The notes below the pieces were generated by a model. The model saw nothing but the letters and a program-made list of their open reading frames with translations. It was not told the DNA's origin and did not search any database. Positions 1 to 40,133 of a DNA stretch of 40,133 nt are shown here, one piece after another. Origin of the DNA: a virus. Its lineage: Duplodnaviria > Heunggongvirae > Uroviricota > Caudoviricetes. The position numbers and the translations under genes were made by a program. The stretch is from the IMG/VR virus record IMGVR_UViG_2778261168_000005. The stretch is one strand, 5' to 3'. How positions within the stretch are numbered: position 1 is the first letter of the stretch; each line of letters starts with the position of its first letter.

Positions 1-1020
1 CTACTTACCGACCACAAGCGGCAAATCCAGTGTTGGCGTGATTTTGGTTTTACGATCGTAAATCAACACCTGATTTTCTGTTTTGTGTCCACTGAAAATT
101 TGTTTGTCGCGACTGCTGCCTTCGTAATCTGAAATCCCTTTGGCTTTTATGTCATGGAAGTTGCACCCAAACGGAACGCCGGCTTTTTGCTCGGCTGCAC
201 GTTTAGCCTGATTCCACCAGTTGTTCAGCGTCTTGGCTATTACCTTCCCGCCTTTGGTTGTGTTGATCACATACTCGCATGTGCCGGAAGATACATTTCG
301 GGCTAACTGGATCGCCGTACGTAATCGCGGAGACCATTCCTTGATTTGTTTAGTTCCGGTCTTGTTTTGCTCAATGTAAATCCCTTTATCCATAATATCC
401 TGCCATTTCAGCTCGAGTACATCACCGAGCCTTGCCGCACAAAGATAGGATATCTCCATTGCAATACGTAACTGTGGAATTGCTTCCGCATATATTGCAG
501 CATACTGTTCATCGGTGATGTAAACAGTACGGGCTTTAAGTGTGAATTTTCTGGCTCCTTTGCATGGATTATTTTTCACATACCCACGCTCATATCCCCA
601 TCCGTATACGCGACTCAGACTTGCCAGTTCATGGTTTGCCTGGGTCTTGCTCTCAAGACCCCGCTTATCCATGAAAATTCTTACCTGCTCAATTTTTACA
701 TTATCAGCAAGCATTTTCCCGAATACCGCCAGTAATGCCCTTTGATGTTGCCGATAATCTTTTTGGGTTCGGGGGGCCAGTTCTGTAAATGCAGGGGAGT
801 CCATAAACATGTGCCATAATTTAGCTACGGTCATTATGTCGTGGAGTTTTGCCTTTTCCAGTTCATAATTTTGCCAGACTTTAGCCACGCTGGTTTCCCG
901 CACTCTTCCGAGCTTTATCGTTCTTGTGCTTCCTTTGGGTTTCCATACGTAACTGTAACCATTCGATCTAACGCGCGGTGGCAGTACATTATCTTTTTTG
1001 TCTTTTCTTGGTCTTCCCAT
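1..1020 (-). CDS. int: phage integrase (tyrosine recombinase family)
   Basis: 339-aa ORF at the prophage end, stop codon at bases 1-3, overlapped at its 5' end by a small xis-like ORF; size and Arg/Lys-rich N-terminus typical of lambdoid integrases. Catalytic residues not verified. Confidence 0.8.
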   Translation of the reverse strand: MGRPRKDKKDNVLPPRVRSNGYSYVWKPKGSTRTIKLGRVRETSVAKVWQNYELEKAKLHDIMTVAKLWHMFMDSPAFTELAPRTQKDYRQHQRALLAVFGKMLADNVKIEQVRIFMDKRGLESKTQANHELASLSRVYGWGYERGYVKNNPCKGARKFTLKARTVYITDEQYAAIYAEAIPQLRIAMEISYLCAARLGDVLELKWQDIMDKGIYIEQNKTGTKQIKEWSPRLRTAIQLARNVSSGTCEYVINTTKGGKVIAKTLNNWWNQAKRAAEQKAGVPFGCNFHDIKAKGISDYEGSSRDKQIFSGHKTENQVLIYDRKTKITPTLDLPLVVGK

Positions 1021-1240
1021 TATTCAGTGCCTCAAAATCGGGTTCAGCAGAAACCAGTTCAGATACTTTTGACATTGCTGTTAGTCCACGTGGAATATCA
1101 CAGCGCAGAACTATCGGCTCGTTTTTAGGCCCGATTAAAAATGGGATGCCGTGCAGTCTTAACTGGTGTTGCTGTCTTGTGTATCGCTTGTATTTCGTGA
1201 TCTCTTGAATCTCTGCTGGCGATAGAGTTAATTCATACAT
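989..1240 (-). CDS. putative excisionase / small DNA-binding protein
   Basis: 83-aa ORF immediately upstream of int and overlapping its start by about 30 nt, the usual xis-int arrangement; no clear SD. Assignment is by position only. Confidence 0.45.
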   Translation of the reverse strand: MYELTLSPAEIQEITKYKRYTRQQHQLRLHGIPFLIGPKNEPIVLRCDIPRGLTAMSKVSELVSAEPDFEALNNGKTKKRQKR

Positions 1241-1306
1241 GTGGTCACGTGCCTTACAGCATGACCGCCGCCAATATAATTCGGAGGCGGCGATCAGGGT
1301 TGAACA

Positions 1307-3787
1307 TTAAAAATCAGCCTGACTCGGGATCAGTTTTTGTATCGTAGCTGTAACGTATTTTGCCTGGTGACGGGCGTCATCCAGTGCATTGTGGCGCACG
1401 CCTTCGAATGGAATAACGGTTCTGGCATCAAAGTCGATTGTTTTTCCCAGCTCAACGATTGTGCGTACATCGCGATCGTTGTGGTAGCTCCACGGGCAGG
1501 GGATGTCCAGACGTTCGTATGAGGTGCGCAAAATTGCGTTATCGAAAGTTGCACCATTACCCCATACCTGAACGAATTTTTCATCTGAGTATTCGTTGAT
1601 GAACTCCCGAAACTGCGAAAGGGCATCCTTCAGTTTTACCTGGTCTGTTAAAATGGCAGCTCTGGCTTCACTGGACTGCTTCAGCCACCATTCGATGGTT
1701 CCACCGTCAGGAACAGCCCCTGTATTCATTGCGTCAGTCAGACTGATAACGATATAAAATACTGGCCCGATTTCCCCTGTTTGTGGGTCGAAGAAAACCG
1801 CACCAATAACCACGATGGGCGCATTGGTGTTGGTTCCCATTGTTTCAAGGTCGATCATCAGGTGGTACCACACTCTGCTGGTGGATGTGATAACGTGATG
1901 ACCGTTCACCGCAATTAAGGGATCTGCCGTCTCGCCAGTTTCATTATCGCTGGCGTGGTCCTGAGCGCTGCCAGCATTCTCCTTGTGTGGATGTTCAGCG
2001 CCTTCCATTTCCTCCGGATCATTTTCCTGAACTTCAACCTGATTCTCTTCATCGAATGTTTCCTGATATGTTGCGTCGCCCATCACCGCACCACAATCAG
2101 GGCAGTTGCCGCCACCGATCTGACCGCAGGCGGTGCAGACTTTTTCCGCTTCCTGTTGCGCTACCGGTTCGGATTGTTTCGTTTCTGGCTCGTTTTGTAA
2201 CGCATTTTGGCTGTTTTGTTCCGCTTTCTGGTTGTTCTGTTCCGTTTCTTGCTGGTTCTGGTTCACAGAATCGCGGGTTTCAATCCCCTTCACCCATTTC
2301 GGATCATTCGGGTCGCTAATCCCTGCAACAAATTCTCCGCGAGAGGCAGCAAGCAGTTCATTAGCGTCAGGCTGGCTGATATTGGCTGCCTGCATAATTT
2401 TGTTTACTTCGTCAGCGGTAACTTTTACCGGCTCTGGTTGTGCGGTCGTGTCAGATGCACCAGTATTTTGTTGTGAGCCTGAGTATGTACCGTTTTTGCG
2501 GGCAAAATATTCTTCTTTCGTGATTTCAGTAGCCCCTGCAGCCAGCGCCTTATTCAGACCAGAAAGTTTGTTTGCACGACCATATTTTTCGCCATCCTTA
2601 TCGGTGAAAAGGAAGTAGAACGGCCCCTCACGCTCTACAGATGGTTCAGTTTCCAGCGTGTTTTCATTTTTTTGGGTATCAGATACTTCAGTTTCCACTG
2701 CATCAGTTTGTACTGCTGACGGCTGGAGAATATCAGCAGTGTTCTGGTCTGTTTCTTCATCCTCAAACACGCCCTTTGTCGCCAGGTATTCAGTGATGTA
2801 TTTGTTCAGTGCTACGGGATCTTTGTGAATGTCGATCGGACGCTCACGGACAAGGCCAAAAATAGTCTGACGGTCGTAGCGAACGGCATCGGGTTGTTTG
2901 CGCATAGATGCGGAAATGCGCTTCCAGTCTTCGCGATCTTTGTCGATAACTTCATTTTTTGCCCAGCGATGGATGCTGCCGTCAATGTTTCCGGCATTAA
3001 TATCGCCAGGCCACAGAGCGTAGGCCAGTTCTTCATCCAGCGTTTTCCATGTCTGCTTGTATTCGCGATGAATGGCGGCAGTGGCGGGGTTGATTTTTCC
3101 TGCTGAGTTTTCAGTGTGCTGCCGGTTGACTCTGGCGCGGGCAAGATCAACAACAGACGTGTATTTCCCGGTTTCTTTGCGTTCGGTTTCGCGACGTTTT
3201 TTCCAGGTGCGTAATTCTGTCTGGATCTCAGGCCATTTTGCACCCGGCTTACATTTATGTTTAACCCACCCGATGGCGAGCAGCTTTAGTTCTGAATACA
3301 TGACGTTAACTTCAGGCATTTTCATCAATGCCTCAACGATATGCCCGTCGAATGTTGCCATGTCCTCCTGCAACAATTCCTGTGCACTAATCACCATATC
3401 AACGGTGATGTTTTCACATGTACCGAACTTAACCAGGACCGCGTTCTGTACTTCAAGGGACAGCTTGTCAAAATTGACGTTCATCGGATCGGATTCTGGT
3501 TCGACCGGGACAAAGGAAGCGCCTTCCTCATCCCAGCGGTTTTCCAGCATATATTCGGTATCCCAGGAGTCGATGGCAGGGCGGGGCATGCCGGGTTTAT
3601 CCTCGCAGACAAGAAATTTATAAGCGCAGTCCTGAGCAGCCGGATATTGCTCCAGGAATTGCCAGGTAAATTTGGCACGGGCGCGACGTTCGTCGCCGGC
3701 TTCAATGGCAGTGGCTACAGCGACTGCACCTTCTTTCTTTATTGCCTGTTCGTCCGGAATGGCGGCGCAAATAAAGACTTTACTCAT
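1307..3787 (-). CDS. phage exonuclease, RecE-like central region with C-terminal DEDDh-type 3'-5' exonuclease domain
   Basis: 826-aa ORF; SD GAGG about 10 nt upstream of ATG. C-terminal 170 aa carry DnaQ-like motifs (MIDLETMG..., ...[13 protein letters not shown]); a central stretch ([29 protein letters not shown]) resembles exodeoxyribonuclease VIII as I recall it. Confidence 0.7.
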
Positions 3788-3867
3788 TTTGTTTTAACCT
3801 CATTACAGATTTAAGGGTGAACAAATCCCTGCCATTGCTGGCATATAAAAATGAAACCGGATATTAA

Positions 3868-4071
3868 TTACGGCGCTGTTTTAAGTCCTGCCGGGATTTC
3901 GTTATTATCCATGTGAATAACTTTATCGACCGGATAGCAGTTACCGGGAATTTTTTGTTCTGCTGCGGCAGCCATGCATTCTTTCATTGAACCGTAAATG
4001 TCAATAACCATGTCAACAGGCTCGCCAGTATTAAGGAAAACAGTCAGAGTGAGGGCAATAGCAGTATTCAT
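3868..4071 (-). CDS. hypothetical small protein with hydrophobic N-terminus
   Basis: 67 aa from internal ATG (MNTAIALTLTVF...) preceded by AGGA about 9 nt upstream; the longer 85-aa ORF lacks an RBS. Confidence 0.4.
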   Translation of the reverse strand: MNTAIALTLTVFLNTGEPVDMVIDIYGSMKECMAAAAEQKIPGNCYPVDKVIHMDNNEIPAGLKTAP

Positions 4072-4256
4072 TGCCAGTATCCTTTTTGCATCGGGCGTAA
4101 ACGTGCCAGCATTGAAAGAATGCATATTTTATTTAATAGCTCCCGTTCGTGTTTTCTCTTATTAATGGCATCTTCAGTAAATGCAGGGTTACTGATTTTG
4201 ACACCAATTTCAAAACAACCTTCAGACGTATTAACGTTTGGTAATAACGTTTCCAT
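4068..4256 (-). CDS. hypothetical protein
   Basis: 62 aa from METLLPNV..., SD GAGGA about 7 nt upstream; stop overlaps next gene start. Confidence 0.35.
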   Translation of the reverse strand: METLLPNVNTSEGCFEIGVKISNPAFTEDAINKRKHERELLNKICILSMLARLRPMQKGYWQ

Positions 4257-4440
4257 TATCGCGTCCTCAACAATGAATTTTGTGATACGGTGCCTGGTGC
4301 CTCCAGGTGACGTTAACCAGTTAACAATTAACGCCGGATACAGAGAACCCACCCATAAGAACCAATACGGAAGTCAACTGGCCTTTTTAACTGTTCCGCG
4401 TGCGCTGAGCCGCATTCACCGCATCACAAAATTCACTTTA

Positions 4441-4485
4441 AAAAGGGCGGGTATCACAAGGGAAAACAAAAAACGGATACCCGCC
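4441..4485 (-). terminator. putative intrinsic terminator on the leftward transcript
   Basis: 10-bp inverted repeat GGCGGGTATC ... GATACCCGCC (4446-4455 / 4476-4485) with a 20-nt loop, followed on the minus strand by CTTTTT. Confidence 0.4.
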
Positions 4486-4817
4486 AAAAGGTAATCAACA
4501 TGGGTTGTTGCAGCGGGGTTGTCACTTAAGCGTATGGTCAACCTGACAACCCGGTGTACTCAACGGGGAAGGAATAACCCCGCCATACTTACCGCCGCGC
4601 CATTTCGCGGAGTGCCACAACCGGAAGCGCACAGACGAAGATGTCAGTGGTACACAACAAAGGGAGGAATGACTTCGCTGTGCGCTTCCGTGTTATGCCC
4701 TGACTTTTCAGGGATATATCCTTTCAGTAAACTGCCAGTGCCGGATGCTCACCCGTGTCCGGCGCACGCACTCCACCTCACCCGTGGAGAACTCCTTAAT
4801 TAACAACCCTCAGGAGG

Positions 4818-5048
4818 GTGATTTTGAACACAATAAAAACCACTATTAATAATGATTTATCCCATGATGGAATAAATGCCGAATTAAGAGCCATTAAGCT
4901 CGCGATAGCTTTGATGGCAACAAGACTTCCGCCAGAACTTCGCTCAGATTGTGTAACAGATGCTTTAAAAAGCACAGGTGATAAACATGCCACTGAATTA
5001 GCAAACCTGATTCAACAATTCATAGATGAGGCGAATTCTCAAAACTGA
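4818..5048 (+). CDS. hypothetical protein on the opposite strand within the leftward operon
   Basis: 76-aa ORF starting at GTG directly after AGGAGG (4809-4814); normal amino-acid composition; candidate promoter TTTTCA-N17-TAAACT at about 4706-4734. Confidence 0.4.
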   Translation: MILNTIKTTINNDLSHDGINAELRAIKLAIALMATRLPPELRSDCVTDALKSTGDKHATELANLIQQFIDEANSQN

Positions 5049-5199
5049 TTGTTATTTCTTTCTGAAAACTTTTACTATCCAGGCATTTTTTTGCTAACCA
5101 AATGCGGGCCTCTGTGCCTGCATTGGGCTCCAGTTCATGTAAGCGTTTTGCATCTTCCAGAAGCAAGGCAATAACGTGTTTAAGTTCTGTTTCATTCAT
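5020..5199 (-). CDS. hypothetical protein
   Basis: 59 aa from MNETELKHV..., SD GAGG 6 nt upstream. Confidence 0.4.
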   Translation of the reverse strand: MNETELKHVIALLLEDAKRLHELEPNAGTEARIWLAKKCLDSKSFQKEITISFENSPHL

Positions 5200-5214
5200 C
5201 GTCAACCTCATCGG

Positions 5215-5430
5215 TCAGTAGTTTGCAATCACTCGCGAAACGTTTAATGCCGCTCTTTTTGCCAGAGTGGTAATATCTTGCTCCGCTGATGCCAGTTCTT
5301 TAGAGAGGCGCTCTTTGTAGTCAGCAGCCTGCTTCATGTCATTAATGGCGCGTATCTTCCCGCACATCCATTCGTAAATTTCATCATCGGTATAGTCTGG
5401 CGCGATGATGACGGGTTCTCGTTTCTGCAT
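5215..5430 (-). CDS. hypothetical protein
   Basis: 71-aa ORF in the leftward operon, tightly packed with neighbours. Confidence 0.45.
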   Translation of the reverse strand: MQKREPVIIAPDYTDDEIYEWMCGKIRAINDMKQAADYKERLSKELASAEQDITTLAKRAALNVSRVIANY

Positions 5431-5460
5431 ACTGAATTCCTCGCGGTGCCGCTTCGCTTA

Positions 5461-5589
5461 TCAGCCGTTAGATTTTGCCGAACTGGAAAGCGCCTGTTTA
5501 AACTCACTGAAGCTGAGAGCTTCTTCGCCTTCGGCAAGGCCTTCGAAGTATTCTTCGTAAGCCTTTTCCATGATTGTGTCGAAATCCAT
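5461..5589 (-). CDS. hypothetical small acidic protein
   Basis: 42-aa ORF (MDFDTIMEKAYEEYFEGLAEGEE...) below the ORF-track cutoff; SD GGTGA 5-6 nt upstream; fills the gap between flanking genes. Confidence 0.3.
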   Translation of the reverse strand: MDFDTIMEKAYEEYFEGLAEGEEALSFSEFKQALSSSAKSNG

Positions 5590-5590
5590 A

Positions 5591-5746
5591 TCACTCACCT
5601 GAGTTTCTTTCCAGCCAGCGACGTGCGCCAGATTCGGTTTTAAACGTTTTGCTTTTGGTATACGTCATCGCGGTGAATGTGCCGTCCTGGTTGGGAAACA
5701 CGCCGTATACCAGAGATTCGTTGTTGCCAAGATCGATAGTATCCAT
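5591..5746 (-). CDS. small prophage protein (YdfA/DUF1391-like)
   Basis: 51 aa from internal ATG (MDTIDLGNNESLVYGVFPNQDGTF...) with SD GAGG 6 nt upstream; resembles small proteins found next to repressor genes in E. coli lambdoid prophages (from memory). Confidence 0.5.
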   Translation of the reverse strand: MDTIDLGNNESLVYGVFPNQDGTFTAMTYTKSKTFKTESGARRWLERNSGE

Positions 5747-5900
5747 GCTGACCTCATTTCCCCTTAACGCCGGGGTAGCGGAACTAAGATCTGTCGCACC
5801 GTTGTGCTTTGATGACTGAATGATACTACTTGAAGTAGATATGTCAACACTATAAGTAGAGTTAGTTGCGTTTTTGTCTACATAAAGTTGTTTTTTAAGA

Positions 5901-5925
5901 CAAAAAAAACCCGGCAATGCCGGGG
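5901..5925 (-). terminator. intrinsic terminator downstream of the repressor gene
   Basis: Minus-strand hairpin CCCGG-CATTG-CCGGG followed by 8 T; lies just past the repressor stop codon (5944). Confidence 0.6.
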
Positions 5926-5943
5926 TGTTGTTAACAGATAAAG

Positions 5944-6432
5944 TCACTCAGAAGGCGGTGGGGTGCTGGCGTATTTCTCGTAGAAATCGTAAAGTTTCTT
6001 GAGTCTCATCTCAAAAGCCAGAAGCATATTCTTGGCTTCAACTGGCGGAAACTCCCGAAACGTTCGTATCAGTCGCTTTTCATCTTCACTTAACTCAGTA
6101 AATTCGCCATTGCTATTGGCACCAGATCTTTGAGTTACAAATGAATCTTCTGCCGGTTCAATTCCTTTCTCTGTTAGCTGACCGTATTCCAGCCATGCAG
6201 GTTCAACACCCAGAAATTCTGCTATTCGTTCGAGTTTTTCGTCGCGGGGTTTAGCTGTACCTAGGGTGTAGCGCCGCGCCATTTCGTATGTGACGCCCGT
6301 AGATAAGCTTAAGTCTTTGATGGATTTGTTTTTTCTATCCATTTCTGACTTAAGTCTTGTTGCGAATGCGTGATGTTTATGTGCGTTTTCTACCATATGT
6401 AGAAGATTAAAGCAGTTGCCTCGATTCGTCAT
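5944..6432 (-). CDS. phage repressor-like HTH (XRE-family) transcriptional regulator
   Basis: ORF 5944-6453 with helix-turn-helix-like segment (KSIKDLSLSTGVTYEMARRY); divergent from a Cro-like gene with operator repeats between. Start uncertain (TTG 6453, ATG 6432 or ATG 6396); no SD, possibly leaderless. Confidence 0.65.
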   Translation of the reverse strand: MTNRGNCFNLLHMVENAHKHHAFATRLKSEMDRKNKSIKDLSLSTGVTYEMARRYTLGTAKPRDEKLERIAEFLGVEPAWLEYGQLTEKGIEPAEDSFVTQRSGANSNGEFTELSEDEKRLIRTFREFPPVEAKNMLLAFEMRLKKLYDFYEKYASTPPPSE

Positions 6433-6437
6433 TTCTA

Positions 6438-6476
6438 TTTTGTGTAGTTGCAAATTCTACTTTGTGTAGTATTATT
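6438..6476. promoter_or_regulatory. immunity-region operator/promoter (rightward TTGCAA-N16-TATTAT with two TTGTGTAGT operator repeats)
   Basis: Direct repeat TTGTGTAGT at 6440-6448 and 6462-6470 (22-bp spacing); -35 TTGCAA 6448-6453 and -10 TATTAT 6470-6475 oriented toward the Cro-like gene. Confidence 0.5.
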
Positions 6477-6502
6477 TCCCCGTTCTTGAAATGGAGCTAA
6501 CG

Positions 6503-6787
6503 ATGAGCACTACATACAAAAACATTACAGAAAAGGCGGTTATGGCTATTGGTTCTCCTTCTGCTGTAAGTCGCATGTTTGGTTTCAAATCGCCTCAATC
6601 CATTTTTAATTGGATTATTAGGAACAGGGTTCCTAGTGAGAGGGTTATTAGGCTTTGTGAGCTTGGGGGATGGATTGTTACTCCGCATGATCTCCGGCCT
6701 GATTTGCACCCTACTCCAGTTAGTGGGATTCCAGAAGAAGTTATCAGATCCAAAAAAATAGGGTTGATTCATGAAAATCAAGCATGA
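6503..6787 (+). CDS. Cro-like / YdaS-family small DNA-binding protein
   Basis: 94 aa from ATG 6503, SD GGAG 7 nt upstream; divergent from the repressor; resembles YdaS-type proteins (from memory). Confidence 0.6.
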   Translation: MSTTYKNITEKAVMAIGSPSAVSRMFGFKSPQSIFNWIIRNRVPSERVIRLCELGGWIVTPHDLRPDLHPTPVSGIPEEVIRSKKIGLIHENQA

Positions 6788-7196
6788 ACACATCCGCATG
6801 GCGATGAATGCCTGGGCGCATCCGGACGGCGAAAAAGTACCGGCTGCGAAAATTACCAAAGCGTATTTCGAACTGGGTATGACGTTCCCTGAACTGTATG
6901 ACGACAGCCATCCGGAAGCCCTGGCTCGTAATACCCAGAAAATTTTCCGCTGGGTGGAGAAAGACACTCCTGATGCGGTTAAAAAAATTCAGGCGTTGTT
7001 ACCAGCAATCGAAAAAGCAATGCCACCTCTGCTGGTGGCCCGAATGCGCAGCCACAGTTCAGCCTATTTTCGGGAGCTGGTGGAGACGCGGGAACGGCTG
7101 GTGAGAGACGCTGATGATTTAGTCGCAGTTGCGATCGCTGGTTTCAACCAGATGAATCGCGGTGGCCCGGCAGGAAATATTGTAGCAGTGCATTGA
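6771..7196 (+). CDS. YdaT-like protein (putative CII-like regulator)
   Basis: 141-aa ORF overlapping the Cro-like gene end; YdaT family recalled from the Rac prophage ydaS-ydaT pair. Confidence 0.55.
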   Translation: MKIKHEHIRMAMNAWAHPDGEKVPAAKITKAYFELGMTFPELYDDSHPEALARNTQKIFRWVEKDTPDAVKKIQALLPAIEKAMPPLLVARMRSHSSAYFRELVETRERLVRDADDLVAVAIAGFNQMNRGGPAGNIVAVH

Positions 7197-7267
7197 CTGG
7201 CAATATTCATACCGGATCGCTTCCGGCAATTTGTGAGTAAAAAGATTCGGTATCAGAAGAGGTGAGT

Positions 7268-8287
7268 ATGGCTAACGCCTGGCTCAGATTATGGCATGAC
7301 ATGCCAAATGATCCTAAGTGGCGAACAATTTCCAGGGTGTCAGGACAGCCAATCGCAACAGTAATGGCTGTGTATATCCACCTTCTGGTGAGCGCGTCAC
7401 GACATGTCACGACATGTCACGGCGTGTCACTACGCGGTCACATTGATGTCACGACGGAAGATTTAGCAAGTGCGCTTGATGTGACAGAAGAGGTTATTGA
7501 TTCAATTTTACAGGCAATGCAGGGTCGGGTGCTTGATGGAGATTTAATCACTGGATGGGAAAAACGCCAGGTACTGAAAGAGGACAATGGCAACGTTTCG
7601 CAAACCGCGAAATCCCCGGCAGAGCGCAAGAGAGCGCAGCGTGAGAGGGAAAAATTACGAAAACAGAATGATGAGTGTCACGACATGTCACGACGAGTCA
7701 CGACAGATAAAGATACAGATAAAGAATTAAACCCCACACATAACGCGCGCGTGCGCGAGAGTGCTCCGATCGGTGAGTCGAACGGTACGCCATCGCAGAC
7801 AACGGAGCCCGAATATCTGGACGGCATGAGCGAACCCATCGGGAAACTTCCGATGACCGATGGCTGGCATCCGTCTCCGGATTTTCGACGACGGGCTGCT
7901 CTGTGGGGAGTGGCTCTGCCTGAGCCGGAATTTACACCAGCTGAACTTGCAGCCTTCCGGGACTACTGGGCAGCGGAGGGGAAAGTGTTCACGCAGATTC
8001 AGTGGGAGCAGAAATTCGCCCGTCACGTAAATCACGTCAGGGCGCAGGCTAAACCAGTCAGCAAGGGGGCAAACCATGCAGCAGCACCAGGTGGCACCGC
8101 ATCACGGGCAGTTCAGGAAATTCGGGCAGCACGTGAGCAGTGGGAACGTGAAAACGGATTTATCAGCGACGGAAACGGCGTGGAAGCTGTGGGAACTCAT
8201 GGGGGAGGTTTATTCAAACCGCTGGACCCAGAAGAACGGGGCCGCACCTTCGAAGCTCTGGATTGCACAGATTGGCGTGATGACTGA
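7268..8287 (+). CDS. replication initiation protein, O-like (DUF1376/YdaU-type N-terminus)
   Basis: 339 aa from ATG 7268 (SD GAGGTGA); N-terminus MANAWLRLWHDMPNDPKWRTI...; contains two clusters of GTCAC iterons, as lambda ori lies within O. Confidence 0.65.
   Translation: MANAWLRLWHDMPNDPKWRTISRVSGQPIATVMAVYIHLLVSASRHVTTCHGVSLRGHIDVTTEDLASALDVTEEVIDSILQAMQGRVLDGDLITGWEKRQVLKEDNGNVSQTAKSPAERKRAQREREKLRKQNDECHDMSRRVTTDKDTDKELNPTHNARVRESAPIGESNGTPSQTTEPEYLDGMSEPIGKLPMTDGWHPSPDFRRRAALWGVALPEPEFTPAELAAFRDYWAAEGKVFTQIQWEQKFARHVNHVRAQAKPVSKGANHAAAPGGTASRAVQEIRAAREQWERENGFISDGNGVEAVGTHGGGLFKPLDPEERGRTFEALDCTDWRDD
7395..7457. repeat. iteron cluster 1 (six GTCAC-containing repeats at about 10-bp phasing), candidate replication origin
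   Basis: GTCACGACAT GTCACGACAT GTCACGGCGT GTCACTACGC ... GTCAC ... GTCACGAC; GTCAC starts at 7395, 7405, 7415, 7425, 7437, 7448. Confidence 0.6.
7677..7730. repeat. iteron cluster 2 (three GTCACGAC repeats) plus adjacent AT-rich stretch
   Basis: GTCACGACAT GTCACGACGA GTCACGACAG at 7677-7706, then ATAAAGATACAGATAAAGAATTAAA. Confidence 0.55.
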
Positions 8288-8741
8288 GCAGCAAATCCGG
8301 CAGGTCTGCCGCCAGTGCATGGACCGCTGCCGGGCGGGTGAAACATGGCCTCCGGATCTAGCTGAGTTTGTGGCGCTGATTTCGGAAAGCGGGGCCAATC
8401 CATTCGGTCTGACCGTGGATGCTGTGATGGAGGAGTACCGCCGCTGGCGCAATGAGTCCTGGCGATACGACGGAAGCGATAAGTATCCGTGGTCTCAGCC
8501 TGTGCTGTATCACATTTGTCTCGAGATGCGTTCAAAGGGGATTGAGCGCCAGATGACCGAAGGGGAGTTAAAACGGCTTGCAGAACGGCAGCTGACGAAA
8601 TGGGCAAAGCATGTTGGTAACGGCCTGAGCGTTCCGCCAGTCCGGCGACAACTGACGGCACCCAAACGCCCGTCGGGGCCAACGCCAATTGAGTTGCTGA
8701 AACAGGAATATGAACGCAGGAAAGCGGCAGGTTTTGTTTGA
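8076..8741 (+). CDS. replication protein P-like (helicase loader)
   Basis: 221-aa ORF; alignable by eye to lambda P (YPWSQPVLYHICLE vs YPWKSNAHYWLVT; MTEGELKRLAERQL vs LTDAELRRKAADEL). ATG 8076 has SD AGGGGG but overlaps the O-like gene by 212 nt; alternative start ATG 8280 overlaps the O stop. Confidence 0.6.
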   Translation: MQQHQVAPHHGQFRKFGQHVSSGNVKTDLSATETAWKLWELMGEVYSNRWTQKNGAAPSKLWIAQIGVMTEQQIRQVCRQCMDRCRAGETWPPDLAEFVALISESGANPFGLTVDAVMEEYRRWRNESWRYDGSDKYPWSQPVLYHICLEMRSKGIERQMTEGELKRLAERQLTKWAKHVGNGLSVPPVRRQLTAPKRPSGPTPIELLKQEYERRKAAGFV

Positions 8742-8770
8742 GTTGATAAGTAATTTTACCGGGAGGGTTT

Positions 8771-9166
8771 ATGGCGAAACCTTTTACACCCGAACAGCGG
8801 GAAGAGCTGAAGGCACGAATTATCGGATTGGTACGCAAAAATGGACGCATGACGATGTCGCAACTGGAGAGAGCGACGGGAGCAGGCTGGCATTCGGTCC
8901 GACGCTGCCTTGTGGATGTACTGGCTTGTGGCGATTTATACATGTCCGGTAAATACGGTGTTTTTACGTCAGAGCAGACGTATCGCGAATGGCGTAAGAC
9001 GCCGGAGAAAACAACTGACCAGACGCTGATTCGAAAGTTACCAGACGGAGAGATACGCCGCTACGACAGGAGCCAGAACATAATCTGCCGCGAGTGCCGG
9101 AAGAGTGAGGTTATGCAGCGAGTGCTGGCGTTTTATCAGGGTAATTTTCAGGAGGTGATGGCGTGA
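8771..9166 (+). CDS. hypothetical protein
   Basis: 131-aa ORF, SD GGGAGGG upstream; first gene of the nin-like cluster. Confidence 0.5.
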   Translation: MAKPFTPEQREELKARIIGLVRKNGRMTMSQLERATGAGWHSVRRCLVDVLACGDLYMSGKYGVFTSEQTYREWRKTPEKTTDQTLIRKLPDGEIRRYDRSQNIICRECRKSEVMQRVLAFYQGNFQEVMA

Positions 9167-9462
9167 GGGTGAGGGTTTATATCGCTGGTCCGATGACCGG
9201 GTATAAAAATTTCAACCGTGAGGCGTTCCACAAGGCGGAAGAGGAACTGAAACGGGAAGGGCATACAGTCTTAAACCCGGCAGTACTTCCAGACGGGCTG
9301 ACACAGCCACACTACATGGATATTTGCATGGCAATGATTCGTTGTGTGGATGCGATTTACATGCTGAAAGGCTGGCAGCGGTCAGCAGGCGCTAAGGCAG
9401 AACTGGCGCTGGCGGAGAAACTGGGGCATGCAGTTATTTTCCAGGAGGCAAACAGTGAGTAA
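9163..9462 (+). CDS. DUF4406 / nucleoside 2-deoxyribosyltransferase-like protein
   Basis: 99 aa; N-terminal VYIAGPMTG motif typical of the family; start overlaps previous stop. Confidence 0.55.
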   Translation: MRVRVYIAGPMTGYKNFNREAFHKAEEELKREGHTVLNPAVLPDGLTQPHYMDICMAMIRCVDAIYMLKGWQRSAGAKAELALAEKLGHAVIFQEANSE

Positions 9463-9919
9463 CCAATGGCGACCAGATATTTGTCCTATAACCGGACGTG
9501 CATTTTTCATGTGGATTGAGCATCCGAAATTGGGCAATGTGCCGACGTATGGCGGCCCATTAGACAGTTACACCATTCCAACAAAGGACAGCGATGGTGA
9601 GTTTTCGTGTGAGCGTTACGATCATGATTTCGGTGGCTGGGTAGAAAGCGAATGTCTTGGGTTATATCTGATTGATGATAAAGAACAATGCAGAGTCTAC
9701 GAACTCGAGGAACGCATTAAAGAGCTGGAAGCGCGGGAAGTTCATTTGCCGACTCGCTACGGCCTTCGATATGGACATCCGATAAATGATGATGAGCGCC
9801 ACGTCATGATACCTAAAGAAAATGGCTGCTGGCTTTATCTGGCTGACTTAGAACATGAACTACGTGTTGCTGGCATTCATATCAAAGGAGAGGAGTATGG
9901 AAATAAAACCAGAAGATGA
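9455..9919 (+). CDS. hypothetical protein
   Basis: 154 aa from GTG 9455 with AGGAGG 6 nt upstream; overlaps previous stop. Confidence 0.5.
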   Translation: MSNQWRPDICPITGRAFFMWIEHPKLGNVPTYGGPLDSYTIPTKDSDGEFSCERYDHDFGGWVESECLGLYLIDDKEQCRVYELEERIKELEAREVHLPTRYGLRYGHPINDDERHVMIPKENGCWLYLADLEHELRVAGIHIKGEEYGNKTRR

Positions 9920-10253
9920 GTTAAGTAATATTGTTTTATTTCCGGCAAAAGAGGATGACCCACGTAATCAGGTTAATTTTCTTTATGAGCCATCGGAAAG
10001 ACCATATTGCCATCACGCCTCTGTCCGGGTTGACGAAAAAGAGCGTCAGGTCCGCTGTAAAATCTGCGGTGCAGTTGTGGAGCCGTTTGACTGGATGCTC
10101 TCTGTGGCGAAAAGAGAAACCAGACTGGCAGATGATGTAAGGCTATTGCGCCAGGAGGAACAGGAAAGACGGAAAAATATAGAAAAGTTAATTCAGATTG
10201 AGCGTAACGCGAAAGCGCGGATACGCAGGGCGACAAAATCCAGAACTGAATAA
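9897..10253 (+). CDS. hypothetical protein with Cys/His zinc-ribbon-like motif and charged C-terminus
   Basis: 118 aa from ATG 9897 (SD GGAGAGGAG); CHHASVRVDEKERQVRCKICG motif. Confidence 0.5.
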   Translation: MEIKPEDELSNIVLFPAKEDDPRNQVNFLYEPSERPYCHHASVRVDEKERQVRCKICGAVVEPFDWMLSVAKRETRLADDVRLLRQEEQERRKNIEKLIQIERNAKARIRRATKSRTE

Positions 10254-10303
10254 ATAAATTTAGCACTGTAAATAAAATCAAATCCTTAACTGGAGGTATA
10301 TCT

Positions 10304-10516
10304 ATGTTAAATACACAGAAAACCATTAATGCGGAAAAATATAACGAGTGGGTGAGGAAATTTTCTGAGCAGATTTTTAAAATTACTGGCGACGAGAATG
10401 CGGCAAAAAATGAATTAGAGCCGTGGACACCTGAAGGAGCCGACCCAAATTATTGCTGGTGGGATGTTGATCCAGTTGATGCTGCAAATGAAGCTATGAG
10501 TTATCACAACGATTAA
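10304..10516 (+). CDS. hypothetical protein
   Basis: 70-aa ORF, SD GGAGG 7 nt upstream; AT-rich. Confidence 0.5.
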   Translation: MLNTQKTINAEKYNEWVRKFSEQIFKITGDENAAKNELEPWTPEGADPNYCWWDVDPVDAANEAMSYHND

Positions 10517-10548
10517 TGTCAGGAGGCCGCCCGAAAGGGCGGTAAGAA

Positions 10549-10767
10549 ATGACTACATTATTCAGAAAAGAATATCCGCGAAAGAGTAGAACGACAGAAT
10601 TCCTGTTTCTCATTCTGTTTATCGTATTGATGATACCGATATCCCCGTTAATTCTGGTATGGGGAATAGGGAAAATAATTGAGCCAGTTATTGAATTGTA
10701 TAACGACGTGGTATGGGCGTCGTTCAACGCACTGCACAATAAAATTAATCCGTATAAGGAAAGCTGA
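10549..10767 (+). CDS. hypothetical small membrane protein
   Basis: 72-aa ORF with hydrophobic core (FLFLILFIVLMIPISPLILVWGIG); upstream hairpin GCCGCCC-GAAA-GGGCGG. Confidence 0.4.
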   Translation: MTTLFRKEYPRKSRTTEFLFLILFIVLMIPISPLILVWGIGKIIEPVIELYNDVVWASFNALHNKINPYKES

Positions 10768-10768
10768 T

Positions 10769-11134
10769 ATGGCACTGACGAAAAAACAACGTGCAGAACT
10801 GCGCATGAAGTTTGGTGGTCGCTGCGCTTATTGCGGCTGCGAACTTGGCGAAAAGTGGCATGCAGACCATGTAAAACCGGTCATTCGTTTTGATGGAAAT
10901 ATGCTTCACCAGGAGCGTGACGATATATCCAACATGGTTCCGGCATGCCACCCATGCAATCTGCACAAGCATTGCAGTAGCCTGGAAGATTATCGGCGAA
11001 TTATCAGTGATGGTCGTCGTGAATTCCTTGCATCCGGGAAAGGCAAAGCGCTGGTTCGCATGGGATTGGTTGAAATGAAATCTGACCCGGTTGTGTTCTG
11101 GTTTGAAAAATACCAAGAAGGGGCTACAGCATGA
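10769..11134 (+). CDS. HNH endonuclease
   Basis: 121 aa from ATG 10769 (SD AAGGA); CAYCGC...HADHVKP...ACHPCNLHK motif. Confidence 0.7.
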   Translation: MALTKKQRAELRMKFGGRCAYCGCELGEKWHADHVKPVIRFDGNMLHQERDDISNMVPACHPCNLHKHCSSLEDYRRIISDGRREFLASGKGKALVRMGLVEMKSDPVVFWFEKYQEGATA

Positions 11135-11988
11135 CCACTTTTACCGACAAAGAACTGATTAAAGAAATCAAAGAGCGCATAGGCGGCCTGGACGTTCGAG
11201 ACAATATTGAGCGCCGTGCTTATGAAATTGCATTGGCATCGCTGGAAGCAGAGCCAGTGGCGTGGAAGGTAACCTTCACGCAAATTGACCATGAATATAA
11301 TACGTTCACCGCTATGTATTCTGACAAAGCAGAAGCCGAACGGTGGGTGCGACTGCATAAAGTCGGTGATTTTCGGGCAGAAATAACACCGCTTTACGCA
11401 GCGCCGCCAGCGCTGGTAGTGCCTGATGAAATGGATTTGCTTACCTGCCATCTCGACGGTGTAACTGAAACATATGCTGATGGCTGGAACGCCTGCCGCG
11501 CCGCCATGCTTCAGAGTCAGGGGGAAGGCAACCCTCATGTAACCCCGGCTCGCCTGCCTGGTGGTTTTACCATTGAGGATGCGAAGGAGTTACATGAAGA
11601 CCTGGTTCGCAGCCACATAAGCCAGGCTTTAAGTGGCGAAAAGATGAAAAAGAAAGATCGCGATGCTGATTTGCGCTGGATTCATGGCGTTATAGTTCAG
11701 GCTGCGTGGTTTGTAAAAGCGTCACTGGAGCAGGCCGCGCTATCGGGCACTCCTCCGGTAACTCCGGATAGTTGGATAAGCTGTAGTGAGCGAATGCCGG
11801 AAAAGAACCAGAACGTGCTTATTTCGGTGAATTTCGACAGCTCTCTGGTTGAACCGCTAATATGCTCCGCACGCTATACCGGAAGCACATTCCGGCGAGG
11901 AGATGCAACGATTAAGCCGGGTAATGGTATTGAGCAGGCAACTCACTGGATGCCGCTACCGGAACCACCGCAGGAGGTGAATCAATGA
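11131..11988 (+). CDS. DUF551-domain phage protein
   Basis: 285-aa ORF; C-terminal WISCSERMPEKNQNVLI...THWMPLPEPP matches the DUF551 pattern as I recall it. Confidence 0.55.
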   Translation: MTTFTDKELIKEIKERIGGLDVRDNIERRAYEIALASLEAEPVAWKVTFTQIDHEYNTFTAMYSDKAEAERWVRLHKVGDFRAEITPLYAAPPALVVPDEMDLLTCHLDGVTETYADGWNACRAAMLQSQGEGNPHVTPARLPGGFTIEDAKELHEDLVRSHISQALSGEKMKKKDRDADLRWIHGVIVQAAWFVKASLEQAALSGTPPVTPDSWISCSERMPEKNQNVLISVNFDSSLVEPLICSARYTGSTFRRGDATIKPGNGIEQATHWMPLPEPPQEVNQ

Positions 11989-12068
11989 CCTGGCCTGAGG
12001 CATTCACCACGGCAGGAATTGCGATGGCGGTGGCGCTGGTGGTGTATTCGATTTGCCGCTGGGGTTGA
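11985..12068 (+). CDS. putative 27-aa hydrophobic micro-protein
   Basis: ATG overlaps DUF551 stop (ATGA); AGGAGG 7 nt upstream; MTWPEAFTTAGIAMAVALVVYSICRWG; followed by a terminator. Below ORF-track cutoff. Confidence 0.35.
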   Translation: MTWPEAFTTAGIAMAVALVVYSICRWG

Positions 12069-12155
12069 CGTAATTACTAATCCGGGGCTATATTTCCGGC
12101 GCGCCAGCAAAATCTGGCGTCGGGATTGGCGTCCCGGATGTTTACGGAGCGATAT

Positions 12156-12178
12156 GAGACGCGCCCGCGTCTTTTTTC
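12156..12178 (+). terminator. intrinsic terminator
   Basis: GAGACGCG-CCC-GCGTCT hairpin followed by TTTTTT. Confidence 0.5.
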
Positions 12179-12340
12179 ATATCGTTTGCACAGTCACATT
12201 CGCGATTTATGGCGGGCTGTGTGGGGGAGCCGAAAGGCTCGCCGGTTTCCGTACCCGGTTACGCCAACCCTGCACAGTTCGCCACCAGTTCGATTGGCGT
12301 CGTTGGTGGCGATAATTTCCAAATGTACGGAGTTATCGTT

Positions 12341-12886
12341 ATGACCACTCAAATCTCTGTTGAAACTCTCTCCCCGATCACCCATAACCAGGTCCCTGTT
12401 ATTACCACCGAACTTTTGGCGCAGCTTTATGGCACCGAAATTCTGAATATCCAGGTTAACTTCACCAGAAACAAAGAGCGTTTTGTCGAAGGAAAGCACT
12501 TTTTTAAAGCATCGGGTGAAGAATTAAAAAATTTGCGACTTACTTTAAGTAAGTCACAAAATCCCATCTCTCCCAAAACCCGCTCGCTTATACTCTGGAC
12601 AGAACGCGGAGCAGCCCGCCACGCCAAAATGCTGGAAACCGATCAGGCGTGGGAAGTGTTCGAAAAACTGGAAGACAGCTACTTCAATCAGTACGAGAAA
12701 GAGCGGGCTATGGGCAAAATAAATATCGATTTTCACCTGGCGATCCGTGACGATAAAACCGCTTTCATCCGAAGTTATGCGCCAGGTCAGCTGGTGACGG
12801 TTGAAGAAGCACTGACTTTGCTTAAATCGCGCGGATGGCTGGTAATGCCACGAGATGAACTTGCCGGAAAATTAATGGAGCTTTAA
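12341..12886 (+). CDS. phage antirepressor-like protein (ORF6N/KilA-N-type N-terminal domain)
   Basis: 181 aa from ATG 12341 (SD GGAG); N-terminus ...ELLAQLYGTEILNIQVNFTRNKERFVEGKHFF typical of ORF6N antirepressors; upstream part of the 225-aa ORF lacks a start signal. Confidence 0.65.
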   Translation: MTTQISVETLSPITHNQVPVITTELLAQLYGTEILNIQVNFTRNKERFVEGKHFFKASGEELKNLRLTLSKSQNPISPKTRSLILWTERGAARHAKMLETDQAWEVFEKLEDSYFNQYEKERAMGKINIDFHLAIRDDKTAFIRSYAPGQLVTVEEALTLLKSRGWLVMPRDELAGKLMEL

Positions 12887-12892
12887 CCGGTT

Positions 12893-12918
12893 GAGTTAAC
12901 CCCGATATGGGAATTCCC
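12893..12918. repeat. perfect 26-bp palindrome CCCGATATGGGAATTCCCATATCGGG
   Basis: Exact reverse-complement symmetry centred on GAATTC, 7 nt after the antirepressor stop; no T-run follows. Confidence 0.8.
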
Positions 12919-13101
12919 ATATCGGGTGAACATTGCCACCGGAGATAAAATAATTTGCGGTGAAAGGGAAGTTAAGTAGAATTGCTGCGGGTGCTTGAGG
13001 CTATCTGCCTCAGGCATGAACACCAAAAGGCAGATAGAGAAAAGCCCCAGTTAACATTACGCGTCCTGCAAGACGCTTAACATTAATCTGAGGCCATATC
13101 T

Positions 13102-13161
13102 ATGCGACACATAGAGATTAGCCTCTTACGGACCGAAAGGTCAAGGAGAAGCAGGCTATGA
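13102..13161 (+). CDS. short leader ORF translationally coupled to hok (mok-like)
   Basis: 19-codon ORF whose stop (TGA) overlaps the hok ATG (ATGA); known hok loci have an overlapping mok frame. Confidence 0.35.
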   Translation: MRHIEISLLRTERSRRSRL

Positions 13162-13313
13162 AGCAGCAAAAGGCGATGTTAATCGCCCTGATCGTCATCT
13201 GTTTAACCGTCATAGTGACGGCACTGGTAACGAGGAAAGACCTCTGCGAGGTACGAATCCGAACCGGCCAGACGGAGGTCGCTGTCTTCACAGCTTACGA
13301 ATCTGAGGAGTAA
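13158..13313 (+). CDS. hok: Hok/Gef-family type I toxin
   Basis: 51 aa MKQQKAMLIALIVICLTVIVTALVTRKDLCEVRIRTGQTEVAVFTAYESEE, near-identical in pattern to E. coli HokC/Gef as recalled; strong terminator downstream. Below ORF-track cutoff. Confidence 0.85.
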   Translation: MKQQKAMLIALIVICLTVIVTALVTRKDLCEVRIRTGQTEVAVFTAYESEE

Positions 13314-13382
13314 GAGACCTGGCGGGGGAGAAATCCCTCGCCACCTCTCATGTGTCAGGCATCCTCAAAGCACCCGCACTTA

Positions 13383-13409
13383 ACCCGCTTCGGCGGGTTT
13401 TGTTTTTCA
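13383..13409 (+). terminator. intrinsic terminator of the hok transcript
   Basis: CCCGC-TTCG-GCGGG hairpin followed by TTTTGTTTTT. Confidence 0.7.
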
Positions 13410-13488
13410 TGAATAAGGGATTAATAATTTTAACTGAAGTTATATTACCTTGTGGCCCGATAAGTTAATTAATTATCAATGCGCCTGT

Positions 13489-13623
13489 ATTGTTTGCATT
13501 GTTTGCATTGTTTGCATTGTTTGCATTGTTTGTATTGTTTGTATTGTTTGTATTGTTTGTATTGTTTGTATTGTTTGTATTGTTTGTATTGTTTGTATTG
13601 TTTTTATTATTTGCGTTGTTTGT
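13489..13623. repeat. tandem array of about 15 copies of a 9-bp unit (ATTGTTTGC x4, ATTGTTTGT x9, two degenerate)
   Basis: Direct reading of 13489-13623; the in-frame ORFs across it (CIVCIV... / CLHCLH...) are repeat artefacts without RBS. Confidence 0.9.
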
Positions 13624-13764
13624 GGTTTTATCTTTTTGAGTTTATTTTTTTTGCGTTGCTTAGAAATAAAGATTAATTAGAATCCTCCTGTTTTGAGTAG
13701 CGCGCAGGGACAAGAGGGATGGACCCCTTAAGGGGAGGTGTTTAAAGTTCACGGGATTTTGGTT

Positions 13765-13932
13765 ATGAACGATAAGGAATTAATTGCTGCGCTTTCTGTA
13801 CCTGGTAATTATGAAGTAATAGTTCTTGAGAATGGTGAATTTATCGTAATGCCATTGCCATCCGATGTTATTCTGATCACCAAAGAATCGCATGCGGATT
13901 CGGTCAGTCACTTCAGCATTAAGAAAGACTAG
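13765..13932 (+). CDS. hypothetical protein
   Basis: 55 aa from ATG 13765 (MNDKELIAAL...); GTG 13738 sits directly on the SD-like AAGGGGAGG; weak support. Confidence 0.35.
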   Translation: MNDKELIAALSVPGNYEVIVLENGEFIVMPLPSDVILITKESHADSVSHFSIKKD

Positions 13933-13998
13933 ATTATAATGCTGTAGTTAAAGCCAGCCTGAACAACTGGCGTCTGTCGCACCATTACGAGGATAGTA

Positions 13999-14277
13999 GT
14001 GGTGCATTACAAGAAAATTAACAATTCTGATAATTCAGCCGTCTTTGCCAGCAGGCACGGGCGGTGTTCTCACACATTCAAATATGACTGGTATCAGCAT
14101 GACCCCTGCACAGAAGAACAGGCCGAATGGCTGATTCAGAACTACCGCAGACGTGGGTATGAGTTTAGGAAAGCCCTCAGCCTCGATTATCGTCACTGGA
14201 TAATCTACGTCAGACTCCCTTATTCCGAACGCCCACCGCGTCCGTCCCGCACATTCCAGCAACGCATCTGGAGGTAA
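13999..14277 (+). CDS. hypothetical protein
   Basis: 92-aa ORF from GTG with GAGGA upstream; closely followed by the next gene. Confidence 0.45.
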   Translation: MVHYKKINNSDNSAVFASRHGRCSHTFKYDWYQHDPCTEEQAEWLIQNYRRRGYEFRKALSLDYRHWIIYVRLPYSERPPRPSRTFQQRIWR

Positions 14278-14278
14278 C

Positions 14279-15328
14279 GTGCGGGTATTGCTTCGACCTG
14301 TTCCGGTACCGGAACTTGGGCTGGTGGTGCTAAAGCCGGGCCGTGAATCCATGCAGGTATTTCATAACCCTCGAGTGCTGGTGGAGCCGGAACCGAAAAG
14401 CATGCGTGGTCTGCCGTCCGGAGTTGTTCCTGCCGTTCGCCAGCCGCTGGCGGAAGATAAATCATTACTGCCATTTTTCAGCGACGAACGGGTGATTCGT
14501 GCTGCCGGCGGCGCTGGTGCACTGTCTGACTGGCTCCTGCGTCATGTTAAATCCTGCCAGTGGCCTCATGGTGACTATCACCACAGCGAAACCGTCATAC
14601 ATCGTTACGGCACCGGCGCGATGGTGTTGTGCTGGCACTGCGACAACCAGCTGCGTGACCAGACCTCAGAATCACTTGAGCAACTTGCTCAACAAAACCT
14701 GACAGCATGGATGATTGACGTCATCCGTCACGCAATAAGCGGTGCGCAGGAGCGGGAATTATCGCTGGCTGAATTATCCTGGTGGGCTGTCTGCAATCAG
14801 GTGGCGGACGCACTACCGGAGGTAGTATTACGTCGTTCTCTGGGGTTACGTGCGGAAAAAATTCGCTCGGTGTACCGCGAAAGCGACATCATACCGGGAG
14901 AGCAGACAGCCACCAGCATACTGAAGCAGCGCACAAAAAATATTGTGCTATCGCCTCACGTCCACCAGCAACAGAACTCACCGCAGGAAAAGGCGGTGGT
15001 CAGCATTGCCGTTGATCCGGAGTCTCCGGAATCTTTCATGAAACGACCTAAACGTCGCCGTTGGGTTAACGAGAAATACACGCGCTGGGTGAAGACACAG
15101 CCGTGTGCGTGTTGTGGTAAGCCAGCCGACGATCCCCATCACCTGATTGGTCATGGTCAGGGCGGAATGGGGACAAAATCCCACGATATTTTCACGCTAC
15201 CGCTGTGCCGGGAGCATCACAACGAACTTCATGCGGATCCGCTGGCGTTCGAAGAAAAGCATGGTTCTCAGGTTGATTTAATTTTTCGTTTTCTTGATCA
15301 CGCCTTTGCAACCGGTGTGCTCGGGTAA
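14279..15328 (+). CDS. DUF968-like phage protein with C-terminal Cys/His (HNH-like) motif
   Basis: 349-aa ORF from GTG 14279 (SD GGAGG 5 nt upstream); C-terminus QPCACCGKPADDPHHLIGHGQGG...PLCREHHNELH. Confidence 0.55.
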   Translation: MRVLLRPVPVPELGLVVLKPGRESMQVFHNPRVLVEPEPKSMRGLPSGVVPAVRQPLAEDKSLLPFFSDERVIRAAGGAGALSDWLLRHVKSCQWPHGDYHHSETVIHRYGTGAMVLCWHCDNQLRDQTSESLEQLAQQNLTAWMIDVIRHAISGAQERELSLAELSWWAVCNQVADALPEVVLRRSLGLRAEKIRSVYRESDIIPGEQTATSILKQRTKNIVLSPHVHQQQNSPQEKAVVSIAVDPESPESFMKRPKRRRWVNEKYTRWVKTQPCACCGKPADDPHHLIGHGQGGMGTKSHDIFTLPLCREHHNELHADPLAFEEKHGSQVDLIFRFLDHAFATGVLG

Positions 15329-15340
15329 AAGAGGTTACTG

Positions 15341-15700
15341 ATGCGTATAGAGTTTGTTTTGCCTTACCCGCCGACGGTGAACACCTACTGGCGTCGTCGT
15401 GGCAGCACATATTTTGTATCAAAAGCCGGTGAGCGTTATCGCCGTGATGTGGCGCTTATTGTTCGCCAGCAGCGACTGAAATTAAACCTGTCCGGAAGGC
15501 TGGCGATAAAGATCATTGCAGAGCCGCCGAATAAGCGCCGTCGTGACCTGGACAATATTCTGAAAGCACCAATGGATGCACTGACACATGCGGGGTTGCT
15601 TATCGACGACGAGCAGTTTGATGAAATTAATATTGTGCGCGGTCAGGTCGTTCCTGGTGGTCGGTTGGGGATAAAAATCACAGGGCTGGAGTGCGCATGA
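15341..15700 (+). CDS. rusA: Holliday junction resolvase RusA
   Basis: 119 aa; matches RusA pattern (PPTVNTYWRRRG..., KRRRDLDNILKAPMDALTHAGLLIDDEQ, GGRLGIKITGLE). Confidence 0.85.
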   Translation: MRIEFVLPYPPTVNTYWRRRGSTYFVSKAGERYRRDVALIVRQQRLKLNLSGRLAIKIIAEPPNKRRRDLDNILKAPMDALTHAGLLIDDEQFDEINIVRGQVVPGGRLGIKITGLECA

Positions 15701-16386
15701 ATAACCAGTATTTACAGTTTGTTCGTGAGCAGCTCATTATCGCCACCGCCGATTTGAGTGGGGCAACAAAAGGTCAGCTTGAAGCCTGGCAGGAGAATGC
15801 CATGTTCGATACAGGGCGTTACAGGCGTAAAAAAATCCGGTACCGCGATGAAGTGACTGGAAAAATGATCACGCGGGATAATCCACCAATCCCGGGGAAA
15901 CAATCGCTGGCGAAGGGGACGTCAATTCCTCTGGTAAGTCAGGTTGAGTTTTCGACATCCTCATGGCGACGGGCTGTTCTGTCTCTTGAAGAACCTCATA
16001 AAACCTGGTTGTTGTGGTGTTACAGCGGAAATATTTGCTGGGAGTATCAGGTCACCATAACCCGCTGGGCATGGGAAGAGTTTAAGGCTCATTCTGGCAA
16101 CAGGAAAATTGCAGAGAAGACACGGGAACGCCTGAAAAAATTAATCTGGCTGGCGGCGCAGGCAGTAAAAGCAGAACTTTTTGGCGGGGAAGGTTATGAA
16201 TACCAGGATCTGGCATTACTGGCGGGAGTGACAACTAAAAACTGGTCCAAAACATTTACTGGTCACTGGGTTGCAATGAAACACATTTTCCACCAGCTGG
16301 ATAGTGAGGCTTTATTGTTGGTAATGAGGACGCGTTCGGAACAAAAGGCGGCATTTTCAAAGCAAAGTATTGCAAAAGTAGATTAA
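15697..16386 (+). CDS. putative late-gene antiterminator (Q-like)
   Basis: 229 aa from ATG 15697 overlapping rusA stop (ATGA), SD GGAG; sits between rusA and a strong promoter plus terminator. Assignment by synteny, not recognised sequence. Confidence 0.45.
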   Translation: MNNQYLQFVREQLIIATADLSGATKGQLEAWQENAMFDTGRYRRKKIRYRDEVTGKMITRDNPPIPGKQSLAKGTSIPLVSQVEFSTSSWRRAVLSLEEPHKTWLLWCYSGNICWEYQVTITRWAWEEFKAHSGNRKIAEKTRERLKKLIWLAAQAVKAELFGGEGYEYQDLALLAGVTTKNWSKTFTGHWVAMKHIFHQLDSEALLLVMRTRSEQKAAFSKQSIAKVD

Positions 16387-16398
16387 AAAGCATATATT
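16370..16398 (+). promoter_or_regulatory. strong sigma70-type promoter (TTGCAA-N17-TATATT), late-promoter candidate
   Basis: -35 TTGCAA 16370-16375, 17-nt spacer, -10 TATATT 16393-16398; overlaps the Q-like stop; terminator about 50 nt downstream. Confidence 0.5.
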
Positions 16399-16452
16399 TC
16401 ATGCAAATCTGATATTTTGCCGATTTTGTACGCGATGGCAAAGTAAGCAAAA

Positions 16453-16474
16453 CCCGCCGCCTGGCGGGTTTTTT
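16453..16474 (+). terminator. intrinsic terminator (late-terminator candidate)
   Basis: CCCGCC-GCCT-GGCGGG followed by TTTTTT. Confidence 0.7.
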
Positions 16475-16617
16475 GCGCCCAAAAAGCGGCACAGGACGTT
16501 AAACGCGCTGGTGGTTGCGGATACGAGGCTTTCAGCTTGCTGGCTTTTTCGACAAGAGTTATTGGTATGTCACGTTAACCAGAAAAGGGAAAACACACCA
16601 CTGGTTCGAGGCCATGT

Positions 16618-16929
16618 ATGTATCACAGAAGAGACTTACTTAGTGAATATAAAGAGCTGCGCCAGTATTTTTGTGTGCTAGTGTTATTACCGTACACTGA
16701 TATGTGGACGAATAAGCCAGATCAATTTTACCCGGGTAAGTATTCTTGTGAAAAAACATCCGTAATTTGTGCTGGTAGTCATTCAGTGGACCTGGTAGCG
16801 GATTTCTTCATTGGTTCAGGCTCAGTCATAAAAGCTGTTATGGCGTCAGGGAGTTGTGCGACGGGCGCTGAACAGAAAGCTGAGAGTTTTCAGAATATAA
16901 TGCAGTACATCAGTGATCATTTCGGGTAG
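16618..16929 (+). CDS. hypothetical protein (cargo gene)
   Basis: 103-aa ORF, SD GAGG 7 nt upstream; no recognisable family. Confidence 0.45.
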   Translation: MYHRRDLLSEYKELRQYFCVLVLLPYTDMWTNKPDQFYPGKYSCEKTSVICAGSHSVDLVADFFIGSGSVIKAVMASGSCATGAEQKAESFQNIMQYISDHFG

Positions 16930-17157
16930 AGATAAAATATTAAGTAAGTCACAATTTTGTCGATTAATAATTGTTTTATTTAAGTGCGATTTGTTAAAAA
17001 GTTACAGCATGGTGAATCCCCCTCAGCGGCGGGGCATAATGACCGTCAGGTTGGGTTGCATTAGCGATAGTAGCAAGCAGCGGATTCTGTCTGGTCATTG
17101 CAGAATTCACCGGGAGGCACCCGGCACTATGACAATGATGGTAGTAAATGCGTATAC

Positions 17158-17185
17158 AAGCCCCTCATCCTGAGGGGCTTTTTTA
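17158..17185 (+). terminator. intrinsic terminator
   Basis: GCCCCTCA-TCC-TGAGGGGC followed by TTTTTT. Confidence 0.6.
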
Positions 17186-17230
17186 TTATGTGTGGTGAGT
17201 CTGAGGGGGGATGAATCAACTCATATGCTG

Positions 17231-17560
17231 TCATTTATATAATCCATACGGACATATTGTCAGCATACACTGGTTGTTGGGGCATATACTTTTTGTTTTT
17301 ACTGATTTTCCCGGGCAATCTTTGTTGTTTTTGATGAGGTACCAGAATCTCTTGTTAAATGGAGTTACGTTGTAAATTGTTAATGGAATTTGTTTATTAT
17401 TCATGATGATACCGGAATTAATCGGTGTGAAAGTGCTTCCCGGTGGCAGGAATACATCTGACTGATACCAGAGTATCAATTTTATTTTATTCCATACTGT
17501 AGAAAACGTTATTCCACTTGATGAGCATATAACAGTGTCAATCACTATCCATTCCATCAT
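17231..17560 (-). CDS. hypothetical protein in AT-rich island
   Basis: 109-aa ORF, SD GAAGG about 9 nt upstream; local GC clearly lower than flanks (by eye); candidate -10 TATACT upstream. Confidence 0.4.
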   Translation of the reverse strand: MMEWIVIDTVICSSSGITFSTVWNKIKLILWYQSDVFLPPGSTFTPINSGIIMNNKQIPLTIYNVTPFNKRFWYLIKNNKDCPGKSVKTKSICPNNQCMLTICPYGLYK

Positions 17561-17782
17561 TTTCAGCCTTCTGGATGCATATTACCGTTTAAAAAGTATA
17601 GCTCGTCATGGCTGTAACTCATTGAAAAAGATCATTTTATTTATCTTTTGGTGGAATCCCTTTGGTGTGACGCCTTCGGTATGAGACGATAATAAGTCAG
17701 AACGCCTGGCACGAGCCGTAAAGGATATTAGGGGGGGGCTGAACTGACACAGTGCACAGGGAAAGAGCGCACAACCCCAGGA

Positions 17783-18001
17783 GTGCTTGTGGAGAGTTAC
17801 GGTGGAGATTTTGTATTTCCTGGCAGGGTCGGTGATGCATCATTCTGGTGTTGTAAACGCGTTGCAGAGGCGTTCCTCAGGGCGAAGGTGATTAAGAGTT
17901 GGTTTAGTGGGAAATCACAGTATCCATACAGGACGGAATACTTCGTGAGGTGCTCGACGCCCAGGTTTTATAACAATCAAAAAATTCATCTCTTGCATTG
18001 A
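17783..18001 (+). CDS. hypothetical protein
   Basis: 72-aa ORF, no clear SD; followed by a T8 run at about 18016-18023. Confidence 0.3.
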   Translation: MLVESYGGDFVFPGRVGDASFWCCKRVAEAFLRAKVIKSWFSGKSQYPYRTEYFVRCSTPRFYNNQKIHLLH

Positions 18002-18201
18002 CCAACCTTCTTCATGGCGGTTTTTTTTGGGGAATTGATTGAATTGCATACTGAATAATCATTGCATCGTTAAAATTATAACTAATTCCGAATATGCTGT
18101 GCTTGCTTATTGTTAGCTTGCTTACATTTCTGTATTTTGCTGCACCGCAGGTTTCCCCTGTAACGACGATTGTATGATTAATCATTTAAACTTTGTCATT
18201 T

Positions 18202-18232
18202 GCCAGCCAGTCTCTGGTGGCTGGCTTTTTTT
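18202..18232 (+). terminator. intrinsic terminator
   Basis: GCCAGCCA ... TGGCTGGC 8-bp stem followed by TTTTTTT. Confidence 0.55.
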
Positions 18233-18285
18233 GCAAGGTGTTCCAGTAATTCTGTCGTCAGGCTGGATTCCCACAGAACAAAAAA

Positions 18286-18367
18286 CCGTCACTAACTCAT
18301 CGGGTAAGAGTGCATAACACGTATTGTTGTTTTGTGGTGCGGGGTTCGAGTCCACGGTGACGGTCCA
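18286..18367 (+). tRNA. tRNA-like element, probably a degenerate tRNA pseudogene
   Basis: Hand-folded: 7/7 acceptor stem (CCGTCAC / GTGACGG), U8, 4-bp D-stem with A14, G18G19, A21, T-arm CGGGG-TTCGAGT-CCACG, then T and CCA; but 27 nt lie between D- and T-arms (22 expected) and no canonical anticodon loop can be drawn. Terminator follows. Confidence 0.35.
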
Positions 18368-18394
18368 TTTGTAACGGTAAATATACTTTTAACA

Positions 18395-18416
18395 GGCTCG
18401 CTTCGGCGAGCTTTTT
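18395..18416 (+). terminator. intrinsic terminator after the tRNA-like element
   Basis: GCTCGC-TTCG-GCGAGC followed by TTTTT. Confidence 0.6.
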
Positions 18417-18862
18417 GTATGAGTTCAACCCGGTTTATATTGGCGAAAAAAGGGCGCGGCTGTCGGATTAAAGCCGCGGGACAAAGTCCATGAAGAAGAA
18501 TAAGCATCTCTCTCCTCCAGAGAGACGTATTTATATTACTAAGCATTAAAAATGGTTTAAATCCTCAGATTAACCTTAATTTCAGGTAAGTCTAATTTCA
18601 TTTCTTTGCGCCACGTCCGGCGCACATCAAAAACCACAGAGCCTTTCAGGGGTGAGCTTACGGCATGGTCAGTGTGACTTTTTCTTTGGGCTGGCCCCCC
18701 GGGCGGAGGCTCATCCACCAAAAGGAAACGTCACTGATGTCGGTGCTGGCAGATGGTGTGCTGGTGGCAATGGCGCTGGTCGTCCTCCTGCCTTTACTGC
18801 GCAAATCTGAATAGCACCACGCAAAAGGCATCTGCGGGTGCCTTTGACGGGGTGTTTTTTAC

Positions 18863-18884
18863 GGGCCGCTGGTGGCCCTTTTTT
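18863..18884 (+). terminator. intrinsic terminator upstream of the lysis genes
   Basis: GGGCC-GCTGGT-GGCCC followed by TTTTTT; a second hairpin (AAGGCA...TGCCTT) lies at 18825-18844. Confidence 0.5.
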
Positions 18885-18903
18885 ATTTACAGGAGAATAA
18901 AGT

Positions 18904-19296
18904 ATGTCTGAACCCTTATCCGGTTCCGGCACGGCTGTGGCGCTCGGCGGGGCGACGGTATTCGGGCTGTTTACCGGAACGGATTTCGGGATTGTGTTTG
19001 GTGCATTCGCAGGGGCGTTATTTGTGGCAACGATGCCGCAGGCGCTTTCAGCCTGGCGTGTGGCGGCGCATTTTCTGGTGTCGTTCATTATCGGCGTACT
19101 GGGCGCAGAGGTTCTGGCATCCTGGCTGGTAAAGCATACAGAGTTTGACGGTGCACCTGTCGACGCATTGTGTGCAGTACTGGTGTCAGTGGTGTCGGTG
19201 AAGATTCTCTCGTTCATCCACCAGCAGGATATTGCATCGCTGGTGTCCGGCCTGTTCTCCCGCCTGCGGGGTGGAGGAGGCGGCAATGTTAAGTAA
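18904..19296 (+). CDS. putative holin (membrane protein)
   Basis: 130-aa ORF, SD AGGAG; Gly/Ala-rich hydrophobic segments; first gene of the lysis cluster, before the muramidase. Confidence 0.45.
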   Translation: MSEPLSGSGTAVALGGATVFGLFTGTDFGIVFGAFAGALFVATMPQALSAWRVAAHFLVSFIIGVLGAEVLASWLVKHTEFDGAPVDALCAVLVSVVSVKILSFIHQQDIASLVSGLFSRLRGGGGGNVK

Positions 19297-19564
19297 CCTT
19301 CCCGGATTACTGAATGTGGCGTTATGCACGGTTATCGTGCTGACGCTCTTTTTTTATCGTCGCCGTGATTCCAGACATAAACCGCTGATGTCATGGCTGG
19401 CCTGGCTACTGATGCTGCTTTATGCCTTTGCGCCCCTCAGCTATCTGTGTGGTCGCCCGTTAGCGGCGAACTGGCTGGCGGTGGGGCTTAATCTGCTGTT
19501 CTGCGTGTTGGTGATTCGCGCACGCGGGAACGTTTCAAAAATCTTTGTATTACGAAGGCGCTGA
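19286..19564 (+). CDS. membrane protein, possible second holin/antiholin component
   Basis: 92 aa from ATG 19286 (SD GGAGGAGG); several hydrophobic stretches; overlaps previous stop. Confidence 0.4.
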   Translation: MLSNLPGLLNVALCTVIVLTLFFYRRRDSRHKPLMSWLAWLLMLLYAFAPLSYLCGRPLAANWLAVGLNLLFCVLVIRARGNVSKIFVLRRR

Positions 19565-19565
19565 T

Positions 19566-20111
19566 ATGAAGTCGAAAGATGAAATTTTTGACGAAGTTCT
19601 GGGAAAAGAGGGCGGTTACGTCAATCACCCGGATGATAAAGGCGGACCGACAAAATGGGGTATTACTGAAAAAGTTGCCCGTGCGCACGGATACCAGGGC
19701 GATATGCGTGATCTGACGCGCGGACAGGCGCTGGAAATACTCGAGGCGGACTACTGGTATGGACCACGTTTTGACCAGGTGGCAGCGTTATCCCCTGATA
19801 TTGCCGCAGAGTTGTGTGATACGGGCGTGAACATGGGGCCAACCGTGGCGTCAAAAATGCTTCAACGCTGGCTTAACGTTTTCAACCTGCGCGGGAAACT
19901 GTATCCGGATATGGATGCTGATGGACGCATCGGGCCGCGTACTCTTAATGCGCTACGGGCATATATGAAAAATCGTGGCAGGGATGGCGAACTGGTCTTA
20001 CTAACCGCGCTGAACTGTACGCAGGGTGACCGTTATCTGGAGCTGGCAGAGAAACGCGAGGCCAACGAGTCGTTTGTCTATGGCTGGATGAAAGAACGCG
20101 TGGGAGTGTAG
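19566..20111 (+). CDS. endolysin, glycoside hydrolase family 108-like muramidase with peptidoglycan-binding domain
   Basis: 181 aa from ATG 19566 (SD GAAGG); N-terminal EGGYVNHPDDKGGPTKWGIT motif typical of GH108. Confidence 0.7.
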   Translation: MKSKDEIFDEVLGKEGGYVNHPDDKGGPTKWGITEKVARAHGYQGDMRDLTRGQALEILEADYWYGPRFDQVAALSPDIAAELCDTGVNMGPTVASKMLQRWLNVFNLRGKLYPDMDADGRIGPRTLNALRAYMKNRGRDGELVLLTALNCTQGDRYLELAEKREANESFVYGWMKERVGV

Positions 20112-20186
20112 TTGAAATTCCACTTTTCAATGAAGTCGGTAAATCCACTTTGCAGATAGCACGACATTAGACTTACTGAAAAAGCA

Positions 20187-20218
20187 AAACCCCGGCTGGG
20201 GGAACAGTCCGGGGTTTT
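20187..20218 (+). terminator. intrinsic terminator (A-run and T-run flank, possibly bidirectional)
   Basis: AAAACCCCGG ... CCGGGGTTTT. Confidence 0.55.
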
Positions 20219-20287
20219 CTGTTTCTGACCTTGGGTAAGGCAAAGTAGAACATGAGGAAGTATAAACCAATTCTGTTGAGGTTGACT

Positions 20288-20434
20288 ATGAAAAACGGCC
20301 TTGAATTGAAAGCGCCTGTAACTGATGACATCAGCAGAGCGGTGGCTTTTGCCATTAAGTGGGTGGCTGTCGGTATCGCTGTGTCTCCGATTCTGTATGG
20401 GATGGCAAAATTGATCATTGCTGTGAAATCGTAA
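20288..20434 (+). CDS. hypothetical small membrane protein
   Basis: 48 aa from ATG 20288 (SD GAGG 7 nt upstream); C-terminal hydrophobic segment. Confidence 0.35.
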   Translation: MKNGLELKAPVTDDISRAVAFAIKWVAVGIAVSPILYGMAKLIIAVKS

Positions 20435-20451
20435 GTGGTGCGGGGGTAAAT

Positions 20452-20586
20452 ATGTCAGATAGCATCATAAAACTAGCGAGGATTCTCTGTGTGGTTGTTG
20501 GCCTTTCATTTTCAGTGATGCTGGTTGCCATTTTCATTGCTACTGCCTGGAGAGTCTTGAGCTTATCTGGATTGATTGGTGGATAG
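20452..20586 (+). CDS. hypothetical small membrane protein
   Basis: 44 aa MSDSIIKLARILCVVVGLSFSVMLVAIFIATAWRVLSLSGLIGG; SD GGGGG upstream. Confidence 0.4.
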   Translation: MSDSIIKLARILCVVVGLSFSVMLVAIFIATAWRVLSLSGLIGG

Positions 20587-20591
20587 CTGAC

Positions 20592-20774
20592 ATGAGCCGA
20601 AAACACTGGACACACAGAGTGCCGCGAACGGCGGCGAAATGGGCACTGGTAGCGATACTGGTGCCTTTTTTTCTGGTGGGATGCGTCAGCCTGGATAAGG
20701 CGCGTCAGCTTTTCGATACAGCTTCTCAGGTCTGCGAAATTGTTGATAGTGTCCGGCAGTGTATGCAGAACTGA
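20592..20774 (+). CDS. putative lipoprotein (lipobox LVGC), possible o-spanin-like lysis component
   Basis: 60-aa ORF with signal-peptide-like N-terminus ending FFLVGC; mature part carries two more Cys. Confidence 0.45.
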   Translation: MSRKHWTHRVPRTAAKWALVAILVPFFLVGCVSLDKARQLFDTASQVCEIVDSVRQCMQN

Positions 20775-20816
20775 CCGACGGTGAGAGCAGAATATTTTTT
20801 AGAGGAGCGAAATTCT

Positions 20817-21167
20817 ATGCCATCACAAATCCCCCGCGCATGTCGTAAGCGAGGCTGCGCAGGCACAACAACAGACAGCTCTGGCTACTGCGATAAACAT
20901 CGGAGTGAAGGCTGGGTGCAGCACCAGCGCGGACTGAGCCGCCACCAGCGTGGCTATGGCTCAAAATGGACGGTGATTCGTGCCCGTATTCTGAAGCGCG
21001 ATAAAGGTCTGTGTCAGTTGTGTCTGCGTGTCGGTGTGGTGAGTGAGGCGAAAACTGTCGACCACATCATCCCGAAAGCGCATGGCGGAACAGACACAGA
21101 CAGCAACCTGCAGAGTCTGTGCTGGCCCTGCCACAAAGCGAAAACAGCGCGCGAACGAATCAGGTGA
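20817..21167 (+). CDS. HNH endonuclease (terminase-associated)
   Basis: 116 aa from ATG 20817 (SD GAGGAG); VDHIIPKAHGGTDTDSNLQSLCWPCHKAKT motif; directly upstream of terminase small subunit as in HK97-like phages. Confidence 0.75.
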   Translation: MPSQIPRACRKRGCAGTTTDSSGYCDKHRSEGWVQHQRGLSRHQRGYGSKWTVIRARILKRDKGLCQLCLRVGVVSEAKTVDHIIPKAHGGTDTDSNLQSLCWPCHKAKTARERIR

Positions 21168-21183
21168 TAATTATTCTCACTTG

Positions 21184-21236
21184 TGGGGAGGGGCGGGTCA
21201 AATCCCTGCAACCCTGGCTGTCCGGGACCGCCCGCC
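21184..21236. other. GC-rich imperfect inverted repeat, candidate cos/packaging site
   Basis: GGGGAGGGGCGGGTC ... GGGACCGCCCGCC between HNH and terS; GGGCGG core reminiscent of lambda cosN. Speculative. Confidence 0.25.
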
Positions 21237-21313
21237 AACCCTTCCTCGCATCGCCGCAGGTTCGAAAACTTTTTTTGGGAATGCGAACAAACGATTGATA
21301 GGTAAAATCGATT

Positions 21314-21796
21314 ATGTCAGGACCCCCGAAAACCCCGCCACGCCTGCATTTGATTCGAGGCAACCCCTCGAAGCGCCCCGTTAAAGACCACAAAAAAAAC
21401 GCCAAAAAGGATGAAAAAGGGGTACCTAAAACTCCGCGACATTTAGGGGCGCAGGGAAAGTACTGGTTCAGGCGAATGGCGGAAGAGTTGAATGCGGAAG
21501 GGATCATTTCTCAGATTGATGCGCGTGCACTCGAGTTACTGGTGGAAGCCTACACCGAATACCGGCATCACTGCGAAACACTCGATGTTGAGGGTTATAC
21601 CTACCGCACAGAAACGCAGAATGGCGATGTGATGATCAAGGCACATCCGGCTGCGGCGATGAAGGCGGATGCCTGGAAGCGGATCCGGGCGATGCTTGCA
21701 GAGTTTGGTATGTCACCGGCAAGCCGGGCGAAAGTAAATACCGCCGGACCGGATGATGTTGATCCGCTGGCAGAGCTTTTAAAAGCGAGAGACTGA
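21314..21796 (+). CDS. terminase small subunit (P27/HK97-type)
   Basis: 160-aa ORF directly upstream of, and stop-start overlapped with, the large terminase; size and position typical. Confidence 0.75.
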   Translation: MSGPPKTPPRLHLIRGNPSKRPVKDHKKNAKKDEKGVPKTPRHLGAQGKYWFRRMAEELNAEGIISQIDARALELLVEAYTEYRHHCETLDVEGYTYRTETQNGDVMIKAHPAAAMKADAWKRIRAMLAEFGMSPASRAKVNTAGPDDVDPLAELLKARD

Positions 21797-23553
21797 TGGC
21801 AAAAGTGGCTGACGGGATCCGCTACGCCGAACGTGTTGTTGCAGGAGAAATTGTCGCTGGCGAATTTGTCCGTCTGGCCTGCCAGCGTTTTCTTGATGAT
21901 CTGAAGTACGGCGAAGAGCGGGGGATTTATTTCAGTGAACCCCGTGCGCAGCACATCCTGAATTTCTACAAATTTGTGCCTCATGTAAAAGGGGCGCTGG
22001 CAGGTCAGCCCATTGAGCTGATGGACTGGCATGTTTTTATCCTCATTAATATTTTTGGTTTTGTCATTCCGCTGGTGAATGAAGAGACCGGGGAAGTTGT
22101 CATGCGCAGCGATGGCAGCGGACGCCCGGTGATGGTGCGCCGTTTCCGGACAGCGTACAACGAAGTCGCCCGTAAAAACGCAAAATCAACCCTGTCATCG
22201 GGTATCGGTCTGTATATGACGGGGGCAGATGGTGAAGGCGGGGCTGAGGTGTATTCAGCCGCAACCACGCGTGACCAGGCCAGAATCGTGTTTGAAGACG
22301 CCAAAAATATGGTCAGAAAAGCCCGGTCGACACTCGGGCGATTGTTTGATTTCAACAAGCTGGCGATTTACCAGGAGCAAAGTGCATCAAAATTTGAACC
22401 GCTTTCCTCGGATGCAAACAACCTGGACGGTCTGAACATCCACTGCGCCATTATTGATGAGCTGCATGCACATAAAACCCGCGACGTGTGGGACGTTCTG
22501 GAAACGGCAACCGGTGCCCGTCTGCAGTCCCTGTTATTTGGTATCACCACGGCGGGCTTTAACAAGGAAGGGATTTGTTACGAGCAACGCGATTACGCCA
22601 TCAAGGTATTGCGAGGCTATAACAGCGACGTGGATGGCGCGGTAAAAGACGATTCCTACTTTGCGATTATTTACACGCTCGATGAGGGAGATGATCCGTT
22701 TGATGAAACGGTCTGGCAGAAAGCGAATCCGGGCCTGGGCATCTGTAAACGCTGGGATGATCTGCGTCGTCTGGCGAAAAAAGCAAAGGAACAGGTCTCG
22801 GCGCGGGTGAATTTTTTCACCAAACACATGAATGTGTGGGTCACTGCCGATTCTGCCTGGATGGACATGATTAAGTGGGAGAAGTGTGAATACATCGCTC
22901 CACAGCATGAGCTGAAAACGTATCCCATGTGGGTCGGCGTCGACCTTGCTCATAAGATTGATATCTGTGCGGCGGCAAAACTCTGGCGAACGGATAACGG
23001 GCATGTTCATGCCGATTTTAAATTCTGGCTTCCGGAAGGGCGACTGGAACGGTGTTCACGACAGCAGGCAGAACTTTACCGGAAGTGGGCGGAGATGGAT
23101 AAGCTTATCCTGACGGATGGTGATGTTATCGATCATGCTCAGATAAAAAGTGACTTACTGGAATGGATTGGCGGTGAAAACCTGAGGGAACTGGGATTTG
23201 ACCCGTGGAGTGCGATGCAGTTCAGCCTGGCACTGGCTGAAGAAGGGATACCGCTGGTGGAGGTTCCGCAGACGGTCCGCAATCTGTCAGAGGCCATGAA
23301 GGAAACGGAATCACTGGTCTATGCCGGACGTTTCCACCACAGCAATCACCCGGTCATGAACTGGATGATGTCTAACGTTACGGTGAAACCGGACAAAAAC
23401 AACAATATCTTCCCGAATAAATCCACGCTGGAAGCCAAAATCGACGGCCCTGTGGCGATGTTTACAGCAATGAGCCGGATGCTGGTCAATGGCGGTGAAC
23501 CGGAGCCGGATCTGTCTGAGCATCTGGTCAGCGTTGGTATTCGCTCGCTTTAA
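21796..23553 (+). CDS. terminase large subunit
   Basis: 585-aa ORF in the canonical position and size; contains the track's LHAHKTRD segment which I read as terminase-like. Confidence 0.85.
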
Positions 23554-23564
23554 CCGAGGTCATT

Positions 23565-23747
23565 ATGTTTCTGATAATTCTCACGCCACTGGTGGGCGTG
23601 CTGGGGGCGCTTTTGCTGTCGTATGGCACATGGCTGATTTATCCCCCGGCAGGTTTTGTTGTTGCCGGGGCGCTGTGTCTGTGCTGGTCGTGGCTGGTTG
23701 CGCGTTATCTCGATCGCGGTCACCGGGTCGCCTCCGGAGGTGAGTAA
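23565..23747 (+). CDS. hypothetical small membrane protein
   Basis: 60-aa hydrophobic ORF between terminase and portal, SD GAGG. Confidence 0.4.
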
Positions 23748-24988
23748 TGTTTTTCCAGGGGCTTTTTCAACGTAAAAATAACACCCCCGTCACAACGCCC
23801 GGGATGCTTGCGGAAGAGCTGGGGTTGTCATACGACACCTATACCGGAAAGCGGATCAGTAGTCAGCGGGCCATGCGGCTGACGGCGGTGTATTCCTGCG
23901 TCAGGGTGCTGGCGGAGTCTGTTGGTATGCTGCCCTGCAGTCTCTACAAAATCACCGGTACCCTTAAAACACGGGCGGTGGATGAACGACTGCATAAGCT
24001 GGTTTCGGCAAAACCCAATGGCTACATGACGCCGCAGGAATTCTGGGAACTGGTCATTGTCTGCCTGTGTCTGCGGGGTAATTTTTATGCCTACAAGGTA
24101 AAGGCGCTGGGGGAAGTGGTGGAGCTTCTTCCGATAGATCCGGGCTGTGTGGAACCGAAGCTGAACAGCCAGTGGCAGCCGGTTTATCAGGTGACGTTTC
24201 CGGATGGTTCCGTGGATGTGCTGACCCAGAATGAAATCTGGCATGTGCGCACCCTGACGCTGGACGGACTTGTCGGGCTGAATCCCATTGCGTATGCGCG
24301 TGAGGCCATTTCACTGGCAGCGGCAACTGAGGAGCACGGTGCCAGGTTGTTTGGTAACGGCGCTGTGACATCCGGCGTGTTGCGTACGGATCAACAACTT
24401 TCTGATCAGGCTTATGCGCGTATCAAAAAGGACTTTGAGGAACGGCATGTCGGGCTGGGAAATTCTCATCGTCCGATGATTCTGGAAATGGGGCTGGACT
24501 GGAAAACGGTGGCACTGAATGCCGAGGACAGCCAGTTCCTGGAAACCCGCAAGTTTCAGCTGGAAGAAATTTGTCGCCTGTTCCGCGTGCCACTGCATAT
24601 GGTGCAGAACACCGATCGCGCCACCTTCAACAATATTGAAGAACTGGGACTTGGCTTCATTAACTATTCCCTTGTGCCGTACCTGACCCGTATTGAACAG
24701 CGGATCAATACAGGGCTGGTCAGGGAGAGTAAACAGGGGAAGTTTTACGCCAAATTTAATGCCGGAGCATTGTTGCGTGGCGACATGAAATCCCGCTTTG
24801 AAGCGTATGCCACGGGGATTAACTGGGGCATTTATTCCCCTAATGACTGCCGTGATCTGGAGGATATGAATCCCCGACCGGGCGGTGATGTGTATCTGAC
24901 ACCGATGAACATGACCACCAGTCCCTCTGCTGGCGATGACAACGGTAAGAAAAAGGAGAGTGGAGATGCAGACAAAACAGCGTCTTGA
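23747..24988 (+). CDS. portal protein (HK97 family)
   Basis: 413-aa ORF after terminase, SD GGAGGTGA; size and position typical. Confidence 0.8.
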   Translation: MFFQGLFQRKNNTPVTTPGMLAEELGLSYDTYTGKRISSQRAMRLTAVYSCVRVLAESVGMLPCSLYKITGTLKTRAVDERLHKLVSAKPNGYMTPQEFWELVIVCLCLRGNFYAYKVKALGEVVELLPIDPGCVEPKLNSQWQPVYQVTFPDGSVDVLTQNEIWHVRTLTLDGLVGLNPIAYAREAISLAAATEEHGARLFGNGAVTSGVLRTDQQLSDQAYARIKKDFEERHVGLGNSHRPMILEMGLDWKTVALNAEDSQFLETRKFQLEEICRLFRVPLHMVQNTDRATFNNIEELGLGFINYSLVPYLTRIEQRINTGLVRESKQGKFYAKFNAGALLRGDMKSRFEAYATGINWGIYSPNDCRDLEDMNPRPGGDVYLTPMNMTTSPSAGDDNGKKKESGDADKTAS

Positions 24989-25616
24989 TATACCGCTGAA
25001 CCTGAAATCCGTCAGTGATTCCGGGGAATTTGAAGGTTACGGTTCTGTTTTTGGTGTTAAGGACAGCCACGATGATGTGGTGGTCCCCGGTGCCTTTACC
25101 ACAACACTCCAGAAATGGAGCGAAAAAAAGGCGCTGCCTGCGTTGCTCTGGCAGCACCGCATGGATGAGCCCATCGGTGTGTACACCGAAATGAAAGAAG
25201 ATGATGTCGGGCTTTATGTCAGGGGGCGATTACTCGTTGATGATGATCCCCTGGCAAAACGTGCACATGCCCATATGAAGGCCGGTTCTTTAACCGGCCT
25301 TTCTATTGGCTACATCCTGAAAGACTGGGAATACGACCGTGAAAAAGGGGTATTCCTGCTGAAAGAGATCGACCTGTGGGAGGTCAGTCTGGTGACGTTT
25401 CCTTCCAATGATGAGGCACGTATCAGTGATGTGAAAAATGCGCTGGCACGTGGGGAGATCCCTGATCAGAAAATTATTGAGCGGGTCCTGCGCGATGTTG
25501 GACTCTCGCGAACCCAGGCCAAAGCATTCATGGCCGGGGGGTATGGCGCTTTATCCCTGCGTGATGCTGAGGATGTGGATGCCGCACTGAATGCACTGAA
25601 AAATCTTAAATTTTAA
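24966..25616 (+). CDS. prohead protease (HK97 family)
   Basis: 216 aa from ATG 24966 (SD AAGGAGAG); between portal and major capsid. Confidence 0.75.
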   Translation: MQTKQRLDIPLNLKSVSDSGEFEGYGSVFGVKDSHDDVVVPGAFTTTLQKWSEKKALPALLWQHRMDEPIGVYTEMKEDDVGLYVRGRLLVDDDPLAKRAHAHMKAGSLTGLSIGYILKDWEYDREKGVFLLKEIDLWEVSLVTFPSNDEARISDVKNALARGEIPDQKIIERVLRDVGLSRTQAKAFMAGGYGALSLRDAEDVDAALNALKNLKF

Positions 25617-25629
25617 CCAGGAGAAAATA

Positions 25630-36036: not shown

Positions 36037-36450
36037 ATGATGATTAATGTTAACGGGCGATCCGTGTCGACCGGGGCTTCGCCCGACCTTCTGACGCGTG
36101 CTGTGATTATTTCGCTTTTTACCTGGCGACGTGCCGGGCGGGATGATGATGCACCGCAGATATTTGGATGGTGGGGGGATACCTGGCCTGCGGTTCAGAA
36201 TGATCGCACGGGGTCGCGTCTGTATCTGTTGCGACGCAGCAAGCTGACAAATAAAACCCCGCAGCTTGCCAGAGATTATGCCCGTGAGGCGCTGGCGTGG
36301 ATGGTGGAGGATGGTGTTGCTTCCCGTCTTGATATTAACGCTGTCCGGACCGGGACAGACTCGCTGACACTTGCCATTACCATTTACCAGCGTGACGGCA
36401 ATATTCACAACATTATTTTTGATGATATCTGGAGTGAACTGAATGGCTGA
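36037..36450 (+). CDS. baseplate protein (GP46 family)
   Basis: 137-aa ORF in baseplate cluster. Confidence 0.55.
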   Translation: MMINVNGRSVSTGASPDLLTRAVIISLFTWRRAGRDDDAPQIFGWWGDTWPAVQNDRTGSRLYLLRRSKLTNKTPQLARDYAREALAWMVEDGVASRLDINAVRTGTDSLTLAITIYQRDGNIHNIIFDDIWSELNG

Positions 36451-37525
36451 CAGCCAGTTTTATCGCCCCGGCCTCCCGCAACTTATTTCTATGATCCGGA
36501 GCGATTTATTAACCCGCTTTGAGCAGGATACGCTGCTTCGTCGTATGGATGCGGAAGTGTATGCCCGTGTACAGGCTGCAGCCATACACACGTTGTACGG
36601 GTATATCGATTATCTTGCCAGAAATCTGTTGCCGGACATGTGTGATGAAGACTGGTTGTACCGGCACGCCAGAATCAAACGCTGCCCGCGAAAAGATGCG
36701 GTGGCAGCCCGGGGATTTGTGCGCTGGGATGGCGTAGAGGGGACGCCGGTATTGCCAGCGGGAACGCAGATCCAGCGTGATGATCAGGTGACCTTCACCA
36801 CGACGGCGACGGTGACCGCAGCCGATGGTCTTCTCCGGGTGCCTGTTGTGGCAGACGAACCGGGATCGGCGGGGAATACGGATGATGGTATTGCCATGCA
36901 GCTGGGAACACCCGTCAGTGGTCTGCCGTCCACAGGATACGCTGACACCATTACAGACGGTGAAGATATTGAAAATCTGGAAATATGGCGTGCCCGCGTT
37001 ATGGAACGTTATTACTACATTCCACAGGGGGGCGCAGATCCTGATTATGTTATCTGGGCGAAAGAAGTTCAGGGTATTAACCGTGCATGGACTTTCAGAC
37101 ACTGGAAAGGTATTGGAACGGTTGGCGTGATGGTGGCGACGAACGATCCTGAACACCCGGTCCCGGATGAAAGCGTGATTAACGCAGTCAGGGACCACAT
37201 CCTTCCTCTGGCACCTGTTGCCGGAAGCGGATTGTATGTATTCGGTGCCACAGAAAAAGTTATCCCGATGACGATTGCGTTATCGAAAGACACACCGCAA
37301 ATCAGGGCGGCAATAAAATCAGAACTGAATGCGCTGATGTTCCGGGATGGTGTGCCGGAAGGGCGTATGTATCTGTCCAGAATCAGCGAGGCTATCAGTT
37401 TATCTGCAGGCGAGGTGGCCCATCGACTCATCGACCCTTCATCGGATATTGACCTGGGGGAAACTGAGCTTCCGGTACTCGGGGAGATCACATGGCAGGC
37501 TTATGACCCGGTAAGGAGTAAATAA
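36443..37525 (+). CDS. baseplate J-like protein
   Basis: 360-aa ORF, typical size, in baseplate cluster. Confidence 0.65.
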   Translation: MADSQFYRPGLPQLISMIRSDLLTRFEQDTLLRRMDAEVYARVQAAAIHTLYGYIDYLARNLLPDMCDEDWLYRHARIKRCPRKDAVAARGFVRWDGVEGTPVLPAGTQIQRDDQVTFTTTATVTAADGLLRVPVVADEPGSAGNTDDGIAMQLGTPVSGLPSTGYADTITDGEDIENLEIWRARVMERYYYIPQGGADPDYVIWAKEVQGINRAWTFRHWKGIGTVGVMVATNDPEHPVPDESVINAVRDHILPLAPVAGSGLYVFGATEKVIPMTIALSKDTPQIRAAIKSELNALMFRDGVPEGRMYLSRISEAISLSAGEVAHRLIDPSSDIDLGETELPVLGEITWQAYDPVRSK

Positions 37526-38115
37526 TGGATACGTTACAGGATGATTATACAAAATTGTTGTATGGCCTGATGCCGCCGGGACCTGCATGGTCAGATACCG
37601 ACGGTGTACTTGACGGTCTGGCACCATCGCTTGTGCGTGTTCACCAGCGGGCTGATGAACTGGTGATTGAAATCGATCCCGGTCAGTCCACAGAGCTGAT
37701 TGATCGTTATGAAGAATTGTATGGTTTACCTGATTCCTGTTCCCCTGTCGGAACCCAGACATTACGCCAGCGTCAGCAACGTCTTGAAGCAAAAGCCAAT
37801 GTGGCTGGTGGCATAAATGAGCAGTTCTTCCTGGATCAGCTTGAGGCGCTGGGATATACCGGCGTGACGATCGAACAGTTCCAGCACCTGGATGCAAGCC
37901 CTGATCCGGAATGGGGAGATCGCTGGCGTTATTTCTGGCGTGTGACGTTACCAGTGGATGCTGGCGCGCAGTGGCAGACATGTACGGATGCCTGTAACAC
38001 ACCGATCCGGACGTGGGGCGATACGATTGCGGAGTGCGTGATTAATAAATTATGTCCGTCGCATACCGTTGTTTTATTTTCCTATTCAGATGAGGATGAA
38101 GATGCACAGGATTGA
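37525..38115 (+). CDS. tail protein (DUF2313/YmfQ-like)
   Basis: 196-aa ORF following the J-like gene, before the tail fibre. Confidence 0.55.
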   Translation: MDTLQDDYTKLLYGLMPPGPAWSDTDGVLDGLAPSLVRVHQRADELVIEIDPGQSTELIDRYEELYGLPDSCSPVGTQTLRQRQQRLEAKANVAGGINEQFFLDQLEALGYTGVTIEQFQHLDASPDPEWGDRWRYFWRVTLPVDAGAQWQTCTDACNTPIRTWGDTIAECVINKLCPSHTVVLFSYSDEDEDAQD

Positions 38116-39112
38116 TACGCTGACAGCGGTAAAAGATAAGTTTGGCCCGGGCAAGAACGGATTTACTGACGGAAATCTTCGCACAGGACGTCTTGCCACC
38201 TGGCTGAACAGTGCCATGTGGGATGCCATTCAGGAGGAAATCTGTGGTGTCATTGAGAAAGCCGGGATAGAACTGAATAAAGAAGAACACGACCAGCTAT
38301 ATAAAGCCATATTATTCCTGGTGGGCGGTGCAATTAACGAAGAGGCATTGCTGATAAAAAATAATCTTTCGGATGTGGAAGATAAGGATGAGGCTGTTGA
38401 AAACCTCGGATTAAAACCCACGGTGGACAAGGCAAAAAATGCCGTTCAGCGTGATGGCGACACCATGACAGGAAAGCTGACGCTGCCACAGACCTCCGGA
38501 TTTGGTGTTAACACTGACAATGCCCTGGGAGGTAACTCAATTGCTTTCGGGGATAACGATACAGGTATAAAACAAAACGGCGACGGTATTCTGGATGTTT
38601 ATGCGAATGGACAGCATGTATTTCGTTTCCAGAATGGTGTGGCGATAGCGTTAAAAAATATTCAGGCCGGAAATGCTAAAAAATTCACGTTATCCAGCGC
38701 CAACAACTCCACGAAAAACGCAACGTTTAATTTATGGGGTAATTCATCCCGACCTGTAGTTGCAGAGCTTGGTGATGATTCCGGCTGGCATTTTTACAGC
38801 CAGAGAAATACCGATGGCAGTATCACATTCGCTGTAAACGGACAGATGACCCCATCAAACTATGGAAATTTCGATGCCCGTTATCAGCAGCGAAATGGCG
38901 GCGTGCAGGATGTGCGTTATGGTTCCGAAATGTATTACAACCCGGGAGGTAACGAGATAACCTGGACGTTTCGCTCACCTTCAGGCCACGGATTATCCGG
39001 TATTTATGTGCAGGATACCGGAAGAAGTTCGGCAGATAACATCGGCGGCGTGTATTACCGACCGCTTCAGAAACTGATTAACGGCATCTGGTATAACGTG
39101 GCGAGTGTTTAA
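38102..39112 (+). CDS. tail fibre protein
   Basis: 336 aa from ATG 38102 (SD GAGGA 5 nt upstream; MHRIDTLTAV...); followed by a tail fibre assembly gene. Confidence 0.7.
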   Translation: MHRIDTLTAVKDKFGPGKNGFTDGNLRTGRLATWLNSAMWDAIQEEICGVIEKAGIELNKEEHDQLYKAILFLVGGAINEEALLIKNNLSDVEDKDEAVENLGLKPTVDKAKNAVQRDGDTMTGKLTLPQTSGFGVNTDNALGGNSIAFGDNDTGIKQNGDGILDVYANGQHVFRFQNGVAIALKNIQAGNAKKFTLSSANNSTKNATFNLWGNSSRPVVAELGDDSGWHFYSQRNTDGSITFAVNGQMTPSNYGNFDARYQQRNGGVQDVRYGSEMYYNPGGNEITWTFRSPSGHGLSGIYVQDTGRSSADNIGGVYYRPLQKLINGIWYNVASV

Positions 39113-39114
39113 CA

Positions 39115-39660
39115 ATGTTGCATTTAAAAAATATTACTGCGGGCAATCCGAAAACTGCGGAACAATATCAGCTGACAAAACAATATGGTGTCACCTGGCT
39201 TTTTTCGGAAGACGACAAAAACTGGTATGAAGAACAGAAGAACTTTGCCAGTGACACAATAAAAATGGTTTACACCGGGGACGGGCGCGTGGTGTGGGTC
39301 GGTAAGGATGTGACAGGCATTGAACCCCGTAACGCCAGTGTTATTGAAGTTCCTGATATTACCGCCAACCGCCGTATTACCGTGCCTGGTTACTGGTTTT
39401 ACCGCGACGATAAATTTGTCTTCGACTACAAACTTAAAGCGGAAGATGAGCGCGATGCCCTGTTAAAACAGGTCAGCATCATGACCAGCGAATGGGAAAA
39501 AGACCTGCTGCTGGGATTAATCAGTGACGAAGACAGGGAGAAGCTGAAAGCGTATCGCATTTACGCGAAATCGCTGCAGACGATGGATTTCAGCCCCATC
39601 ACTGATAAAGCCTCATATAACGCCATTGAATGGCCCGTCTCTCCGGAAGTCTCTTCCTGA
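39115..39660 (+). CDS. tail fibre assembly protein (Tfa-like)
   Basis: 181-aa ORF directly after the tail fibre gene. Confidence 0.7.
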   Translation: MLHLKNITAGNPKTAEQYQLTKQYGVTWLFSEDDKNWYEEQKNFASDTIKMVYTGDGRVVWVGKDVTGIEPRNASVIEVPDITANRRITVPGYWFYRDDKFVFDYKLKAEDERDALLKQVSIMTSEWEKDLLLGLISDEDREKLKAYRIYAKSLQTMDFSPITDKASYNAIEWPVSPEVSS

Positions 39661-39683
39661 TTTAATTTATCGCGAGAAAAACT

Positions 39684-40133
39684 ATGTCTGTAGTGATATC
39701 AGGTGCGCTGACAGATGGCGCAGGCATCCCCATGTCCGGATGCCACATAATTCTGAAATCCCGGGTAAACACCTCAGAGGTGGTGATGCGTACCGTTGCT
39801 GATGTGGTAACGGGCGCTGCCGGTGAATATTCATTTGAAGCGCAGACCGGGAAATACTGCGTGTATCTGAAACAGGACTGGCGCGACGAGTACTGTGTTG
39901 GCGATATTGCTGTATACGATGACTCGCGGCCCGGCACACTGAATGACTTTCTGACCGCCCTCGATGAAGGCGACCTGAAGCCGGATGTTGTTAAGCGATT
40001 CGAAGAACTGGTGGCGCAGGCGCAGCAGAGCGCGGAAGCGGCAGCGGAAAGCGAACGACAGGCAGGGCAACATGCTGAAGCGGCAGCTCTGATAAAAGAG
40101 CAGGTTGAAACGCTGGCAGATAATGTTCAGCAG
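39684..40133 (+). CDS. side tail fibre protein, N-terminal part (Stf-like), 3' truncated by window end
   Basis: Open frame of 150 codons from ATG 39684 to the window end; MSVVISGALTDGAGIPMSGCHIILK...VYDDSRPGTLNDFLTAL parallels the lambda Stf N-terminus as recalled. Confidence 0.65.
   Translation, partial: MSVVISGALTDGAGIPMSGCHIILKSRVNTSEVVMRTVADVVTGAAGEYSFEAQTGKYCVYLKQDWRDEYCVGDIAVYDDSRPGTLNDFLTALDEGDLKPDVVKRFEELVAQAQQSAEAAAESERQAGQHAEAAALIKEQVETLADNVQQ

Follow-up and report, generated by a model that had tools for sequence, protein, structure and literature searches.

The window analysed here, a stretch of 40,133 nucleotides from a tailed-phage record (IMG/VR IMGVR_UViG_2778261168_000005), carries short, evenly spaced GTCAC repeats inside a gene that looks like a replication initiator. 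This raises the question of whether the phage begins its replication within the gene for its own initiator. An initial annotation had proposed a probable origin there, and at the sequence level our analysis supports it through DNA-level selection on the repeats, recurrence of the layout in related loci, co-variation of the repeat core with the protein, an unstable tract, a location in linker-coding DNA and a P-type loader gene. We regard it as probable that a Rac-like lambdoid prophage has its vegetative (theta-type) origin between 7396 and about 7731, inside its own initiator gene, and that this origin works by the mechanism proposed below. The features concerned are:

6448..6475, plus strand: promoter-like site of the pR type, TTGCAA-16-TATTAT; a consensus match only (3 sites against 2.1 expected)
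7268..8287, plus strand: initiator gene (339 aa), holding both arrays and the tract
7396..7453, plus strand: array I, six direct GTCAC(G) cores starting at 7396, 7406, 7416, 7426, 7437 and 7448
7481..7485, minus strand: single inverted core, GTGAC on the plus strand, 33 bp past the last array I core
7677..7704, plus strand: array II, three direct GTCACGAC cores starting at 7677, 7687 and 7697
7703..7731, plus strand: A-rich, purine-strand-biased tract of low stability and marked conservation; proposed DNA unwinding element and mosaic junction
7744..7757, no strand assigned: G+C-rich palindrome CGCGCGCGTGCGCG of alternating pyrimidines and purines, flanking the tract on its right side and also present in Rac-SA53
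8076..8741, plus strand: lambda-P-like helicase loader gene (PF06992, 61.3 bits against a cut-off of 26; phrog_109, E=1.4e-62)

Both repeat groups named in the initial annotation are present. The six GTCAC repeats reported at 7395-7452 with a spacing of about 10 bp have cores 10, 10, 10, 11 and 11 bp apart (mean 10.4 bp per repeat), and the three further copies reported at 7677-7701 are spaced by 10 and 10 bp; as had also been claimed, the arrays and the tract all lie within the initiator reading frame. Tandem Repeats Finder called both arrays at period 10, and 229 bp separate them. In the 40-kb window GTCACGAC occurs eight times against 1.04 expected, a count reached in no shuffle, and six of these eight copies sit inside the two arrays. 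A sliding scan of the whole window for at least five copies of one 5-mer phased at 9-12 bp returned two places only, the second being an unrelated 9-bp tandem repeat (13489-13597). Lambda iterons are about 19 bp long, possess internal dyad symmetry and bind O dimers, whereas the present arrays consist of direct 6-bp cores lying 10-11 bp, or one helical turn, apart, and are not palindromic iterons of the lambda type.

The inverted core at 7481-7485 had been overlooked in the first reading. It falls on the codon of Val72, which is GTG in 22 of the 22 relatives having Val there. As a universal feature following array I it was rejected, and because it is found in 23 of 27 GTCAC-class loci against 5 of 32 loci of other classes, where its positions are scattered, we retained it as a class-specific feature whose place in the origin is uncertain. 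A TCACG pair at 8023 and 8032 was likewise rejected as a third array, since it belongs to the DnaT-domain coding sequence; judged by position, it is common to Rac-SA53, which is without arrays.

The AT-rich tract expected after the second repeat group is there as well. It reads AGATAAAGATACAGATAAAGAATTAAAC (about 21% G+C), with the hexamer periodicity AGATAA AGATAC AGATAA AGAATTAAAC, and 7703-7731 holds the least stable 25-bp duplex of 6400-9200, within the least stable 0.03% of the window. An AGATAA/AGATAC hexamer-periodic tract is found nearly always behind array II in the family. The homologous tracts of relatives have 34% G+C against 56% for the locus, falling below their locus in 63 of 64 cases, and contain AGA[TG]A at 4.1 per 48 nt against a background of 0.05 (77-fold enriched), with a modal spacing of 6. 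Codon choice follows the same bias in high-G+C hosts: Asp GAT:GAC is 103:4 in the tract and 77:66 elsewhere in the gene, and the corresponding figures for A/T-ending to G/C-ending Thr codons are 68:7 and 38:111. We propose that the tract serves as the DNA unwinding element. As a counterpoint, it is short (about 28 bp) and also codes for a charged Asp/Lys/Thr linker, and its composition could stem partly from the needs of the protein. Furthermore, the tract is not specific to the present initiator, since Rac-SA53 has it too, together with an initiator whose N-domain is of another type (DUF1376) and which lacks GTCAC arrays. The palindrome at 7744-7757 may be a boundary element, its membership of the origin being uncertain.

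The initiator comprises a winged-helix N-domain (residues 1-100), a disordered linker (137-187, pLDDT below 50) and a DnaT-like ssDNA-binding domain (about 187-263). Array I encodes residues 43-62, which form an indel-tolerant beta hairpin within the winged-helix domain; the structural model is less confident here, with pLDDT dropping over residues 41-60. Array II encodes residues 137-145 and, together with the tract, residues 137-155 of the linker. Array II and the tract therefore lie between the coding segments of the two domains, and array I departs from this arrangement in lying inside the N-domain coding. The C-domain matches the DnaT family PF17948 (64.8 bits against a cut-off of 25, Pfam, whole protein) and resembles the DnaT-ssDNA structures 4ou6 and 6aeq (Foldseek E ~2e-5, 52-59% identity), on which it superposes with target-normalised TM-scores of 0.85-0.92.

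Homology of the N-domain was sought in several ways. The Pfam scan of the whole initiator gave PF17948 alone, with no match to the lambda O family (Phage_rep_O), and the N-domain by itself, searched against Pfam at E up to 10, returned only a sub-threshold HTH_Crp_2 match. The match to TIGR01714 stayed below the cut-off (E=0.0094; 16.1 against 49.8 bits). For the N-domain, a profile-sequence comparison with SPP1 G38P (hhalign) gave a probability of 0.1%, and searching PDB sequences with its profile was negative as well. The gene does match PHROG replication-initiation families, and close relatives of the protein are named 'phage replisome organizer' by NCBI. The label 'O-like' given in the initial annotation is apt by position and logic; by homology it does not hold, Pfam finding a DnaT domain only. 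From these comparisons the initiator appears to be analogous to lambda O, not homologous.

Downstream lies the loader gene, whose start is uncertain: position 8076 implies a 212-nt overlap with the initiator gene, and the start that PGAP assigns to the homologous gene in an E. coli locus of 95.5% identity corresponds to about 8280. The promoter-like site at 6448-6475 precedes the genes for the cro-like and cII-like proteins, the initiator and the loader; rightward transcripts starting there would cross both arrays. Promoter and terminator scans of 5900-8900 gave site counts not above the shuffled expectation, the consensus scan found no promoter-like site between arrays I and II, and Rfam matched no RNA family in the region. 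At 7705-7725 one BLAST similarity block gives way to another that derives from a second phage group; the initiator gene is mosaic, and the tract is its recombination junction.

To place these features in a family context, we surveyed related loci. At least five phased copies were found in 55 of 68 loci from many bacterial groups, and none of the 334 segments of these loci used as controls exceeded four; about a fifth of the family loci are without clear arrays. The two arrays recur at the same two places in the gene, near nt 129-160 and nt 350-430. The core itself differs between loci, in the classes GTCACG, GAACGC, GTAACGC, GCAACGC and GTGACGC. Where both arrays of a locus are clear, scoring them independently yielded an identical core, or 5-mers that overlap within a single longer one. 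Core class co-varies with N-domain lineage, as would be predicted if the site and the domain that binds it had evolved together. A search for N-domain specificity residues, based on the mutual information of alignment columns and iteron class, was rejected as evidence: the top residues were those encoded by the repeats, a trivial outcome, and the rest were confounded by phylogeny, so that no residue outside the repeat-encoded hairpin co-varied convincingly with core class.

Spacing among 190 cores in relatives is 10 bp in 104 cases and 11 bp in 31. Copy number changes in frame-preserving 21-bp steps; array I has four to six copies in relatives, with differences that are 21-bp indels, and array II has three to five in close relatives, most commonly five. 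Arrangements of arrays I and II include 6+5, 6+4, 5+3 and 4+5, and the present window has 6+3. With array II at three cores, two short of the number in most close relatives, the resident prophage might conceivably carry a partly deleted, weakened origin. The CTACG 'repeats' of loci L054 and L070 were rejected as iterons, as they encode a GIY-YIG-like motif.

The N-domain, arrays and tract keep varied company. Their partners are P-like loaders in 11 of 60 cases, DnaB helicases in 10, IstB/DnaC-like proteins in 5, Toprim primases in 3, and others, and the G38P C-terminal domain PF09524 occurs on two relatives of the present N-domain (P0097 and P0111). We take this to indicate that the N-domain, arrays and tract form an exchangeable module. 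Relatives of the N-domain are found in prophages of Pseudomonas, Aeromonas, Bordetella, Ralstonia, Sphingomonas and others. Of 5426 complete E. coli genomes, 2592 carry at least part of the 1.6-kb segment and 654 carry most of it. A search of plasmids for replicons using this initiator gave 11 matches, mostly prophage-bearing large plasmids or mislabelled chromosomes; they include two ~51-kb Pseudomonas circles, a size typical of phage genomes.

Are the repeats under selection as DNA? Codon shuffles of the initiator gene reached nine phased copies in 0 of 5000 trials, and among 5000 synonymous recodings of the same protein the maximum was six phased copies against the nine observed and eight GTCAC occurrences against the ten observed. 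The period of 10-11 bp is no multiple of three, and consecutive copies consequently fall in different reading frames. Across 25 GTCAC-class genes, in which conserved 4- and 6-fold degenerate residues were scored, codon entropy was 1.3-2.4 bits outside the cores (mean 1.88) and 0-0.95 bits inside them (mean 0.23; Mann-Whitney p=6e-7). The Ser141 TCA and Val144 GTC codons of array II are invariant in 25 relatives, and array I is under synonymous constraint as strong as that on array II. The repeats are maintained by selection at the DNA level, not at the protein level.

We envision the following sequence of events. Early rightward transcription would lead to expression of the initiator, whose winged-helix N-domain would bind as monomers arranged head to tail, each on one 6-bp GTCACG core, once per turn and on one face of the DNA, with six at array I and three at array II. 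The coated arrays, possibly joined by looping of the ~230 bp between them, would strain the neighbouring AGATAA/AGATAC tract and melt it. The DnaT-like C-domain would then hold the ssDNA, dock the lambda-P-like loader, or both, so that the host DnaB helicase is delivered. Core binding by the N-domain, tract melting, array looping and the route of helicase recruitment are what we infer from the layout and from the protein's domains.

The alternative that survives best confines the origin to array II and the tract (7677-7731) and makes array I (7396-7453, plus the inverted core at 7481) an auxiliary initiator-binding array; overlapping our main explanation rather than excluding it, it strikes us as possible, if on balance unlikely. 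By obstructing transcription, array I could let the initiator regulate its own gene; it could also control copy number through initiator titration or handcuffing, or pause forks in the manner of SPP1 oriR. Consistent with such a division of labour, array I lies well away from array II with no A-rich tract beside it, and several lineages keep array II and the tract without array I (L040, L046, L062, L063, L072 and L076). In lambda, moreover, the two iterons nearest the AT-rich region are enough in vitro and the distal iterons are weakly bound (PMC7466680), and SPP1 G38P binds a second, distant set of sites, oriR, thought to stall forks and not to fire (PMC6316719). Against it, array I is constrained at synonymous sites no less than array II and has the same core in the same orientation in most family members, so that a single cooperative nucleoprotein complex spanning both arrays fits at least as well.

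A bolder version of the two-array origin that we prefer would make the locus one example of a widespread bipartite type. Here DnaD-like winged-helix monomers would coat both one-per-turn arrays and loop the ~230 bp of winged-helix-coding DNA, and (AGATAA/AGATAC)n would be read sequence-specifically on one melted strand, like DnaA-trios by DnaA. We consider this version speculative and doubtful, but a strand-read hexamer element would explain why the tract is conserved across initiator classes with different cores, even the unrelated DUF1376-type (YdaU).

It is far less probable that the true origin lies elsewhere and that the cores serve a different protein or process, for instance a repressor, a protein of packaging or partition, or hot-spot recombination that gives rise to mosaic replication modules. 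Such a reading can point to the mosaic junction, which falls on the tract, and to another conspicuous repeat array in AT-rich intergenic DNA of the window (13486-13623). Sites inside the binder's own gene are also known for terminase small subunits, as in the P22 pac site within gene 3. However, the core tracks the N-domain lineage across loci with differing flanking genes, C-domains and helicase partners, which points to the protein encoded by that same gene as the binder. By homology it is a replication protein, given its DnaT domain, P-like neighbour and PHROG matches, and the 13486 repeat is not conserved with the replication module, phage matches to 12900-14100 covering only 44% of it in two pieces. 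Least credible of all, and scarcely tenable, is that the repeats have no DNA-level function and are a by-product of a peptide motif (ASRNVTRGH... and ...SRNVT.DKD) or of replication slippage: the encoded peptides are indeed conserved in the family and copy number shifts through slippage-like 21-bp indels, but successive copies occupy different frames, synonymous recoding never yields the pattern, synonymous positions are invariant in the cores and near saturation at equivalent positions elsewhere, distant relatives with a changed peptide carry phased arrays of another core at the same places, and the structural model suggests that both encoded segments, a low-confidence hairpin and a disordered linker, tolerate change.

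How does the origin that we propose at 7396-7731 compare with known systems? The lambda origin, within gene O, is an experimentally proven origin inside an initiator gene, and lambda and Shiga-toxin phages have 4 and 6 iterons, respectively, with in-frame insertions in the protein to match (PMC7466680). The present locus resembles lambda O/P in the placement of the putative origin inside the initiator gene, between segments for a DNA-binding N-domain and a partner-binding C-domain; in its direct repeats followed by an A-rich, strand-biased tract; and in predicted rightward early transcription, with a P-type loader gene next. In both, iteron number varies among relatives, and the N-domain and ori are exchanged as a module apart from the C-domain and P. 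In contrast to lambda, the initiator has no sequence homology to O and its C-domain is DnaT-like, and where lambda has one array there are two here, one of them inside DNA-binding-domain coding.

The oriL of Bacillus phage SPP1, within gene 38, is likewise proven (PMC5737612, PMC6316719), and in the SPP1 system (G38P organizer, G39P loader, G40P helicase) the oriL sequence again has repeats and an A-rich unwinding element in the linker-coding part. Both initiators lack an AAA+ module, and a loader and/or helicase gene follows immediately. The N-domains, however, are not detectably homologous, SPP1 oriR is 13 kb away and intergenic, and hosts and helicase partners differ. According to PMC8965321 (citing McGrath 1999 and Ostergaard 2001), the organizers ORF13 and Rep2009 of the lactococcal phages TP901-1 and Tuc2009 bind direct repeats in their own genes, shown to be the origin. 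These TIGR01714/PF09681-type organizers share with our locus repeats inside the organizer gene, along with the NCBI name borne by the present protein's close relatives, and differ in hosts, C-domains and, apparently, repeat sequences, the TIGR01714 match here being below cut-off. E. coli/Salmonella DnaT has the same C-terminal ssDNA-binding domain but acts in PriA-dependent replication restart and is without an origin-binding domain; here the DnaT-like domain is fused to a putatively sequence-specific winged-helix module, and such C-terminal regions are found in only 9 of 61 family members.

Literature searches with the exact iteron strings and with combinations of ydaU, replisome organizer and iteron found nothing on this initiator family, and a paper on the replication regions of non-lambdoid Shiga-toxin phages contained none of the terms searched for iterons, direct repeats or a replication origin. 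The layout is the expected one, in an initiator family for which these searches found no bench work on binding, melting or replication, and most likely represents a known kind of origin. Its interest lies in a replication module that is very common and whose origin has apparently never been defined before. Placing the origin at 7396-7731 gives a target for mini-replicons, for incompatibility or "ectopic origin" interference and for the prediction of prophage induction. The natural series of core variants (GTCACG, GAACGC, GTAACGC, GCAACGC) lends itself to the study of specificity change in winged-helix initiators, and the conserved hexamer-repeat unwinding element has a testable role. An origin at this position would also account for the concentration of module exchange at this gene, and probably for the frequent breaks within it in short-read E. 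coli assemblies.

A complete lambdoid prophage or phage of the Rac-like type fills the window; its features relevant here are as follows.

Features of the window (strand where assigned)
1-1020, minus strand, integrase
1307-3787, minus strand, RecE-like exonuclease gene
5944-6453, minus strand, repressor gene
6491-6787, cro/YdaS-like gene
6771-7196, cII/YdaT-like gene
7268-8287, plus strand, initiator gene
7396, 7406, 7416, 7426, 7437 and 7448, plus strand, GTCAC starts of array I (motif search)
7481-7485, inverted core GTGAC, 33 bp past array I
7677, 7687 and 7697, plus strand, GTCAC starts of array II (motif search)
8076-8741, ORF containing the lambda-P-like loader
8771-9166, Ren-like DUF977 gene
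right of the DUF977 gene, RusA and Q
rightward part, putative lysis and contractile-tail morphogenesis ORFs

The initiator product has strong PHROG matches to replication initiation proteins, and its residues 195-261 form a bona fide Pfam DnaT domain (64.8 bits). The initial annotation had called it O-like, which holds by position and logic but not by family: no lambda O match was found, and the protein lies outside the lambda O family. Its N-domain may or may not belong to the replisome-organizer N-domain family; TIGR01714 scored 16.1 bits (cut-off 49.8), and hhalign with SPP1 G38P gave no match. At its 3′ end, the initiator ORF (end 8287) shares 212 nt (8076-8287) with the P-like ORF (possible start 8076), which is read in another frame. 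In the annotation by PGAP, NCBI's pipeline, the homologous P gene starts just 8 nt ahead of the initiator stop codon; homology to the loader reaches well upstream of a start of this type, and one PHROG family of 482 residues covers the two proteins together, as a fusion in some phages would. Beside an alternative P start, a frameshift or fusion product may be among the explanations.

Within the initiator gene, the phased GTCAC repeats reported in the initial annotation are borne out and lie far beyond chance. Across array I, the sequence from 7393 to 7457 is cgcGTCACGacat GTCACGacat GTCACGgcgt GTCACTacgcg GTCACAttgat GTCACGacgg, and across array II, that from 7674 to 7704 is agtGTCACGacat GTCACGacga GTCACGac; both arrays are called as period-10 arrays by Tandem Repeats Finder and by a repeat finder. 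The window has 8 copies of the 8-mer GTCACGAC, where 1.04 are expected; six of them lie in the two arrays, and no shuffle reached 8. Across the 40 kb, a 5-mer recurs at least five times with a phase of 9-12 bp in only two places, the arrays region and an unrelated 9-bp tandem repeat (13489-13597). Nine phased copies were reached in 0 of 5000 codon shuffles of the gene, and 5000 synonymous recodings, which keep the protein unchanged, yielded no more than six phased copies and never more than eight GTCAC, where ten are observed.

Further repeats and RNA elements were recorded elsewhere in the window. The sole other strongly phased repeats (13486-13623) consist of a 9-bp unit (TGCATTGTT / TGTATTGTT) repeated fifteen times in tandem in AT-rich intergenic DNA, past a terminator-like hairpin and between an anti-repressor gene with a sok/hok-like locus and an ORF on the minus strand (14035-14352); phage matches to 12900-14100 cover 44% in two pieces. 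At 12088-12886 and 12989-13160, Rfam places c4-a1b1, isrK and C4 antisense RNA just upstream of, and overlapping, the anti-repressor gene start, which together with that gene is a P1-type immI arrangement, and a sok antitoxin RNA further right. The STnc100 match (16978-17190) lies past the Q-like gene on its downstream side. ARAGORN calls a tRNA-Val of 82 nt at 18286-18367, whose anticodon, AAC, is unusual; the Rfam tRNA model stays below its gathering score at this place, and the call is probably either false or a degenerate tRNA. Finally, a 21-bp repeat of about 3.9 copies (2174-2260) within the RecE-like exonuclease gene (1307-3787, minus strand) is probably a protein-level repeat, because its period equals seven codons.

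Selection on the initiator-gene repeats acts at the level of DNA, not protein. Since the period is 10-11 bp, successive cores fall in different reading frames and leave no repeat in the protein. Residues 43-62, a hairpin with a dip in model confidence, are encoded by array I, and residues 137-155, in the disordered linker, by array II together with the tract. We aligned the codons of 25 genes sharing the GTCAC core (55-93% protein identity). At conserved four- and six-fold degenerate residues, codon entropy is 1.3-2.4 bits outside the cores, with a mean of 1.88 as opposed to 0.23 inside them (Mann-Whitney p=6e-7). Among the codons that overlap the cores, Ala43 GCG (23/25) and Ser44 TCA (24/25) are nearly invariant, and Val47 GTC, Thr48 ACG, Gly57 GGT, Val61 GTC, Thr62 ACG, Ser141 TCA and Val144 GTC are found in 25/25. 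Wherever residue 72 is Val in this alignment, its codon is GTG, which forms the inverted core.

The N-terminal 155 residues have relatives in Escherichia, Pseudomonas, Aeromonas, Ralstonia, Microcystis and uncultured phages, and hundreds in metagenomes. For comparison we took 74 loci of diverse genomes, together with 80 viral contigs that are close relatives. Within the gene's first 640 nt, 55 of 68 diverse loci carry at least five phased copies of one 5-mer, a number that no control segment reached (334 segments of these loci, maximum 4). These copies form two arrays, one near nt 129-160 and the other near nt 350-430 of the gene. The core differs by lineage, being GTCACG in about half and GAACGC, GTAACGC, GCAACGC or GTGACGC in the rest; Ralstonia phage Hennie (34% protein identity) carries four plus five GCAACGC. 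Where both arrays of a gene are clear, independent scoring gave an identical core for the two, or 5-mers that overlap within a single longer core. In the close E. coli relatives, copies in arrays I and II number 6+5 (58 loci), 6+4 (21) or 5+3 (1); phages 606R7 and 689R5 have 4+5 and the window 6+3, the differences being 21-bp indels of two units each that keep the frame. In about a fifth of loci, clear arrays are missing or array II alone is kept.

Two loci, from Serratia and Pantoea genomes (L054 and L070, 2501-3100 in each), join the winged-helix N-domain to a GIY-YIG-like C-terminal region and lack both the arrays and the A-rich tract; in these genes the domain may serve a job other than replication, for which it was recruited. 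Most E. coli relatives in the database (P0007, P0010, P0031 and others) are "partial" proteins, each standing for hundreds to over a thousand member sequences, so short-read assemblies evidently often break inside the initiator gene, presumably because parts of the gene are common to several prophages of one genome.

In 60 loci, the gene that follows the initiator is P-like (11), a DnaB-type helicase (10), IstB/DnaC-like (5), Toprim-containing (3) or G39P-like (1), the remainder being other or unassigned, and the DnaT-like C-terminal region occurs in just 9 of 61 relatives. N-domain, arrays and tract thus move as one cassette, joined to many helicase-recruitment modules, by the same logic as in lambda, where the O N-terminus pairs with ori and the C-terminus with P.

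The AT-rich tract that had been noted after the second repeat set is present, with AGATAAAGATACAGATAAAGAATTAAAC immediately following array II. Across loci, the 40 nt past the last array II core average 34% G+C against 56% for the loci (below the locus in 63/64), are 75% purine on the coding strand and nearly always start AGATAAAGATA or AGATACAGATA. The tract holds 4.1 copies of AGA[TG]A per 48 nt and the flanks 0.05; the predominant spacing is 6 nt, and 53 of 61 loci have at least three copies. In 39 loci of at least 55% G+C, Asp GAT:GAC is 103:4 in the tract and 77:66 in the remainder of these genes (p=3e-15), and A/T- versus G/C-ending Thr codons are 68:7 and 38:111 (p=9e-22). Selection thus acts on the motif as DNA, over and above the needs of a charged linker. 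In the window, 7706-7731 is the least stable 25-bp duplex in 6400-9200 and within the lowest 0.03% overall.

The tract is also the splice point of a mosaic gene: phages 606R7, 689R5, Tritos and Evi match the left block (to 7725) at 87% identity, and the right block (from 7705), including the P-like gene, matches at 94% that of Rac-SA53, whose initiator has a different N-domain and no GTCAC arrays, yet the same tract. In the Rac-SA53 ydaU gene (DUF1376-type; L003, 2900-3040), an inverted repeat, TGTTCAAACA ... TGTTTGAACA, lies just upstream of the shared GATACAGAT tract and may be the recognition element of a different origin type. A 14-nt alternating pyrimidine-purine palindrome, CGCGCGCGTGCGCG (7744-7757), 13 nt right of the tract and common to Rac-SA53, may be a right-hand origin boundary element; many distant relatives have CCCCCC...CCCCCC...GGGGG at this position, encoding PP..PP.G.

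All the features by which sequence can recognize an iteron-plus-unwinding-element origin embedded in an initiator gene were found, in keeping with the origin signature proposed in the initial annotation. The simplest account is that the arrays and tract are, quite probably, an origin of the lambda, SPP1 or TP901-1 kind. We envision that winged-helix domains would line up head to tail on the cores, one for each helical turn (array I averages 10.4 bp per repeat), that looping could occur between the arrays, that the weak adjoining tract would open, and that the C-terminal domain and P-like loader would recruit host DnaB. The main alternative, that array I is regulatory or auxiliary and stands outside the firing origin, we consider possible but rather doubtful. 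Binding of the cores by another protein is unlikely, as the core co-varies with lineage while the partner modules differ. Repeats without any DNA-level function are excluded by the shuffles and recodings and by the frozen synonymous codons.

The comparators were established by experiment; the evidence on the present locus comes from sequence. Lambda ori lies mid-gene O, with four iterons (six in Shiga-toxin phages, with 13 extra residues) and an AT-rich tract (PMC7466680). SPP1 oriL, repeats plus an unwinding element inside gene 38, suffices for reconstituted replication (PMC5737612, PMC6316719), and we read repeats and an A-rich tract in the gene 38 linker sequence. TP901-1 ORF13 and Tuc2009 Rep2009 bind repeats inside their own genes that serve as origin (PMC8965321). 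Three features of the present locus rank as variants: the two arrays, one inside the coding sequence of the DNA-binding domain, the 6-bp cores at one per turn, and the conserved hexamer-repeat tract. No paper on these iterons was found in the searchable literature, where older subscription titles are thinly covered. This replication module is found in part in about half of complete E. coli genomes; the origin layout is unsurprising to a specialist, but common and directly testable.

Follow-up and report, generated by a model that had tools for sequence, protein, structure and literature searches.

The stretch of viral DNA analysed here (40,133 nt, referred to as the window) very probably carries an intact type I toxin-antitoxin cassette of the hok/Sok family, HokD subtype, within a lambdoid Escherichia prophage, where it lies in the nin interval between P and Q. 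hok/Sok is a textbook type I toxin-antitoxin system, and the locus itself is already known, HokD being catalogued and the enrichment of hok in prophages published; as a discovery it therefore carries little weight. What the analysis yields is an intact hokD cassette annotated in full at the level of coordinates, with a predicted Sok gene, where genome pipelines mark only the toxin CDS. The complete unit extends from about 12955 to 13408. A first delimitation of the module, 13095-13410, took in the toxin, the mok leader and the terminator but left out the promoter and the first ~106 nt of the mRNA (12989-13094), the part that holds tac, the metastable hairpin and ucb.

The toxin is encoded by an ATG-initiated ORF of 51 codons at 13158-13313 on the plus strand, whose translation is the one given in the initial annotation, preceded by a Shine-Dalgarno (SD) sequence AAGGAG (13143-13148, +) that was read from sequence and is kept in the family alignment (28 loci from Escherichia, Kluyvera, Citrobacter, Pseudocitrobacter, Photorhabdus, Pantoea, Erwinia and Kalamiella). 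A protein search matched the ORF to all 42 positions of the Pfam PF01848 (HOK_GEF) profile at 82.9 bits (E=1.2e-23), far over the gathering score of 22, so this is no chance ORF; PHROG 251, 'MokW-like host killing', matched at 113.5 bits. The hallmarks of Hok/Gef proteins are present (~50 aa, a hydrophobic N-terminal helix and a conserved RKDLCEV core), with residues 6-24 hydrophobic and TRKDLCEV kept in all intact relatives. The Hok/Gef membership proposed for this ORF thus stood up, but its closest paralogue is another one than HokC/Gef, the toxin it had been said to match. Judged by sequence and by NCBI naming, the toxin belongs to the HokD subtype: HokD is the nearest named toxin (50/51 residues, or 98%, in common with the canonical WP_000813254.1 of K-12-like genomes, P49S being the sole change) and HokC/Gef the second-nearest (~84% identity). 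At least 1000 contigs carry the identical 51-aa sequence, deposited under the name 'type I toxin-antitoxin system toxin HokD'. The only NCBIfam Hok models to respond scored below their cut-offs (NF007279 subfamily, 51.4 vs 73; NF007290 HokA equivalog, 40.3 vs 89), and because they describe other Hok subgroups, we did not file the toxin under either.

The coding region further holds a TACG motif at the Tyr47 codon (13296-13299, +; read from sequence), a potential site of TadA A-to-I editing that would change Tyr to Cys. The TadA TACG motif has been defined (PMC5630033), and TadA editing recodes Tyr to Cys in hokC, hokD and hokE, reaching ~6% at the homologous codon of K-12 hokD (PMC5630033, PMC12214031). 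UACGAA was invariant in the 28 relatives, and Tyr47 TAC aligns with Cys46 of HokB while Cys30 is hard-coded, which fits a TadA-edited hok motif. In the local fold the UACG was unpaired and lay outside any defined hairpin loop (z=-0.09), with no clear tRNA-like loop.

The predicted full-length mok-hok mRNA (~418 nt; 12989-13406, +) was delimited from the start of an Rfam match, promoter geometry and the terminator. RF01794 matched at full length over 12989-13160(+) with 108.3 bits (gathering score 59), finishing on the hok AUG, and its start is the G six bases 3' of TAGAAT (12977-12982). This hexamer would be the -10 box of a candidate promoter (12955-12982, +; TTGCGG at 12955-12960, 16-nt spacer, TAGAAT) read from sequence; it aligns with the -10 box of R1 hok, TATGAT, which is experimentally defined (PMC9841398), and it is shared with phage Rac, the sequence farther upstream diverging. 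A generic sigma-70 consensus scan flagged neither the hok nor the Sok promoter, the former because its -35 matches at only 3/6 positions. The scan did flag TGAACA-16-AATAAT (12927-12954), which we rejected as the hok promoter: it would put ~28 nt 5' of tac, and it is not conserved with phage Rac. A terminator downstream of hok had been noticed in the first reading, and the terminator scan places it at 13382-13408 (+), with a 7-bp stem containing 5 GC pairs (13382-13399) followed by a T-run.

Folding of 12989-13406 gave a minimum free energy (MFE) of -175.4 kcal/mol (z=-9.8 vs shuffles), with the 5' end closing onto the 3' UTR. The fold-back elements raised for this locus by the initial annotation were found in this structure as tac, the translational activator (GGGUGCUUGAGG; 12989-13000, +), which forms the mRNA 5' end and is near-invariant in the 28 relatives, and fbi, the fold-back inhibition element (CCUCAAAGCACCC; 13363-13375, +), the two being joined in the MFE fold by twelve pairs with one bulged A. 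This helix is conserved and covaries: it was 86.9% paired over the 28 relatives, falling to 33-58% when the 3' partner was slid by 1-3 columns, and one of its pairs is UA in 16 loci, CG in 9 and UG in 3. A strong tac duplex was present at the equivalent 3' UTR position in 27/28 relatives; the exception was the K-12-type hokC, which diverges from the family just 5' of fbi, at a site where an IS186 insertion has been reported (PMC3562002). The 3' UTR also forms a hairpin at 13320-13343 (+; local fold -19.4 kcal/mol, z=-4.9) that is present across the family alignment. As a separate observation, an isrK-like match fell on the hok 3' UTR below threshold (27.4 bits vs 50) and seems to reflect the generic similarity of a hairpin followed by a terminator.

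Each of the alternative conformers known from R1 is likewise encoded here. The sequence UGAGGC-UAUCU-GCCUCA (12996-13012, +; local fold -10.2 kcal/mol) would form a metastable co-transcriptional hairpin and corresponds to a transient structure described for R1 (PMC9841398). The ucb, or anti-SD, element AAGCCCC (13042-13048, +) pairs with tac in the isolated 5' hairpin and, when the full-length mRNA is folded, with the region of the mok SD; the tac/ucb stem (12989-13048; isolated fold -26.8 kcal/mol, z=-4.8) is helix 1 of the Rfam consensus. Helix 3 of that consensus is the sokT hairpin (13090-13125, +; local fold -14.1 kcal/mol, z=-4.0), in which the mok SD GAGG (13090-13093) is paired with dcb GCCUC (13121-13125) and the mok AUG lies inside. 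The MFE fold of the 3'-truncated mRNA contained no tac/ucb stem, the metastable hairpin appearing instead, and for this reason we infer the conformational switch by homology.

Translation of the leader identified mok as an ORF of 19 codons (MRHIEISLLRTERSRRSRL; 13102-13161, +) with its own SD, GAGG, at 8-nt spacing, whose TGA (13159-13161) overlaps the hok ATG (13158-13160) as ATGA; this is the short leader ORF that had been described as meeting the hok ATG. In nearly all relatives the mok ATG lies 56-58 nt 5' of hok, and across the family it occupies three registers. At -58, mok overlaps hok in another frame, as in R1; at -57, it is in frame with hok and leads to an N-extended Hok of ~70 aa; at -56, it gives the 19-codon mok with the ATGA overlap, the form found in the window. 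When 79 phage-borne HokD-type loci were scored (78 viral contigs and the window), 66 were at -57, 10 at -56 and 1 at -58, while 2 were without the 5' half, and all 10 loci at -56 represented one allele, the window's. The annotated mok of phage Rac has 68 codons and overlaps hok; the sokT loop of the window is 2 nt shorter than that of phage Rac, and the resulting change of frame makes mok end at the hok ATG. The hokC loci of E. ruysiae and E. whittamii also have the -56 ATGA form, as do loci of Erwinia and Kalamiella. The R1 mok has 19 codons ahead of the hok start, and mutagenesis of R1 showed that mok translation is required up to the hok start and is dispensable beyond it (PMC9841398), so a 19-codon mok is compatible with function. 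The variable register fits with translation, not the Mok peptide, being what counts.

The sequence elements, the way they are conserved and covary, and the genomic surroundings were observed directly; homology underlies the proposals below on where the transcripts end, on processing at the 3' end, on cleavage by RNase III and on toxicity and biological role. As in R1, a weak constitutive promoter would yield a stable mRNA of ~418 nt, in which the 5' tac pairs with the 3' fbi and ucb holds the mok ribosome-binding site, so that the closed mRNA would be neither translated nor bound by Sok. Slow 3' trimming would take off fbi, after which tac would pair with ucb and the mok SD would shift into the sokT hairpin; ribosomes translating the 19-codon mok would then reach the hok start through the ATGA overlap and enable hok translation. 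An unstable Sok RNA, made from a stronger promoter on the opposite strand, would cover the mok SD and AUG, blocking translation of mok and hence of hok and marking the duplex for RNase III. Should Sok synthesis stop, which could come about by loss of the element or by transcription shut-off, Hok would be made and would damage the inner membrane.

The gene neighbourhood of the cassette is that of a lambdoid prophage. Upstream lie genes for a DnaT-like protein, for a replication protein like lambda P, for a DUF551 protein and for an ORF6N antirepressor, the last preceded by c4-a1b1, isrK and C4 RNA elements; downstream are DUF968, RusA and the antiterminator Q. The cassette thus sits between a DnaT-like/lambda P-like replication module and DUF968-RusA-Q, which bears out the earlier description of a prophage nin-like region, and the best E. 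coli match has an equal gene order in an annotated prophage integrated beside ompW. A 581-nt query around the locus found matches in 4726/5426 complete E. coli genomes, the matched feature being annotated hokD, with a median of 2 and a maximum of 10 copies. Further matches came from 736 plasmids and from 110 phage records, among them those of Stx-converting phages, mEp460 and Rac, in which the annotation reads hok, mok, gef or host-killer protein.

Prophage addiction or abortive infection, the role initially suggested for the module, is plausible by analogy. An infecting phage that shuts off host transcription would deplete Sok, and by this route the mechanism described above might have been selected mainly for abortive infection, or exclusion of other phages, and not for prophage addiction, a reading that we regard as possible but hold with more doubt than belief. 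A 2026 preprint counted 44,248 Hok homologs, of which prophages held 23% vs 5% expected, an approximately four-fold enrichment, and a phage-defence role of Hok is reported (bioRxiv 10.1101/2025.08.07.668861); both speak for such a role, as does the place of the locus among accessory 'moron'-type genes, with a PHROGs category to the same effect. PADLOC, however, gave no defence model matching Hok, hok was found not to be enriched near defence systems (bioRxiv 10.1101/2025.08.07.668861), and sequence does not separate abortive infection from addiction, roles that are not mutually exclusive. The preprint leaves the role that hok plays in prophages to future study, and it cites earlier tests in which chromosomal hok loci gave no post-segregational killing (bioRxiv 10.1101/2025.08.07.668861). 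The cassette may stabilise the prophage, abort infection by other phages or be largely neutral.

We considered separately how the cassette relates to K-12 hokD (relF), which lies in the Qin cryptic prophage. Only P49S separates the two toxins, ~97% identity extends over the hok SD, the coding region, the hairpin of the 3' UTR, fbi and the terminator, and the prophage neighbourhood is shared, with DUF968/ydfU and a Q-like antiterminator downstream. However, the K-12-type hokD matches only from about 13144 of the window on, its 5' half (promoter, tac, ucb, mok and Sok gene) being replaced by relBE, whereas the window cassette is complete; K-12 hokD is reported to have lost canonical components through rearrangement (PMC12214031). 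On this comparison, the window carries the complete ancestral version of K-12 hokD, and it reveals what the truncated copy lost.

The fate of the K-12 copies raises the alternative that the window, too, holds a decaying, silent remnant like K-12 hokA, hokC, hokD and hokE, whose 19-codon mok would be left over from a frameshift and which would never produce Hok. We consider this unlikely. The 19-codon form does arise from a 2-nt shorter loop and is the less common one (10/79 phage HokD-type loci, against 66/79 with a 70-codon mok in frame with hok), and K-12 chromosomal hok loci are reported as inactivated and native chromosomal loci as giving no post-segregational killing (PMC12214031; bioRxiv 10.1101/2025.08.07.668861). 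However, every element destroyed in the K-12 copies is intact in the window, namely tac, ucb, the SD and AUG of mok, the promoter and hairpin of Sok, fbi and the terminator; this includes the whole region 5' of about 13144 that is missing from the K-12-type hokD and the fbi just 5' of which the K-12-type hokC diverges. In addition, distant lineages (E. ruysiae, E. whittamii, Erwinia and Kalamiella) have the 19-codon ATGA form too, and mok translation past the hok start is dispensable in R1 (PMC9841398). An intact cassette remains our preferred reading.

The Sok antisense RNA that controls known hok loci had not been placed by eye in the first reading. We predict such an RNA on the minus strand, from about 13108 to 13036, which has its own promoter as well as a terminator hairpin. 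The predicted promoter (13115-13144, -), read from the minus strand, consists of TTGACC (13144 to 13139), an 18-nt spacer and TAATCT (13120 to 13115), the -10 box agreeing with the consensus at just 3/6 positions. In an alignment, these hexamers occupy the positions of TTGCGC and TATCCT on the antisense strand of the R1-type IncFII locus, which we take, by their promoter geometry (17-nt spacer), to be the Sok promoter there; the -35 TTG and the -10 TANNNT were kept in most of the 28 relatives. The predicted RNA (~70 nt; 13036-13110, -), whose ends are predictions too, would start at G13108 or G13110, ~6-8 nt past the -10 box, and would comprise a 13-15-nt 5' tail (13108/13110 to 13096), a hairpin (13095 to 13043) and the U-run UUUUCUCU (13042 to 13036). 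The stretch to which it would be complementary takes in both the SD (13090-13093) and the AUG (13102-13104) of mok, as is expected of Sok. Its fold (-31.7 kcal/mol, z=-5.2) is supported by compensatory changes in 7/16 pairs of the hairpin (RNAalifold), and over the 28 relatives the helix was 95.8% paired when read on the minus strand, where there were 64 G.U cells and 0 A.C, vs 76.4% for the plus-strand reading, a strand bias as expected for a functional antisense-strand terminator hairpin. The R1-type IncFII locus served as a stand-in for R1 and is 4-5 nt shorter, so R1 coordinates, such as the mok AUG at 116-118 (PMC9841398), carry over only to ~5 nt. The start of Sok is likewise uncertain by ~5 nt, since the published 'sok target nt 65-131' (PMC3562002) would set its 5' end flush with the -10 box.

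Covariance models were run on both strands and found the hok leader on the plus strand but gave no Sok family match on the minus strand, where a permissive Rfam scan returned no meaningful curated family and scored RF01794 at 17.6 bits, at another position and at the level of noise. Taken literally, RF01794, titled 'sok antitoxin' and matching at full length with 108.3 bits, would put the Sok RNA on the plus strand at 12989-13160, which can hardly be right: the match starts with tac and finishes on the hok AUG, as the hok mRNA leader does, an RNA from the mRNA's own strand is unable to pair with that mRNA, the central helix has its G.U pairs only on the minus-strand reading and is followed by the U-run on that strand, and the minus-strand score is noise. 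We thus take RF01794 to model the hok mRNA leader and keep the predicted Sok gene on the minus strand. Because the Rfam 'sok' model reports the sense-strand leader, automated annotation assigns Sok to the wrong strand.

Compared with the R1/IncFII hok/sok (parB) system, the order of elements and the architecture are equal to those of the window: the -10 box, tac, dcb and fbi align with the R1-type locus, as do the mok ATG, the hok SD and TACGAA, and the Sok hexamers are at homologous positions. The R1 Hok, in contrast, is only distantly similar, the coding regions aligning poorly; the R1 mok has 70 codons in an overlapping frame with its ATG at -58, whereas that of the window has 19 codons, the ATGA overlap and its ATG at -56; and the Sok hairpin of the window has a 16-nt apical insertion relative to R1. 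R1 hok/sok is plasmid-borne with demonstrated post-segregational killing, whereas the copy in the window is prophage-borne and known from sequence. The hokC (gef)/mokC/sokC loci of E. coli and other Escherichia belong to the same family and have the same layout, with ~84% protein identity, and those of E. ruysiae and E. whittamii share the 19-codon ATGA mok; hokC is nevertheless a different paralogue at a chromosomal, non-prophage site, its Sok hairpin is shorter, being without the 16-nt insertion, and its -10 region differs. The hok/mok loci annotated in phages ('MokW', 'host killer protein', 'gef phage maintenance protein'; for example in Rac MN652886, mEp460 and Stx-converting phages) have 86-95% DNA identity over the cassette and share its position upstream of the Q region. 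They differ in the sokT loop, 2 nt longer in phage Rac, where it results in the 68-codon overlapping mok, and the sequence of the sokT loop and the Sok 5' tail varies among phage alleles.

This variation was concentrated in one place. Across an alignment of 74 phage-borne loci, selected for toxins of 98-100% identity, the column entropy of the untranslated regions peaked at 13094-13111 (0.65-0.81 bits), the segment made up of the Sok 5' tail and the sokT loop, and was <=0.49 bits over the rest of the 5' UTR and, as far as the terminator stem, over the 3' UTR; the 79 scored loci held 17 distinct variants of this segment. Diversification of antitoxin specificity between co-resident copies would fit this variability, but relaxed constraint could also explain it; we regard it as a lead and not a finding, and the diversity of Sok-loop alleles together with the three mok registers offers modest leads on cross-talk among multiple hok/Sok copies. 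Tentatively, the diversity of the Sok tail and sokT loop and the drift of mok through three registers may reflect selection for mutually orthogonal recognition between Sok and hok. If so, each co-resident lambdoid prophage, in genomes that hold up to 10 copies, would keep a private antitoxin and would not be rescued by the Sok of its neighbour, and the 19-codon ATGA allele of the window would represent one specificity class.

Among phage-borne hok loci chosen for encoding 98-100% identical Hok toxin (L057-L136), we found 17 variants of 13094-13111, the interval that covers the 5' tail of the predicted antisense RNA Sok and the loop of sokT, the hairpin that holds the AUG of the leader ORF mok. 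With the terminator tail left aside, no other stretch of the transcript varies as much in these loci as this Sok 5' tail and sokT loop, and the position of the mok ATG is itself allele-dependent (-56, -57 or -58). Within the toxin gene, the Tyr47 codon carries a TACG TadA editing motif (13296-13299) that did not vary in 28 aligned relatives, ranging from Escherichia to Photorhabdus/Erwinia; for K-12 hokD, low-level editing of the homologous site has been reported (PMC12214031, PMC5630033).

Directly upstream of hok lies a P1/P7-like antirepressor control module (12088-12886), in which the c4-a1b1 targets (12088-12140), isrK (12101-12177) and the C4 antisense RNA (12205-12289) come first and an ORF6N anti-repressor gene comes next (12209-12886; PHROG 2379, 265.6 bits). 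On the other side, the AT-rich spacer directly past the hok terminator holds a 9-bp tandem repeat of 15.3 copies (13486-13623; consensus TGTATTGTT, variant TGCATTGTT). Of 5426 E. coli genomes, only 28 contain DNA resembling this repeat region, and the matches there carry no annotation; the unequal lengths of the matched spans (about 250-308 bp vs. 361 bp) suggest that repeat copy number varies. Further downstream, past the Q antiterminator gene (15691-16386), the STnc100 sRNA family is matched over its full length at 16978-17190 (110.3 bits vs. a gathering score of 47).

The genome collection also lists hok fragments nearly identical to the E. coli type under unrelated genera, on very short contigs: a 275 bp contig of Acinetobacter idrijaensis (L018), a 431 bp contig of Xanthomonas pisi (L024) and a Candidatus Scatousia MAG (L056). 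These three loci most likely reflect assembly contamination and not true hosts.

RNA family matches also fall in the hok cassette itself. The isrK-like covariance-model match in the hok 3' UTR (13322-13403, plus strand) is sub-threshold (27.4 bits vs. 50, E=5.8e-4) and probably represents a generic two-hairpin-plus-terminator similarity. The Rfam model named 'sok antitoxin' (RF01794) scores on the hok strand only, at 12989-13160 (plus strand), and stops at the AUG of hok. Pipelines that annotate automatically from this model would thus assign Sok to the wrong strand, and the Sok so annotated would come out ~100 nt too long.

Follow-up and report, generated by a model that had tools for sequence, protein, structure and literature searches.

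What does a near-perfect array of fifteen 9-bp repeats do between a toxin gene and the next open reading frames of a prophage? The array (13489-13623, in register from 13489) lies in a stretch of 40,133 nt, here called the window, in the nin-like part of a lambdoid, Qin-like prophage of E. coli. The gene order from 5′ to 3′ is DUF551, an ORF6N anti-repressor, sok and hokD, the hok terminator, the AT-rich module that holds the array, a 55-aa ORF, a 92-aa ORF, DUF968/HNH, RusA, and the antiterminator Q. The initial annotation had proposed a slipped-strand contingency locus, an array of binding sites, or a recombination hot spot.

Upstream of the array, the plus strand carries the sok/hok 5′ regulatory region (12989-13160; Rfam sok RF01794, 108 bits) and the 51-aa toxin gene (13158-13313; Pfam HOK_GEF 1.2e-23), which is named hokD in the RefSeq relatives. 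The hok intrinsic terminator (13382-13407, plus strand, i.e. a hairpin at 13382-13399 and a T-run) was identified with a terminator scan and forms the left edge of the variable module. The hok 3′ end and the terminator are also covered by an isrK match below the threshold (13322-13403; 27 bits, E 7e-4), which probably reflects terminator similarity only. Downstream, also on the plus strand, follow the 55-aa ORF (13765-13932; phrog_34610, unknown function), which occupies the slot of rem in K-12 Qin, the 92-aa ORF (13999-14277), DUF968/HNH (14279-15328), RusA (15341-15700), and Q (15691-16386). The order hokD-rem-92 aa-ydfU of E. coli K-12 Qin matches that of the window, and its hokD-rem spacer is short and repeat-free.

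Two further groups of RNA motifs were identified in the surroundings. Matches to the Rfam families c4-a1b1, isrK, and C4 antisense RNA (12088-12289 and 12209-12886) lie directly 5′ of the ORF6N anti-repressor gene and overlap its start; by similarity, these motifs together with ORF6N represent a putative P1-type c4/ant or IsrK-type module within the nin region. An STnc100 sRNA match (110 bits, 16978-17190) ends at a strong terminator (17158-17180) just 3′ of Q, and is probably a short transcript from the late promoter.

The array itself is by far the strongest repeat of the 40-kb window. Tandem Repeats Finder reports it at 13486-13623 with a period of 9, 15.3 copies, 93% matches, and a score of 220. 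Three blocks can be distinguished. The first (13489-13524) comprises four copies of ATTGTTTGC, a unit that is expanded in the window and single in the nearest relatives. The second (13525-13596) comprises eight copies of ATTGTTTGT, all of them perfect, and the third (13597-13623) consists of the degenerate units ATTGTTTTT, ATTATTTGC, and GTTGTTTGT, the last of which is the type expanded in one of the relatives (L013). A fainter 9-bp periodicity continues past the array up to about 13655. The initial annotation had counted the first unit four times, in agreement with our result, and the main unit nine times, one more than the eight exact copies. It had also placed the array immediately downstream of the hok terminator; it is indeed downstream, but begins about 80 nt past the T-run.

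The best period-9 run has a score of 103, while the maxima of the simulations were 11 (Markov model of the whole window) and 19 (2000 runs with the local AT-rich composition), and a chance origin of the array is thus excluded. The exact 9-mer ATTGTTTGT is found eight times in the window (expected: 0.6), all eight within the array and none elsewhere. The plus strand of the array contains 64% T, 22% G, 11% A, and 4% C. The GC content of the segment is 0.24-0.29, compared with about 0.5 in the surroundings, and the strong excess of T and G characterizes the whole AT-rich non-coding module (about 13411-13655; T 55%, G 20%, A 18%, C 7%). The module ends with a decayed T-rich tail (13624-13655) that contains a T5 (13633-13637) and a T8 (13645-13652) tract. 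Tandem Repeats Finder, the simulations, and the GC profile thus agree with the earlier description of about 15 tandem 9-bp repeats in an AT-rich segment. Other short tandem repeats in the window (7396-7430, 7676-7725, and 2174-2260) include the 10-bp GTCACGACAT in 3.5 and 3 copies, a 12-bp repeat in 1.9 copies, and a 21-bp repeat in 3.9 copies; these could be operator, iteron-like, or coding repeats.

A repeat unit of 9 bp preserves the reading frame, and a frame of 65 codons that starts with the ATG at 13479 is open across the array. Its product would be small, hydrophobic, and repetitive, M-R-L-(YCL)n. However, the ATG is not preceded by a Shine-Dalgarno sequence, and the start codon is missing in two subfamilies of the relatives. 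One relative (L001) has a stop at codon 4, and shifts in poly-T tracts lead to three different C-termini among the relatives. T-rich DNA is, moreover, free of stop codons by composition. The coding reading was therefore rejected, and the chance that such a peptide is made appears negligible. The earlier view that no convincing start or ribosome binding site is present was confirmed, as was that of a near-perfect, non-coding microsatellite or minisatellite.

The copy number across related prophages, the comparison suggested in the initial annotation, turned out to be highly variable. Loci were collected from four sources, i.e. 14 loci from RefSeq, loci from IMG/VR and metagenomes that were retrieved with a pattern of the flanks, loci from a scan with the downstream leader sequence, and ten further assemblies found via the 55-aa protein. 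In all, about 40 homologous modules were compared. Between 2.9 and 13.3 units are perfectly periodic in the homologous modules, which stem from E. coli genomes of RefSeq, from IMG/VR, from metagenomes, and from other NCBI assemblies. The allele of the window, with 13.3 periodic units or 15 when the degenerate ones are counted, is the longest seen. For 23 of the 25 locus pairs with three or fewer differences over 610 nt of flanks, the copy numbers differ. Even two loci without a single flank difference (L012 and L014) have 13.3 and 5.3 units, respectively, so that identical flanks can be accompanied by a gap of up to 8 units. The range of about 3 to 15 units, with differences even between loci with identical flanks, contradicts a fixed copy number among natural relatives and bears out the proposed slippage-prone nature of the array.

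The arrays change in length by entire units and as homogeneous blocks. The unit variant with TGC is single in L002 and L201 and has four copies in the window. The 5′ block varies independently of the 3′ block (L207 and L202 in comparison with L201). Other 9-bp variants have expanded in other lineages, i.e. GTTGTTTGT in L013 and TTGTATTTG, with three to six copies, in L043, L049, L052, L055, and L056. One subfamily (L004, L048, L051, L053, L054, and L203) has retained only a decayed T/G tract, which is still 9-periodic. The pattern across the lineages is that of the cycle of birth, expansion, and decay that would be predicted for a minisatellite driven by slippage. In all three subfamilies of the module, a T/G-rich tract with a 9-bp period is present at one shared position despite diverged flanks, which could point to constraint rather than to shared descent.

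Variable number tandem repeats (VNTRs) are a known kind of bacterial locus; those used in multilocus VNTR analysis (MLVA), including the typing of E. coli, are intergenic minisatellites with units of 6-18 bp. Several features of the array are typical of this class, i.e. the short units are arranged head to tail, they are polymorphic between near-identical loci, including loci with identical flanks, variant units mark stepwise expansion, and decayed lineages exist. Its repeat is as hypermutable as that of a contingency locus is expected to be. In contrast to the VNTR loci used for typing, the array is present in well under 1% of the complete E. coli genomes and belongs to a single mosaic module of prophages with hokD. 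The hokD gene of the window is found in 4707 of the 5426 complete E. coli genomes, while the array module is found, at the level of megablast, in only about 20 of the 5426. None of the complete RefSeq E. coli genomes covers more than 62% of the region from 9000 to 19000 of the window.

The array module was not found in the plasmid set, and the flank pattern was absent from the GTDB species representatives. GenBank phage records contain only the leader and the −10 part, without the array module. Among the IMG/VR matches to three repeat units, only L023 and L030 are homologous to the array module; the others are mostly giant-virus contigs or other AT-rich contigs without homology. The three-unit 27-mer TATTGTTTGTATTGTTTGTATTGTTTG is found identically in 24 unrelated viral contigs of IMG/VR (within L016-L041), many or most of them of giant viruses, as well as in 22 bacterial species of unrelated phyla among the GTDB genomes (L179-L200). 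These occurrences are apparently independent expansions, and some of the distant copies are probably located within coding repeats. Judging from their distribution, the repeat sequence expands readily in AT-rich DNA without a shared context. In the literature searched, the repeat was not found as an 18-mer, the 9-mers were found only in unrelated primer or sequence contexts, and the leader sequence had no match. A paper on promoters identified by gSELEX lists only the relB/ydfV spacer near hokD.

Fifteen identical or near-identical 9-mers in head-to-tail orientation could also form an iteron-like array of binding sites for a specific phage or host protein. Iterons have units of 17-22 bp in helical phase, a fixed number, and a sequence that is conserved together with the cognate protein. 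The array resembles the iterons and operator arrays of phage and plasmid replicons in that multiple direct repeats are found in AT-rich non-coding DNA of a mobile element. In contrast, its unit has 9 bp, is out of helical phase, and varies in number as well as in sequence. Specifically, the copy number is free between about 3 and 15, the unit differs between subfamilies (ATTGTTTGT, GTTGTTTGT, or TTGTATTTG), and the period deviates from the about 10.5 or 21 bp of helical phasing, with a twist of 312 degrees per unit and a shift of about −48 degrees per site in a rough wedge model. The units have no dyad symmetry, the 40-kb window contains no other copy, and the module is missing from most relatives with the same genes and is decayed or absent in many. 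The earlier proposal of a binding-site array could thus not be upheld, and we regard it as highly unlikely.

A point in favour of binding sites is that CGATAAGTT and AGTTAATTAA, to the left of the array at 13458-13472, resemble an H-NS nucleation motif (TCGATAAATT) and an older consensus of the ArcA box (WGTTAATTAW), respectively. The same stretch is the near-palindrome CGATAAGTTAATTAATTATCG in some relatives. Intrinsic curvature of the array was rejected: the wedge model, which is a rough test, resulted in a ratio of end-to-end distance to contour length of 0.97, compared with 0.25 for a control with phased A-tracts and 0.92 for shuffled versions of the array. Neither the DNA nor the RNA form of the array has hairpin potential, and relevant inverted repeats or cruciforms were not found in it.

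The position of the array directly after a toxin-antitoxin system raises the question of whether it is functionally linked to hok. The hok terminator precedes all 28 of the 28 complete array modules. This is the case because the spacer is one of the mosaic units of prophages that carry hok: the array module is one of at least eight alternatives that can follow the hok terminator and precede a promoter-like site. The terminator sequence is common to all module types, and divergence starts directly after it. The array module is absent from K-12 Qin, from loci of the L015 type, and from Rac-SA53. Tandem repeats are confined to the array module type (period scores of 111 and 41, compared with at most 7 in the others), and the repeat-free types have fixed spacer lengths of 77, 109, or 138 nt. 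In addition, the array lies outside the hok mRNA, the sok RNA, and their promoters, and is thus not a part of the hok/sok system. A special link between array and hok was therefore not substantiated by the comparison, and the adjacency is positional.

The mosaic structure is also relevant for the proposed role in recombination, in which a long identical T/G-rich tract would favour RecA-mediated exchange between related prophages. In one locus (L013), the left side has the haplotype of one group and the right side that of the other, a second locus (L042) is mixed, and three different genes follow the array module among the relatives. However, the shared boundaries of the modules are located at the hok terminator and at the −10/leader region, not within the array. 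Exchange would be possible anywhere in the shared 300 bp, and no Chi sequence is present. A hot spot or mosaic joint at the array is therefore very unlikely.

On the right side of the array module, the homology with K-12 Qin and other relatives picks up again at the sequence TAGAAT, followed by the leader. This sequence is the −10 element of a putative sigma-70 promoter on the plus strand (13656-13683), with a −35 element TTGCTT at 13656-13661, a spacer of 16 nt, the −10 element at 13678-13683, and a predicted start near 13690. The promoter-like TTGCTT-N16-TAGAAT sits 55 bp 3′ of the array, and the T-rich tail lies directly 5′ of the −35 element. The conserved leader on the plus strand (13696-13735) has the form AGTAGCGCGCAGGGA.AAGA.GGATGG; a G/C hairpin comes next (13724-13735), and its loop is free to vary. 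A boxA/boxB (nut-like) interpretation of the leader hairpin was dropped for this reason. The leader had no match in Rfam and is thermodynamically not unusual.

Retrieval of loci by the leader alone avoided the bias of the initial flank pattern. In the 151 loci retrieved, TAGAAT is invariant and its distance from the leader is fixed, while the sequence on either side of TAGAAT varies. These loci have 31 different 45-mers upstream and belong to at least eight unrelated module types. Rac-SA53 contributes a further type of upstream module. Seven of the eight tabulated −35 variants are of the TTG type with a spacing of 16 or 18 nt (probability by chance, 0.05 per type), and the only exception is TTAACT at 18 nt. 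These values represent good comparative evidence for a sigma-70 promoter at 13656-13683. The site of the window scores below the threshold of a consensus scanner, and TTGCTT, with three of six matches, is the weakest −35 element among the module types. The combination of TTGnnn-N16/18-TAGAAT, an invariant 27-nt leader, and a G/C hairpin precedes rem-type or 55-aa genes in the window, at 1800-1860 of L057, and at 150 other loci. It appears to be undescribed, being absent from Rfam and from the literature searched.

With a start near 13690, the array would extend from about −68 to −202, and the strong hok terminator lies upstream of it. It would thus be transcribed only by read-through, which argues against a role at the level of RNA. 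Such a role could be that of a U/G-rich stretch in antiterminated read-through transcripts or, on the minus strand, that of an A/C-rich, G-free pad for Rho or Hfq. The extreme strand composition (T 64% and C 4% on the plus strand) and the unstructured single strand are compatible with this proposal, and each unit contains GU↓AUU, which fits the RN↓WUU preference of RNase E. However, no minus-strand promoter was found nearby, copy number and unit are unconstrained, and no family was found with Rfam 15 over 13411-13760 (E up to 10), one meaningless 14-bit match to a fungal sRNA aside. An RNA element is accordingly considered highly improbable.

A different function would be that the array acts on the adjoining promoter, i.e. 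that the number of units and the poly-T tracts tune the promoter like a rheostat or a contingency locus via length, helical register, or H-NS-type occupancy of the AT-rich upstream DNA. In that case, subpopulations of lysogens would differ in the expression of the genes from the rem slot through Q. The array and the poly-T tracts (about −58 to −39) lie upstream of a promoter-like site that is comparatively well supported, and this site has the poorest −35 element, so that upstream DNA could matter. The array is hypermutable, and no strong intrinsic terminator was found in the scan between the promoter-like site and Q (13690-15691). Activity of the promoter in lysogens would therefore require that the expression of Q is limited in some other way. 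The poly-T tracts at 13633-13637 and 13645-13652 are a second slippage-prone feature, located at the position of an UP element, and they vary among the relatives from T5 to T9 (distal) and from T3 to T9 (proximal).

Two precedents for such tuning have been described. In the promoter regions of hmw1A and hmw2A of H. influenzae, 7-bp repeats are present in 9-28 copies, and their number was shown to be inversely correlated with the mRNA level (PMC2424069). The array is similar in that a unit of medium size is present in many copies (here about 3-15) upstream of a transcription unit and varies between isolates. In contrast to the hmw repeats, which are located in a mapped promoter/leader region, it lies upstream of a putative −35 element. 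In H. pylori, a slippage-prone T-tract directly adjoins the −35 element of sabA, and its length acts on the contacts of the RNA polymerase alpha subunit (PMC4081817). The T5 and T8 tracts of the window (13633-13652) are likewise slippage-prone T-rich DNA just 5′ of the −35 element, whereas the main repeat is a 9-bp unit rather than a mononucleotide tract and is located at least 30 bp further upstream.

Several results argue against a tuning function of the array. It is located neither between the −35 and −10 elements nor in the 5′ UTR or in a genuine ORF, and no helical register is preferred among the copy numbers. The leader is also driven by other module types that have no repeat, and repeat-free modules in front of the same promoter-like site indicate that the promoter does not require the array. 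Furthermore, the promoter is itself a prediction, and the array is predicted to be straight (ratio of 0.97). Taken together, tuning of the promoter by the array seems unlikely, although the position of the array is compatible with it. A more far-reaching version, in which array and poly-T tracts would form a slippage rheostat on an undescribed conserved promoter and leader, the alleles would set the basal levels of the nin region and of Q, and spontaneous induction or the leakage of late genes would vary heritably among clonal lysogens, is a decidedly doubtful proposal.

The array, which follows the hok terminator and precedes the promoter-like site, is thus a real, polymorphic, and non-coding tandem repeat. 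We think that it is probably a near-neutral, hypermutable VNTR in an AT-rich spacer of E. coli prophages that are lambdoid and Qin-like and carry hokD. It would gain and lose entire 9-bp units by slippage during replication, and perhaps also by unequal exchange, a mechanism suggested by the pattern of polymorphism. The same pattern is suggestive of selective near-neutrality, and any effect on the putative promoter would be quantitative and small. The allele of the window with its 15 units would simply be the longest one seen of a locus with a fast turnover. While VNTRs are a known kind of element, this locus is described in none of the literature searched.

As a near-neutral VNTR, the array is a clean example of a fast-evolving prophage minisatellite. 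It could be used as a marker to type, at high resolution, the few E. coli lineages in which it is present, and short-read assemblies may misassemble the spacer in which it resides. The array would matter more if its copy number tuned the adjoining promoter-like element; very few repeat-based expression switches have been documented in E. coli, and we know of none upstream of a lambdoid Q. The more general lead is the conserved promoter-like TAGAAT with its leader, which is present in 151 loci behind at least eight upstream modules.

Follow-up and report, generated by a model that had tools for sequence, protein, structure and literature searches.

Setting of the island

The window, a stretch of 40,133 nucleotides from a Caudoviricetes virus, carries a lambdoid prophage of mouse-associated Escherichia coli that looks complete, with terminase, portal and tail genes present. 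The island described here is hosted in the slot between Q and the holins, which are encoded at:

15691-16386: Q (PF06323, 298 bits)
18904-19296: holin (PF16931)
19232-19564: second holin (PF05449)

Positions 16400-18420 have a G+C content of 42.6%; the window as a whole stands at 50.1%, Q at 47.4% and the lysis genes at 54.6%. The AT-rich core of the island is an iraM-like ORF (34.8% G+C). This deviation and the flanking Q and holins bear out a previous sequence-only reading that had described an AT-rich cargo stretch between Q and the lysis genes. Every feature it listed is found where it was placed, but its end at 18420 is too short, as the terminator at 18863-18884 and the holin start at 18904, the true end of the island, both lie outside. 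Its view of the interval as a lambdoid moron slot also holds, since related prophages carry other inserts between the same Q and lysis genes. Three of these relatives (L017, L018 and L030) have Q and lysis genes 88-95% identical to those of the window around different inserts; the alternative cargoes seen in the slot are a tRNA array, a MazF toxin with a full methylase, and an HTH gene. Among 5426 complete E. coli genomes, there is none that spans at least 80% of the window's first 25 kb.

An antisense gene of the IraM family

The core of the island is occupied by a single gene:

17231-17560, minus strand: iraM-family gene (RssB anti-adaptor family), 109 aa, antisense to the phage late operon

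None of the island's ORFs had been assigned to a recognisable family. This does not stand for two of them: ORF 16618-16929 is a methylase fragment (see below), and the minus-strand ORF belongs to the IraM/IraL family. Its product matches NCBIfam model NF007393 with 143.7 bits against a cut-off of 121, over profile positions 1-110 of 114, and is 54% identical to K-12 IraM, 61% identical to the IraL clade and 95% identical to the protein of E. coli M8 that RefSeq annotates as iraM. Syntenic genes in the nearest genomes already carry this RefSeq name, and every name given among the 27 homologous clusters is IraM. A search of solved structures returned chain A of IraM (PDB 8TWD; E = 3.1e-30, query residues 2-78 on chain residues 4-80) and no PmrD chain at E <= 1. 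A local Pfam scan of the ORF gave no match at E <= 0.1, whereas the precomputed Pfam assignment for all homologues is PF11183 (PmrD), a disagreement settled by the NCBIfam and PDB searches. An AlphaFold2 model built on a 19-sequence alignment (mean pLDDT 48.3, pTM 0.44) was too poor for a fold search.

The ORF is a real gene, and a dN/dS of 0.12-0.17 in all pairs places it under purifying selection. All family-invariant residues are retained in the product, including four C-terminal Cys, and at least 24 independent contigs carry an identical, intact copy of the gene. Translation likely starts at the second ATG, at 17557, to give 108 aa.

In the crystal structure, 15 residues of IraM, in clusters I-III and at Pro66, contact RssB (PMC10844676). 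The window protein is identical to K-12 IraM at nine of these 15 positions, with three more conservative, and to the IraL-clade protein of L023 at 13; I42T and C14S are unlike both IraM and IraL. IraL of strain CFT073 is a demonstrated anti-adaptor (PMC4045071). We infer from family membership that the window protein may bind RssB and stabilise RpoS, and its action as an RssB anti-adaptor is plausible.

STnc100, convergent with iraM

Tail-to-tail with the iraM-family gene lies a small RNA gene:

16978-17190, plus strand: STnc100 sRNA (Rfam RF02076), with its own terminator at 17158-17185, listed previously as the second terminator of the island

The match covers model positions 1-206 of 206, is not truncated, and scores 110.3 bits in cmscan against a gathering score of 47; the terminator folds with -17.1 kcal/mol (z = -4.0). 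Published accounts treat STnc100 as a PasD-related sRNA that prophages encode and that is found downstream of stx2. The window copy resembles this family in its full-length match, its terminator end and its place in the Q-to-lysis region of a lambdoid prophage; the difference is that in the window, as in most iraM/iraL loci, the sRNA is convergent with an anti-adaptor gene. No mention of STnc100 together with IraM, IraL or RssB was found in the literature searched. Upstream of the sRNA no convincing sigma70 promoter (-10/-35 pair) was found; a conserved block there reads TCACAATT...TTGAC.

The tail-to-tail pairing recurs in 63 of 80 IMG/VR viral loci, many of the 63 being near-identical IraL-clade copies, and the sRNA match begins 38-68 nt after the iraM stop codon. 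Five protein clades are paired with STnc100, at 99, 80, 66, 64-65 and 60-62% identity to the window protein, while iraM stands without it in a 78% clade (17 loci), in an E. albertii clade and in K-12. Two candidate targets of the sRNA were rejected: pairing in trans with the iraM 5' UTR and start codon gave z values of -0.1 to +1.5 in four clades, and a duplex between the 5' end of STnc100 and the rpoS leader gave z = -0.5.

Probable promoter and transcript end of iraM

Upstream of the iraM-family gene lie:

17586-17649, minus strand: iraM promoter region, with -10 TATACT at 17600-17595 and a predicted start near 17588-17586
17613-17649, minus strand: conserved upstream block of this region

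The minus-strand ORF probably has its own promoter, as had been suggested. Its TATACT is conserved in four clades and aligns with the TATACT of iraL, 7 nt upstream of the iraL start ACATCACC..., which has been mapped by 5'-RACE (PMC4045071). The upstream block is 92% identical to that of the 80%-protein clade, although dS in the coding sequence is about 1, and is thus conserved above the synonymous sites of the gene. The promoter spacer of the window clade is 3 nt shorter than that of iraL, so that a TTACA motif lies merely 12 nt from the -10 and there is no properly spaced -35; the gene could therefore be weakly expressed or activator-dependent. Scans for Fur and PhoP boxes upstream of the window gene gave nothing above shuffles, and a PhoP-box-like site is present at -112 in the IraL clade. 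With its shorter spacer, no evident -35 and no PhoP box, the window gene is probably regulated unlike both the Mg2+/PhoP-induced iraM and the log-phase iraL.

At the other end, no U-tract terminator was found on the strand of iraM itself. In all clades linked to STnc100, the hairpin nearest to the iraM stop is the sRNA terminator read from the opposite strand, where it has no U run, whereas the unlinked iraM copies (K-12, E. albertii) have hairpin terminators of their own.

Late promoter, leader RNA and terminators

On the plus strand of the island lie:

16370-16398, plus strand: PR'-like late promoter, TTGCAA-17-TATATT, from a promoter scan; overlaps the Q stop codon
16403-16474, plus strand: short leader RNA of PR', about 72 nt long, with the tR' hairpin (16449-16474) and U6 at its end
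18202-18232 and 18394-18416, plus strand: third and fourth terminators, -16.5 and -12.8 kcal/mol
18863-18884, plus strand: fifth terminator, a hairpin with U run, the last one ahead of the ribosome-binding site of the holin

From its place directly after Q, the promoter would be PR', and the hairpin previously counted as the first terminator is the tR' of this late promoter. Alignment shows promoter and leader to be conserved among prophages of the same Q type. The tR' stem, which folds with -18.7 kcal/mol, covaries among phage variants (CCCGCC/GGCGGG versus ACCACC/GGTGGT). A -10-like GATATT at about +10 of the leader is what a sigma70-dependent pause or Q-loading site would show, its pause and qut roles being suggested by lambdoid biology. 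The leader also has a weak, sub-threshold Rfam match to isrK (24 bits).

The five intrinsic terminators proposed for the region all fold stably (-18.7, -17.1, -16.5, -12.8 and -10.8 kcal/mol), each with a U run; the last is the weakest (z = -2.1). Terminator-like hairpins are enriched in 16000-19300, with 12 sites compared with 3.2 +/- 1.9 in shuffles. When the E. coli and E. albertii copies of the hairpin at 18202-18232 are compared, two pairs have changed in a compensatory way (GCCAGC/GCTGGC versus ACCAGT/ACTGGT).

A short PR'-tR' transcript of Stx phages, StxS, activates rpoS translation (PMC7547250). The window has a short leader of the same kind, which might offer a second route from the late region to RpoS. 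In comparisons with Stx2 phage records, the tR' hairpin and the 120 nt after it match (85%) and the upstream leader does not. The predicted duplex of the window leader with the rpoS leader (-37.9 kcal/mol) is reached by seven of 2499 background segments and its position is conserved among variants, while the ddG of -9.7, which includes intramolecular structure, is reached by 15 of 150 shuffles. Unlike StxS, the window leader would pair with another part of the rpoS leader (-85 to -40), at a statistical significance that is weak when intramolecular structure is included. The pairing is a weak lead.

Decayed and non-coding parts

The remainder of the island consists of the following elements:

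16618-16929, plus strand: methyltransferase pseudogene remnant, 103 aa
17783-18001, plus strand: chance ORF with a GTG start, 72 aa
17998-18740, plus strand: conserved non-coding block, between a tRNA array and TerB in related prophages
18286-18370, plus strand: degenerate tRNA-derived element, called by ARAGORN as an 82-nt tRNA-Val(aac) at 18286-18367
18734-18740: deletion scar, with its junction at a short GATGT microhomology
18737-18814, plus strand: truncated DUF3927 (TciB-like) ORF, 25 of 50 aa left

The three ORFs noted before are present at their coordinates, but apart from iraM they are pseudogenes: one is a fragment and the other is not a gene. ORF 16618-16929 corresponds to the C-terminal 101 residues of a 348-aa phage N6-adenine DNA methyltransferase. 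It retains the AdoMet motif DFFIGSGS and has lost the N-terminal 247 aa with the DPPY motif; against PF01555 it reaches positions 174-218 of 221 with 25.9 bits, below the cut-off of 26.7, and its identity to the methylase genes of SfV and mEp460, at their 3' ends, is about 52%. In a tblastn search with the 348-aa methylase of L030, residues 248-348 alone match; the remnant lacks 5 aa within this part and its GRRAIGVE motif is degraded, and residues 1-247 have no counterpart in any frame. PHROG 6952 and PADLOC MTase_II likewise match only by the C-terminal part of their profiles.

ORF 17783-18001 was rejected as a gene, as the homologous DNA of five close relatives (L001, L002, L012, L014 and L015), 89-93% identical, carries 2- and 4-nt indels and in-frame stops. 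It has no Pfam, NCBIfam, PHROG or PADLOC match, and gene callers skipped it in eight metagenome contigs. In L001 an extra 310 bp lies at 17797-17810, and the insert contains two weak tRNA matches. The conserved block that follows, which includes the third and fourth terminators, is 94-96% identical to L017, L018 and L002, where RefSeq places no annotation.

The tRNA-like element noted previously is called by ARAGORN only and is not a canonical tRNA gene. It retains an intact acceptor stem and T arm and encodes CCA, but surplus nucleotides are present at position 26, ahead of the anticodon stem, and in the variable region; residue 33 is C instead of U, and the T stem of the window copy contains a G.A mismatch. 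A search with the Rfam tRNA model does not retrieve it even at E <= 1, and RefSeq leaves it unannotated in L001, L017 and L018. Its acceptor and T arms are common to canonical phage tRNA genes in L111, L121 and L125, whose anticodon loops are read as Lys(UUU) and Arg(UCU), and the E. albertii homologue is called Leu(cag); among the 12 distinct variants, those of the E. coli group differ too little for covariation to be counted meaningfully. The element is a degenerate copy of phage tRNA genes.

Compared by blastn with L001, L002, L017 and L018, the deletion scar marks the loss of about 490 bp, comprising a whole TerB-family gene and the first 72 bp of DUF3927. What is left of DUF3927 (PF13064 positions 24-48 of 53; PHROG 1470) is now fused to the ribosome-binding site and start codon of TerB.

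Distribution and mobility of iraM

Matches to the iraM family occur in about a third of complete E. coli genomes, while the window allele, at >95% identity, is found in four of 5426, those listed all being from mice, and comes mainly from E. coli and metagenomes of the mouse gut. By sequence comparison, the window iraM is a third, rare allele clade beside IraM and IraL. In every prophage context examined, with three unrelated Q families, iraM-family genes lie antisense between Q and the lysis genes. The same cassette, 95-99% identical, is found behind different Q families and lysis cassettes (L012, L031), and five further clades are all antisense between Q/RusA and holin/lysozyme. A modest new point is that IraM/IraL anti-adaptors act as a mobile lambdoid moron whose position and antisense orientation are fixed.

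Like the window gene, IraM of K-12 (b1160) and IraL of CFT073 are horizontally acquired, AT-rich members of the family of 107-111 aa. K-12 iraM lies about 270 bp past the annotated end of the e14 prophage, although the IraL paper places it on e14 (PMC4045071); IraL lies on the potB island, while the IraL-clade loci examined here are lambdoid prophages. The window iraM is carried by a seemingly complete prophage and not by a remnant.

Morons of the Q-S interval include stx in Stx phages and LT-II in the SerU-LTIIb prophage, and lambda carries bor and lom. From 17797 onward, the sequence matches the record of the LT-IIb prophage. Like lambdoid morons, the window iraM is of deviant composition, probably an independent transcription unit in the late region, and present or absent among similar phages. 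Such morons are expressed from the prophage and alter the host phenotype, and the same may hold for the window iraM. The genes stx and LT-II point the same way as the late operon, with which they are co-expressed upon induction. By contrast, iraM lies antisense to it in all cases, which would suit a lysogeny-phase function that late transcription turns off.

Proposed working and alternative readings

With a probability of about 0.8, the island is a mosaic moron slot whose working cargo is STnc100 and an iraM-family gene, tail-to-tail, the rest being debris. In the lysogen, the late operon would be off because PR' transcripts halt at tR' (16449-16474), while transcription of iraM would start at its own promoter (-10 at 17600-17595). 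By binding the adaptor RssB, the IraM-type protein would keep it from handing sigma-S (RpoS) to ClpXP; RpoS would accumulate, and the ensuing rise of the general stress response would be a lysogenic-conversion trait. The plus-strand terminator series (tR', STnc100, 18202-18232, 18394-18416 and 18863-18884) may shield the holin from leader, sRNA and tRNA-remnant transcripts. During lytic growth, Q-modified polymerase would pass all terminators and transcribe iraM antisense en route. Promoter activity and terminator insulation are inferred steps. The methylase 3' remnant, degenerate tRNA, TerB deletion scar and truncated DUF3927 would be debris from earlier cargo.

It is quite improbable that the region is decayed material with no function under selection today, a scenario that had been offered before as a refutation. 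Much of the island is indeed decayed, as the methylase remnant, the frameshift-prone ORF 17783-18001, the degenerate tRNA and the TerB/DUF3927 deletion attest, and in relatives the module is disrupted by ISEc12 inside iraM (L002) and by an IS200-type element between STnc100 and iraM (L012-L014, L129). Two elements are nevertheless intact and conserved: iraM, by its identity among independent contigs and its dN/dS, and the full-length STnc100; block 17613-17649 also exceeds synonymous sites in conservation. The IraM-like protein might instead act in the manner of PmrD, protecting a phosphorylated regulator, PmrA for instance, or targeting another response regulator of the host. The two families have a common fold and each raises the net phosphorylation of its partner (PMC10844676), the precomputed Pfam assignment is PmrD, and two contact residues are unlike IraM and IraL. 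Set against 54-61% identity to two proven RssB anti-adaptors, 13 of 15 contact residues as in the IraL-clade protein, the IraM-specific NCBIfam cut-off passed and the retrieval of 8TWD rather than a PmrD chain, this role is very improbable. The undescribed accessory or defence function that the sequence-only reading expected, whether in ORF 16618-16929, ORF 17783-18001 or another small ORF, does not survive, as the working parts belong to known families. The slot often houses defence and toxin genes, a neighbouring variant encodes MazF, and ORF 16618-16929 matches PADLOC type II methyltransferase models; yet this ORF is the last 101 of 348 residues with no catalytic motif and is the sole match in PADLOC-DB, seven other ORFs giving nothing at E <= 0.01. 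The frame of ORF 17783-18001 is not conserved, and another six small ORFs match nothing in Pfam, NCBIfam, PHROGs or PADLOC, with STnc100 and the tRNA-like element accounting for those that overlap them. A new defence protein is extremely improbable.

STnc100 and iraM could form a functional antisense pair that limit each other by transcriptional interference or RNase III cleavage, which is possible though somewhat unlikely. Lacking a U-tract terminator, iraM transcripts would run into the STnc100 gene, and STnc100 or late read-through would enter iraM. The recurrence of the arrangement in five protein clades and the place of the sRNA terminator complement as the first hairpin behind iraM in linked clades, where unlinked copies have their own terminators, argue for such a pair. 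One old cassette hitch-hiking could also explain the pairing, however; many of the 63 loci are near-identical copies, three iraM groups do without STnc100, and the z values for trans pairing with the translation start are about 0 in four clades. It is rather unlikely that in this prophage family the Q-to-lysis interval is a dedicated hub of RpoS control, and not a random bin for cargo, made up of an always antisense IraM-type anti-adaptor, a convergent STnc100 and the PR'-tR' leader RNA. In its STnc100 part, the sRNA would be obligately convergent, its terminator would double as the iraM end and the transcripts would regulate each other; in its leader part, a constitutive RNA would act, by analogy with StxS, through a 35-bp imperfect complementarity to the rpoS 5' UTR (-85 to -40). 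If true, this hub would tie STnc100 to the RssB/RpoS pathway.

Implications

Identification of the antisense gene removes a false lead: the main gene of the island now has a name and a likely effect on the host, and the locus is not an unknown defence locus. PHROG 4407, listed as of "unknown function", can be annotated as the IraM family, and the usual coupling of iraM and STnc100 gives a concrete start for working out the function of this sRNA. A prophage that raises RpoS would alter the stress tolerance and gut fitness of its host.

The Q-to-lysis interval

The window is a lambdoid prophage, built as a mosaic of E. coli phage modules, with ORFs of terminase, portal and tail size farther along. 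The sequence-only reading had described 16400-18420 as an AT-rich cargo island in the position where lambdoid phages carry morons. This observation is confirmed, because base composition, terminator excess and the listed features all check out. At 42.6%, the G+C content of 16400-18420 is below that of the whole window (50.1%) and that of the lysis genes (54.6%), and 12 terminator-like sites lie between Q and holin where shuffles predict 3.2 +/- 1.9. All three ORFs, all five hairpins and the tRNA call by ARAGORN were recovered at the coordinates given. The island itself is real, but its right border is the holin start near 18900 instead of 18420.

Features of the Q-to-lysis interval and the adjoining genes
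15691-16386: Q antiterminator (PF06323, 298 bits)
16449-16474, plus: terminator 1 hairpin, downstream of the promoter-like site TTGCAA-17-TATATT
16618-16929, plus: methylase remnant ORF, matching only the C-terminal end of DNA-methylase models
16978-17190, plus: STnc100 sRNA (RF02076, full length, 110.3 bits against a gathering score of 47)
17231-17560, minus: iraM-family gene (NCBIfam NF007393 'anti-adapter protein IraM', 143.7 bits against a cut-off of 121)
17783-18001, plus: ORF, frame broken in relatives
18202-18232, plus: terminator 3, in the non-coding block 17998-18740
18286-18370, plus: tRNA-like element, between terminators 3 and 4
18394-18416, plus: terminator 4, in the same non-coding block
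18734-18740: deletion scar, ~490 bp missing, short GATGT microhomology
18863-18884, plus: terminator 5, weakest of the five, directly before the holin ribosome-binding site
18904-19296: holin 1
19232-19564: holin 2
19545-20111: endolysin-sized ORF

The proposed moron position is borne out by sister prophages that share the Q and lysis genes of the window at 88-95% identity and hold different inserts in the slot. In place of the iraM cassette they variously contain a tRNA array (annotated Ile-Lys-Thr-Gly in the sister prophage L017), tRNAs together with an HTH gene, or a full-length methylase alongside a MazF toxin. Such swapping of inserts between Q and lysis genes is textbook moron behaviour, and the island is a real moron slot. 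Two further expectations did not hold. None of the ORFs had been thought to resemble a recognisable family, but the product of 17231-17560 on the minus strand scores above the NF007393 cut-off and 16618-16929 matches the C-terminal end of methylase models. An undescribed accessory or defence function had also been anticipated, but what is functional in the island falls into known families, and the remainder is debris of former cargo.

An iraM-family gene in the moron slot

The protein encoded at 17231-17560 is 54% identical to K-12 IraM over 106 residues, matches the crystallised IraM core (PDB 8TWD) with E = 3e-30, and is 95% identical to the product of the syntenic E. coli M8 gene, which RefSeq names iraM. 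A large protein search returned 27 homologue clusters in all; every named cluster carries the name IraM, and the named clusters come from Escherichia except for one from Cronobacter. The invariant residues of the family are all kept, including four C-terminal cysteines. Fifteen IraM residues contact RssB in the structure (PMC10844676), and the window protein agrees with K-12 IraM at 9 of these 15 and with the IraL-clade protein at 13. IraL of CFT073 has been shown to act as an anti-adaptor (PMC4045071). IraM-resistant RssB mutants involve A216, L218, L222, A255 and L257. In pairwise comparisons with all relatives, the closest ones included, dN/dS stays within 0.12-0.17, and at least 24 independent contigs, including one with the label mouse gut metagenome, encode the exact protein. 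The window iraM is an intact gene under selection. Its identity is established by these matches, and its activity is predicted from sequence. In PHROGs the protein matches phrog_4407 at 180 bits under the label 'unknown function', which may explain why it was missed by a reader relying on phage knowledge. A local Pfam scan of the protein gave no match, and precomputed tables assign PF11183 (PmrD) to all of its homologues.

Relatives of IraM are encoded on 282 viral contigs in an IMG/VR scan. Wherever neighbours are recognisable, iraM-family loci lie between Q/RusA and holin/lysozyme, always antisense, and the Q genes that precede them belong to three unrelated families (PF06323, PF03589 and PF06530). 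The window cassette itself is found at 95-99% identity behind a PF03589 Q in two relatives, one with other lysis genes than the window (L012) and one with the same M15/holin type (L031). An iraM-family match is present in 1724 of 5426 complete E. coli genomes, about a third, and the window allele at >95% identity in only four of the 5426. All three genomes that cover most of the island come from mice. One mouse strain, E. coli M8, harbours two different lambdoid prophages (NZ_CP019953.1 at 1.378 Mb, L001, and at 3.095 Mb, L129), both of which carry iraM alleles of the window's rare clade.

Coupling of iraM to STnc100

STnc100 is a known prophage sRNA and a relative of PasD; in Stx phages it is reported to lie 75 nt downstream of stx2. 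In the window its 3' end is terminator 2 (17158-17185), and it converges with iraM, the gap from the end of the sRNA match to the iraM stop codon being 40 nt. The corresponding convergent gap is 38 nt in E. coli M8, 46 nt in the clade whose protein is 80% identical to that of the window, and 25 nt in the IraL clade. Linkage was counted on 80 loci fetched from the 282 IMG/VR contigs with an IraM relative: STnc100 lies on the strand opposite the iraM-family gene in 63 of them, representing five protein clades, and its nhmmer match begins 38-68 nt past the iraM stop codon. This tail-to-tail pair, at 16978-17560 in the window, is also seen in L001, in L019 and in the IraL-clade locus L023, besides the 63 linked loci among L031-L110. 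STnc100 is absent beside iraM in the 78% clade (17 loci), in the E. albertii clade and in K-12. In linked clades the first hairpin downstream on the iraM strand is the complement of the STnc100 terminator and has no U run; the unlinked iraM genes of K-12 and E. albertii possess hairpin terminators of their own. No paper naming STnc100 together with IraM, IraL or RssB was found in the literature searched. Pairing in trans between the sRNA and the iraM translation start gave z about 0 and was rejected. STnc100 and iraM may stand in a cis-antisense relation.

Among relatives, IS elements disrupt the iraM/STnc100 module repeatedly. In L002 (3000-3155), ISEc12 interrupts iraM at the point equivalent to 17403-17410 of the window. 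In L012 (5198-5791) and L129 (3980-4438), an IS200/IS605 element that carries its STnc490 RNA falls precisely between iraM and the terminator of STnc100, the point equivalent to 17182-17184.

The probable iraM promoter region

Alignment of iraM upstream regions identifies a TATACT common to four clades. In the IraL clade it is located 7 nt upstream of the iraL start mapped by 5'-RACE (ACATCACC...; PMC4045071). The window copy is at 17600-17595, which places the predicted start near 17587 and gives a 5' UTR of ~30 nt. The spacer is 3 nt shorter in the window clade than in iraL, and TTACA, only 12 nt from the -10, is thus unable to act as a -35. No Fur or PhoP box upstream of the window iraM scored over shuffles. 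Just upstream of the -10, a 37-nt block (17613-17649) shares 92% identity with the 80%-protein clade despite coding sequences in which synonymous sites are near saturation (dS ~1), which suggests a conserved binding site for a regulatory protein; the block fits neither the PhoP nor the Fur consensus. The signal that induces the window iraM is probably neither that of iraM (PhoP, low Mg2+) nor that of iraL (log phase). K-12 iraM is reportedly repressed by H-NS, and putative H-NS silencing of the window gene would fit its 34.8% G+C.

Upstream of iraL, which has been described as a sigma70-dependent, log-phase gene, TGTTTATTGTTTATTTA occurs on the opposite strand at about -112 from the start codon (L023, L055). 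It matches the PhoP-box consensus at 11 of 12 specified positions, a score that 10-15 of 300 shuffles attain.

Remnants of earlier cargo

The ORF at 16618-16929 aligns with positions 174-218 of 221 in PF01555 (25.9 bits, below cut-off), and with the C-terminal end only of PHROG 6952 and PADLOC MTase_II. In SfV, mEp460 and phage cdtI, methylase genes stand directly before holin, and their 3' ends share ~52% identity with the ORF. When the 348-aa methylase of the sister prophage L030 was used in tblastn, only residues 248-348 were found in this region, with a 5-residue deletion and a degraded GRRAIGVE motif; residues 1-247, including the DPPY motif, have no counterpart in any frame of the window. 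The ORF is a remnant of earlier cargo.

The ORF at 17783-18001, left uncalled by gene callers, was rejected as a gene. Its DNA is 89-93% identical in five relatives, where the frame is lost to indels of 2 and 4 nt and to stop codons, and it has no family match in Pfam, NCBIfam, PADLOC or PHROGs. Farther right, the stretch from the non-coding block to holin contains two genes in relatives, one of the TerB family and one for a DUF3927 protein of 50 aa. In the window a microhomology-mediated deletion at 18734-18740 has removed TerB. The TerB ribosome-binding site and ATG are now fused to DUF3927 (TciB-like) at Met26, and a hydrophobic peptide of 25 aa remains (18734-18814).

Terminators and the tRNA-like element

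The promoter-like site at 16370-16398 overlaps the Q stop codon. Promoter, transcribed leader of ~45 nt (with a -10-like GATATT) and terminator 1 are conserved in phages of this Q type, among which the terminator stem shows compensatory changes. Terminator 1 with its promoter-like site is taken to be PR'-tR', on which Q normally acts, and is thus no part of the cargo. The 740-bp non-coding block 17998-18740 follows the tRNA array in sister prophages, where RefSeq leaves it without annotation, and two base pairs of terminator 3 differ in a compensatory way between the copies in E. coli and E. albertii.

In the tRNA-like element, likewise without RefSeq annotation, the 7-bp acceptor stem is perfect, the T loop is canonical and the CCA is encoded. 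Its acceptor and T arms and CCA are identical in canonical phage tRNA genes on three viral contigs (L111, L121, L125), whose anticodon loops are read as Lys(UUU) and Arg(UCU). Extra nucleotides precede the anticodon stem of the element and enlarge its variable region, C33 replaces U33, and in the window copy the T stem contains a G.A mismatch. The element went undetected by the Rfam tRNA model, even at E <= 1. Its anticodon region, compared also with L026 4280-4360, varies by lineage, with a GUA-like loop among E. coli prophages and CAG for E. albertii. The element is read as a degenerate tRNA. A few compensatory changes (an A-T to G-C change in the D stem and one T-stem pair in L002) leave some residual RNA function possible, so that it could be more than a dead remnant.

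The PR' leader and other regulatory RNAs

In Stx phages the StxS leader RNA activates translation of rpoS (PMC7547250), and for this reason the window PR' leader was compared with the K-12 rpoS 5' UTR (L128). Segment 16403-16448 is predicted to form 35 base pairs, imperfectly, with the rpoS leader from -85 to -40, around the core AAAUCGGC / GCCGAUUU, a complementarity that parallels StxS. The duplex energy of -37.9 kcal/mol was attained by 7 of 2499 random 150-nt background segments, the known DsrA site was recovered as positive control, and homologous leaders from further phages pair with this part of rpoS too, at -26 to -39 kcal/mol. With the internal structure of both RNAs counted, the gain is -9.7 kcal/mol, reached by 15 of 150 shuffles, and is not significant. 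Action of the leader on rpoS is a weak lead, a testable idea and not a finding.

The prophage early region holds further known regulatory RNAs identified by Rfam: a P1/P7-type c4 antisense RNA with a1/b1 target sites and an isrK-like RNA (12088-12289), and the sok antitoxin RNA of a hok/sok module (12989-13160).

Probable lysogenic conversion

In a lysogen, the series of plus-strand terminators would shield the lysis genes from leader, sRNA and tRNA transcription, and Q-modified polymerase would read through every one of them. The iraM-family genes constitute an antisense moron between Q and lysis, usually coupled to STnc100, a modest regularity that is undescribed. As judged from homology, the most likely mechanism is lysogenic conversion, in which the iraM product would inhibit RssB and so stabilise RpoS.

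Follow-up and report, generated by a model that had tools for sequence, protein, structure and literature searches.

A displaced tRNA-derived element with a remodelled anticodon arm in the late-operon leader of a lambdoid prophage: probably a non-decoding relic

The DNA analyzed here (40,133 nt, referred to below as the window) is a lambdoid prophage whose morphogenesis genes resemble those of phiP27. In it, the antiterminator Q gene (15691–16386, plus strand; Pfam Phage_antiter_Q, 298 bits) is followed by a late leader and, from 18904 onward, by two holins and an endolysin. A tRNA-derived element of 82 nt (18286–18367, plus strand) was found between Q and the holins, and it therefore sits in the Q-dependent late-operon leader, together with the sRNA STnc100 (16978–17190) and a row of intrinsic terminators. 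In these prophages, small RNAs crowd the late leader: STnc100 (up to five copies), AgvB, and AsxR. In the window, a terminator scan placed one intrinsic terminator upstream of the element (18202–18232, plus strand) and another one downstream, with a hairpin at 18394–18413 followed by a T run, so that the element is bracketed by the two. The downstream terminator and the 3′ trailer that leads into it (together 18368–18420, plus strand; GGCUCGCUUCGGCGAGC then Us) always accompany the element. No sigma-70-like promoter was found on the plus strand in 18226–18285, nor any promoter-like site in the 53-nt spacer upstream of the element, and in Escherichia coli strain A10 the upstream spacer carries a 40-nt deletion while the element is retained. 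As the element is enclosed by terminators, has no promoter-like site and was kept despite the spacer deletion in A10, Q-mediated read-through in the lytic phase is the most likely way in which it is expressed.

ARAGORN was run on the whole window and reported one gene only, 82 nt long, at 18286–18367 on the plus strand. Read directly, the element has the layout CCGUCAC-UA-ACUC-AUCGGGUAA-GAGU-G-CAUAACACGUAUUGUUGUUUUGUGGUG-CGGGG-UUCGAGU-CCACG-GUGACGG-U-CCA. The 5′ strand of the acceptor stem, CCGUCAC (18286–18292), makes 7/7 pairs with GUGACGG (18357–18363), and the 7/7 pairing was observed in all nine 82-nt variants, two of which (L021 and L015) have U4.G with the pair kept. U8 is present, and the D arm (18295–18311; direct reading and variants) has a 4/4 stem, ACUC/GAGU, closing the 9-nt loop AUCGGGUAA with A14, G18G19, and A21. 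The first pair of this stem is A-U in the element and G-C in the canonical relatives (GCUC/GAGC), i.e., both sides have changed and the pairing was kept. A 2-nt connector (G, C; 18312–18313) follows where a tRNA has one base (position 26), and the same connector was found in 77- and 78-nt relatives with an AUAAC/GUUGU stem, e.g., Yersinia phage YeP1. The T arm (18340–18356) consists of CGGGG/CCACG and the canonical loop UUCGAGU (UUCRANY), and the element ends with a discriminator U and an encoded CCA (18364–18367) that are identical in all relatives on the CCGUCAC body. A sequence-only reading of this DNA had listed the perfect acceptor stem, U8, the D-arm bases, the T-loop, the discriminator, the CCA and the terminator, and each of these was confirmed by direct reading. 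It had overlooked that the third pair of the T stem (51:63) is a G.A mismatch, which leaves 4/5 pairs in the window copy, while most copies and relatives have CCCCG and 5/5 pairs. Since the family tolerates a mismatch at this position (the abundant annotated Lys(C33) tRNA invariably has A.C here), the G.A is no sign of decay in itself. With the mismatch, the minimum-energy fold of the window copy is not a cloverleaf (z = +0.08); the minimum-energy fold of the consensus and A10 copies is one.

ARAGORN made one call in 300 composition-matched random 40-kb sequences, and the combination of acceptor stem, U8, T arm, and NCCA was found in 0/300 random windows, compared with once in the real one. 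Furthermore, a BLAST search (28 Gb) recovered annotated prophage tRNA-Lys (80.5% identity) and tRNA-Arg (77%) over the full element, with E-values of 5e−7 to 6e−6. Chance resemblance is excluded by these results, which bears out the earlier remark that the element is too tRNA-like for chance. A broader version of this explanation, in which the element is a chance resemblance, an ARAGORN false positive, or part of an 84-aa ORF on the opposite strand (18292–18546), could draw on the silence of the Rfam tRNA model and on the poor ARAGORN fold with its unstable isotype, but it is excluded by the random controls, the full-length homology to annotated tRNAs, and the state of the ORF itself. No Pfam family matches the ORF, its frame would be shifted by internal 1-nt indels in close relatives, and the ‘hypothetical protein’ annotated by PGAP near the match in strain CV839-06 is located upstream, without any overlap with the element.

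The locus was detected in 16 of the 5,426 complete E. coli genomes at 97–98.5% identity, in addition to a 91% copy in A10; across a 151-nt query, the E. coli copies other than A10 were 98.0–99.3% identical. No match to the element was obtained in the species-representative genomes scanned, a metagenome scan gave a single match that was identical to a known variant, and the phage GenBank records held no close match. PGAP had annotated no tRNA at the locus in the 16 full-length E. coli copies among the matches listed, nor in A10, and we found no description of the 82-nt form in the literature searched and no annotation of it in the database records consulted.

The element was aligned with the homologous 77-nt tRNA-Lys(UUU) and tRNA-Arg(UCG), with which it shares the body, while its anticodon arm is divergent and 5 nt longer. 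Based on this alignment and on pattern scans of IMG/VR, the constant body reads CCGYCAY-UA-GCUC-A..GG..A-GAGC ... CGRGG-UUCGAGU-CCYCG-RUGRCGG-U-CCA and is found as 77-nt tRNA-Arg(UCG) (argN type, Stx phages) and as 77-nt tRNA-Lys(UUU), usually as the next gene after tRNA-Ile2(CAU), e.g., in Ile-Lys-Thr-Gly or Ile-Arg-Arg clusters. These tRNAs of the late-region ileZ-argN-argO cluster (the names ileZ and argO are those of the phiP27 annotation) resemble the element in their acceptor, D, and T arms, discriminator U and CCA (77–80% full-length identity), as well as in their location between Q and the lysis genes. The element differs from them by an unrelated arm with five additional nucleotides, by C33/U37 instead of U33 and a purine 37, by a 9-nt variable region, by the fact that neither PGAP nor Rfam recognizes it, and by its placement as a separate unit between two terminators. 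It does not stand in a tandem cluster directly after tRNA-Ile2(CAU): in relatives, the window-type copy is a second, displaced copy located ~650 nt downstream of an Ile-Lys-Thr-Gly cluster, and in the window it is alone, as the cluster is missing and all that is left is a C-terminal remnant of a DNA methylase gene, which in relatives stands ahead of the cluster. Judged by homology and position, the element belongs to the lambdoid late-region tRNA family. The alignment to ileZ/argN/argO-type tRNAs, which the sequence-only reading had proposed as a check, identified it as a paralogue of the argN/Lys body; the argN slot of phiP27 holds a related long-arm form.

We also considered that the element could be the att-site remnant of an integration into a tRNA, and rejected this because the element has the full length of a tRNA and contains the two strands of the acceptor stem. 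Moreover, no second T-arm match of the scaffold type was present in the window except for a 1-mismatch match at 16603, which is within chance expectation, and the mosaic breakpoints in A10 are found at the terminators and not within the element.

The segment between the D stem and the T stem measures 28 nt in the element and 23 nt in the homologous 77-nt tRNAs, in agreement with the earlier statement that it is 5 nt too long. Four models of the arm were compared on the nine distinct 82-nt variants. In the first (model A, 18314–18330, plus strand), the stem AUAAC/GUUGU (element positions 29–33/41–45) closes the 7-nt loop ACGUAUU (34–40) with 5/5 pairs in nine of nine variants; its register is that of the YeP1-type relatives and the only one conserved across all nine. 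The stem is weak (−1.1 kcal/mol, a single G-C pair), and the loop departs from the tRNA canon with C33 in place of U33 and U37 in place of a purine, while G-U-A is found at the anticodon positions. The wobble-equivalent base is G in about three quarters of the copies and A in the remainder (A-U-A in several). This register leaves one surplus base at the 26/27 junction and four in the U/G-rich variable region UUUGUGGUG (18331–18339, plus strand), which is 4 nt longer than the AGGUG or UGGUG of the relatives; with 9 nt and no stem of its own, it fits neither class I (4–5 nt) nor class II (at least 10 nt with a stem). Among relatives, the region reads UGUAUGGUG in L015 and UUUAGUA/UUUUGUA in L204/L188, and such expansions of the U/G run in relatives (GUUGUUGUA, GUUGUUUUAGUA) suggest that these four bases probably originated by slippage.

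The three competing folds were rejected. The tRNA-Val(AAC) drawn by ARAGORN (stem AGUGC/GUAUU, loop AUAACAC) sacrifices the good D arm and requires a 3-nt spacer, a poor D stem, two G.U pairs in the stem and a 14-nt unstructured variable loop. It is broken in 5/9 variants (G36A in four of them, leaving 4/5 pairs, and 2/5 pairs in L015), and the isotype is unstable, as near-identical copies were called Val, switched to Tyr(AUA), or received no call. A 7-bp stem with an 8-nt loop (model B) makes 6/7 pairs in all nine variants, with the mismatch placed differently in L015, and an irregular 9-pair hairpin with a 6-nt loop (model C) makes 8/9 pairs in the window type but only 4/9 in L015, although thermodynamically it is the best fold of the window-type arm (−4.1 to −5.2 kcal/mol). 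As the register of both differs from that of the canonical-length relatives, models B and C were retained solely as possible alternative conformations. ‘GUA’ is just one reading of the arm, since at least three registers can be taken. The sequence-only reading had asserted that no 7-nt anticodon loop with U33 can be drawn; ARAGORN does draw one, at the cost of the D arm and of pairing in relatives, and on the D arm of that reading a 7-nt loop closed by AUAAC/GUUGU can be drawn as well, though with C33 and U37, so that the assertion holds only partly. Likewise, the ARAGORN check that it had suggested returned the exact coordinates and the 82-nt length, while the Val(AAC) fold did not stand.

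With the Rfam tRNA model (RF00005), no match was obtained for the element at the gathering threshold (29 bits), and none at E ≤ 10 in a 351-nt search; the A10 copy was likewise without a match. Silence of covariance models at relaxed thresholds had been named beforehand as evidence against a tRNA origin, but the missing match refutes nothing here, because nine non-canonical members on this body that are plainly homologous to annotated tRNAs were tested and also gave 0 matches (among such forms, those of YeP1, OkiPb01716, and phiP27), while canonical members on the same body score 44–56 bits. The element fails three features of a canonical tRNA, namely the anticodon loop, the variable region, and the covariance-model score. 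Most likely it no longer reads codons, a reading supported by C33/U37, the lone G-C pair at −1.1 kcal/mol, the unstructured variable region, the varying wobble base, the unstable isotype, and the lack of an Rfam or PGAP call. The T-stem mismatch of the window copy, with a minimum-energy fold other than a cloverleaf, is a further point on this side.

The same anomalies could be seen as escape changes. In that case the element would be a working non-canonical tRNA, i.e., a replacement Tyr-like decoder hardened against the anticodon nucleases of the host or of rival prophages, with C33, U37, and the stem as the altered positions. The conserved register shows G-U-A, the tyrosine anticodon, as in the host tRNA-Tyr(GUA) that retron-Eco7 PtuAB attacks; the companion tRNAs of the cluster correspond to known nuclease targets as well (Lys-UUU, attacked by PARIS AriB, and Thr-UGU, attacked by P2 OLD), the body and the CCA are intact in all copies found, and an abundant annotated Lys(UUU) variant on the same body also has C33. 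We consider this rather unlikely, however, in view of the wobble-equivalent base that varies, the pyrimidine at 37, the missing U33, the stem with one G-C pair, the unstructured 9-nt variable region, the failure to match the Rfam tRNA model, and the minimum of three possible registers of the arm. E. coli TyrRS, in addition, favours A73 and a long structured variable arm, and the element has U73. In favour of the decoder, published work shows that cells are saved from AriB, OLD, and PtuAB by phage tRNA-Lys, tRNA-Thr, and tRNA-Tyr, respectively, and that phage 21, a relative of lambda, encodes a protective tRNA-Thr(UGU) (PMC12445682; PMC12409363; PMC11555353; PMC10264068). The nuclease-resistant phage tRNAs (T5 tRNA-Lys for PARIS AriB, T5 tRNA-Tyr for retron-Eco7 PtuAB, and phage 21 tRNA-Thr for P2 OLD) have an anticodon stem-loop unlike that of the host, and their anticodons include exactly those of the cluster companions, Lys-UUU and Thr-UGU. 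Unlike the element, which lacks the canonical loop features, the published ones have a canonical 5-bp stem and 7-nt loop, and their decoding was shown.

Odd anticodon arms on this body are not restricted to the window type. The Oki-type form of 81–82 nt (arm ACGAC-ACGAUAACAGG-GUUGU) occupies the argN slot of E. coli OkiPb01716, where PGAP labels it ‘tRNA-OTHER’, and the Stx2e phage phiP27 has an unannotated copy of it in that slot. Like the element, it has five surplus bases in the arm of the same body, but these lie in an 11-nt loop and not in the variable region, and the T-loop was lost in most Oki-type copies and in no window-type copy. L015 is an 82-nt form that occupies the Lys slot. The 78-nt form of Yersinia phage YeP1, deposited under the label ‘tRNA-Pseudo-TTG’, shares with the element the body, the identical AUAAC/GUUGU stem, the 2-nt connector and a loop without U33, and differs by a normal 5-nt variable region. 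A relaxed scan recovered dozens of bodies with odd arms (6-, 8-, and 11-nt loops, A33 or C33, 7-bp stems), for which ARAGORN called Lys, Arg, Gln, Cys, Leu, Ile, His, ‘Stop’, or ‘???’; the search patterns of these scans demanded an intact body.

This requirement matters for what may be concluded from the variety of arms. An argument that a conserved body with a hypervariable arm equals selection was withdrawn, as the scans had required an intact body and many broken copies came to light in an unbiased sample, which was anchored on the neighbouring tRNA-Ile2 regardless of body integrity. In this sample, only 7/41 Oki-type long-arm copies had an intact body and 24 had lost the T-loop, Arg(UCG) copies were damaged in 30 of 113 cases, some Lys copies lacked the anticodon arm or the D arm through deletion, and an argN/argO fusion was also present. 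Such heavy decay implies that the tRNA family is under relaxed selection in many phages.

The origin of most of the arm variety in intact-body patterns and the plentiful decay in the unbiased sample also weigh on a further explanation, by which the element would be a tRNA mimic acting as a decoy or inhibitor: its body would recruit a tRNA-binding defence nuclease or toxin, the remodelled arm would not be productively cut, and the enzyme would be titrated during lytic growth. The many non-canonical arms borne by the body's slot across phages (loops of different lengths, A33/C33, long stems), an expression that would be late and lytic only, and the lack of any window-type copy with a broken acceptor stem or T-loop are consistent with such a role. 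No tRNA-nuclease gene was identified adjoining the element, though, its arm sequence is tied to no particular enzyme, and a published precedent for such an RNA decoy was not found in the literature searched, all of which makes the decoy distinctly improbable. HepS/Gifsy-1 was followed as a lead for a prophage RNA counter-measure and dropped, since evasion in that system occurs via a tail-tip protein variant and not via RNA.

Within the window type itself, the copies covered (14 IMG/VR contigs, one metagenome contig, and the RM10740 and A10 genomes, in three cluster contexts) all keep the 7/7 acceptor stem, the 4/4 D stem, a canonical T-loop and the CCA, and none is truncated. A further scan, with the 3′ flank as anchor, gave no loci other than these 14, all of them with intact bodies and with shallow divergence among them. 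About eleven substitution events were counted within the type, seven of them at unpaired positions. Changes at paired positions comprised one U-A to U.G in the acceptor stem and one G-C to A.C, later A-U, in the T stem, and the one uncompensated change was the window's own G.A; A10, the most diverged copy, has six changes and no broken stem. Nucleotide diversity (π) was 0.026 in the element and 0.046–0.068 in the flanking spacers, i.e., about half, a weak difference based on few variable sites. Overall, the signal of constraint is weak: the stem-preserving changes, intact bodies and low diversity are explained just as well by a young age as by weak purifying selection, and the data do not tell one from the other. 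As all copies found keep a paired acceptor, a canonical T-loop, and the CCA, the element could still have a function under selection, be it as a nuclease-resistant tRNA, as a decoy, or as a processing module.

The last of these functions would make the element a processing handle, by analogy with the 3′ETS-leuZ RNA of E. coli: cuts by RNase P and RNase E might punctuate the late leader, or might free the 3′ trailer and terminator (18368–18420) as an Hfq-type sRNA. A scan anchored on the trailer returned only element-bearing loci, in line with the constant co-occurrence of the element, the 26-nt A/U-rich trailer, and the terminator. Between A10 and the window, element and trailer are 93% identical, while the upstream sequence is 67–85% identical and the downstream sequence cannot be aligned, and the late leaders of these prophages are rich in small RNAs (STnc100, AgvB, AsxR). 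Conservation of a block in mosaic phages can equally reflect a recently shared recombination segment, however, and the Rfam similarities of the trailer are weak, sub-threshold and due to the terminator hairpin (isrB, 21.5 bits; rsmX, 21.7 bits). As no target was identified either, we regard the processing handle as fairly improbable.

A tRNA-like module with an altered anticodon arm is also known from the bacterial Y RNA (YrlA), which has tRNA-like acceptor, D, and T elements and in which the anticodon arm is replaced. The element resembles it in this respect, but it has no Ro/Rsr-binding helix, and no rsr gene is located nearby in a syntenic annotated prophage. The Rfam YrlA model gave no match in the window at E ≤ 10; in two relatives, sub-threshold matches (25–28 bits, with a cut-off of 69) were found beside tRNAs.

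Homology, anatomy, genomic position and the frequent decay of the family in other phages were observed directly, and taken together we favour the view that the element is probably a non-decoding relic, a displaced and degenerate paralogue of a lambdoid (Stx-like, phiP27-like) late-region tRNA downstream of Q. The sequence-only reading, which had suggested a decayed phage tRNA or, less likely, a tRNA with an unusual anticodon loop, therefore remains the best supported one in view of the homology to the argN/Lys body, the non-canonical arm, and the decay of the family. A plausible course of events would start with a duplicated tRNA of the argN/Lys body that acquired a remodelled anticodon arm. 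Replication slippage probably added four bases to the U/G-rich run 3′ of the stem, and one extra base would have been gained at the junction of the D and anticodon arms, the outcome being a feeble AUAAC/GUUGU stem, a C33/U37 loop, and a 9-nt variable region. Transcription would occur only when Q-modified polymerase passes the leader terminators in lytic growth, and RNase P and the 3′ processing enzymes can probably still trim the element because the tRNA body is intact. Normal decoding would have been lost, and the element would be carried passively as a relic. An unlikely but broader alternative is that the odd anticodon arms on a constant body are the product of an arms race with tRNA-targeting defences, either as hardened decoders (Tyr-like in the present case) or as non-cleavable mimics that titrate anticodon-arm nucleases in the lytic phase; in such an arms race, the body may be preserved for the sake of processing and enzyme recognition, with the arm left free to vary.

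Pseudo-tRNAs of the lambdoid late-region cluster are known only in passing, from the annotation of YeP1 and from a 2026 paper that remarked on ‘pseudo’ tRNAs in stx2i prophages (PMC13641118). For annotation, the consequence is that a real tRNA-derived locus is skipped by tRNAscan-based pipelines and by Rfam, while the Val or Tyr label given by ARAGORN hangs on one base. Neither that label nor the silence is right, and a tRNA-like or pseudo-tRNA flag would be advisable. Taken alone, the element is an ordinary relic. The lambdoid tRNA slot downstream of Q, on the other hand, shows fast turnover with many odd arms on one body, a pattern that may merit an unbiased survey, all the more as its neighbours include the tRNAs Lys-UUU and Thr-UGU, which have been found to act against PARIS and P2 OLD. 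Should some of the odd forms prove to be selected, they would represent a new kind of counter-defence RNA.

An N6/N4 DNA methylase is reduced in the window to its C-terminal ~45 residues (16618-16929; 25.9 bits, just below the 26.7 cut-off), whereas relatives encode a full-length methylase followed directly by tRNA-Ile and the Lys or Arg tRNA. The tRNA cluster of the window has therefore been deleted, leaving only the displaced 82-nt copy.

In IMG/VR loci L145-L245 (example groups: L162, L202, L169, L198, L204, and L179), the tRNA body of the 82-nt element, i.e., the constant acceptor, D and T arms, occurs in many copies with non-canonical anticodon arms. These arms included 7-bp stems (UUUAGCC/GGCUAAG and UUGCUUC/GAAGUAA) with variable regions of 3–4 nt, loops of 6, 8, 9 or 11 nt, and A33 or C33 at position 33, and one such copy was read by ARAGORN as 'Stop(tta)'. 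As an intact body was the condition of inclusion in this sample, the recurrence of many odd arms on one body may partly be a sampling artefact. Members of this tRNA family that are plainly wrecked are present in other phages (L258, located in the slot after tRNA-Ile2; L252/L291/L299; and the L332 group), and comprise an argN/argO fusion whose two parts meet at the anticodon loop, Lys copies that have lost the anticodon arm by deletion, and copies of the Oki type (the long-arm form known from E. coli OkiPb01716) with the T-loop changed to GCGGGU. Damage was also seen in the T stem (CGGGG/CCUGG) of an unannotated 81-nt long-arm pseudo-tRNA of phage phiP27 (L144:2953-3033, about 17241-17321 in AJ298298), which is flanked by ileZ and argO in the argN slot, a short distance upstream of stx2e.

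U33 is nearly universal in tRNAs. The commonest prophage tRNA-Lys(UUU) on the body of the 82-nt element has C33 in its place (loop CCUUUAA), and was recovered at L001:19309-19385, at L143:2503-2579 (phage vB_EcoM-606R7, in whose record it was left without annotation by the depositors), and at about 60 other loci. This tRNA is labelled tRNA-Lys by PGAP and scores 44.4 bits with Rfam, and its T-stem mismatch A51.C63 is fixed (60/60 copies). This tRNA may have a connection with tRNA-Lys-cutting nucleases.

Three Rfam matches (51–78 bits), to c4-a1b1, isrK and C4 antisense RNA, are grouped at 12088-12289 and 12989-13160 in the early part of this lambdoid prophage and constitute an antisense control module of the P1/P7 type; a sok antitoxin RNA (Rfam, 108 bits) was found nearby in the same part. 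In the late leader, the interval from Q to the lysis genes, STnc100 sRNA was detected at 16978-17190 (Rfam, 110 bits); relatives have it in tandem, with up to five copies (L002:3703-4818; L198:1813-2927), and L005 additionally has AgvB plus an AsxR match below threshold. The terminator scan located four strong intrinsic terminators, all on the + strand and in a 1.7-kb stretch of the window's late leader (17158-17180, 18202-18225, 18394-18413, and 18863-18878), and counted 12 terminator-like sites in the region vs. 2.5 expected from shuffles. The late leaders of these prophages are dense in small RNAs and terminators.
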